Origin: an uncultured bacterium
Lineage (GTDB): Bacteria; Muiribacteriota; Ozemobacteria; Ozemobacterales; Ozemobacteraceae
Assembly: GCA_964554555.1 (NCBI GenBank)
Contig: CAZKPI010000003.1
Location: 1-35,277, forward strand
DNA: 35,277 nucleotides
Direction of reading: 5' to 3'
The notes below the pieces were generated by a model. The model saw nothing but the letters and a program-made list of their open reading frames with translations, ran no database searches and was not told where the DNA came from. Numbering within the stretch: position 1 is the stretch's first letter; each line of letters opens with the position of its first letter. The translations under genes were made by a program, and so were the position numbers. Below, piece after piece: positions 1 through 35,277 of this stretch.

Positions 1-60
1 CCTGCGCGGCAGGGTGGTGGGCGGCCCCGGCCGGGAAACGGCGGAAGCCCCGTGAGGATC

Positions 61-1656
61 TCAGTCCGCCGCCGGGGGGGCGGGGGGCGGGTTGGCGGCC
101 GGCAGGGCGGCGGCGGGAGTCACCCGGTTCCGTCCGCTTTCCTTGGAGTGGTACAGGGCCACGTCGGCGGCCTTGATGAGAGCTTCCGTTTCGAGGGCGC
201 TGTCGGGGTGGACGGCGACCCCGAAACTGGCGGTGATCCGGATGGTCTTGCCGTTGTGTTCGATGATCTCGAGCTCGATCGAGCGGCGGATGCGCTCGGC
301 GACGGCAAGGGCTCCGTTCATGTCGGTTTCCGGCAGGACGAGGGCGAACTCCTCGCCGCCATAGCGCACCGGCAGATCATGCGTCCGGACGGCCTTCCGC
401 ATGATCGAGGCGACCCGCTTGAGCACCTCGTCTCCTGACTGGTGACCGTAGGTGTCGTTGAGTTTCTTGAAATGGTCGATGTCGATCATGATCAGGGCGA
501 GGTTGCGCTTGAACCGTACTGCCCGCTTGAACTCGTCGGACAGGCGCTGTTTGAAATACCGGTGCAGATAGAGGTGGGTCATGCCGTCGGTGATGGCCTG
601 CTCGTACAATTTGGCGTTCTTGACGGCCGCCCCCAGCTGGACGGCGAAGACCTTGATCAGGCGCTGGTCGCGCTCGGTGAATTCCCCTTGGGTGATTTTT
701 TCGGAGAGGTGCATGAGGCCGAGGAACTCGCCCTGGTGGACGATGGGGACGATGATGAAGGAGGTGCCGAAGATGGCCGCATCGAGTTCGTTGACGGGGA
801 TTTCGGTGGTGCCTCCAATGGTCTTGATCAACGGTTCCTTGTGTTCAAGGAGATGGTGACCCAGCTTGGAATCGGCCAGGGGGAGGTGCTCGGGCAGGTT
901 GGCCGAATCGCCCAGATGACTGCTGAGGGCGAACTTCTCGTTCTCCTCGTCGTACAGCCAGATACTGCCGCGGGTGACCTCGGAAATCTCGGAAGTGGCG
1001 TTCATGGCCATGTCGAGCAGGGTCTTGAGCTGGAGCTCGGAGGCGATCATCTGGGTTGCCTGGTACAGGATGCTGACTTCCTGGATCTTCTCGTCGAGGC
1101 GCTTGTTGGTCTCGCGGAGCTCGGACAACAGCAGGAAATTGTTGATGGCGACCGAGATATTGCGCGACAGGGTGGTCAGGAAGCTCGTCTCCTTCTCGGA
1201 GAAGGGAGCGCGTTTCAGCTTCTGGCCAACCACCAGCAGTCCGATGAGCTTTTCCCGGACCTTCAGAATGGAGACACTGTTGAGATCGTCGGCGGCGAAC
1301 TGGTTGATCAGGCTCTTGAGATAGGGGAAATCGGCCGCGGCGAAGGTGATGGGGTCGGCGACTTTCTCGAGCGCCTCGATCTCCCCGCGGGTGAGGGTGA
1401 TCGAGGCTTTGCGGGAGGAGAGCTTCCAGGGACAGCGCAGGGAGAGCTCGGAGGTCATGGAGTCGAACAGGAAGATGCCGCCCTTGCTGGCGCCGAGCGT
1501 GCCAAGGAGCAGGTGGAGGAGCGACTTGAGCTGGGCTTCGAAGCTGGTGACCCGGCAAAGCTCTTCCCCGATGTCGCTCAGCGCCTTCAGAACATATTCG
1601 TACCGGAGGACCTGTTCTTGGAAGGACTGATCGGGGGCTTGCCTCTCGTCGGCCAT
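61..1656 (-). CDS. GAF-GAF-GGDEF diguanylate cyclase
   Basis: 531-aa ORF with ATG at 1656. The C-terminal GGDEF domain has an intact active site (RYGGEEFALVL). An I-site RTHD sits five residues upstream (RxxD-x5-GGEEF, as in PleD). Two GAF-like regions lie N-terminal. It starts 11 nt after the STAS gene stop. Confidence 0.9.
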   Translation of the reverse strand: MADERQAPDQSFQEQVLRYEYVLKALSDIGEELCRVTSFEAQLKSLLHLLLGTLGASKGGIFLFDSMTSELSLRCPWKLSSRKASITLTRGEIEALEKVADPITFAAADFPYLKSLINQFAADDLNSVSILKVREKLIGLLVVGQKLKRAPFSEKETSFLTTLSRNISVAINNFLLLSELRETNKRLDEKIQEVSILYQATQMIASELQLKTLLDMAMNATSEISEVTRGSIWLYDEENEKFALSSHLGDSANLPEHLPLADSKLGHHLLEHKEPLIKTIGGTTEIPVNELDAAIFGTSFIIVPIVHQGEFLGLMHLSEKITQGEFTERDQRLIKVFAVQLGAAVKNAKLYEQAITDGMTHLYLHRYFKQRLSDEFKRAVRFKRNLALIMIDIDHFKKLNDTYGHQSGDEVLKRVASIMRKAVRTHDLPVRYGGEEFALVLPETDMNGALAVAERIRRSIELEIIEHNGKTIRITASFGVAVHPDSALETEALIKAADVALYHSKESGRNRVTPAAALPAANPPPAPPAAD

Positions 1657-1667
1657 CGAATGCGGGA

Positions 1668-2021
1668 TCAGGAGGACTGGTAGGTCTTCACCGCGTCGGC
1701 TTCGGCGTCGAACGCTTGCGCGAATTGCAGAAGGCCCATCATCTCAAAGGTCTTGCGGTTGGTGGGGGTCAGGTTGGTGAACGCCAGGGCGCCGCCGGCT
1801 TCCTCGATGGCTTCGATCACCCCGATCAGGATGGAAATGCCGATGCTGTTGATCAGGGGCGATTGCTCGAGGTTGATGACAATCTTCTTGATGCCCTTGC
1901 CCAGGTTTTCCGAGCAGATGGTGTCGACCTGTTCCGCTCCCAGGTCATTCAGGTAGCCCTTGGTGCGGATGATCAGGACGGATCCATCGACCTGGTGAAC
2001 CAGTGAGAATTCCTCTGCCAT
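1668..2021 (-). CDS. STAS-domain anti-sigma-factor antagonist (SpoIIAA/RsbV-like)
   Basis: 117-aa ORF with a typical STAS layout. The candidate phospho-serine is in LINSIGIS (about Ser59). SD AGGAG lies 5 nt upstream of the ATG at 2021. Confidence 0.85.
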   Translation of the reverse strand: MAEEFSLVHQVDGSVLIIRTKGYLNDLGAEQVDTICSENLGKGIKKIVINLEQSPLINSIGISILIGVIEAIEEAGGALAFTNLTPTNRKTFEMMGLLQFAQAFDAEADAVKTYQSS

Positions 2022-2248
2022 ATTGGCTCCTGCTGACCCCGAAGTTTCCCTATGCTATCAGATGGGCAACGCCCTTGCAACGCCGCCGGCTGGCGCCTGG
2101 AACGCCGATCCGGTGTTACCTTACCACAAATCTCCGGGGCAGACAACCGGAATCTCCGCCGCGGTTTCCGCCTGGACAGCCGGCCTCCCGGGGATGCCGC
2201 CAGAAATCCCTTGCCTTTTTCCCGAGCCTGGATACTTTTCCATGATCG

Positions 2249-2995
2249 ATGTGGAAGGCAAGGGTACAATCTATCGTTCGGTGGGGCGGGGGTTTTCTCT
2301 CCCTTGTCCTGGCCGTCGTTCTGGCCAGGAGGATGGGTGCCGGGCTGGAGGATCTGCTGTCTCCGGTGACCCTCAAGATCGGGGTCACCCATCTGGGGTT
2401 GATGGCCCCGCGGCTCGGATGGGGCTGGCTGGTGGCGGCCGGCCTCCTGCCGGTTGGTCTGCTCTTGGGGCTCCCGTCTGGGTGCGCCATCATCCCGCTT
2501 CTGCTCCTCCTTCCCCCCTGGGCGGTTCTCCTGATCATGACCGGATGCCAGACGCTCGCCTCATGCCTGGTCTGGTGGACGGTGCGCCGGTGGAATCTGG
2601 CCGATCCGGCTGGAAATGCCCTTCAGCCATACCTGAGCGGCCTGGCGGCGGAGGCGGGCGGCCTGACCTTCTGGCCAAGACTGTTCGCGGCCTTCCCCTT
2701 GCGGTTCCTGGACGCGGTGGCCGCCGCGCGGATCCCGCCCGATCACCGCCTGTCTTCCCACCTGTTCCAGATCACCCTGGGGAACCTCCTGCGGATGGCT
2801 ATCCATGTCGGCTGGGCCCATTTCCTCCTGGCCGTGCTCATCGATTTCCGGCCCTTCCCGACGCAGGACCTGGGCTGGCTTCTGGCGCTGACCCTGGGCG
2901 AGTTCCTTTCCTTCCTCCTTCCCCAGATGCCTGAACTGGCCCCAACCCCGCCCACCGTCCGCAAGGCAGTCCACGTTCTGGCCCAGCAGTCCTGA
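2249..2995 (+). CDS. hypothetical polytopic membrane protein
   Basis: 248-aa ORF with several hydrophobic segments (LSLVLAVVLA, WLVAAGLLPVGLLLGL, IIPLLLLLPPWAVLLIM, HFLLAVLI, WLLALTLGEFLSFLL). Codon usage matches neighbouring genes. No SD is seen, so the start is uncertain. No family recognised. Confidence 0.55.
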   Translation: MWKARVQSIVRWGGGFLSLVLAVVLARRMGAGLEDLLSPVTLKIGVTHLGLMAPRLGWGWLVAAGLLPVGLLLGLPSGCAIIPLLLLLPPWAVLLIMTGCQTLASCLVWWTVRRWNLADPAGNALQPYLSGLAAEAGGLTFWPRLFAAFPLRFLDAVAAARIPPDHRLSSHLFQITLGNLLRMAIHVGWAHFLLAVLIDFRPFPTQDLGWLLALTLGEFLSFLLPQMPELAPTPPTVRKAVHVLAQQS

Positions 2996-3095
2996 CGACA
3001 ACGGTTCCCTCGCTTTGGGCGGCATGGGCGTTTGGCGCCATTCTCCCTGGCGAGCTGAACCACGCCCGATTTTCTGCCGGTGGGGGGGCCTTCCG

Positions 3096-3125
3096 TTGGC
3101 TTTTCTCCTTCGCGGATGCTATAGT
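3096..3125 (+). promoter_or_regulatory. sigma70-type promoter for tkt: TTGGCT-18-TATAGT with extended TG
   Basis: TTGGCT at 3096-3101 and TGcTATAGT ending at 3125, about 55 nt upstream of the tkt ATG. The leader contains a 9-bp hairpin, CGCCGGACG...CGTCCGGCG. Confidence 0.5.
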
Positions 3126-3180
3126 ATCCGCCGGACGGGCGCTTCCCAGCGTCCGGCGATTCCATCCCCGGAGGAGACCC

Positions 3181-5043
3181 ATGAGCCGTCCCCAATCCAC
3201 CATCCGCGAACTCAAACACCGGGCCGCCCGCATCCGGTATCTGTCGATGAAGAGCACGGCGCAGGCCGGCTCGGGACACCCGACCTCCTGCAACTCCGCG
3301 GCCGATCTGCTGGCCACCCTTTTCTTCCAGGTGATGAGGTATGACCCCCAGCACCCCGAATCCTCCGCCAACGACCGGCTGGTCCTTTCGAAGGGCCATG
3401 CCGCCCCCGCCCTCTACGCGGCATGGTGCGAAGCCGGGTACCTGAGCGAGGAACAGGTCTTGACCCTCCGCAAGATGAATTCCCCGATCGAGGGGCATCC
3501 CATGCCCTATCTCCCCTTCGTTGACGTGGCCACCGGCTCCCTTGGCCAGGGCCTGTCGGTGGGCATCGGCATCGCCCTGCACCAGGTCCGGGTCATGAAA
3601 AACGACGCCCGAACCTTCGTCCTCATGGGTGACGGGGAGATGGCGGAAGGCTCGGTCTGGGAGGCCTTCGCTCTTGCCTCCCACCTCGGATTGGGGAACC
3701 TGGTGGCGGTCGTCGATGTGAACCGCCTCGGCCAGAGCCGTGAGACCATGCACGGACATGATCTCCGTGCCTACGCCCGCAAGGTCGAGGCCTTCGGCTG
3801 GGAGGCCCTGGTCTGCAACGGCCACGATTTCGACGAATTGCTGACCACCTTCCAGCGTGCCCTGAAGGTGAAAGGGAAACCCGCCTGTATCCTGGCCAAG
3901 ACGTTCAAAGGGCACGGGGTTTCGCTGTTCGCCGATCTCGACAACTGGCACGGCAAACCCCTCAAGGTCGGTGCCGAACTCGACAAGGCCCTCGAGGAGA
4001 TCACCCCCGATCTCATGAAATCTCCTCCCAAGCCGTCAATTCCCCGGCCCGAACCCGTCAAGGCTCCCGCCGTGTCCGGCGAAGGTCCCGCCGCCTGCCC
4101 GCCGGCCCCCTATCAACCCGGGACCAAGGTGGCCACCCGCCAGGCCGTTGGCGATGGTCTCCTCGCTCTGGGGGCGGCCGATCCGCGCATCTGGGTGATC
4201 GACGGTGATACCCAGAACTCCACCTACAGCCAGAAATTCGCCGACCGCTACCCCGACCGGTTCATCGAGTGCTTCATCGCCGAGCAGAACATGGCCGGCA
4301 TTGCCGCCGGCCTGGCGGCCCGGGGGATGATCCCGTTCGCCGTCACCTTCGGCGCCTTCCTGGCGCGGGCATACGACCAGATCCGCATGAGCGCCCTTTC
4401 CGGCCTGAAGGTGAAGTTCCTCGGGACCCACGCCGGCATCTCCATCGGGGAGGACGGTCCGTCCCAGATGGCGCTCGAGGACCTGGCCTTCTTCCGGACC
4501 CTCCCCAACGGTGCCGTCTTGTACCCCTCCGATGCTGTCTCCGCCTATGGGTGCATCCTGACCCTGGCCGGGCATCCCGGTCCCGGGTACGTCCGCCTGT
4601 CACGCCCGGCCTCTCCTCTCCTCTACCCCAATACCGAAGCATTCCCCCTCGGGGATCTGAAGGTCCTCCACGCTGGAAAAGCGCCCAAGCTGACGGTCAT
4701 CACCGCCGGGGTGGTGGTCCATGAAGTCCTCAAGGCGGTCAAGGAACTGGAAAACCCCCACCAGGTGCAGGTTCTTGACCTCTATTGTCTGAAGCCCTTC
4801 CCCTCGGAAAAGGTGATCGAGGCGGTCGGAGTGACCGGCGGCCGGGTGGCGGTGTTCGAGGAGCATTCTCCCTGCGGCGGTCTGGGTGAAGCCGTGGCGG
4901 GGGCGTTGGCCGGAAAGATCCGGGAATGGTCCCACGTCGCGGTCGACCGGGTGCCGCGCTCCGGAACCCCCGAGGAACTTCTCGAGTCGTTCGGCCTGTC
5001 GGCCAAGGCGATCCGGGAGAAACTCATCCACCTGCTCGCCTGA
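3181..5043 (+). CDS. tkt: transketolase (single-chain, about 620 aa)
   Basis: 620-aa ORF. The N-terminal TPP-binding region reads AGSGHPTSCNSAADLLATLFF, SKGHAAPALYA and GSLGQGLSVGIG...GDGEMAEGSVWEA. Pyrimidine-binding and C-terminal domains follow. SD GGAGGAG precedes the ATG. Confidence 0.93.
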   Translation: MSRPQSTIRELKHRAARIRYLSMKSTAQAGSGHPTSCNSAADLLATLFFQVMRYDPQHPESSANDRLVLSKGHAAPALYAAWCEAGYLSEEQVLTLRKMNSPIEGHPMPYLPFVDVATGSLGQGLSVGIGIALHQVRVMKNDARTFVLMGDGEMAEGSVWEAFALASHLGLGNLVAVVDVNRLGQSRETMHGHDLRAYARKVEAFGWEALVCNGHDFDELLTTFQRALKVKGKPACILAKTFKGHGVSLFADLDNWHGKPLKVGAELDKALEEITPDLMKSPPKPSIPRPEPVKAPAVSGEGPAACPPAPYQPGTKVATRQAVGDGLLALGAADPRIWVIDGDTQNSTYSQKFADRYPDRFIECFIAEQNMAGIAAGLAARGMIPFAVTFGAFLARAYDQIRMSALSGLKVKFLGTHAGISIGEDGPSQMALEDLAFFRTLPNGAVLYPSDAVSAYGCILTLAGHPGPGYVRLSRPASPLLYPNTEAFPLGDLKVLHAGKAPKLTVITAGVVVHEVLKAVKELENPHQVQVLDLYCLKPFPSEKVIEAVGVTGGRVAVFEEHSPCGGLGEAVAGALAGKIREWSHVAVDRVPRSGTPEELLESFGLSAKAIREKLIHLLA

Positions 5044-5060
5044 CCTGAATCATCCCAATC

Positions 5061-5094
5061 GCGGGGGCGCCACCAGTGCCTCCGCGTTTTTTTT
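5061..5094 (+). terminator. intrinsic terminator after tkt
   Basis: 8-bp stem GCGGGGGC/GCCTCCGC (one G.U pair) followed by eight T residues (5087-5094), 18 nt after the tkt stop. Confidence 0.8.
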
Positions 5095-5197
5095 CGGCCA
5101 TTTTTCAGATGTGCCTGGATCTCTGAGGATTGTACTCCTGACGGGAAGGTTGGGATTTGTCTGTCGTTGTCCGTTGGCGTCCAGCGGGAAACCCTTC

Positions 5198-5283
5198 AGG
5201 AAACCGAGTTCCGCGCCGACAATGACCATGGATTTGTTTGCCTCCTTAATTTCGGGCCGGGTACCCCCCGGCTCACTTTTTTT
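5198..5283 (+). ncRNA. unit A of a tandem structured RNA-like repeat ending in an intrinsic terminator (family not recognised)
   Basis: Conserved blocks: AGGAAACCG (5198-5206), CGCGCCGACAA (5212-5222) and TGGATTTGTTTGCCTCCTTA (5229-5248). These are followed by hairpin GGGCCGGG/CCCGGCTC (5254-5274) and a T7 run (5277-5283). G.U pairs exist only in the + strand reading. Confidence 0.55.
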
Positions 5284-5310
5284 CTCCGGACATTCTGTCC
5301 CGGCCCATTA

Positions 5311-5392
5311 AGGAAACCGCCCCTCGCGCCGACAAAGGGCGTGGATTTGTTTGCCTCCTTACTTTGGGCCGGGTACCCCCGGCCCGCTTTTT
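5311..5392 (+). ncRNA. unit B of the same tandem repeat, 113 nt downstream of unit A
   Basis: The same three blocks occur at 5311-5319, 5325-5335 and 5342-5361, followed by a perfect hairpin GGGCCGGG/CCCGGCCC (5366-5385) and a T5 run (5388-5392). By hand alignment it is about 80% identical to unit A. The differences are concentrated in two short segments that stay complementary. Confidence 0.55.
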
Positions 5393-5442
5393 GTACGGCC
5401 TTCCGGTCGCCTTGCGGGCCAAAGTGTGCTACCATGCCCCCC

Positions 5443-6102
5443 ATGTACATCATTGGCATCTCGGGCCTTTCCGGTTCCGGCAAAAGCAGTGTTTCCAAGG
5501 CGATCCTGGAGTATTTCCCGGGTCAGGCCAGCGTCCTCGAGCATGACATGTATTACTACGCCAAGAAGGACCGGCCGCCCATCAAGAACTACGACCATCC
5601 CGACGCCCTGGAAACCTCACTGTTGATCAAGCATATCAACGAACTGAAGAGCGGCCGGCCGATCGAGCGCCCCATCTACGATTTCAAGACCTCTGACCGC
5701 CTGGCCGAGACGGTCCGTCTGGAGCCCCGGCCGGTTTTGGTCATCGAAGGCCTGCTGATCTTCTGCATCCCGGAGCTGATGCCCCTTTTCGACCTGCGCA
5801 TCTACATCGACGTCCCTCTCGATCAGGCGATCATCCGTCGCATCAAGCGCGATCACATCGAACGCGGCCGCACGGTCCAGAGCATCATCCAGCAGTATGA
5901 AAGCACCGTCCGCGACGCCGCGATCAATCTCGTCCTGCCGTCACGGTACCTCGCCGACCTCATCATCCCCCAGGGGTCGAACAATCATGTGGCCCTGGAA
6001 GTGCTGTTCGGCCGCATCCGGGACCTGCTGGCCTCGGGGGGAAAATCCGGCGGAATGATCAAGACCCGCCGCCGCGGATCCGCCGCCTTGCCGGCGATCT
6101 AG
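5443..6102 (+). CDS. udk: uridine kinase
   Basis: MYIIGISGLSGSGKSS P-loop at the N-terminus, with uridine/cytidine kinase-like motifs (NYDHPDALE, PIYDF, VIEGLL, DVPLDQAIIRRIKRD). An alternative ATG at 5434 would add MPP. The 5167 TTG extension is Pro/Arg-rich and overlaps the RNA repeats. Confidence 0.88.
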   Translation: MYIIGISGLSGSGKSSVSKAILEYFPGQASVLEHDMYYYAKKDRPPIKNYDHPDALETSLLIKHINELKSGRPIERPIYDFKTSDRLAETVRLEPRPVLVIEGLLIFCIPELMPLFDLRIYIDVPLDQAIIRRIKRDHIERGRTVQSIIQQYESTVRDAAINLVLPSRYLADLIIPQGSNNHVALEVLFGRIRDLLASGGKSGGMIKTRRRGSAALPAI

Positions 6103-6345
6103 GCCTTTTCCCCATTCGTTTCGCCGGCACCGGAGGGGGAAAGGGGCGCCGCGGACGGCCCCGGGGCGGGGGCTGGCTCGGATGAAACCCACGCCGATGG
6201 GAGCGCTTCTCCCTGGGTCCGTCGGAACCACGGCATCCGTTCTCCATGCCGCCCGTGGCTGTCCTTGTCAGGAACTGCCAGCCCCTGGGAGGAATGTTGC
6301 CATAGCCGCCGTCGGTTGACCCTTCCGGCGTTGGCGGGGAAAAGG

Positions 6346-7173
6346 TTATTGCCGGAGGTCCCAGGGGAGGTCCGTGGGGAGCGGGAAGATGGTGGGAGGC
6401 GGGAGTGGGATCCGGTCGAGGTCCACCCCGGCGATTTCCCCTGGTCCTGTCGGGGCAAAGGTCTCGATCAGGAACTTCCTGATCACCTCCTTCTCGTCGG
6501 CAGGCACCCTCTGCCAGTTTGCCGCAATCATCGCGCGATGGAAGTCGGCATTGCCCAGCCAGACCCGCCCTTCGGGACTCAGTTGCGGGACCCTCTGCAG
6601 GAGCCTGGCTTCCAGGGCCGCCCGGGTCTGGTCGTCCCAGACCACCACCCGTCGGTCCCGGAGACGGAGGCACATCTGCACGAGCTCGAAAAAGGCGGCC
6701 AGCAACCGGCGGTCGAGGCGCGGGGGGCCCACCAGGACGGCCTCGTTGCCGTTCTTCAGGATCTGCCTGACCACCTGGGCCATTCCCAGCTGGGGAGACT
6801 TCTGGGTCTCCTCGAGGAGCGAGTCCCGGATGATGCGGCGGAGGGATCCCCGCTCCTCGGGGCGGGCCTTCTCCACCTTCATCCAGATCCCGCCGATCTC
6901 CCGGAGGGCTTCCAGAAGTTCGGAGCGGTTGGCCAGATACTCGGCCATCAGGGCCGCCCGGGCGGCCTCCTGCTCCTGCTGGGTCAGGGCGAGGGCAAGC
7001 CCGAACTCAAGGCAGTTGAGGAACCCGTTCTGCAGGCCGACGGTCAGGGGCGGCTCCCCCGGCACGAGGATGCGGTCTGCCTGGGGACCGCTGATGGGAT
7101 ACCAGAAGTCGGTTCCGGCCCACAGGGTTCCGGTGACAACCACCATCAACACGCAGACAAACAGCCTTTTCAT
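6346..7173 (-). CDS. hypothetical secreted protein (signal peptide, no recognised domain)
   Basis: 275-aa ORF with signal peptide MKRLFVCVLMVVVTGTLWAG. A strong SD AAGGAGGA lies 4-5 nt upstream of the ATG at 7173. Confidence 0.7.
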   Translation of the reverse strand: MKRLFVCVLMVVVTGTLWAGTDFWYPISGPQADRILVPGEPPLTVGLQNGFLNCLEFGLALALTQQEQEAARAALMAEYLANRSELLEALREIGGIWMKVEKARPEERGSLRRIIRDSLLEETQKSPQLGMAQVVRQILKNGNEAVLVGPPRLDRRLLAAFFELVQMCLRLRDRRVVVWDDQTRAALEARLLQRVPQLSPEGRVWLGNADFHRAMIAANWQRVPADEKEVIRKFLIETFAPTGPGEIAGVDLDRIPLPPPTIFPLPTDLPWDLRQ

Positions 7174-7289
7174 GCGGTCCTCCTTGACAGCCTGGACGGA
7201 AGGGTCGCCCGGTCGGCTGACCGGACGTCACCAGGATACGGGCATTTGGCGAATTGGGCAAGCCGGCCGACCTTCCGCGCCTGCGGCGG

Positions 7290-8438
7290 TCATCCGAGCC
7301 GGCAGGAAATCAGGGTCTGGTCGTCGGGGGCGGCGTATCGCTGGAGGTATTCCGTGATGACCGGCAGGGGATCCCTGGCCGCCGCGGCGGATCCCTGCTC
7401 CAGGACGCGGGCCATCCATCCCGGGGGGTGTCCTCCCGCGGTGTGCGTTTCCAGCTCGGTGATGCCGTCGCTCATGAGAAGAAGGGTTTCGCCGGCGGCG
7501 AGATCCAGGAGGGTTTCCGGATACCTGGAATCCGGCTGGAGCCCGAGGGGGAACGTTCCGCCCAGACGGATTGCCTCGAACGCTCCGGGGCGGACCCGGA
7601 ACAGGCCCTCCTGCCCCGCCGTGGCCGCCGTCGCCTGGCGGCGGACGGGGTCGATCCGGACGGCGGCGGCTGTGACGAAGAGGGTGAACCGCTCCTGGAT
7701 GAACCGGGTCAGTCGTTGATTGAGCCTCTCCAGCAGGACCCCAGGGGAGAGAGTGGTCCGCAGTTCGTCGGCGACGAACCCGTGCATCAGGGGGACGAAC
7801 TGGCCTGCGGCCACTCCCTTCCCCATGACGTCTCCGAGCACGATCCACCCGCCCTGCGGGTCGGGGGAGACGATTCCGAAATCCCCGCCCACCACCTGGC
7901 TCTGGCGATTCCAGAACCGGGTGGAGATTCCGTTGAACTCCAGTTCCGGGGCGGGCATCAAGGCCTTCTGGATGCTCCGGGCCAGCTCCATCTGCAGGTC
8001 GATCCGGCTCTGCCGGGCCATCAGCTCCTGGTTCTGCTGTTGGATGGTCGCTTCGGCCTCCCGGCGTGCCGTGATGTCGGAGATCACCATGATGGAACCG
8101 ATGAATTCGCGGGTATCGGAAAGGATGGGGGAGGCCGTGATCGAAAGCCAGCGGGTGCCGACCGCCACCTCCTGGCGGAACGGCTTTTCCGGAGACACCC
8201 CTTTCAGGACCTCCTCCACCTTCCACGGGCATTGATGGCAGGCGTGGATGGTCTTGCCCGACATCTGGACCAGGGCCTTGCCGAGGGCCGCCTCGGCCTG
8301 CGGATTCATGTACACGACCTGGTGGTTTTGGTCCGCCACCACCAGGCCTTCCCCGGTTGAACCGAACAGATGGCGGGTCCAGGGAATGGAAAAGAAATCG
8401 GTCAGGCCGACCGGACGGCAGATTTCCGGGGATTCCAC
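7290..8438 (-). CDS. PAS-domain PP2C/SpoIIE-family serine phosphatase (RsbU-like)
   Basis: 382-aa ORF with a GTG start. N-terminal PAS (GLVVADQNHQVVYMNPQAEAALG ... GSIMVISDITARREAE), a coiled linker, then PP2C motifs (VVGGDFGIV, VLGDVMGKGVAAG, LLLMSDGITE). It starts 16 nt after the radC stop. Confidence 0.85.
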   Translation of the reverse strand: MESPEICRPVGLTDFFSIPWTRHLFGSTGEGLVVADQNHQVVYMNPQAEAALGKALVQMSGKTIHACHQCPWKVEEVLKGVSPEKPFRQEVAVGTRWLSITASPILSDTREFIGSIMVISDITARREAEATIQQQNQELMARQSRIDLQMELARSIQKALMPAPELEFNGISTRFWNRQSQVVGGDFGIVSPDPQGGWIVLGDVMGKGVAAGQFVPLMHGFVADELRTTLSPGVLLERLNQRLTRFIQERFTLFVTAAAVRIDPVRRQATAATAGQEGLFRVRPGAFEAIRLGGTFPLGLQPDSRYPETLLDLAAGETLLLMSDGITELETHTAGGHPPGWMARVLEQGSAAAARDPLPVITEYLQRYAAPDDQTLISCRLG

Positions 8439-8454
8439 GGGTGGGAGGTTCCTT

Positions 8455-9195
8455 TCATGGGAGGAGGCCTTGCTCGCGAAAGCTGAAATACCCGGCTCCT
8501 TCCCGTCCGAGGATCACGTGGTCGAGGAGCCGGAGTTCAAGGGCCCGGGCGGCAGAATCGAGCCGCCGGGTGATCTCGAGGTCGGCCGGGGAGGGGCGGA
8601 GGGCCCCCGAGGGGTGGTTGTGGGCGACGATGATTCCCGTGGCATGGATGGCCAGAGCCCTCTGCATGACCTGGCGGGGATAGACCGCCGTCTGGTCTTC
8701 GGTGCCGATGGACAGGGACTCGTCCTTGACGATGCGGTTGGCGTTGTCGACGAAGATGGCGCGGAACTGCTCTACCGGGAGGTTGGCCATGGTTCCCCCC
8801 AGGTAGGCGACCAGATCGGAGGCTTGGGAGATCGTTGGAGTGGATCCGTAGGCCTTTTTCTGCAGGATCCTTCCGGAGAGTTCGCGCAGGAAGGCCATGA
8901 ATTGGGCCGTCGCCCTCTTGACGCCGGGGATGGCGGTGAGGCGTTCGGGGCTGGCCGTGAACACCCCTGGCAGGTCGTGGAATTCGCGCAGAAGGGCTTT
9001 GGCGATCGGCTTGGTGTCGATGCGGGGCCGGATGTAGAACAGGAGCATCTCGAGGACTTCGTGGTCGGCGAACCCGGTCAGGCCGGCCTGGTCGAAACGC
9101 TCGAACAACCGGGAGCGATGTCCCTCGTGGCCGCTGGGAACAGTGGGGGCGGTTGCCCGTTTCCTGCCGGGAGGGGCCTCCGGTCGGCGGGGCAT
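8455..9195 (-). CDS. radC: RadC-family JAB/MPN-domain protein
   Basis: 246-aa ORF. JAMM motif HNHPSGALRPSPADLEITRRL, with an N-terminal helix-hairpin-helix-like region (LSDHEVLEMLLFY type). ATG at 9195, 7 nt after the upstream gene stop. Confidence 0.9.
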   Translation of the reverse strand: MPRRPEAPPGRKRATAPTVPSGHEGHRSRLFERFDQAGLTGFADHEVLEMLLFYIRPRIDTKPIAKALLREFHDLPGVFTASPERLTAIPGVKRATAQFMAFLRELSGRILQKKAYGSTPTISQASDLVAYLGGTMANLPVEQFRAIFVDNANRIVKDESLSIGTEDQTAVYPRQVMQRALAIHATGIIVAHNHPSGALRPSPADLEITRRLDSAARALELRLLDHVILGREGAGYFSFREQGLLP

Positions 9196-9202
9196 GGCGG
9201 GC

Positions 9203-10039
9203 TCAGAGGGATGGCAGCCCGTGTTCGACCACGAAGACGTTCGAGTACAGGCTGGCGAGAATCTGTTTGCCGTTCTGGGTGAGGCTCAGGTAGGGGATGA
9301 TGTCCTTGATAAACGGGTAGACGCTGTTCCAGTAGAATTTCGGGTAGCAGTCGCGAAGGTCGGCCGGGGTGGTGTAGCCCAGTTTTTCGTTGACCCCCGT
9401 CTCTCCGAATTCGTGGAACAGGGCGGCCACCTTCTTGAGGTAGCGGGGATCGCTCAATTGGTCGATCAGGTCAGAGGCCCGCAGGAAGCCGGCGAAATCC
9501 TCGGTTTCCTGTTCGTCGGTTTCCTCTGGCACCGGAAACCGGGTGAGTTCGATGTTGCGCTTGATCTGGCGGGCATTGATGAGCTTGTGGTTGGAAAACC
9601 GCTCGTCGATGAACAACTTGGCCCGATCGACGTGATACGGGGTCAGGGCGGCGTCGGTTGCCCCCGGGGGGAGAGTGACGGTGCGGCCTCCTTTCCCGGT
9701 GGCATAGCGTCCCGGACGGTCGCCCTGGCAGACCCCCTTTACGTAGCCGATGTCGTGGCAGACCAGGGAGACCACGAAGTTCAGCCAGTCCTGGCTGGTC
9801 ACCCCGCCCTCGCGAATCTGCTTTCCCCGCAGGATCTCCTGCCCGACCATGGTGACGAGAACGGTGTGTTCGACATTGTGATAGAGCGCATCGCTGTTGG
9901 CGATGTTTTCCAGGGCCATACTGCCGGCCCAGCCGATGATGTCGGCGTAGTCCGGGTTCATTCCGCCGAATGTACGCCGGTATCCCGCCTGCAATTGGCG
10001 GATGAACTCGTCGATCATGTGTTCCATCGGGTTGAACAT
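9203..10039 (-). CDS. HD-domain metal-dependent phosphohydrolase
   Basis: HD signature YHNVEHT ... CHDIGY. The ORF track begins at a TTG (10054). I prefer the ATG at 10039 (MFNPMEH) because GAGGA lies 4 nt upstream. Confidence 0.75.
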   Translation of the reverse strand: MFNPMEHMIDEFIRQLQAGYRRTFGGMNPDYADIIGWAGSMALENIANSDALYHNVEHTVLVTMVGQEILRGKQIREGGVTSQDWLNFVVSLVCHDIGYVKGVCQGDRPGRYATGKGGRTVTLPPGATDAALTPYHVDRAKLFIDERFSNHKLINARQIKRNIELTRFPVPEETDEQETEDFAGFLRASDLIDQLSDPRYLKKVAALFHEFGETGVNEKLGYTTPADLRDCYPKFYWNSVYPFIKDIIPYLSLTQNGKQILASLYSNVFVVEHGLPSL

Positions 10040-10075
10040 GGGGTCCTCTTCCAAATGCTTTTTTCAGGTTGGGGT

Positions 10076-10104
10076 AGTCTACCAGGAAAATAGGGATGCC
10101 GCAA
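10076..10104 (-). promoter_or_regulatory. sigma70-type promoter for the HD-radC-PP2C block: TTGCGG-17-TAGACT with extended TG
   Basis: On the minus strand: TTGCGG (10104-10099), a 17-nt spacer, then TGgTAGACT (-10 at 10081-10076). Confidence 0.55.
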
Positions 10105-10190
10105 CCACATGAAACTATGCGGGTTTCCCGGGTGCCCGGAGGAAAGGTGTTTCCGGTTCGGCACCTGCGAGGGTGGATTTTCCCAGGTCG

Positions 10191-10199
10191 TGTTACCAT
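10191..10199 (+). promoter_or_regulatory. possible extended -10 promoter for pilT (TGtTACCAT)
   Basis: TGTTACCAT at 10191-10199 with no good -35. It would give a leader of about 118 nt. TACCAT recurs as a -10 element elsewhere in the window. Confidence 0.35.
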
Positions 10200-10323
10200 A
10201 TCAGGGTGGGCCGGGACGGGAGGGGAGTCACCGGCTCAGTCAGGCGCCCCATTCGACCGATACCAGGAGGGCCGGCCGGTTTGACGGGCCGGGCCATCAT
10301 CCTACGTCCCAGGAAGGGAAGGC

Positions 10324-11400
10324 ATGGACGAGCAATTGGCGGAAATCCTGGCCCAGTGCAAAAACCTGGGGGCCTCCGATGTCCATCTCCGGGTCGGACT
10401 CCCACCGGTCTTCCGGGTGGGCGGGAAGATTCAGATCACCAGGGGGACCCCCCTGGAGAATGACGTATTGAAGCGGTTTTTTGAAAAAACCGCCCCGGCC
10501 GTCACCCACAAGATGCTGGACACCCAGCGGGACGTGGACTATTCAGTCTCCCTTCCGGGAGTCAGCCGGTTCCGGGTCAACTGCTTCCATCAGAGGGGAC
10601 GACTGGCCTTCGTTTTCCGTCAGATCCCCTTCAGCCTGCCCACCATTGAGTCGGTCAAGCTCCCTCAGGTCATCATCGATGCCGTTCAGCGGCCGGCCGG
10701 CCTGCTCCTCCTCTGCGGCCCGACCGGGTCGGGCAAGAGCACCACCATCGCCGCCCTGCTGCAGCACATCAATGCCAACCGCCAGGTCCGCATCGTCACG
10801 CTGGAAGATCCCATCGAGTTCCTGTTTCGCGATGAGAAGAGCGAGTTCCTCCAGCGGGAAATGCGCCGCGACTTCACCAGTTTTCCCGAGGCCCTGCGGG
10901 CAACCCTGCGCCAGGATCCGGACATCATCATGGTCGGTGAGATGCGGGAGACCGAGACCATCGAGTTGGCGTTGACCGCCGCCGAAACCGGCCACCTGGT
11001 CATCTCCGCCCTGCACGCCAGCAGTACGGCTTCGGCGGTGGCCCGCCTCCTGGGCATGTTTCCCGCCGACGCGCGCGAGTTCGTTCGCGACCAGTTTTCT
11101 GCGGTTCTGATCGGCATCGTGGCCCAGGCCCTCATCCCCGCGCGCAAGGACCCCGCCGTCCGCCTGGTTGCCCGTGAGATCCTGATCAACAACTCCGGTA
11201 TCTCGAGCCTGATCCGCAACGAGAAGCACGAGCAGATCCCCATGTTCCTCGAGAACGCCACCGATGCCGGGATGGTTTCGATGAACGCCACGCTCGAGGA
11301 AATGGTGGTCAGCCGCCTCATCGACTCGGACCAGGCCTTCCCCTGCAGTCCGGATCCCGAAGCCCTGCTCACCCGGTTCGAACGGAAGGGGATCATATGA
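10324..11400 (+). CDS. pilT: type IV pilus retraction ATPase PilT
   Basis: 358-aa ORF. Walker A GPTGSGKSTT, Asp box RIVTLEDPIEF, Walker B DPDIIMVGEMRE, His box GHLVISALHASS, and a PilT-type motif GISSLIRNEKHEQI. Confidence 0.9.
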   Translation: MDEQLAEILAQCKNLGASDVHLRVGLPPVFRVGGKIQITRGTPLENDVLKRFFEKTAPAVTHKMLDTQRDVDYSVSLPGVSRFRVNCFHQRGRLAFVFRQIPFSLPTIESVKLPQVIIDAVQRPAGLLLLCGPTGSGKSTTIAALLQHINANRQVRIVTLEDPIEFLFRDEKSEFLQREMRRDFTSFPEALRATLRQDPDIIMVGEMRETETIELALTAAETGHLVISALHASSTASAVARLLGMFPADAREFVRDQFSAVLIGIVAQALIPARKDPAVRLVAREILINNSGISSLIRNEKHEQIPMFLENATDAGMVSMNATLEEMVVSRLIDSDQAFPCSPDPEALLTRFERKGII

Positions 11401-12443
11401 TCGATACGCTCACCCAGATCGTGACCAAGGCCCTGGAAATGGGGGCCCACGACGTGCATCTCAAGGCGGCCTTTCCCCCCATCGTGCGGGTCGCTGGCGA
11501 GATCCGGCGCCTCGAGTTTCCCCCCACCTCCCCCAAGGATATGGAGCGGCTGGTGATTCAGATCCTTGACGAACGGCACCGGCAATCCTTCAAGACTCGC
11601 GGCCAGATTGACTGCTCCTTCGAACTGGCCAATGGGTTCCGGGCCCGCGGCAACATCTTCCTCCAACGCAACAGTCTCGCCCTTTCCCTGCGCCTCATCC
11701 CAGGGAAGCCGCCGACTCTCAGCCAGCTCGGCTTTTCCAGGGAGACCATCGACCTGCTGAAGAAGACCAGCCGGGGCATGGTCCTCATCACGGGGGCGAC
11801 CAACTCGGGAAAGTCGACCACGGCGGCCAGCCTCATCGAAACCCTGGCCCAGGAAAACTCCCTCCACATCATCACCATCGAGGACCCGATCGAGTATGTG
11901 TTCGGGCCCTATCAGAATTCGATCGTCAGCCAGCGGCAGGTCGGGGAGGACGCCGCCACCTTCCACCAGGGCCTCACCTCAGCCTTGCGGCAGGACCCCG
12001 ACGTGCTGTTCGTCGGCGAACTGCGCGATCCCGAGACTGTCGAAACCTGCCTGAAGGCCGCCGAGACCGGCCACCTGGTGGTGGGAATCATGCGCACGGC
12101 GGATGCCATCCAGAGCATCCTGCGCCTCATCAACATCTTCCCCTCCCACCAGCGCGACAACATCCGGTTTATGCTCTCCAGCTGTCTGAGGGTCATCCTC
12201 TCCCAGGCTTTGCTTCCTCTGGCCACCCGCAAGGGGCGCGCCCTGGCCTTCGAAGTCCTGCCCATGCCCCCGTCGGTCTGCAACCTTATCCGACAGAAGA
12301 AGATCCACGAGATCAGCTCCATCCTGCGGGTCGGCCGGCGGTCCGGATGCATTCCCATAAACCTCTCCATCCAGGACCTGGTGAAGTCGGGTCAGGTCAA
12401 GCCCTCGGATGTGCCGCCCGAGCTGAGGGTCGAGGGGAAGTAG
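11397..12443 (+). CDS. PilT/PilU-family ATPase paralog with altered His box
   Basis: 348-aa ORF whose start overlaps the pilT stop (ATGA). Walker A GATNSGKSTT, Asp box HIITIEDPIEYVF, Walker B DPDVLFVGELRD. The His box reads GHLVVGIMRTADA: the second His is replaced by Arg. Confidence 0.85.
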   Translation: MIDTLTQIVTKALEMGAHDVHLKAAFPPIVRVAGEIRRLEFPPTSPKDMERLVIQILDERHRQSFKTRGQIDCSFELANGFRARGNIFLQRNSLALSLRLIPGKPPTLSQLGFSRETIDLLKKTSRGMVLITGATNSGKSTTAASLIETLAQENSLHIITIEDPIEYVFGPYQNSIVSQRQVGEDAATFHQGLTSALRQDPDVLFVGELRDPETVETCLKAAETGHLVVGIMRTADAIQSILRLINIFPSHQRDNIRFMLSSCLRVILSQALLPLATRKGRALAFEVLPMPPSVCNLIRQKKIHEISSILRVGRRSGCIPINLSIQDLVKSGQVKPSDVPPELRVEGK

Positions 12444-12502
12444 GAGACCGCGAAGCCCCCGACCCCTGGGCGGCCGGCCCCCGGCAAACCGGCGCACCGC
12501 GT

Positions 12503-12532
12503 TTGACAAAGGGACGGCTGGAATCCTACCAT
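12503..12532 (+). promoter_or_regulatory. sigma70-type promoter for the giant membrane protein gene: TTGACA-18-TACCAT
   Basis: Perfect -35 TTGACA at 12503-12508 and TACCAT at 12527-12532. SD GGAGG (12581-12585) lies 8 nt before the ATG at 12594. Confidence 0.5.
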
Positions 12533-12593
12533 CGTCCTGACGAGAGCCGGAATCTGACATATCGGCTCCAGGCCAGAGGGGGAGGTACCCACA

Positions 12594-15500
12594 ATGTCGG
12601 GAATCCGTTTGTCCTGCCGCGCCGGCTGGTGCATGCTCATCCTGGTGATTTGCCTGTCGGGGATGGGTTTCCCGGCCGTGATCGCCCAGACCGAACCGGC
12701 TGGTCCCGAGCCGTTCGCCGCCCCGGTCCGCAGTGGCGGGCGGTTGTCGGCCAACATCCGGTACATCCCGTTCGCCGATCTGGAAGAGACCTTGCTGGCC
12801 AATCCGCGAGGGATGCTCATTCCTCGCGTCGAGTTCGAGCGGCTCAAGCGGGACAAGGAGGCCTACCTGGCCCGCTCTCCCGCCAGTCCCCTGCCCCGCC
12901 TTGATGCCGATTTCGTCCAGGGCCGGTCCGCCCTCATCGGCACCATCACCGAGAAGGTGGGCCGGTTCGAGGCCGAGTTTGTCTTCGAGATGCCCAACGA
13001 CCGGTGGGCGCTTTTTCCTCTCCCCGGCGGGGACATCGGCCTCGAGCAGGTGACCCTCGACGGGCGGCCGGTCGGCGTGACCGTACAACGCTTCTCCGGG
13101 ATCCACGACGCCGAGGCACCCAAGGGGCAGGTGGAGATCCTTCAGCAGAAGCGGAAAACGGCGGTCCCGCCCACCCGGCGCCCTTCCCTCGTCACCGGCC
13201 GCCGCGGGGCGGCGAACGACTTTCTCCTGGCCGTGCGCGGGGTCGGCCGCCATACGGTGAAGGTCGTCCTGGTCTGCCCGCAGGTCGATGACCCCGAACG
13301 CAGTGAATTGACCTTCCGCATCCCACGCATGCCCATGAATACGTTCTCCGTCACCCTCGACACCCCTGGCCAGTTCGGGGAAGTCGACCGGTCTGAAGGA
13401 ACCCGCTGTCGGGACGACGACGGACATACCGTGGTCGAAGGCGTTCTCGGTCCCACCGACCGGTTCACCATTCGCTGGGCCCCACGGTCCGGGCCTGGCC
13501 TGGTCGAACCACCCCCCGAGCCGCCGCCCGGTGAGATGGCTTCCGCCTCCGAACCAGCCCCGGAACCGGCGCCCGCCCCGACGGCACCCTCCGAACCGCC
13601 CCGGGTCTATGCTGACAGTGCCACCCTGCTGTCGGTCGGCGAAGGGTTCATCCGTTCCGATGCCCAGATCCGACTGCGCATCGCCCGTTCCGGCATCGAC
13701 GGGATCTCCCTCCTCCTGCCGTCGGGCACCGAACTGCTGGACCTGCAGTCGCCCAGCCTGGAGAGCCATCGCCTTGAGGCCCTGGCTACTGCCACCCGCG
13801 TCGTCTGCGTGTTTTCCTCCCAGGTTCGGCAGTCCTGCGAACTGTCGATGGTCTGCGATACCAAAATGGCCGAGACCACCCAAACCGTTGGCTTGCCCGT
13901 CCACCGCCTGGAAGGGGTTGAGCGCGACGCTGGCTTCATCGGCGTCGAGGCCCGCACCTCTATCGAGATCCGCAAGGGCGCCGAACCTCGCTCCGACCTC
14001 CAGGTCTCCGAGGTGGACGTCACCGACCTGCCTCCCGACCTCACCCGCCGTGCCATCCGGCCAATCCTCCTGTCCTACCGGTACTTCACCCCTCCCGTCG
14101 ATCCAGCCGTGGCCGTCCAGGTCATCCGGCACAGTGACGTCGAAACCCTGACCGCTGTCATCGACCATCTGCGGGCGACCACGTTCCTCGGCTTGAACCG
14201 GCAGGCGCTGACCAGCCTCGACCTGGAGGTGAAAAACAACGGGCGCCAGTATCTCGAAACCTGGCTGGCTTCCGGCGCTGAGATCCTCTCGGCCCAGCTG
14301 AACGGAGCCCCCGTCAAGCCCTCCAGCCGCGGGGATTCCTCCTACCTGATTCCATTGGGTGGCGGCAGTGCCCGCCGGTCCGCGGCCAGCGCCTTCCGGG
14401 TCAGGCTCACCTACCGGGCGCCCATTCCCGAATTCGGTTGGAAACGGAACTTGCGGGTGCCCCTGCCCAAGCTGGATGTCCGTACCAGCCGCCTGGAATG
14501 GACCGTCTATGCCCCGGAATGGAACGCTTTGTTCCTTCTGCCCTCTGACGTCGAGCGGGTCTACGAGAAGGCGGTGTTCCATCCGTTCTCCCTGCTGGCC
14601 GAGGTGTGCGAAGCTCTGGCCCAGCCCCTCCTGCTTCTCATCCTCCTGGTCCTGTGGCTGGCCAAGCGCTTGTGGAACTGGGTGACCCAGCCCGCCCCTG
14701 ACCAGGAGAAGACCGGTTTTGCCTGGGGCCGCGCCCTGGGCAGTCTCGCCGTTTTGGGAGGACTGATCGCGCTCATCGCCGCCATGACCGCCTCGATGGA
14801 GACCCGGCCGTCCAGGATGTTTGGCACCGTCACGACGGCCCTGCGCCAGCCCGCGATCTACTCCCCGCCCCAGGAACAGGAAGTCATGATGGACGAGGAG
14901 CCCAGGTCCGACGGGGCCTGGCAGGACGTCCGCCGGGAATCGGCCGGCATGGCCTTCAAATCGAAGGGGGATGACCTGAGCCTGTCCAACGCCCCGTCGT
15001 CGGCCCTCGCCGGCGGAGCGGCCGCCCCTTCCCCGTCTGCCCCCCCGCCATCGAAACAGCGGATGAAGGCCGGCCGGGACCGGGGTGCCCTTCCTGTCGA
15101 CCCGATCATCCCCCGCACCGACAACTCGGTCTTCGTCACCCGAAACGATATTGCCGCCCTGGAAACCCCCACCCTGCGGGTCTTTGTGCTGTGGGAACCG
15201 GTGCGTTTCGCCCTGACCTTGGGGCTTGCCCTCGCCGGACTCCTTGTCTTCCTGGTCGTGCGCGCCCTGGCCCGGCGCGGGCGGGGATTCCTCGCCTGGC
15301 TCGTGACCCTGGGGTACTCCGCCGTCCTCCTGGCCCTGGAGGAGCGGTTCCCCGGCCTGCAGGATCCCGGCCTCCTGGCCATCGCCGCCTGCGCCGGCGG
15401 AATCATCCTCTGGCGTGTGTATGCGTACCTCCGTGTCTTCGGCGGCGGGAAGACCGCCGTCGCGGTTCTGCTTGTGCTGGCGGTTCCCGCCGCGGGGGCG

Positions 15501-17915
15501 GCGGCCTCAGACCAGCCGCCGGGCGAAAAGGATCCCCGGGTGGAACAGACCATCGACGTGTTCATCCCCTACTCCCAGCTTGGGGAGCGTCTGGCCACCG
15601 ATTCCCCGCTGGTCTTCCTGAAATACGAGGACTATCGGTATCTGCACGACCTCGGCCTGCCGGAGCCCGACCCCACCCTGTGGCTGCCCCCCGTCGGGGT
15701 GACCTACGTCTCCTGCTCTCTGAGCGGGACCGTGCACGATGACGTCGTTTCGCTGAAACTTCGCCTGGAAGCCGATCTCTTGGGGAAGGGCTTCAAGACC
15801 ATCCCCTTCCCGACCTCCCAGGTGGGCATTCGGAACCTGACCCTCGACGGCAGTCCGGCCGCTCTCGTCCCTCTGCCGCCGGGCACCGCCCCGGATGCCC
15901 AGGGTGCGTTCCCGCAACCGCGCCAGGTGGACATCGCCCAGACCGCCCAGATGAACATGGCCCCGCCCGCCCTCAATGACACGGTCAACGCCTGGAATGA
16001 AGCGGCCTCTGGACACGCCATCGTCACCGACAAGGAAGGCCGCGTCGTCATCGAGGCCGACCTGGTCAAAGACCTTCTGGGCCGCGGCCAGGCTGTCCGG
16101 GCCCAGGAGGGGTTTACTCTGGGCCTGCCCCCCTTCGGAGCGGGTCAGCTCGACCTGGCTCTCGACCGCCCCCGGCAGTTCGTCGAGATCGAACCGGCCG
16201 CGCAGGTGACCACCCAGGAAGAGGCCGCGGGAACCCGGGTGGCGGCCGTCCTTCAGCCTGCCAGCCTGCTTCGGGTCGAATGGCGCGACCGGGTCAAGCC
16301 GCCGGCCGTTCCCTCCGCCTCCGAGACGGTCATCGCCACCCAACCCGCGGCCGTCCAGGAGGCCAAGGTGTTCGTCGACCATGCCCTCCTGTATGGAATC
16401 ACCGAGGGAGTCATCACCATCCGTGATCTGGTGACCCTGACCATCGAGCAGAGTGCCGTCGGCGAATTCGCCTTCCACATCCCGCCCGGGGCCGAGGTGA
16501 TGGATGTCACGGGGGCTGACGTGGCCAGCTGGAGCGCGGTGTCGGCCGGGGGGAAGGGACAGGCCCTGCTGGTGGCCCTCCATGCCCGGCGGCGTGACCA
16601 GGTGGCGTTGGCCATCGAGCTGGAGCGGGCCACCCCCGAGATCAACGGTGATTTCCCCCTGGACATCCCCTGGATGCAATCTGCCGGGCCCCACGCGCGG
16701 CTTGAGCGGCAAAAGGGGTATTTCGGCGTCGAGGTGGGGGAAGGGATCGAAGCCCGCATCATCGACAGCCAGCCGGCCACCATGGTCGACCCGGGGGAAT
16801 TGCCGGCCGCGGTCCGTGACCAGGCCCAGGGTTTCCTGGCCTTTGCCTTCAAGTTCCTGGCCCGTGTCACTCCACGGATCGGCCTGACCAAGCACCAGGA
16901 GGTGACGGTCAGCACCGCCCAGATCGACGGGGCGATTGCCCGGTCGTTGGTCTCCCGCGACGGGAAGGTCCTGACCCAGCTCGAGCTGGTCGTCCGCAAC
17001 AATAACAACCAGTTCCTGATCCTCGACAAGCTCCCCCCGACGACCAAGGTGCTTTCCGTCGTTCTGAACGGCGAACCGGTGAAACCGGGCCTTGGCGAAG
17101 CAGGCGAGTTGTTCATCCCCCTGATCCGGTCTCCCCAGGTGAACAAAGTCCTTCAGCCGTTCGGGATGGTGGTCTATTTCGAAAGCCGCATCCCCTTGAT
17201 GACGCGCCGGGGGATGGTGGAACTGTTCCTGCCGGCCATGTCCCTCGATGCCAGCGAACTGACCTGGATCGTCTCCATGCCCGAAGGCACAACCGTCCAG
17301 GAAGCCAGCCCTGACTTCCAGCCTGGAGCAGGCGGCATCACCTCTCTGCCTGGCCTCGTCCACGGAGAAGGTCAAAGCCGCCAGATGTTCTCGAACGTCA
17401 TGACCCAGTCAGTCATGAAGAAACCGGCCGCCGAGGCTGGAGCGGCCGAACGGTCGATGGGCGGGGTCCTTCCCGTGATCCCGACCATTCCCGCCACCGG
17501 AAACCAGATCGTGGTCAACAAAAAGCTGGTGTCCACCACGGGGCCGACTCACCTCCGCCTGCTGTATCTGCGCGAGTGGGTCCTCTCGGAAATCCTGCTG
17601 TTCTTCACCTTCGTGGTTGCCGGATTCCTGGCCTGGGGGTTGACCGACCTGTGGCGAAACTCCTGGAGAGGCCTGAATGCAGGGCTGTTCATGCCGGTCC
17701 TGCTTGGCGTGGCCATCGTCCTCCTCGAGGAGTTCTTCGGGGCGTTTTCCAGCCTTCCGGCCCAGGCCCGCCAGGCGTTTATTTCCGGCTTGCAGGCGGG
17801 CGTCCTGTTCTTCGTCTTGTGGGCGCTGATGACCCCGGAGCCGTCCGGGCCGGCTCCTGAACCTGCGGCTGGGGCTTCACCGGGTTCCCCGTCCGCCCCG
17901 GCGAAGGCCGTCTGA
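12594..17915 (+). CDS. giant (1773 aa) polytopic membrane protein made of two homologous extracytoplasmic modules; family not recognised
   Basis: N-terminal signal/anchor CMLILVICLSGMGFPAVIAQ. Module A covers about aa 55-870 and module B about aa 988-1700, and they align motif by motif. Each ends in hydrophobic helices. A cluster of about six TM helices (aa 670-970) separates the halves. Pro/Ala-rich linkers are present. Codon usage is consistent with coding. Confidence 0.85.
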   Translation: MSGIRLSCRAGWCMLILVICLSGMGFPAVIAQTEPAGPEPFAAPVRSGGRLSANIRYIPFADLEETLLANPRGMLIPRVEFERLKRDKEAYLARSPASPLPRLDADFVQGRSALIGTITEKVGRFEAEFVFEMPNDRWALFPLPGGDIGLEQVTLDGRPVGVTVQRFSGIHDAEAPKGQVEILQQKRKTAVPPTRRPSLVTGRRGAANDFLLAVRGVGRHTVKVVLVCPQVDDPERSELTFRIPRMPMNTFSVTLDTPGQFGEVDRSEGTRCRDDDGHTVVEGVLGPTDRFTIRWAPRSGPGLVEPPPEPPPGEMASASEPAPEPAPAPTAPSEPPRVYADSATLLSVGEGFIRSDAQIRLRIARSGIDGISLLLPSGTELLDLQSPSLESHRLEALATATRVVCVFSSQVRQSCELSMVCDTKMAETTQTVGLPVHRLEGVERDAGFIGVEARTSIEIRKGAEPRSDLQVSEVDVTDLPPDLTRRAIRPILLSYRYFTPPVDPAVAVQVIRHSDVETLTAVIDHLRATTFLGLNRQALTSLDLEVKNNGRQYLETWLASGAEILSAQLNGAPVKPSSRGDSSYLIPLGGGSARRSAASAFRVRLTYRAPIPEFGWKRNLRVPLPKLDVRTSRLEWTVYAPEWNALFLLPSDVERVYEKAVFHPFSLLAEVCEALAQPLLLLILLVLWLAKRLWNWVTQPAPDQEKTGFAWGRALGSLAVLGGLIALIAAMTASMETRPSRMFGTVTTALRQPAIYSPPQEQEVMMDEEPRSDGAWQDVRRESAGMAFKSKGDDLSLSNAPSSALAGGAAAPSPSAPPPSKQRMKAGRDRGALPVDPIIPRTDNSVFVTRNDIAALETPTLRVFVLWEPVRFALTLGLALAGLLVFLVVRALARRGRGFLAWLVTLGYSAVLLALEERFPGLQDPGLLAIAACAGGIILWRVYAYLRVFGGGKTAVAVLLVLAVPAAGAAASDQPPGEKDPRVEQTIDVFIPYSQLGERLATDSPLVFLKYEDYRYLHDLGLPEPDPTLWLPPVGVTYVSCSLSGTVHDDVVSLKLRLEADLLGKGFKTIPFPTSQVGIRNLTLDGSPAALVPLPPGTAPDAQGAFPQPRQVDIAQTAQMNMAPPALNDTVNAWNEAASGHAIVTDKEGRVVIEADLVKDLLGRGQAVRAQEGFTLGLPPFGAGQLDLALDRPRQFVEIEPAAQVTTQEEAAGTRVAAVLQPASLLRVEWRDRVKPPAVPSASETVIATQPAAVQEAKVFVDHALLYGITEGVITIRDLVTLTIEQSAVGEFAFHIPPGAEVMDVTGADVASWSAVSAGGKGQALLVALHARRRDQVALAIELERATPEINGDFPLDIPWMQSAGPHARLERQKGYFGVEVGEGIEARIIDSQPATMVDPGELPAAVRDQAQGFLAFAFKFLARVTPRIGLTKHQEVTVSTAQIDGAIARSLVSRDGKVLTQLELVVRNNNNQFLILDKLPPTTKVLSVVLNGEPVKPGLGEAGELFIPLIRSPQVNKVLQPFGMVVYFESRIPLMTRRGMVELFLPAMSLDASELTWIVSMPEGTTVQEASPDFQPGAGGITSLPGLVHGEGQSRQMFSNVMTQSVMKKPAAEAGAAERSMGGVLPVIPTIPATGNQIVVNKKLVSTTGPTHLRLLYLREWVLSEILLFFTFVVAGFLAWGLTDLWRNSWRGLNAGLFMPVLLGVAIVLLEEFFGAFSSLPAQARQAFISGLQAGVLFFVLWALMTPEPSGPAPEPAAGASPGSPSAPAKAV

Positions 17916-17927
17916 TCGCCTCGGTCC

Positions 17928-17968
17928 ATCCCCCGGGCCCCATGGTCCGGGGGATTGTCCGTCTTTGT
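17928..17968 (+). terminator. probable intrinsic terminator after the giant gene
   Basis: 9-bp stem ATCCCCCGG/CCGGGGGAT (17928-17936 and 17947-17955) followed by the T-rich tail TGTCCGTCTTTGTT. Confidence 0.5.
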
Positions 17969-18082
17969 TGGCCGAGGTGGGCCTGCCCTGCCGGGTGTGG
18001 GCCGGTGCTTCGAGGGCCGGAAATTCCCCCGGCCGCCCGTGGGTCCGGGGGGCGCGGCACGGCCCAGAACCACAGCTCTTTC

Positions 18083-18111
18083 TTGTCACGAATGGAGGAG
18101 AGGGGTAGACT
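18083..18111 (+). promoter_or_regulatory. sigma70-type promoter for pckA: TTGTCA-17-TAGACT
   Basis: TTGTCA at 18083-18088, a 17-nt spacer, and TAGACT at 18106-18111. This lies inside the spurious N-terminal extension of the ORF-track entry. Confidence 0.55.
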
Positions 18112-18170
18112 GTCGCGAGAAAGAGGCGGGTCTGGTTTCCGGCCTGCCTATCGGGAAAGGAGTTCGTGTC

Positions 18171-19772
18171 GTGAAACACGAAAAGAGTCTGTCCAAAGTT
18201 GGTTTGAAGCAGGTTCGCCAGGTCTTCTGGAACGAACCGGTCCCTGTCCTGGTCGAGGAGGCCCTCCGCCGCCAGGAAGGCCGCCTGGCCTCCAACGGGG
18301 CCCTTGTCGTGGAGACGGGAGCCCCCTCGGGCCGCTCGCCCAAGGACAAATTCGTTGTGAAGACAGGGGATTGCGGTGATGTCTGGTGGGGCCCGGTCAA
18401 CCGCCCCATCACCAAGGAAGCCTGGGACCGCCTGATGGCCAATGCCTGCAGTTACCTGCAGAACCGTGACGTGTTCGTGTTCAACGGGTATGCCGGGGCC
18501 GATGCCAACCACCGGCTCCAGGTGCGGGTCATCGCGGAACGAGCCTGGCATGCCCTGTTTGCCCGGACCTTGTTCATTGTCCCCCCGCCGGATGCCACCC
18601 TCCAGGATCCTCCCGATTTCACCGTCCTCAACGTGTGCGGGATGCAGGCCCCCGATTTCAAGGAGATCGGTCTCAATTCGGGAACCTTCATCGTCGTCAA
18701 CTTTGCGGAACGCATGGTCCTCATCGGGGGAACGAACTACGCGGGTGAAATCAAGAAGAGCATCTTCTCGGTCATGAATTACCTCCTGCCCAAGAAGGGT
18801 ATTTTCCCCATGCATTGCTCCGCCAACATTGGCAAACAAGGGGATACTGCCCTGTTCTTCGGTCTTTCAGGGACTGGCAAAACCACCCTCTCTGCCGATC
18901 CCGACCGCCGGCTGATCGGCGACGACGAACACGGCTGGACTCCCGAAGGGATCTTCAATTTCGAGGGCGGGTGCTACGCCAAGTGCATCAAGTTGTCGAA
19001 GGAAAACGAACCCCAGATCTTCAATGCCATCCGGTTCGGTTCTGTGCTCGAAAACGTCATCCTGGACGAACGCCGTCGACCCAATTACGACGACGGCACC
19101 TTGACGGAAAATACGCGTGCCACCTACCCTGTGCAATACATTGACAATTGCGTGCTTGAGGGGGTAGGAGGGCATCCGAAAAACGTGTTCTTCCTGGCCG
19201 CCGATGCCTTCGGCGTTCTGCCCCCGATCTCACGCCTTTCCCCCGAGCAGGCCATGTACCATTTCCTGTCGGGGTACACAGCCAAGCTGGCCGGCACCGA
19301 AGCGGGTGTGGTTGAGCCCACCACAACCTTCTCGGCTTGCTTCGGGGCGCCCTTCCTGGTGCACCATCCCTTTACCTACGCCCAGATGCTGGGCGAAAAG
19401 ATGAAGAAGCACGGTACCAGCCTCTGGCTGGTAAATACCGGATGGAGCGGAGGTGCATACGGCATCGGCAAACGGATGAAGATCGGCTACACCCGGGCCC
19501 TGCTGACGGCGGCCTTGTCGGGTGCCCTCGACCAGGGTGCCTTCGTCCCCGATCCGGTCTTCGGGGTTGGCATTCCCAAGGAATGCCCGGGCGTGCCCGC
19601 CGAGATTCTGCAACCCCGGAACACCTGGGCGGACAAAGCGGCCTTCGACCGTGCCGCCGCCGATCTGGCCGCCAAGTTCGTCGCGAACTTCAAGGAATTC
19701 GAGGATCGGGTGGCCCCGGAAGTCATCAAAGCCGGCCCCCGGGTCCTGGCCAACGCCGCCGCCAAGCGCTGA
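18171..19772 (+). CDS. pckA: phosphoenolpyruvate carboxykinase (ATP)
   Basis: ATP-PEPCK motifs: GRSPKDKF, kinase-1a GLSGTGKTTLS, and DDEHGW. GTG start at 18171 with SD GGAAAGGAG 8 nt upstream. The upstream part of ORF 17955.. is Gly/Arg/Pro-rich and contains the promoter. Confidence 0.92.
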   Translation: MKHEKSLSKVGLKQVRQVFWNEPVPVLVEEALRRQEGRLASNGALVVETGAPSGRSPKDKFVVKTGDCGDVWWGPVNRPITKEAWDRLMANACSYLQNRDVFVFNGYAGADANHRLQVRVIAERAWHALFARTLFIVPPPDATLQDPPDFTVLNVCGMQAPDFKEIGLNSGTFIVVNFAERMVLIGGTNYAGEIKKSIFSVMNYLLPKKGIFPMHCSANIGKQGDTALFFGLSGTGKTTLSADPDRRLIGDDEHGWTPEGIFNFEGGCYAKCIKLSKENEPQIFNAIRFGSVLENVILDERRRPNYDDGTLTENTRATYPVQYIDNCVLEGVGGHPKNVFFLAADAFGVLPPISRLSPEQAMYHFLSGYTAKLAGTEAGVVEPTTTFSACFGAPFLVHHPFTYAQMLGEKMKKHGTSLWLVNTGWSGGAYGIGKRMKIGYTRALLTAALSGALDQGAFVPDPVFGVGIPKECPGVPAEILQPRNTWADKAAFDRAAADLAAKFVANFKEFEDRVAPEVIKAGPRVLANAAAKR

Positions 19773-19787
19773 CGGATCCAGACAAAA

Positions 19788-19822
19788 ACGCCCCGGGACC
19801 GCCCTTGGTCCCGGGGCGTTTT
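19788..19822. terminator. bidirectional intrinsic terminator shared by pckA (+) and clpX (-)
   Basis: Perfect 13-bp stem ACGCCCCGGGACC/GGTCCCGGGGCGT with a 6-nt loop. It is flanked by A5 on the left and T4 on the right, and lies between two convergent stop codons. Confidence 0.85.
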
Positions 19823-19843
19823 CGTCGGGCGGGGACGGCCGTT

Positions 19844-21118
19844 TCAGGCGGCCCGCATTTCGTCCTTTTTCTCGGCCAACCGCTGGGATTCGAGCAAATC
19901 GAGCTGTCGCTCGACATAAGCCCGGTCCACGCGCAGGGTTTTGGTTCCTTCCTCACGCAGGTGGAACATGTCGTGGCGGAGAATCCGCTCGAAGACGTCC
20001 CGCAGGCCGCGTGCCCCGGTCTTGCGCTCCATGGCAACGTCCACGACCCGCTCGAGGCCGTCGTCGGTGAAGGACAATTCACAGCCGTCCATCTCGCAGA
20101 GCTTGGTGAACTGCCGAACGATGGAATTTTTCGGTTCGCGCAGGATGCGAAGGAAGTCGTCCCGTTTCAGGCCGTCCAGGGCGACCTTGATCGGCAGGCG
20201 CCCGATGAACTCGGGAATGAAGCCGAATTGCAGGAGGTCACCGGTATCGACGTGATGGAAGAGGCTGAAGTCGGCCTGGTCTCGCGGCAGGGGGTCGGAA
20301 TTGAACCCGATGGCGATGTCCTTCCGGAGTCGCCGCTCGATGATCTTTTCGAGACCGACGAAGGCGCCGCCGCAAATGAACAGGATGTGCCGGGTGTCGA
20401 TCTTCACGACCTGCTGGGACATGGGGTTTTTGCGGCCGGCGGTCAGGGGGACGTTGGCGACGGTGCCCTCGATCAGCTTCAGGAAGGATTGCTGGACACC
20501 TTCCCCTGAGACGTCGCGGGAGATGGAGACGTTGTTGCTGGTCTTGGCTTTCTTGTCGATCTCGTCGAGGTACACGATGCCCTTTTGGCAGTCCTCGACC
20601 TCGTAGTTGGCGTCGATCAACAGCGACAGCAAGACGTTCTCAACGTCGTCGCCGACGTATCCCGCCTCGGTGTAGCTGGTGCAGTCCCCGATGGCGAAGG
20701 GAACGCGCAGGATCTTGGACAGGGTGCGTGCCAGCAGGGTCTTGCCGCTTCCTGTCGGCCCGATCAGCAAAATGTTTGATTTCTCGAACTCTACATCGGT
20801 CGAATCGATCAGCGACAGGATCTTGTAGTGGTTGTACACCGCCAGCGAGATGACTTTTTTCGCGGTTTCCTGGCCGACCACGTAATCTGACAGGGCGTCG
20901 TAGATGCGCTTGGGGGAATAGTCCTTGACCAGTTTCTTCAGGTCGATCGACCCCTTCCCGCCTTCCTTGACCAGAGAGGCCTTGTCGCGGGCGTTCTTGC
21001 GGCGGAAGATGTCCTCGGCCGTGTCGACGCAGGTTTTGCACAGGAGCAGGCCGTCGCGGCTCTGCACGAAGTCGCCCCCCTTGCGGAGGTCCTTGCCGCA
21101 GAACACACAGAAACTCAT
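19844..21118 (-). CDS. clpX: ATP-dependent Clp protease ATP-binding subunit ClpX
   Basis: 424-aa ORF. N-terminal zinc-binding CxxC...CxxC (CVFCGK...CKTC), Walker A GPTGSGKTLLA and the GYVGDDVEN pore-loop region. Confidence 0.95.
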   Translation of the reverse strand: MSFCVFCGKDLRKGGDFVQSRDGLLLCKTCVDTAEDIFRRKNARDKASLVKEGGKGSIDLKKLVKDYSPKRIYDALSDYVVGQETAKKVISLAVYNHYKILSLIDSTDVEFEKSNILLIGPTGSGKTLLARTLSKILRVPFAIGDCTSYTEAGYVGDDVENVLLSLLIDANYEVEDCQKGIVYLDEIDKKAKTSNNVSISRDVSGEGVQQSFLKLIEGTVANVPLTAGRKNPMSQQVVKIDTRHILFICGGAFVGLEKIIERRLRKDIAIGFNSDPLPRDQADFSLFHHVDTGDLLQFGFIPEFIGRLPIKVALDGLKRDDFLRILREPKNSIVRQFTKLCEMDGCELSFTDDGLERVVDVAMERKTGARGLRDVFERILRHDMFHLREEGTKTLRVDRAYVERQLDLLESQRLAEKKDEMRAA

Positions 21119-21159
21119 GGATGTTTCCCCCAGACAGATTTCAGTTTCCCGGGAAGGAA

Positions 21160-21188
21160 AAAGGCTGGAAGGGACACTCCCAGCCTTT
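21160..21188 (-). terminator. possible terminator after the metalloprotease gene
   Basis: 9-bp stem AAAGGCTGG/CCAGCCTTT with an 11-nt loop. On the minus strand it is followed by TTCCTTCCC (a weak U tract). It lies 21 nt downstream of the stop at 21209. Confidence 0.4.
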
Positions 21189-21208
21189 CTCCTGCTTGGA
21201 CGTCGGGA

Positions 21209-22852
21209 CTATTCGCCGTGGACCGAGCGGAACAGGCCGATCCGCTTGATGTCCTTGGCGTCGAGAACGGAACCGTTGTAGGCCCACTTGCTGGTGATGC
21301 CGCGGGCGTTGAAGACCTTGGCGATGGCCTCCTGGTGAGCACTGGCGAACAGATTTTTGTCGGCGGTGAAGATGGCGTTGGCGCCGTCGAGGAACTTCGG
21401 ACTGCCGGCTTTCAGGTAGTAGAAGCTGTTGTAGATCAGCTTGTCGGAGATCTCGGGGCCGAGGGCGGCGCGGAGATCCCAGAGGACGGCGCCCCAGATC
21501 TGGCCGTCGGCGTGGACTTCGCCGTCGATGTCCTCGGGATAATGCAGGGAGTTGGTCATGATGCGCAGGTAGGGCTTGCCCATCTTGGCCACGGCGTATT
21601 CGCCGAGTTTCTCGTCGTTCGACAGGGTGCAGGCGAAGTAGTCGGCCTGGCCTTCATTCATGGCGCCAGATTCCGCGCTGTAGTTGAGGCGGACGATCTG
21701 GTTGATCATGGCGTGGGAGTACTCGTGGAAGCAGACGCTCTCTTCTTTGGCCAGATCGTTCAGGCGGTTGCCGTCGCCAAAGGCCATCGAGTTCGACCAG
21801 GGGCTGAAGAAGGCATTGTCATACTTGGTGCCGTAGTGGACGGTGGCGCCGAGGGGGATGTCGAGCTTGTTGAAGCCCATGGCTTTGAAGAAGTCGTGCA
21901 CGCGGGTGATGTAGTGGTAGACGTTGACCTCGTCAAAGTGGGTATCGTCGGGGGCATAGATATGCACATCATCGGAGGCCAGGGCTTCGGTGGTGTCCTC
22001 GTTGTCGACGTTCGCATACAGGCCCTTGAGAGTGTGGGCGGTCAGGTGGGGAAGTTCGACCGTGGCCGGTTCCCCGGCCATGGGATGGTTCACGTAGACG
22101 GAACCCTGGCCAGTGGCAAAGTTCAGCTGGTTGAGGCGGGAGACTTCCTTGCCGGATTCGGCGTCGATCAGGACTTCCCAGTCGCCCAGCGGTTCGCGGG
22201 AGGAGAGCTTCACGTTGAACACCATCAGGCCGCGCTCACCCGCCACGGGAAGGACATTCAACTCGGCCTTGGGAATGCCCACGAGGGATTTGGCGCCGAT
22301 CGCGCGCTTGGCGGCGGCGATGGCCTGGATGCGGCCCAGGGTGATCTGGTTGGCGAACTCGCGGATGGTGGGCAGGGAGCCCGACACCAGGTTCACCCGG
22401 CGGTCCTTGCCGATGTGCACGGAGATGACAGCATCATGCACCTTCACGCCGTCAATGGTCATCTGGTAGGCCACGTGGGAAACCCCGGCCACTTCCTCGT
22501 TGCGGACGTTGGCGAGGAGGTAGGCGTCTTTGGTGTCCTGCAGGTTGAAGATCTTGGCGTGGTCGGTGATGAAGGCCCGGGCCGCCGCGGCAGGGTCGCC
22601 GGAAAAAAGAGGGGCGGACAGGGTGCCTCGCATGCTCTCGATGCGGGAACCGTCGGGGGCCACCTGCATCAGCTCGATGCCGTTGGCCAGGATTTCGTCT
22701 TCGAAGAGGGAATCCAGCAGGTCGGTGGAGATCTTGACGCTGGGTGCCGCCGCGGGTTTACTGCGGACGGTGGTGGGGGAAACGTCGAAGGCAAACGTAC
22801 AGCAAGAGACTGCCAGGACGAAGGCCAGGACCACGACCGGGATTCTTCTCAT
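21209..22852 (-). CDS. secreted zinc metalloprotease, M4 (thermolysin)-like, with N-terminal propeptide
   Basis: 547-aa ORF with signal peptide MRRIPVVVLAFVLAVSCCTFA. Zinc site HEYSHAMINQ, plus downstream ESGAMNEGQADYF (thermolysin-type HExxH ... ESGAxNE). SD TAAGGAG lies 8 nt upstream of the ATG. Confidence 0.85.
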   Translation of the reverse strand: MRRIPVVVLAFVLAVSCCTFAFDVSPTTVRSKPAAAPSVKISTDLLDSLFEDEILANGIELMQVAPDGSRIESMRGTLSAPLFSGDPAAAARAFITDHAKIFNLQDTKDAYLLANVRNEEVAGVSHVAYQMTIDGVKVHDAVISVHIGKDRRVNLVSGSLPTIREFANQITLGRIQAIAAAKRAIGAKSLVGIPKAELNVLPVAGERGLMVFNVKLSSREPLGDWEVLIDAESGKEVSRLNQLNFATGQGSVYVNHPMAGEPATVELPHLTAHTLKGLYANVDNEDTTEALASDDVHIYAPDDTHFDEVNVYHYITRVHDFFKAMGFNKLDIPLGATVHYGTKYDNAFFSPWSNSMAFGDGNRLNDLAKEESVCFHEYSHAMINQIVRLNYSAESGAMNEGQADYFACTLSNDEKLGEYAVAKMGKPYLRIMTNSLHYPEDIDGEVHADGQIWGAVLWDLRAALGPEISDKLIYNSFYYLKAGSPKFLDGANAIFTADKNLFASAHQEAIAKVFNARGITSKWAYNGSVLDAKDIKRIGLFRSVHGE

Positions 22853-22880
22853 CTTCTATACTCCTTACGAAAGTATTTTC

Positions 22881-22909
22881 ATTGTAGCATCCGTACCCTG
22901 AACGCGCAA
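22881..22909 (-). promoter_or_regulatory. sigma70-type promoter for the metalloprotease gene: TTGCGC-17-TACAAT with extended TG
   Basis: On the minus strand: TTGCGC (22909-22904), a 17-nt spacer, then TGcTACAAT (-10 at 22886-22881). Confidence 0.6.
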
Positions 22910-22953
22910 CCGGCGGGAAAGGAAAAAATCGGGGAGCGAAACCATTGGGGAAT

Positions 22954-22983
22954 GAAAAAACGAGGTGTCGGACGACACCTCGT
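22954..22983 (-). terminator. intrinsic terminator of the tRNA operon
   Basis: Perfect 10-bp stem ACGAGGTGTC/GACACCTCGT with loop GGAC. On the minus strand it is followed by T6. It lies 10 nt downstream of tRNA-Glu. Confidence 0.85.
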
Positions 22984-22992
22984 TTCGTAAAC

Positions 22993-23065
22993 CGCCCCCA
23001 ATGGGATTCGAACCCATGCCGCAGCCTTGAAAGGGCTGTGTCCTAGGCCGCTAGACGATGGGGGC
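22993..23065 (-). tRNA. tRNA-Glu (anticodon UUC)
   Basis: The reverse complement GCCCCCATCGTCTAGCGGCCTAGGACACAGCCCTTTCAAGGCTGCGGCATGGGTTCGAATCCCATTGGGGGCG folds as a cloverleaf. Anticodon loop is CUUUCAA and the T-loop is GGTTCGAATCC. CCA is not encoded. Confidence 0.95.
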
Positions 23066-23085
23066 ATGTTGCCTTGGTTCAGGTT

Positions 23086-23158
23086 TGGGCCCAGCAGGGA
23101 TCGAACCTGCGACCAGCCGGTTATGAGCCGGCAGCTCTAACCACTGAGCTATAGGCCC
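23086..23158 (-). tRNA. tRNA with anticodon CAU (Met by anticodon; acceptor stem suggests possible tRNA-Ile2)
   Basis: The reverse complement GGGCCTATAGCTCAGTGGTTAGAGCTGCCGGCTCATAACCGGCTGGTCGCAGGTTCGATCCCTGCTGGGCCCA gives a 73-nt cloverleaf with anticodon loop CUCAUAA. It is not initiator-like: pair 1:72 is G-C and the anticodon stem lacks a GGG/CCC run. Confidence 0.9.
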
Positions 23159-23170
23159 GGAAGTTTTGTT

Positions 23171-23199
23171 ATTCTACCACACCCGGAGGGCCCCGGCAA
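23171..23199 (-). promoter_or_regulatory. sigma70-type promoter for the tRNA-CAU/tRNA-Glu operon: TTGCCG-17-TAGAAT with extended TG
   Basis: On the minus strand: TTGCCG (23199-23194), a 17-nt spacer, then TGgTAGAAT (-10 at 23176-23171). The -35 begins 4 nt after the rpoD stop codon. Confidence 0.65.
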
Positions 23200-23202
23200 G
23201 CT

Positions 23203-24355
<1,153 letters not shown>

Positions 24356-24363
<8 letters not shown>

Positions 24364-26164
24364 TTCTACCGAGGAGGTCGATCTTCCGGCGCAGATCGAA
24401 CTGTTGGCGTTGGAGGTCGGCGACGACCGGGCCGTTGCCGGCCCGTTCAGCTTTCTGGATCTGCGCCTGGAGATCCTGGGATTCCTGTTTCAGCCGGTGC
24501 ATCACCATGCCTTTCACGCATTCCATGAACGGTTCGGGGGGGGCTTCCTCGAGTGCGATGATCAGGCCGCTCAGTCGGGACGCCAGGCTGGGTTCATCCA
24601 GGGCGCCGAGGAGGTCGGCTGGCTGTAGAGGGCCCTCGCCCCGTTCGATCGTGTCACGGATGAGGTGGAAGATCTTGCGAAGGTCGGGGTCGGTGAAATC
24701 GGCCGGAGACAGGAGACTGCGGGTGCGGGGAAACTCGTCGGGATGGTCGAGAAGGTGCTTGAGGACCCACTCCTCGCGCTTTCGCTGGGCGGTAGGCGCC
24801 GGCGGGGCGGAGGGGGCGGGCCGGTCGGCAGGCGGGGCGGGGGATCTGGGTTTTTCCTGGGAAAACTGCGACTCCAACAGGGCGACGTCCAGGTCGAGCA
24901 GGCGGGCCAGGGTCCTGATGGTTTCACTGCGGGCTATCGGGCTCTCAATGGCCTTGATGTAATCCCGGAACTCACGGACCAGGCTCTCCTTGACATGGAC
25001 CTCCAGCGGGCGGTTCAGACCGCGGGTGCGCGTTTCCACGAGGAAGGTGTAGATGTCCCGCGAGGCCTGCAGGCTCTCGAGAAACTTCTGCGGACCCTCC
25101 CGACGGACGAAGCTGTCGGGATCATCCTTGGGATCGGGGAACGAAAGAATGCGGGCGTTCAGGGGAGTGTCGCGCTGCATCGAGATGGCCCGCAGGGTGG
25201 CCCGCTGGCCCGCCTCGTCCGCGTCGTATGACAGGTAGAGGGTCTGGGCGTTGCGGGACAACAGCTGGAGATGGTCGGGGGTGATCGAGGTGCCGAGGGT
25301 GGCCACCACGTGGTGGATGCCGCTCTGGACGAGGGAGATGACGTCGAGGAAGCCCTCCACCACGATGACGGCGTTCAGGCGCCGGATCTGGGGCAGGGCC
25401 TCCTTGAAGTTGAACAGCACCCGCCGCTTGTTGAAGATCTCGGATTCGGGGCTGTTGAGATACTTGGGCTCGTCGCCCTTGGTCAAAACGCGGCCGCCGA
25501 AGCCGATCACCCGCCCGTGGGTGTCGAGGATGGGGATCATCAGACGGTTGCGGAACGCGTCGTAATGGCCGTTGCCGGATGGCTGGGGCTTGATCAGGCC
25601 CACCTTCTCGAGGAGGACGGTGGTATCGGGATCCTTTGCCAGTCGCCGGGTCAGGGCGTCGCCCTGCGGGGGGGCGAACCCCAGCTGGAACTGGCGGGCT
25701 GTTTCCCAGGTGATGGCGCGGGTCTTCAGGTAGTCGCGGGCCGGGGCCCCGGTCTGCGCCTGGTAGAGCTGGGCGGCGTAGAACTTGGCGGCCGCCTCGA
25801 GGATGGTGAAGAACTTCTCTTTTCCCGCGGTTTCCGGGTCCTGGTAGTCGGGGAGCTCGATGCCGATCCGGCGGGCCAGCAGACGGACGGCTTCAGGGAA
25901 GGTGAGCCGTTCGGCCTCCATGACGAAGGCGAACGCGTCACCTCCCTTGCCGCATCCGAAACAATGGAACATCTGCTTGTGCGGGATGACGTAGAAACTT
26001 GGGGTCTTTTCCTGGTGGAACGGGCACAAGCCCTTGTAGGTACGTCCGGAGGGTACCAGCCGGACATATTCGCCGACCAGTTTGATGATATCCGTCCTGG
26101 CCCGGATCTCTGCCTTGATATCACTGGAGATGGTGGGCAAAAGAGCCGTCATACCTCGTCGCAT
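24356..26164 (-). CDS. dnaG: DNA primase DnaG
   Basis: Zinc finger [13 protein letters not shown]...CFGCG and a TOPRIM domain ([13 protein letters not shown] ... [13 protein letters not shown]). The start is ambiguous: TTG 26167, ATG 26164 or ATG 26152 (MTALLPT). Confidence 0.93.
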
Positions 26165-26205
26165 CAAAGATGTCGCACCCGTCCCCGATCAGGTTGGAAC
26201 TTTTG

Positions 26206-26234
26206 ATGGTACCAAATGATCTGTAGAATGTCAA
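26206..26234 (-). promoter_or_regulatory. sigma70-type promoter for dnaG-rpoD: TTGACA-17-TACCAT
   Basis: On the minus strand: perfect TTGACA (26234-26229), a 17-nt spacer, then TACCAT (26211-26206), about 40 nt upstream of the dnaG start. Confidence 0.6.
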
Positions 26235-26451
26235 ACAGGTTTCAAGCGGCGGCAAAAACAGGTTGCCGCCGGGCGGCCTCCAGGACACCGGGCAAACCGC
26301 GGATGAACGCCGATCAACCCGGAAGGCCTGGAACAAGCCCAAACGGCCGTCCTGGGAGGACCCTGGGGAAAACGGCTGGAAGACCGCTCACCGTCTGGAA
26401 CCTCCGGGCAGGAACCACCTCCCCAAACGGGGAAGACCGGGCCCGGATTGC

Positions 26452-29448
26452 TCAGGCGGTCGCCGGCCTGCCCCTCTGCAGGACGATCAGGGTGAGGTCA
26501 TCCTCGCACGGCCTTCCCCCCGTGGCCGACCGGAAATCCCGCAGGATGGCCTCCATGACCGCTCCCGCGGTGGGCCCGCGCCGGCAGGCGTCCCCAAGCA
26601 GGCGCTGGAACCTGTCGTATCCCAGCGCCCGGCCGTCGGCGGCCGGCGTCTCAACCAGGCCATCCGTGTAGAGGATGATCGCGTCACCCGGTCCGAACCC
26701 GAAGCGGCTCTCCTCGAAGTTCCCCTTCTTCCGGGCGCCGAGGGGAAAAGCCGGGCAGTCCAGCATGGTCACGGTGTCCGGGGCGGCCTGGTAGGCGATG
26801 GGGAAGGTGTGGCCGGCGTTGGCGAAGACGAACCGCGCCTCCCTGGTGTCGAGGACCCCGTAGACCATGGTCATCAGCCGCTTGCGCTTGATGGTCTCGA
26901 AGAGGTGGGCATTGATCGCGTCCAGGGTGGCCACCGGCTGGATGGCCTCGTGTCCGGGACGGATCTTCACCGCGCTCTTGGCCATGGCCATCAGCAGGGC
27001 GGCGGGCACTCCATGGCCCGTCACGTCGCCGATGAGGACGACGGCATACCGGTCGTCGACGGCGAAGTAGTCGAAGTAGTCCCCCCCGAGATCGCTCACG
27101 GCCTGGGAAATGCCGGCGATCTCGAATTCCCCGAGGCGGAGGGGGCCGGCCGGAAACAGGGTTTCCTGCACCACCTTGCCGACGGCCAGTTCCTCGAGGC
27201 TCGAGATCACTCGGTTGAAGGTGTTGCCCAGGTCGCCGAACTCGTCGGCGGCGAGCGGCGGGATCCGGTAGGCGAAGTCGCGGCGCTCGATGGCGGCGAT
27301 GCCCTGGGACAGGCTGGTGATCGGCCACAGGAAGCTCTGGGCCAGGATCAGCCCGATGAGAAAGGCGAACAGGCCGCTGATCCCCGAAATCACGGCGATC
27401 CGCCAGGTCAGCCGGTCGATGACCTCGTCAATCCGCGACTTCGGATACATCGCGAACAGCAGGAAGTCGGGAAGTTTTTTGAGGGGTGAGGCCACGACCA
27501 GGTAGGGGGAGCCCCCCACCTCCTCGATGCTGGTGTGCTGGGTTTCGGTGGTCAGGACCTTGTCGTAGAGCTCCTTGCCAAAGGGATACTTGGAAAAACC
27601 GGCCGGGAAGGGCGAGTAGTCGCGGCGCCGCGACATCATCGCCAGCCGCACGGGTTTTTCCTCCTCGCGGGCCCGCAGGTTCTGCTGGACGACGGCCTTC
27701 AGGTACTTCCTGGCCAGGACCTGGGCGCTTTCCATCAGGATCAGGACGTTGGGGTGCTTCTGGCCCACCTCGGGGACGAACGAGGTGAAGATGAAATAGC
27801 ACCCCCGGCCGAACCAGAACTCGTGGAGCTGGTCGGTCTGCTCGAACAGCCGGGCGAAGGCGGACTTGCCGCCACCGTCTCGGGTCACGAGCTCAGCGAA
27901 GCTGTCGGTCAGCGATTCCATCATCACGTCGGACATGCGGGCCCCCAGGTCGTCCGTGGCACTGCCGAACCGGCTGGAGAACAGTTTGCGGGCCATGGTG
28001 GGGATGAACCTGGCGATGAGGTCCCGGCCCTTGTCCAGGCCCAGATCGAACTTGAACCGGCCCCGCTGGTCGACCAGGAAGACCTGCGAAACGAGGTTCT
28101 GCTCCCGCATCCGGGTGCTGATCCTCTTCAGTCGTGCCTGATCGAGCCGGGCGACCGCCGGCAGGCGGCTGAACCGGATGAACAGGGCGTGCAGGGACTG
28201 CATGGCCGAGTTGAAGTTCTCGTCGATGTTCTCGATCAGGGAGCCGAGCTGGGCGAACCGCTCCTGGATCATGACCTGGCGTTCTTCCATGGCGTACTGG
28301 GACCCCAGCAGGAGGAAAGAGGTCACGGGAATGGCCGTCGCATACAGGAAAAGGACGACCAGCTTCTTCTTGATCGACGTGTAAGGCGGGGTTTCCGCCA
28401 GGAAAAGGCGGTTGCTCCAGGACCCCACGAGCAGGAGGACGAGCAGGGCTGTTCCCCAGACCAGCCAGCGGACATGCCCCTGCCCGGCCGGGGCTATCCG
28501 CTGTAGTCCGACGAGCACCTTCCCGGTTTCGAAGGGGAACATGGCCAGCACCCGCTGGGGGTCGATCCGCTCCCGGGCGAACTGGCGCTTCATCCAGCGG
28601 GTCTCCCGGAGAAGACGCCCGAGGGTCTCGCCCGACCGGGCGCGGGCCGCCTTCGGAAAGTAGGATCCGGCCGGCCGCGAGAGGTCGAGCAGGGCATACG
28701 TCTCGCCCGGACCGGCGGCCCCGTTGAAATCACGGATCATGGTTTTGATGGCCAGTTGCGGGGGTATCTCCTTTTCCTCGAAGAAGGCGACGATCCCGCC
28801 CTGGAAGGCGGCCCCGGCCTCCCCGGGGCGGCTCTCGCCCGTGGCGGTGTCAGGGCCGCCGGTGTTGAGGTAGAGGGTGTTCCAATAGAAGAAGCCCGGC
28901 TTGCCGTTCAGGTGGACCCGAAGGAGGGTGGACTTGTCGTAGACGATATCCGACGGTTCGATGTCCCCGAGGAAGGAGGTGAACAGCGACCGGTAGCGGG
29001 CCAGCAGTTTGCTTTGCCCCTTCATTTCCGGTTCGGCCAGGGCCAGGAACAGTTTCTGGATCATGGCTTTGTATTTCCGGTTTTCCCCGGGGCAGGGGAT
29101 GAAATCGCCGTTCGCGTCGAACAAATACAGCGTGAGGAAGGGGAGCCGGGATTTCTTCAGCCGGAGATAGGCTTTCTGGGCGGTGCCGGGGGTCAGACGC
29201 TCCTCGCTCAGCAAGCCGTAGAAGAAGTTCAGTTCCTTTTGGATGAACGAGGTCTCCGTGCCCTCCCGATGCAGGCGGAAGAGGTTCCGCTGGAGACGGG
29301 CGAGATGCTGGCGGGTCACCCGCTGGAACTCCTGGTTGGCCAGGAACTGCCAGCCCAGCACCAGCAGGGCGATCGGGAGCCCCGCAAAAAAGACCACGGC
29401 GCCGAGACATCCGGGTAGGCCTTTGACTGTCCCGCCCGGAGTGCTCAT
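26452..29448 (-). CDS. membrane sensor phosphatase: two predicted periplasmic regions, HAMP domain, PP2C/SpoIIE phosphatase domain
   Basis: About 998 aa from ATG 29448 (MSTPGGTVKGLPGCLGAVVFFAGLPIALLVLGW). TM1, a loop of about 370 aa, TM2 and TM3 (LVWGTALLVLLLVG and VVLFLYATAIPVTSFLLLG), a loop of about 300 aa, TM4, then HAMP (WPITSLSQGIAAIERRDFAYRIPPLAADEFGDLGNTFN) and PP2C motifs (LGGDYFDYF, LIGDVTGHGVPAALLMA, ILYTDGLVE). The ORF-track upstream extension to 29664 is Pro/Arg-rich and contains the promoter. Confidence 0.85.
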   Translation of the reverse strand: MSTPGGTVKGLPGCLGAVVFFAGLPIALLVLGWQFLANQEFQRVTRQHLARLQRNLFRLHREGTETSFIQKELNFFYGLLSEERLTPGTAQKAYLRLKKSRLPFLTLYLFDANGDFIPCPGENRKYKAMIQKLFLALAEPEMKGQSKLLARYRSLFTSFLGDIEPSDIVYDKSTLLRVHLNGKPGFFYWNTLYLNTGGPDTATGESRPGEAGAAFQGGIVAFFEEKEIPPQLAIKTMIRDFNGAAGPGETYALLDLSRPAGSYFPKAARARSGETLGRLLRETRWMKRQFARERIDPQRVLAMFPFETGKVLVGLQRIAPAGQGHVRWLVWGTALLVLLLVGSWSNRLFLAETPPYTSIKKKLVVLFLYATAIPVTSFLLLGSQYAMEERQVMIQERFAQLGSLIENIDENFNSAMQSLHALFIRFSRLPAVARLDQARLKRISTRMREQNLVSQVFLVDQRGRFKFDLGLDKGRDLIARFIPTMARKLFSSRFGSATDDLGARMSDVMMESLTDSFAELVTRDGGGKSAFARLFEQTDQLHEFWFGRGCYFIFTSFVPEVGQKHPNVLILMESAQVLARKYLKAVVQQNLRAREEEKPVRLAMMSRRRDYSPFPAGFSKYPFGKELYDKVLTTETQHTSIEEVGGSPYLVVASPLKKLPDFLLFAMYPKSRIDEVIDRLTWRIAVISGISGLFAFLIGLILAQSFLWPITSLSQGIAAIERRDFAYRIPPLAADEFGDLGNTFNRVISSLEELAVGKVVQETLFPAGPLRLGEFEIAGISQAVSDLGGDYFDYFAVDDRYAVVLIGDVTGHGVPAALLMAMAKSAVKIRPGHEAIQPVATLDAINAHLFETIKRKRLMTMVYGVLDTREARFVFANAGHTFPIAYQAAPDTVTMLDCPAFPLGARKKGNFEESRFGFGPGDAIILYTDGLVETPAADGRALGYDRFQRLLGDACRRGPTAGAVMEAILRDFRSATGGRPCEDDLTLIVLQRGRPATA

Positions 29449-29635
29449 GGGCTGATGGCCTTCGCGCGGGGGGTCAGGGAACCGCGCCCTGGCCACCGGC
29501 GAAACGGACGTTGCGCGCCGCCATCCGTCGGGGCCAGGGGCAGGCCCTGCCGCCCTCCGGTCGGGCGGGGCGGCCGGGTCCGGCCGCAGGGCGGTGGAAC
29601 GGGCATGCGGAAAGCCTTTCAGAGGAATCTGCCGG

Positions 29636-29644
29636 ATTATAGCA
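29636..29644 (-). promoter_or_regulatory. extended -10 promoter (TGcTATAAT) for the sensor phosphatase gene
   Basis: The minus strand reads TGCTATAAT (29644-29636), a consensus -10 with TG. No good -35 is present. It implies a GC-rich 5' leader of about 180 nt. Confidence 0.5.
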
Positions 29645-29977
29645 GGTTCGGCGGCGGGGCGCACCCGGGAGCGAGGAGCCGCCGGGACAACCCACCGTTG
29701 ACATCCGTCTGGTCAGCAGAGACGCGCGGTTCCGGCCGTCCGTGAAGCCGGGCTTCCCGCCGGCCGGACGCCCCGCGTTCGGCCGGCAGAAAACAGGGGG
29801 CCAGGGGCTTCTGGCTCTGGCGAGGCGGTTGGGGGGAGCGGAGTGCTTCCCGCTCTGACCGCGTTGTCCGGGGGGCGTCAGCCCTGACGGGTGAGGAAGG
29901 AAAGTCTCTCCGGCCAATCTGAATCCCAGGGGATCCGTTGTTGGGAGGGAGGGTTCATGGTAAAGTCTTCTGTCTCT

Positions 29978-29986
29978 ATGGTAGAA
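29978..29986 (+). promoter_or_regulatory. extended -10 promoter (TGgTAGAAT) for the TPR gene pair
   Basis: TGGTAGAAT at 29978-29986, about 34 nt upstream of the ATG at 30020. SD GAGGAA is at 30010-30015. Confidence 0.45.
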
Positions 29987-30019
29987 TACGTGAGCGAAAT
30001 TCCCTCTGTGAGGAATGGT

Positions 30020-31042
30020 ATGAGCAAACTTCGATGTTTCCTCCTGGTGGCGGCAGCCTCGGTCCTGGCGGGAACGCTCTGGGCGGCCGGCCTCAATCCC
30101 GAGGCCGCGGCCCTCTATGGACAGGCGGAGGCGGCCTACAAGGCCAAGGAGCTGGACAAGGCGGTGGCCGCCCTGCTGGAGGCCCTGAAAAAGGAACCTG
30201 ACAACGCGGTGTTCCGGTACATCCTGGGCAAGATCCTCATGGAAAAAGGGGATTTCCTGGGCGCCCGCGAGAATTTTGAGATCGTGGGCCGCTCGCGGCC
30301 CAACGCGGAGAAGGGTGCCGAATACAACGAAAAGCTGAAAAACTTCAAAAAGAAGATCAAAACCATGCAGGAAGCCTTCAATGACGAAGGCCAGAAGAAG
30401 TTCGACCTCTACCTGAAAAATCAGGACAGCAAGAAGAAGATCCAGCTGGCGGTCACCCTTTACCAGGCTTTCCGCCTCAATCCTCCCCTTCGCTACAAGA
30501 ACTACGACGAGCTGAAGACCGCCACCGACATCTACGAGGAGGCTCTCCAGAAGTGCTTCCAGGGCCAGGAGTGGCAGAAACAGCCGATGCTCCAGCTGGC
30601 GTTTCTCTACGAGATCGCCAACAAGAAAGACAAGGCGGCGGAAGTCTACATGCGGGCCCTCGATTATGTGGAAGACCCGAATGAGGAATTTGTCATCACC
30701 CACAAGTTCGACTACCTCAACCGGTCCAACAAGGAGAAGCTCCTCGACACCATCGAGGCGGGTGAGTTCTCCCAGAAGGACCTCGAAGAACTGATGGGCA
30801 GTGGAACCGAAAAGGTCAACGAGGAAGACCGCAAGAAGATCGACGACATGATTGCCGAGGCCCGGGCCAAGCTGGAGAATGCCTCATCCGAGGAGGAACG
30901 CGAATCTGTTCTCGAAGAAATCAAGGCGAGCATCATCGAGAAGCAGAAGCGCGGCGAACTTCCCGGCCAGGAAAAGCTGAACGAAAAGCTCAAGAAGGAA
31001 GGCAAGACCATGGAAGAATACATGAAAGAGAAGGGTCTCTGA
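30020..31042 (+). CDS. secreted TPR protein with Lys/Glu-rich coiled-coil C-terminus
   Basis: Signal peptide MSKLRCFLLVAAASVLAGTLWAA. TPR-like repeats (AEAAYKAKELDKAVAALLEALKKEPDNAVFRYILGKILMEKGDFLGA). The C-terminal third is highly charged (EEDRKKIDDMIAEARAKLENASSEEERESVLEEIK). Upstream in-frame starts would precede the promoter. Confidence 0.75.
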   Translation: MSKLRCFLLVAAASVLAGTLWAAGLNPEAAALYGQAEAAYKAKELDKAVAALLEALKKEPDNAVFRYILGKILMEKGDFLGARENFEIVGRSRPNAEKGAEYNEKLKNFKKKIKTMQEAFNDEGQKKFDLYLKNQDSKKKIQLAVTLYQAFRLNPPLRYKNYDELKTATDIYEEALQKCFQGQEWQKQPMLQLAFLYEIANKKDKAAEVYMRALDYVEDPNEEFVITHKFDYLNRSNKEKLLDTIEAGEFSQKDLEELMGSGTEKVNEEDRKKIDDMIAEARAKLENASSEEERESVLEEIKASIIEKQKRGELPGQEKLNEKLKKEGKTMEEYMKEKGL

Positions 31043-31044
31043 TC

Positions 31045-32505
31045 ATGCGGAACGCGTTGACCTTCGGTGTTTGCCTGTTCCTCGCCCTGGCGCCGCTGTC
31101 CGGGCGGGCCGATCCCTTGGACGGCGGCCAGAACCCCGTTCTGATGAAGGTGAAAGACCTTCTGCAGGCGAAGCAGGCCGGCCAGGCCGTCGCCCTGCTC
31201 GAGGCCGAACTGAAAAAACAGCCCCTCAATGCCCAGTATCACTACGCCCTGGGGTATGCCCTCGAACTCGACAAACAGCCGCAGAAAGCCCTGGAGGCGT
31301 TCAAACAGGCGCTCCGGCTGAAGCCCACCTTCCCCGGCCTGGCCAACCGGATCAAGAACCTGCAGGCCTCCCTGGGGGCCGATTCGGAAGTTGTCCCCGA
31401 CGATCCCAGTCTGACCCCGGCGCAGAACAAGGCGCGGGCCCTGTTCCGCAAAGCGCAAAAAGAGAAGGGGAACGGCAACTTCGACCAGGCGTTCGAGTTG
31501 TTCACCGAGTGCGTCGACCTCGACATTGCCTACCTCGGCGGGAACGACGAGGGGATGATCGACGCCGCCCTCACCCATTACGATGCCAAGGTCAAATACT
31601 CCAAGGACCCGTCGGCGCCGTTGTATCAATCCATCTACCGCTTTTTTCGGGGGGAGCGCGAGGCCGCCGAACAGGGCCTGACCGCCTTCCTGGCCGGAAA
31701 GCCTGCCCCCGAGCTGGCCGCGGTGGCCGAAAAGTGGCTGAAGACCGTCCGGCACCAGCAGACCACCGAGGAGGCCCTCACCGCCGCCGCCCGCGCTGAG
31801 GAGCTGAAAAAGCGCCTCGAAGAGGAGAAAGCCAGGGCCAAGGCGACCGCCGCCGCCCCGGCCGTTTCCGGCCAAGCCGCGGCTCCCTCTGGGGCCCCCG
31901 GAGCGGCCGCCAGCGGGGCAGTCCCCGTGAGCACTCCTCCTGCCGTTTCCCCCGCCGATGAGGCGGAGATCGCCCTCTCCGCCTCACGGGCCTACGCCCC
32001 ATCGGACGAAGTGACCGGGACGGCACGGTACAAGGAGGCAGTCGCCCAGGTGAAGGACTCCGATCCGCGGGTGGCCGCGGCGGCGGCCTACCGGCTGGGC
32101 ACCTTCCGGGTGGCCACCCCCGAAGCCCTTGAGGGCTTGTCAAAGGCCCTGGAGGCCGACGACCGGACCCTGGTCGTCACCGCTCTTGAGGCCCTCGGGA
32201 AGTTTGGACCGGGCGCCGCTGAGGCGGTTCCGGCCGTCCTGGGAGTGACGGAGAGCGAGATTCCGGGAATGAAGATCCAGAGCCTGTTGTGCCTCGGAAA
32301 GATTCGTGCCAATGCCCAGGCGGCGGTTCCCGCCATCGTGAAGTGCCTGAAGAACGAAAACAAGCTGGTCGCCTACAATGCCCGGGAAGCCCTCCTGCGC
32401 TACTGGAAAGATGCGGTCCCCCTCCTGACGGAGGCCCTGTCCGGGGCTGAAGGTCCTCTGAAGAAAGCCATCCAGGACATCATCACGACCATCACCGGAG
32501 GCTGA
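31045..32505 (+). CDS. secreted TPR plus HEAT-repeat protein
   Basis: 486-aa ORF starting 2 nt after the previous stop. Signal peptide MRNALTFGVCLFLALAPLSGRA, N-terminal TPR repeats, an Ala/Pro-rich linker, and C-terminal HEAT-like repeats (DPRVAAAAAYRLG, DRTLVVTALEALGKFG, AVPAIVKCLKNENKLVAYNAREAL). Confidence 0.8.
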   Translation: MRNALTFGVCLFLALAPLSGRADPLDGGQNPVLMKVKDLLQAKQAGQAVALLEAELKKQPLNAQYHYALGYALELDKQPQKALEAFKQALRLKPTFPGLANRIKNLQASLGADSEVVPDDPSLTPAQNKARALFRKAQKEKGNGNFDQAFELFTECVDLDIAYLGGNDEGMIDAALTHYDAKVKYSKDPSAPLYQSIYRFFRGEREAAEQGLTAFLAGKPAPELAAVAEKWLKTVRHQQTTEEALTAAARAEELKKRLEEEKARAKATAAAPAVSGQAAAPSGAPGAAASGAVPVSTPPAVSPADEAEIALSASRAYAPSDEVTGTARYKEAVAQVKDSDPRVAAAAAYRLGTFRVATPEALEGLSKALEADDRTLVVTALEALGKFGPGAAEAVPAVLGVTESEIPGMKIQSLLCLGKIRANAQAAVPAIVKCLKNENKLVAYNAREALLRYWKDAVPLLTEALSGAEGPLKKAIQDIITTITGG

Positions 32506-32662
32506 TCCCCCCGGTTCGCCTTCCGCCGCCCCCCCGTGGAATGCCATCGGGTGGGGGCGCATGCCCCCCTTCGTCAGAAGAACCCCGCCTATAGAAAAAT
32601 CCCCCCTCGCGATCTGCCACGGGGGCTCGTTCCCATTCTCCAGCCGAATCCGGCCAATGCAA

Positions 32663-32689
32663 GAACCCTCTCCCGTGGGGGAGAGGGTT
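32663..32689. terminator. 12-bp perfect hairpin between convergent genes, probably a terminator
   Basis: GAACCCTCTCCC-GTG-GGGAGAGGGTTC. It lies 35 nt downstream of the minus-strand stop (32724) and about 160 nt downstream of the plus-strand stop. The only U tract is a weak one on the minus strand (TTGCATT). Confidence 0.5.
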
Positions 32690-32723
32690 CCGGAGAAGGT
32701 TCGGGGGCGTCGGGGGCCGAGGA

Positions 32724-35277
32724 TCAGTTCCGGTTGCGCTTTTCCTCGAGAGAGCGGATGGTCAGGTCATGGGCAAGGACGAAGATCTTCAGGGTGAGCG
32801 TCCGGGTGGCGCCGTTGAAGTCCTTGGCGGTGACGGTCAGACTGCAGTCCTTGCCCGATTCCGGAGTGCCGCCGCTGACGTTCGGGGCGCGGAACTGCCA
32901 AACGGGCGGGTTCTGCATCAGATCGACGGGATCGTAGGTCCCGCCGCCGCTGGGCGGAGTGTCCGCCCCGGTGGCAAAGAAGTCGGCAACCGAGTAGGAG
33001 ACCTCCTGGACGCCGAAGGTCTTGGCGCTGTTGAAGGTGTTCATGTTGTCCCAGGCGCGGATGTAGAAGATGAGGCGGGTGTTGGCCTGGCAGACGAACC
33101 CACTGCCGGCCGGGCAGGAGCCGCCCACCGTGCTGAGGCCGCCGGCGGGGTCCTTCAGGAACTTGTCGTAGAGGGTCTGGTCGAAATTGGTGAAGGACAG
33201 GCCCGTGGTGATGTTTCCGCTGTCGGTGGTGCTGTAGGGGTTGGCCGCCAGGTAGGTCGCGTAGTCCGGCGAGGAGAGCTTGTCGTCGCCGCCGGCCTTG
33301 GTGCCGAAGATGTGATACCGGTTGTTGCGGGTGTCGAAGACGATCACCTGGATTTCGGGCGGGGTGTTCTCGTCCTTGCACTTGAGGGTTCCGTATTTTT
33401 GCCAGGTGTACTCACTGCCGGCAAAAGGAATCTCGGAAGGAATTCTGGTGGCAAGCGGGGGTTCCTGGTCGTAGGTGCACTTCATGACGGTGGCCGGGTC
33501 ATCCGGTTTGACCACCCCCTCATCCAGCTCCATGCCGGCGGACGGGTAGGGGGTGGTGCCATCGGCCTTGCTGACCATGTCGGAATAGTACATGCATTTG
33601 TGACCGGAGGTGTCGGCGATCACGGCGCAGACTTTCCAGAGTTTTTCGGCGTCCGGTTTGTCCGCGGCGGGGAAATCGACTCCATGGGCCTCGTAGCCCA
33701 GGGATTTGCCATCACCTTCCGTGGAGAAATGCTGGGGACCGGGGACGTTGAAGACGGCCTCGCCCGCGATGGTCCATTTGCCGCCGCCCCAGAGGGTGGA
33801 ACCGTCCGCGGTCAGTTTGGTGAAGTTGGCGGAGTTGATGTTCACCTGATCGGCTTTCCGCCAGACCCACTTGGGTTCATAGTAGGAACCCTTCCAGGTG
33901 GGGGTGAGGCGGTTGTCGAAATCCATGAGGCCCAGGTTGACCTTGGTCACATCGTAGAAATCGTTCACCCCCAGGCCGCCGGTGGATTTGAAGTCGTAGA
34001 CCGGGTAGGACATGAAGAACTTCAAAGAGCTTTTCATCGCGTCGATGTCGTGCTTGATGGGGGTGCCGTCTTTCCGGGTCAAGCCGCTGACCGGCTTGTC
34101 GGCGAAGGGGTCGGAGCCGTAGACGTCAAGGGAGAAGCGGACGGGGACCCCGCTGTAGGCGACCTTGTGCACTTTGTCTGGTTCGGTGAGGGTCAGTTTT
34201 GAGGCGATGGGAGGCTGTGTGGCAAAGACCTTGAAGGCGGTGTAGCCGTTGGAGGAGGCGGGCTTGGTGATGACGACCTTCAGGCCGACACTGCATTTGT
34301 TTTCGGTGGTGCCGCAGTTGGGGTCGGCTGCATCCAGGATATATTCGTCCTCGGTCGAAGGGTTGTTGTCGGTGTCGGAGGCCACCTTGGTGACGATGGT
34401 TTCCACCCAGCACCAATAGAGGTTGGTGATCTCGAAGCCGGCGGCCGGGCAGTTCACCTTGAGCTTGGTCATGGCGGAGGCCCCGACGTTGGGGGTGTGG
34501 AAGGTCATCTCGATTTCACCGGTGCTGTTGCCGATGCCGCCTTCGGTATTTTCCGGGATCATCGGGATGGTGTCCTCTTGCCAGACGTTTGGTTCGCCCG
34601 CCACGATGTACGCTTTGTAGTCCTCGTTGCGGAGGTTGGTCACCCCGATGTTCAAATCACCCAAGAACAGCCCGGATTTGCTCGGGACCGAATACTCGAC
34701 ATCCTCTCGATACTTCTTGCCGTCCCTGGTAAAGCTTGGTGGTTCCGGGGGGATGACGGATTTCGGGGAAAAAGCGCTTCCGGCATTGGGAAGGACGGAA
34801 TCCAGTTCATCGACATCCAGCTCGTCGCCCGCGGGGGAACACAGTTTCGAGGTCTTCGGGTAACCCGGGGCCCGCTGGTCATCGAAAATGGTGATCTTGC
34901 CGCCCTGGCCAGGCTTGACGAAAGAACTCTTGAGCATGAACGCGGGCCCCATGCCGCTGTCGCTCTGGAAGGTGTTATTGGGCGGTGATCCAACGGAGCG
35001 GTTGAACGCCTCGACGATCGAGTTGCGGTTGCCGCTGACCTGGAAAAAAGCGGCCATGGCGCTCAGGGGGAAATACTTGCGGCCCAGGGTGACCGGGGCT
35101 TTGGGGTCGGCCGGAACATTGCCCTTGTCGGGGCGGGCAACCCAGTCGTACTTGTCCTGCAGGTTGCCCCCGTTGTGGTCGTAGGGATCCCAGACGATGC
35201 GCAGTTTGATGTGGGTGTTTTCCGGAATGAGGAAATAGAAGGAGCCTCCCTCCTCGACATACTTGACCTTGGCGTAG
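32724..35277 (-). CDS. large secreted or surface protein with paired cysteines, no recognised domain; 5'-partial (frame open to the window edge)
   Basis: The ORF track gives 777 aa from an internal ATG (35057). My translation of the same frame upstream (YAKVKYVEEGGSFYFLIPENTHIKLRIVWDPYDHNGGNLQDKYDWVARPDKGNVPADPKAPVTLGRKYFPLSAMAAFFQ...) has no stop up to 35276. The protein is rich in Asn, Thr, Asp, Tyr, Lys and Gly and looks beta-rich. Confidence 0.8.
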   Translation of the reverse strand, partial: YAKVKYVEEGGSFYFLIPENTHIKLRIVWDPYDHNGGNLQDKYDWVARPDKGNVPADPKAPVTLGRKYFPLSAMAAFFQVSGNRNSIVEAFNRSVGSPPNNTFQSDSGMGPAFMLKSSFVKPGQGGKITIFDDQRAPGYPKTSKLCSPAGDELDVDELDSVLPNAGSAFSPKSVIPPEPPSFTRDGKKYREDVEYSVPSKSGLFLGDLNIGVTNLRNEDYKAYIVAGEPNVWQEDTIPMIPENTEGGIGNSTGEIEMTFHTPNVGASAMTKLKVNCPAAGFEITNLYWCWVETIVTKVASDTDNNPSTEDEYILDAADPNCGTTENKCSVGLKVVITKPASSNGYTAFKVFATQPPIASKLTLTEPDKVHKVAYSGVPVRFSLDVYGSDPFADKPVSGLTRKDGTPIKHDIDAMKSSLKFFMSYPVYDFKSTGGLGVNDFYDVTKVNLGLMDFDNRLTPTWKGSYYEPKWVWRKADQVNINSANFTKLTADGSTLWGGGKWTIAGEAVFNVPGPQHFSTEGDGKSLGYEAHGVDFPAADKPDAEKLWKVCAVIADTSGHKCMYYSDMVSKADGTTPYPSAGMELDEGVVKPDDPATVMKCTYDQEPPLATRIPSEIPFAGSEYTWQKYGTLKCKDENTPPEIQVIVFDTRNNRYHIFGTKAGGDDKLSSPDYATYLAANPYSTTDSGNITTGLSFTNFDQTLYDKFLKDPAGGLSTVGGSCPAGSGFVCQANTRLIFYIRAWDNMNTFNSAKTFGVQEVSYSVADFFATGADTPPSGGGTYDPVDLMQNPPVWQFRAPNVSGGTPESGKDCSLTVTAKDFNGATRTLTLKIFVLAHDLTIRSLEEKRNRN

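Follow-up and report, generated by a model that had tools for sequence, protein, structure and literature searches.

The locus and its repeat pair

The intergenic region between a transketolase gene (tkt) and a uridine kinase gene (udk) in the window analysed here, a stretch of 35,277 nucleotides from an uncultured member of the Ozemobacteraceae, contains two similar units, each of which ends in an intrinsic terminator. This raises the question of whether the units are regulatory leaders of the downstream gene or genes for RNAs in their own right. An earlier note on this DNA, made from its letters alone, had offered both interpretations: tandem riboswitch or attenuator units, or duplicated small RNAs (sRNAs) with a Shine-Dalgarno (SD)-binding seed. 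The two units belong, as adjacent copies, to a family of small-RNA genes that had not been described before and is common in the uncultured phylum Riflebacteria. On balance, the reading that we favour is that they are adjacent paralogous genes for a trans-acting sRNA of ~85 nt, the seed of which would pair, in one mRNA or several, with the SD, the spacer and the start region.

In the 35-kb window, the 20-mer TGGATTTGTTTGCCTCCTTA is found at two places only, both on the + strand (the seeds of Table 1); 100 shuffles of the window gave an expectation of no occurrence, even with up to three mismatches allowed. A further block, CGCGCCGACAA, is found at 5212 and 5325, and the repeat as a whole is direct, 76 nt long and 76% identical, with a spacing of 113 nt. 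Units A and B, each ~85 nt long and on the + strand, thus have three blocks in common, as the earlier note had described. Its count of three terminators, including that of tkt, is borne out by the hairpins and T-runs in Table 1, and the window holds six terminator-like sites where 1.2 are expected. Since tkt has a terminator of its own, unit A is not just the 3′ end of that gene. Homologues of the uridine kinase are named Ca. Riflebacteria or Ozemobacteraceae.

Table 1. Features of the tkt-udk region, in positions of the window
Feature	Position	Strand	Description
Transketolase gene (tkt)	3181..5043	+	Upstream neighbour, outside the element; Pfam Transketolase_N, Transket_pyr, Transketolase_C
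tkt intrinsic terminator	5060..5094 (hairpin 5060-5086)	+	11-pair stem, then T8
Conserved upstream block of unit A	5130..5203	+	Promoter- or operator-like
Unit A, sRNA gene	5195..5283	+	5′ domain, seed and terminator
Unit A seed UGGAUUUGUUUGCCUCCUUA	5229..5248	+	Anti-SD / anti-RBS; exact 20-mer, predicted mostly unpaired
Unit A intrinsic terminator	5254..5283 (hairpin 5254-5274)	+	GGGCCGGG/CCCGGCUC, one G·U pair, T7 at 5277-5283
Unit B, second paralogous sRNA gene	5308..5392	+	Without a TGT array of its own
Unit B seed	5342..5361	+	Same as unit A seed
Unit B intrinsic terminator	5365..5392 (hairpin 5365-5386)	+	9-pair stem, then T5
Uridine kinase gene (udk)	5443..6102	+	Downstream neighbour; Pfam PRK, 2.5e-33

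A candidate family of small-RNA genes in Riflebacteria

The earlier note recognised no known RNA family in the units, and this holds against the 4227 models of Rfam 15: at the family gathering cut-offs, the whole window matches two tRNAs only. The homologue search that the note had called for places the element well outside this one genome, as pattern scans found more than 100 relatives in Riflebacteria metagenome-assembled genomes (MAGs) and in metagenomes from anaerobic digesters or sludge. These relatives share a layout of (U)GGAUUUGUUUGCCUCCUUA, 3-7 nt, and a terminator hairpin of variable sequence. The genome scan yielded 12 copies in Riflebacteria or Ozemobacter MAGs; in the metagenome scan, a hairpin and T-run follow the exact seed in 124 of 140 cases among the matches listed. 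The family alignment comprises 87 distinct sequences among the matches listed and is gap-free from −36 to +19. The covariance model of the family (R1) matches unit A at 5194-5282 (69.6 bits, E=2.8e-13) and unit B at 5307-5393 (70.6 bits, E=1.6e-13).

Most members are single, and up to three copies are found on one contig. Among the copies found, the tandem state is confined to the Ozemobacteraceae, where A and B are orthologous across four genomes; besides the window, the pair is present in L009, L012 and L029, with a spacing of 113-124 nt. The locus thus shows the organisation of a tandem "sibling" cluster, with adjacent homologous sRNA genes that have their own terminators and a common seed. 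Literature searches found no paper that links Riflebacteria with sRNAs, nor one that contains the seed as a bacterial RNA.

The seed is a stretch of 19-20 nt, (U)GGAUUUGUUUGCCUCCUUA(UUUUU), that is near-invariant across the family. Since the metagenome search was by exact match, it accounts for part of the invariance seen in that set; the more telling comparisons concern positions left free by the search pattern: all 12 genome matches have TCCTTA, and A is found at +18 in 87 of 87 aligned sequences among the matches listed. Among the sRNA-bearing loci fetched through udk, the seed is exact in two and differs by a single A-to-U change in the third. Paralogues on one contig differ at 0 of 209 positions in the seed, as against 106 of 396 (27%) in the 5′ domain. 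With a predicted unpaired probability of 0.55-0.84, the seed is thus a conserved and apparently accessible stretch amid variable flanks, as is typical for a trans-acting sRNA. It is also perfectly complementary to an idealised ribosome-binding site (RBS) of the form A/U-rich - UAAGGAGG - CAAACAAAUCC - AU, and the RNA therefore most likely pairs with an RBS region. A length of 19-20 nt exceeds that of most sRNA seeds, and the partner could instead be a protein, or an RNA that is not an mRNA.

A conserved terminator and a poorly structured 5′ domain

The Rho-independent terminator is kept as a structure, as expected of a trans-acting sRNA. Among the matches listed, 91% of cells in the family terminator helix are paired, four pairs have changed on both sides, and all members have a T-run. 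The earlier note had pointed out that the G·U pairs of the unit A terminator exist on the + strand only, and the family agrees: position 63-90 is a G·U pair in 55 sequences among the matches listed. Since such pairs are possible only on the + strand, it is this strand that is functional for the terminator.

The 5′ domain, by contrast with the structured terminator, is short and poorly structured, and the loop-like YCGAMA is its sole strongly conserved feature. The earlier note had proposed a stem on the basis of compensatory differences between A and B. These differences are indeed present in the two units; conservation of the structure across more sequences is not seen. Only 62% of cells pair in the 87 sequences among the matches listed, and in the closest relative (L009) five of 12 positions have changed in one stem arm while the other arm is unchanged. 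The stem is not predicted by the RNAalifold consensus, and shuffled sequences fold about as well as the 5′ domain (mean MFE z −0.2). Nor do the two variable segments co-vary over the 87 homologues, as a mutual-information scan of the family returned no base-pair-like covariation and its top pairs are not Watson-Crick. Two further pairings that had been suggested fail in the same comparison: the AGGA of the supposed AGGA/UCCU closing helix is replaced by AACAA in most members, and the GACAA loop, the putative pseudoknot partner, is GAAAA in 65% of members among the matches listed, breaking the central pair. No antiterminator alternative is present in the MFE or consensus folds. What is kept across the family is primary sequence, namely the seed, the CGA and a promoter-like block upstream.

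The upstream block

In the upstream block of unit A, identity with L009 is 93%, as against 58-63% in adjacent unconstrained stretches, and it falls at about −27. The block contains phased TTGTYTGT repeats (TTTGTCTGTCGTTGTCC at 5156-5172), and among the matches listed the family shows G/T peaks every 10 nt, at −81, −71, −61 and −51, as well as T-35 at 93% and A-29/A-28 at 94-96%. Neither a sigma-70 nor a sigma-54 consensus promoter was found in the window, by a scan or by eye. The statement of the earlier note that neither unit has a convincing promoter thus stands as far as consensus promoters are concerned; the conserved block, however, judged by its sequence, looks like a regulator-dependent promoter. 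Candidate −35 and −10 elements of unit A are TTGTCC (5167-5172) and AACCCT (5190-5195), and transcription would start at ~5202 for unit A and at ~5315 for unit B. Upstream of unit B, the terminator of unit A occupies the would-be −35 and there is no room for a TGT array. Unit A would then be expressed from the TGT-array promoter under a regulator, like the single copies elsewhere, and unit B probably either from transcripts that read through terminator A or from a weak promoter overlapping that terminator.

The seed in phage-like contigs

In several phage-like contigs (L059, L050, L063, L149 and L120), the same seed is followed by a terminator and preceded by a 5′ hairpin that is well formed and unrelated to the family, and the whole lies between unrelated genes. 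In L059, a textbook TTGACA-17-TAAAAT promoter precedes the seed-bearing RNA. That the seed is found behind unrelated phage hairpins indicates that the functional module is seed plus terminator, apparently transcribed on its own. A viral collection, cultured phages and plasmids gave no true family members. A more speculative possibility, which we regard as doubtful, is that the 19-20-nt block serves the whole phylum as a "master" anti-RBS (or 16S-tail-like) element: Riflebacteria would use it from several regulator-controlled loci to throttle the translation of a conserved set of targets, and their phages would have captured it more than once, joining the seed to unrelated hairpins in order to hijack the switch.

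Proposed mechanism and target searches

Judged by its complementarity to the RBS, the RNA is probably a "sibling" sRNA that blocks the translation of target mRNAs. Other CU-rich anti-SD sRNAs act by SD pairing that blocks binding of the 30S subunit. Pairing of the seed with one or more mRNAs, from the SD through the spacer to the start region, would likewise prevent 30S binding. Target start regions would be expected to contain the complementary stretch UAAGGAGGCAAACAAAUCC, in whole or over at least 10-12 nt. The pairing of the seed with SD regions, which the earlier note had wished to see checked, was searched for computationally and gave no target. In the 35-kb window, the best non-self duplex has −24.5 kcal/mol, as against −26 to −27 for shuffled seeds, and ~1145 start regions of related loci (~1 Mb of DNA) contained nothing recurrent and nothing above the shuffled-seed background. 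Exact-complement sites are 11-12-mers at most, and the TGT-rich arrays upstream of other copies account for most of them. One locus, L019, shows a coincidental link to glutamine synthetase III; the related Riflebacteria DNA examined contains no GS-III gene.

Alternative explanations

The notion that the units are tandem cis-acting attenuators or riboswitches, in which an aptamer and terminator control read-through from tkt or from a promoter of their own into udk, finds some support at the locus itself, as both units are co-oriented with udk and each ends in a terminator. Among the matches listed, moreover, the downstream gene has the orientation of the element in 66 of 96 cases, with a median distance of 106 nt, and the tkt-sRNA-udk context recurs about ten times. 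The other 30 of these 96 downstream genes are, however, convergent, so that the element does not always stand upstream of a co-oriented gene, and in two loci (L004, L010) a convergent gene lies directly 3′ of the terminator. Among the matches listed, 51 of 98 upstream genes are divergent, and the flanking proteins (n=194) fall into 94 neighbour clusters. Downstream genes are functionally incoherent, ranging from udk to genes for an M42 peptidase, HD/YfbR-like and MnmA-like proteins, an ABC ATPase and a flavodoxin, and in seven udk-syntenic loci, fetched through the udk protein, the sRNA is present in three and missing in four. The phage versions between unrelated genes, the lack of a covarying sensor fold and the absence of an antiterminator in the MFE or consensus folds point the same way. 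Because the flanking genes are diverse and 30 of 96 downstream genes are convergent, the element is best read as a free-standing sRNA gene and not as a udk leader or riboswitch, and control in cis by an attenuator is unlikely. As a separate matter, the co-orientation of 66 of 96 downstream genes among the matches listed may allow the terminator some cis effect on their expression. The duplicated-sRNA interpretation of the earlier note fits the same data, given the + strand terminator, the near-invariant, predicted-unpaired region containing CCUCCUUA, and the copies in unrelated contexts.

Rather less doubtful than an attenuator, if still improbable, is a protein-binding or decoy RNA, which would mimic the 16S 3′ tail (GGAU..CCUCCUUA) to titrate a factor, or would act as a sponge for an RNA-binding protein or another sRNA. 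Such a role would account for a stretch of 19-20 nt that is longer than the usual seed, near-invariant in genomes of 30-60% GC, and kept by phage-like contigs whose RNAs are otherwise unrelated, and it would be in line with the lack of an mRNA target in the searches above. The stretch resembles GGAUCACCUCCUUA, the 3′ end of 16S rRNA in E. coli; none of the related loci examined contains an rRNA gene. The likeness is, however, limited to GGAU and the anti-SD octamer, with a linker of 7 nt vs 2 nt, each RNA has one motif, unlike the repeated motifs of sponges, and no conserved candidate for a partner protein is encoded nearby. That the units are dispersed repetitive DNA (REP/MITE-like, or a mobile terminator cassette) and do nothing as RNAs is very unlikely: the element is multi-copy, with up to three per contig, its presence at the tkt-udk site varies among relatives, and assemblies often break inside the exact repeat, but no terminal inverted repeats or target-site duplications were seen, and the terminator is the sole inverted repeat in the unit. 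Between copies of the same genome, the 5′ domain differs by 27% and the terminator over all of its sequence, while the 19-nt core is intact, which indicates selection and not recent transposition. A and B are orthologous in four Ozemobacteraceae genomes, and the phased upstream block is conserved. Hardly credible at all is a functional minus strand, in which a hairpin and a strong RBS (UAAGGAGG-N11-AUG) would drive a small ORF, perhaps that of a type I toxin. On the minus strand, unit A does read AAGGAGGCAAACAAAUCCAUG followed by an open 59-codon frame, unit B folds stably (z = −4.1), and there is a weak L31-leader-like match to the hairpin and AAGGAG (L31-Coriobacteria, 24.3 bits vs a cut-off of 33, in a permissive Rfam scan of 5000-5500). 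Against this, the start position among the matches listed is AUG in 30%, AUA in 51%, AUC in 15% and AUU in 4%, unit B has ACG there, a stop closes the frame after 7-8 codons in L012 and L029 as well as in the family consensus, and the T-run and G·U pairs are sensible on the + strand only. The minus-strand frames, of 7-59 codons, are unrelated, and the 59-codon ORF itself (5050..5229, behind AAGGAGG, the seed complement) was rejected, as it has no Pfam match and neither start nor frame is conserved. A + strand micro-ORF, AUG-GAU-UUG-UUU-GCC-UCC-UUA (MDLFASL), was likewise rejected: its AUG is common in the family (A-2 80%, U-1 91%, among the matches listed), there is no properly spaced SD, and the frame stays open across the terminator and is shifted by indels after UUA.

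Relation to known regulatory RNAs

Read as a trans-acting sRNA, the element has its closest parallels among anti-SD RNAs, and the weak Rfam resemblances that speak for this reading are all to RNAs of this type. The best sub-threshold match to both units in the permissive Rfam scan is mmgR/suhB (alpha-r8, RF00519) of Alphaproteobacteria, which has a CU-rich anti-SD motif, UUUCCUCCCU, a few nt before a Rho-independent terminator. The scores of 20.4 and 17.9 bits fall short of the cut-off (41 bits), the alignment is confined to the motif and the terminator geometry, and phylum, 5′ domain and extended seed (GGAUUUGUUUG) differ. CcsR1-4 (RF02791, Rhodobacter), AbcR1/2, PrrF1/2, OmrA/B and LhrC1-5 are sibling sRNAs that lie in tandem in one intergenic region, and their head-to-tail homologous genes with their own terminators and C/U-rich SD seeds resemble the arrangement of A and B. 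These RNAs have no sequence or model similarity to the present family (CcsR1 matches the tkt terminator at 12.8 bits vs a cut-off of 65.3), and their motif sits in hairpin loops, unlike the ~25-nt linear stretch found here. The predicted logic of anti-SD pairing is also that of RsaE/RoxS and the toxic sRNA RF02278 of Betaproteobacteria, which use short repeated seeds (CCCC or CCUCC) in place of a single block of 19-20 nt; canonical AT-rich family members reach ~24 bits against RF02278 (cut-off 50), which is no Rfam match.

For the Riflebacteria, an uncultured phylum that abounds in anaerobic digesters and at subsurface sites, this would be the first family of candidate regulatory RNAs to be described. 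It is a large family, of which more than 100 copies were recovered; its functional core is sharply delimited, and R1 serves as its covariance model. The phage-like contigs that carry the same core provide a natural experiment on seed mimicry. They recall phage sRNAs that share or counter host seeds, such as DicF and AgvB, in that they encode the seed of a host family, with a promoter of their own. AgvB is an anti-sRNA (sponge), whereas the phage RNA here has the same polarity as the host seed and would be a mimic. As both anti-SD pairing and tandem sibling sRNAs are well known, no new regulatory principle is involved: this is a new RNA family of an already known kind.

The tandem units and their relatives

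Direct-repeat comparison of the tkt-udk intergenic region confirms the two + strand units, A and B, that the earlier note had placed 113 nt apart, with 76% identity over 76 nt and three common blocks: AGGAAACCG, CGCGCCGACAA and the 20-mer TGGATTTGTTTGCCTCCTTA. The 20-mer occurs in the 35 kb only at 5229 and 5342, and shuffled sequence holds no match to it even with three mismatches permitted. The terminal hairpin and T-run of each unit and the separate terminator of tkt were likewise found as described (Table). The window's only Rfam gathering-level matches are two adjacent tRNA genes at 22993-23158 (-). For the udk product, identity is 97% to a metagenomic protein and 69-79% to proteins source-named Candidatus Riflebacteria, Rifleibacteriota or Ozemobacteraceae.

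Table. Features of the tkt-udk region in the window and of phage-like copies elsewhere
Feature	Location	Strand	Remarks
Transketolase gene (tkt)	3181-5043		upstream flank of the intergenic region
Terminator of tkt	5060-5086		
TTGTYTGT-type repeats of unit A	5156-5172		TTTGTCTGTCGTTGTCC
Unit A G+C-rich hairpin	5254-5274	+	then T7
Unit B G+C-rich hairpin	5365-5386	+	then T5
Uridine kinase gene (udk)	5443-6102		downstream flank of the intergenic region
Phage-like copy, L059	6260-6366	-	module with Holliday-junction resolvase, SbcCD-like nuclease, DNA methyltransferase
Phage-like copy, L050	9948-10044	-	same type of module as L059
Phage-like copy, L063	4345-4428	-	adjoins primase and clamp-like genes
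Phage-like copy, L149	~1470-1560	-	adjoins tail sheath gene
Phage-like copy, L120	1711-1790	-	adjoins tail-fibre assembly gene

Scanning one genome per species with the pattern CCGACAA-N3-10-GGATTTGTTTGCC returned 31 loci, and the true relatives among them are 12 matches in eight loci, belonging to Riflebacteria/Ozemobacter MAGs, two further bins and one contig from a Methanolobus bin. Each of the 12 has a 7-nt gap and TCCTTA, which lies outside the pattern, followed by a sequence-variable hairpin and T-run; the remaining matches are scattered in coding regions at about the rate expected by chance. A chance-looking match, containing GCCGACAAGCATGGATTTGTTTGCCTCCTT, lies in a Lachnospiraceae glutamine synthetase type III (GS-III) gene (L019:6993-7022, +). 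Its identity with the Ozemobacter units extends 8-9 nt past the search pattern, GCCGACAA(G)CATGGATTTGTTTGCCTCCTT, and it translates as LADKHGFVCLL where those units give AD(N/K)xHGFVCLL in the same frame; this may be coincidence, because GS-III genes and synonymous codings are many.

Metagenomes scanned for the 18-mer GGATTTGTTTGCCTCCTT yielded at least 120 stretches. In all DNA collected, 124 of the 140 seed matches listed are followed by a terminator-like hairpin and 110 also carry CGA at -13 to -11 (numbered from the initial G of GGATTTG); a gap-free alignment from -36 to +19 holds 87 distinct sequences among the matches listed. All family members that can be assigned are riflebacterial. 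The udk beside one AT-rich member (L091) matches exactly a protein that bears the name 'Candidatus Riflebacteria bacterium'. The contig binned as a Methanolobus MAG (L004, JAVEPM010000227.1) shares its ECF sigma / anti-sigma / sRNA layout with HGW-Riflebacteria-2 (L022) and has nearly the same sRNA; it is therefore probably mis-binned. Several contigs (L048, L052, L077, L135, L021:7052-7069) start or stop within the seed, an assembly break expected at an exact multi-copy repeat. No true member was found in IMG/VR, cultured phages or plasmids.

Conservation and structure

In the family alignment, among the matches listed, T-35, A-33, A-32, A-29, A-28, C-23, A-22, G-6, A-2 and T-1 are invariant or nearly so, as are the blocks CGA (-13 to -11) and GGATTTGTTTGCCTCCTTA, the latter followed by a T-rich spacer. 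The window's CGCGCCGACAA is reduced family-wide to YCGAMA, and its AGGAAACCG takes the form TTAA(A/G)(C/G)AAAC.

The scans themselves demand the seed, the near-invariant stretch of each unit, and its constraint was therefore judged on unforced evidence. The unforced flanks are fixed (TCCTTA in 12/12 genome matches, A+18 in 87/87 aligned sequences among the matches listed), and same-contig paralogues differ at 106/396 5'-domain positions against 0/209 in the seed. Ten loci were recovered by udk protein alone, seven of them with tkt-udk synteny; three of these seven have the sRNA, with the exact seed in L158 and L164 and a single A-to-U change (GGUUUUG) in L160, while in the other four the sRNA is missing and the tkt-udk spacers are short. 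Together these observations put the core under very strong selection, yet without absolute invariance. The L160 sequence (3864-3956, +), GGUUUUGUUUGCCUCCUUA with A to U at +2, is the sole seed variant in a canonical member, so that GGA is less critical than UUUGUUUGCCUCCUUA. No extra copy with a degraded seed emerged when 618 kb of family loci were searched with a covariance model, and the seed is predicted to be mostly single-stranded. In a distant 5.2-Mb relative (L003:3852-3913, -) the element is absent between tkt and udk; downstream of udk is an sRNA-like UUUUUUGCCUCCUCCC (UUUUUUGCCUCCUCCCUUU) with a terminator and a CcsR-like motif (CCUCCUCCC), which may be a divergent member of the family.

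Across the family alignment, pairing in the terminator helix reaches 91%; both bases have changed at four pairs and G·U pairs are numerous, and the RNA strand is therefore +. The internal stem proposed in the earlier note fares less well: 62% of cells pair in its best register (-26 to -17 with -9 to 0), and RNAalifold does not predict it on the family alignment. Folding of the 5' domain is no more stable than that of shuffled sequence (mean z -0.2), a mutual-information scan of the family detects no base-pair-like covariation, and comparison of unit A with L009, the closest relative (udk 96% identical), shows changes at 5/12 positions in the 5' stem arm and none in the 3' arm. Similarly, the suggested AGGA/UCCU helix and GACAA/UUGUU pseudoknot need bases missing from most members.

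Genomic context and upstream DNA

Among the matches listed, the 194 neighbour genes form 94 clusters, with tkt (upstream), udk (downstream), an LplA-like ligase, M42 peptidase, SH3 protein, HD/YfbR-like hydrolase, STAS protein and flavodoxin recurring. Of the genes downstream, 66 are co-oriented with the element and 30 convergent; of those upstream, 51 are divergent and 47 co-oriented. Two or three copies, separated by 0.7-6 kb, are found together on several contigs. Such varied neighbours and orientations, together with the multiple copies, indicate a free-standing multi-copy sRNA gene and not a leader of a single gene type. The head-to-tail pair occurs only in four high-GC Ozemobacteraceae genomes (the window, L009, L012 and L029), across which A and B are orthologous.

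Eight exact-seed matches among those listed have a different 5' part. On phage- or prophage-like contigs (Table) an identical 18-22-nt seed and terminator stand behind unrelated 5' hairpins, so that seed and terminator together make up the portable functional unit. In L059 a textbook TTGACA-17-TAAAAT promoter precedes an RNA made up of a clean 5' hairpin, seed and terminator.

Single copies and A units have a common upstream architecture of G/T peaks at 10-nt intervals: across the family, G peaks at -81, -71, -61, -51 and also -67 form TTGTYTGT repeats (spanning -91 to -50), followed by an A-rich stretch. Between the window and L009, identity is 93% over 5130-5203, 58% over the next 12 nt and 63% in the inter-unit spacer. 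From sequence, the upstream block could be a promoter with phased regulator-binding sites; the repeats, present upstream of unit A and of most single copies, resemble operator sites arrayed for a factor of the response-regulator type, TTGTYT (-63 to -58) and WATnST (-40 to -35) are possible -35 and -10 elements, and we infer that transcription might start at the conserved A-28. A consensus promoter scan of the window detected none. Unit B has no array of its own because the unit A terminator fills that space. Many members have CGTAC near -110. In L009 (2024-2493, -) the distance from tkt to unit A is greater by about 300 nt, which hold CCCTTCGCCCCTTC-type repeats and two further hairpin/T-run sites. 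The L058 sRNA is preceded, about 90 nt upstream, by a long and almost perfect palindromic hairpin (19-105) that gives spurious sub-threshold miRNA-family matches on both strands.

Mode of action

The complement of the conserved stretch, AAAAAUAAGGAGGCAAACAAAUCCAU, can be read as an A/U-rich leader followed by a complete Shine-Dalgarno sequence, an A-rich spacer and the opening bases of a start codon. The best-supported reading is thus a putative trans-acting sRNA that would mask ribosome-binding sites. This sRNA alternative, already raised in the earlier note, is favoured by the + strand terminator, the seed constraint and the free-standing context, whereas the structured-RNA or riboswitch reading finds no support in a family with no conserved internal fold and diverse gene context. 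An attenuator acting in cis is similarly unlikely, given neighbours in 94 clusters and a convergent downstream gene in 30 cases among the matches listed. Coding of a minus-strand ORF was tested and is unlikely, the terminator G·U pairs marking + as the RNA strand; a + strand micro-ORF and a REP/MITE element were also tested and are unlikely. Room should be left for a protein-binding or decoy function, as the invariant block is unusually long and is reused by phages. For the putative RBS-occluding sRNA, a target search in the window gave nothing better than shuffled seeds, and one across about 1145 start regions of the loci collected gave nothing recurrent.

The CU-rich sRNAs mmgR, CcsR, AbcR, LhrC and RoxS occlude ribosome-binding sites. 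The family's sole Rfam resemblances are to such CU-rich anti-SD-type RNAs, all sub-threshold, bearing out the earlier note, which recognised no known family, and the searchable literature holds no mention of it. It is likened to these anti-SD sibling sRNAs in mode of action, yet lies outside every curated family, and is a new RNA family of an already known type.
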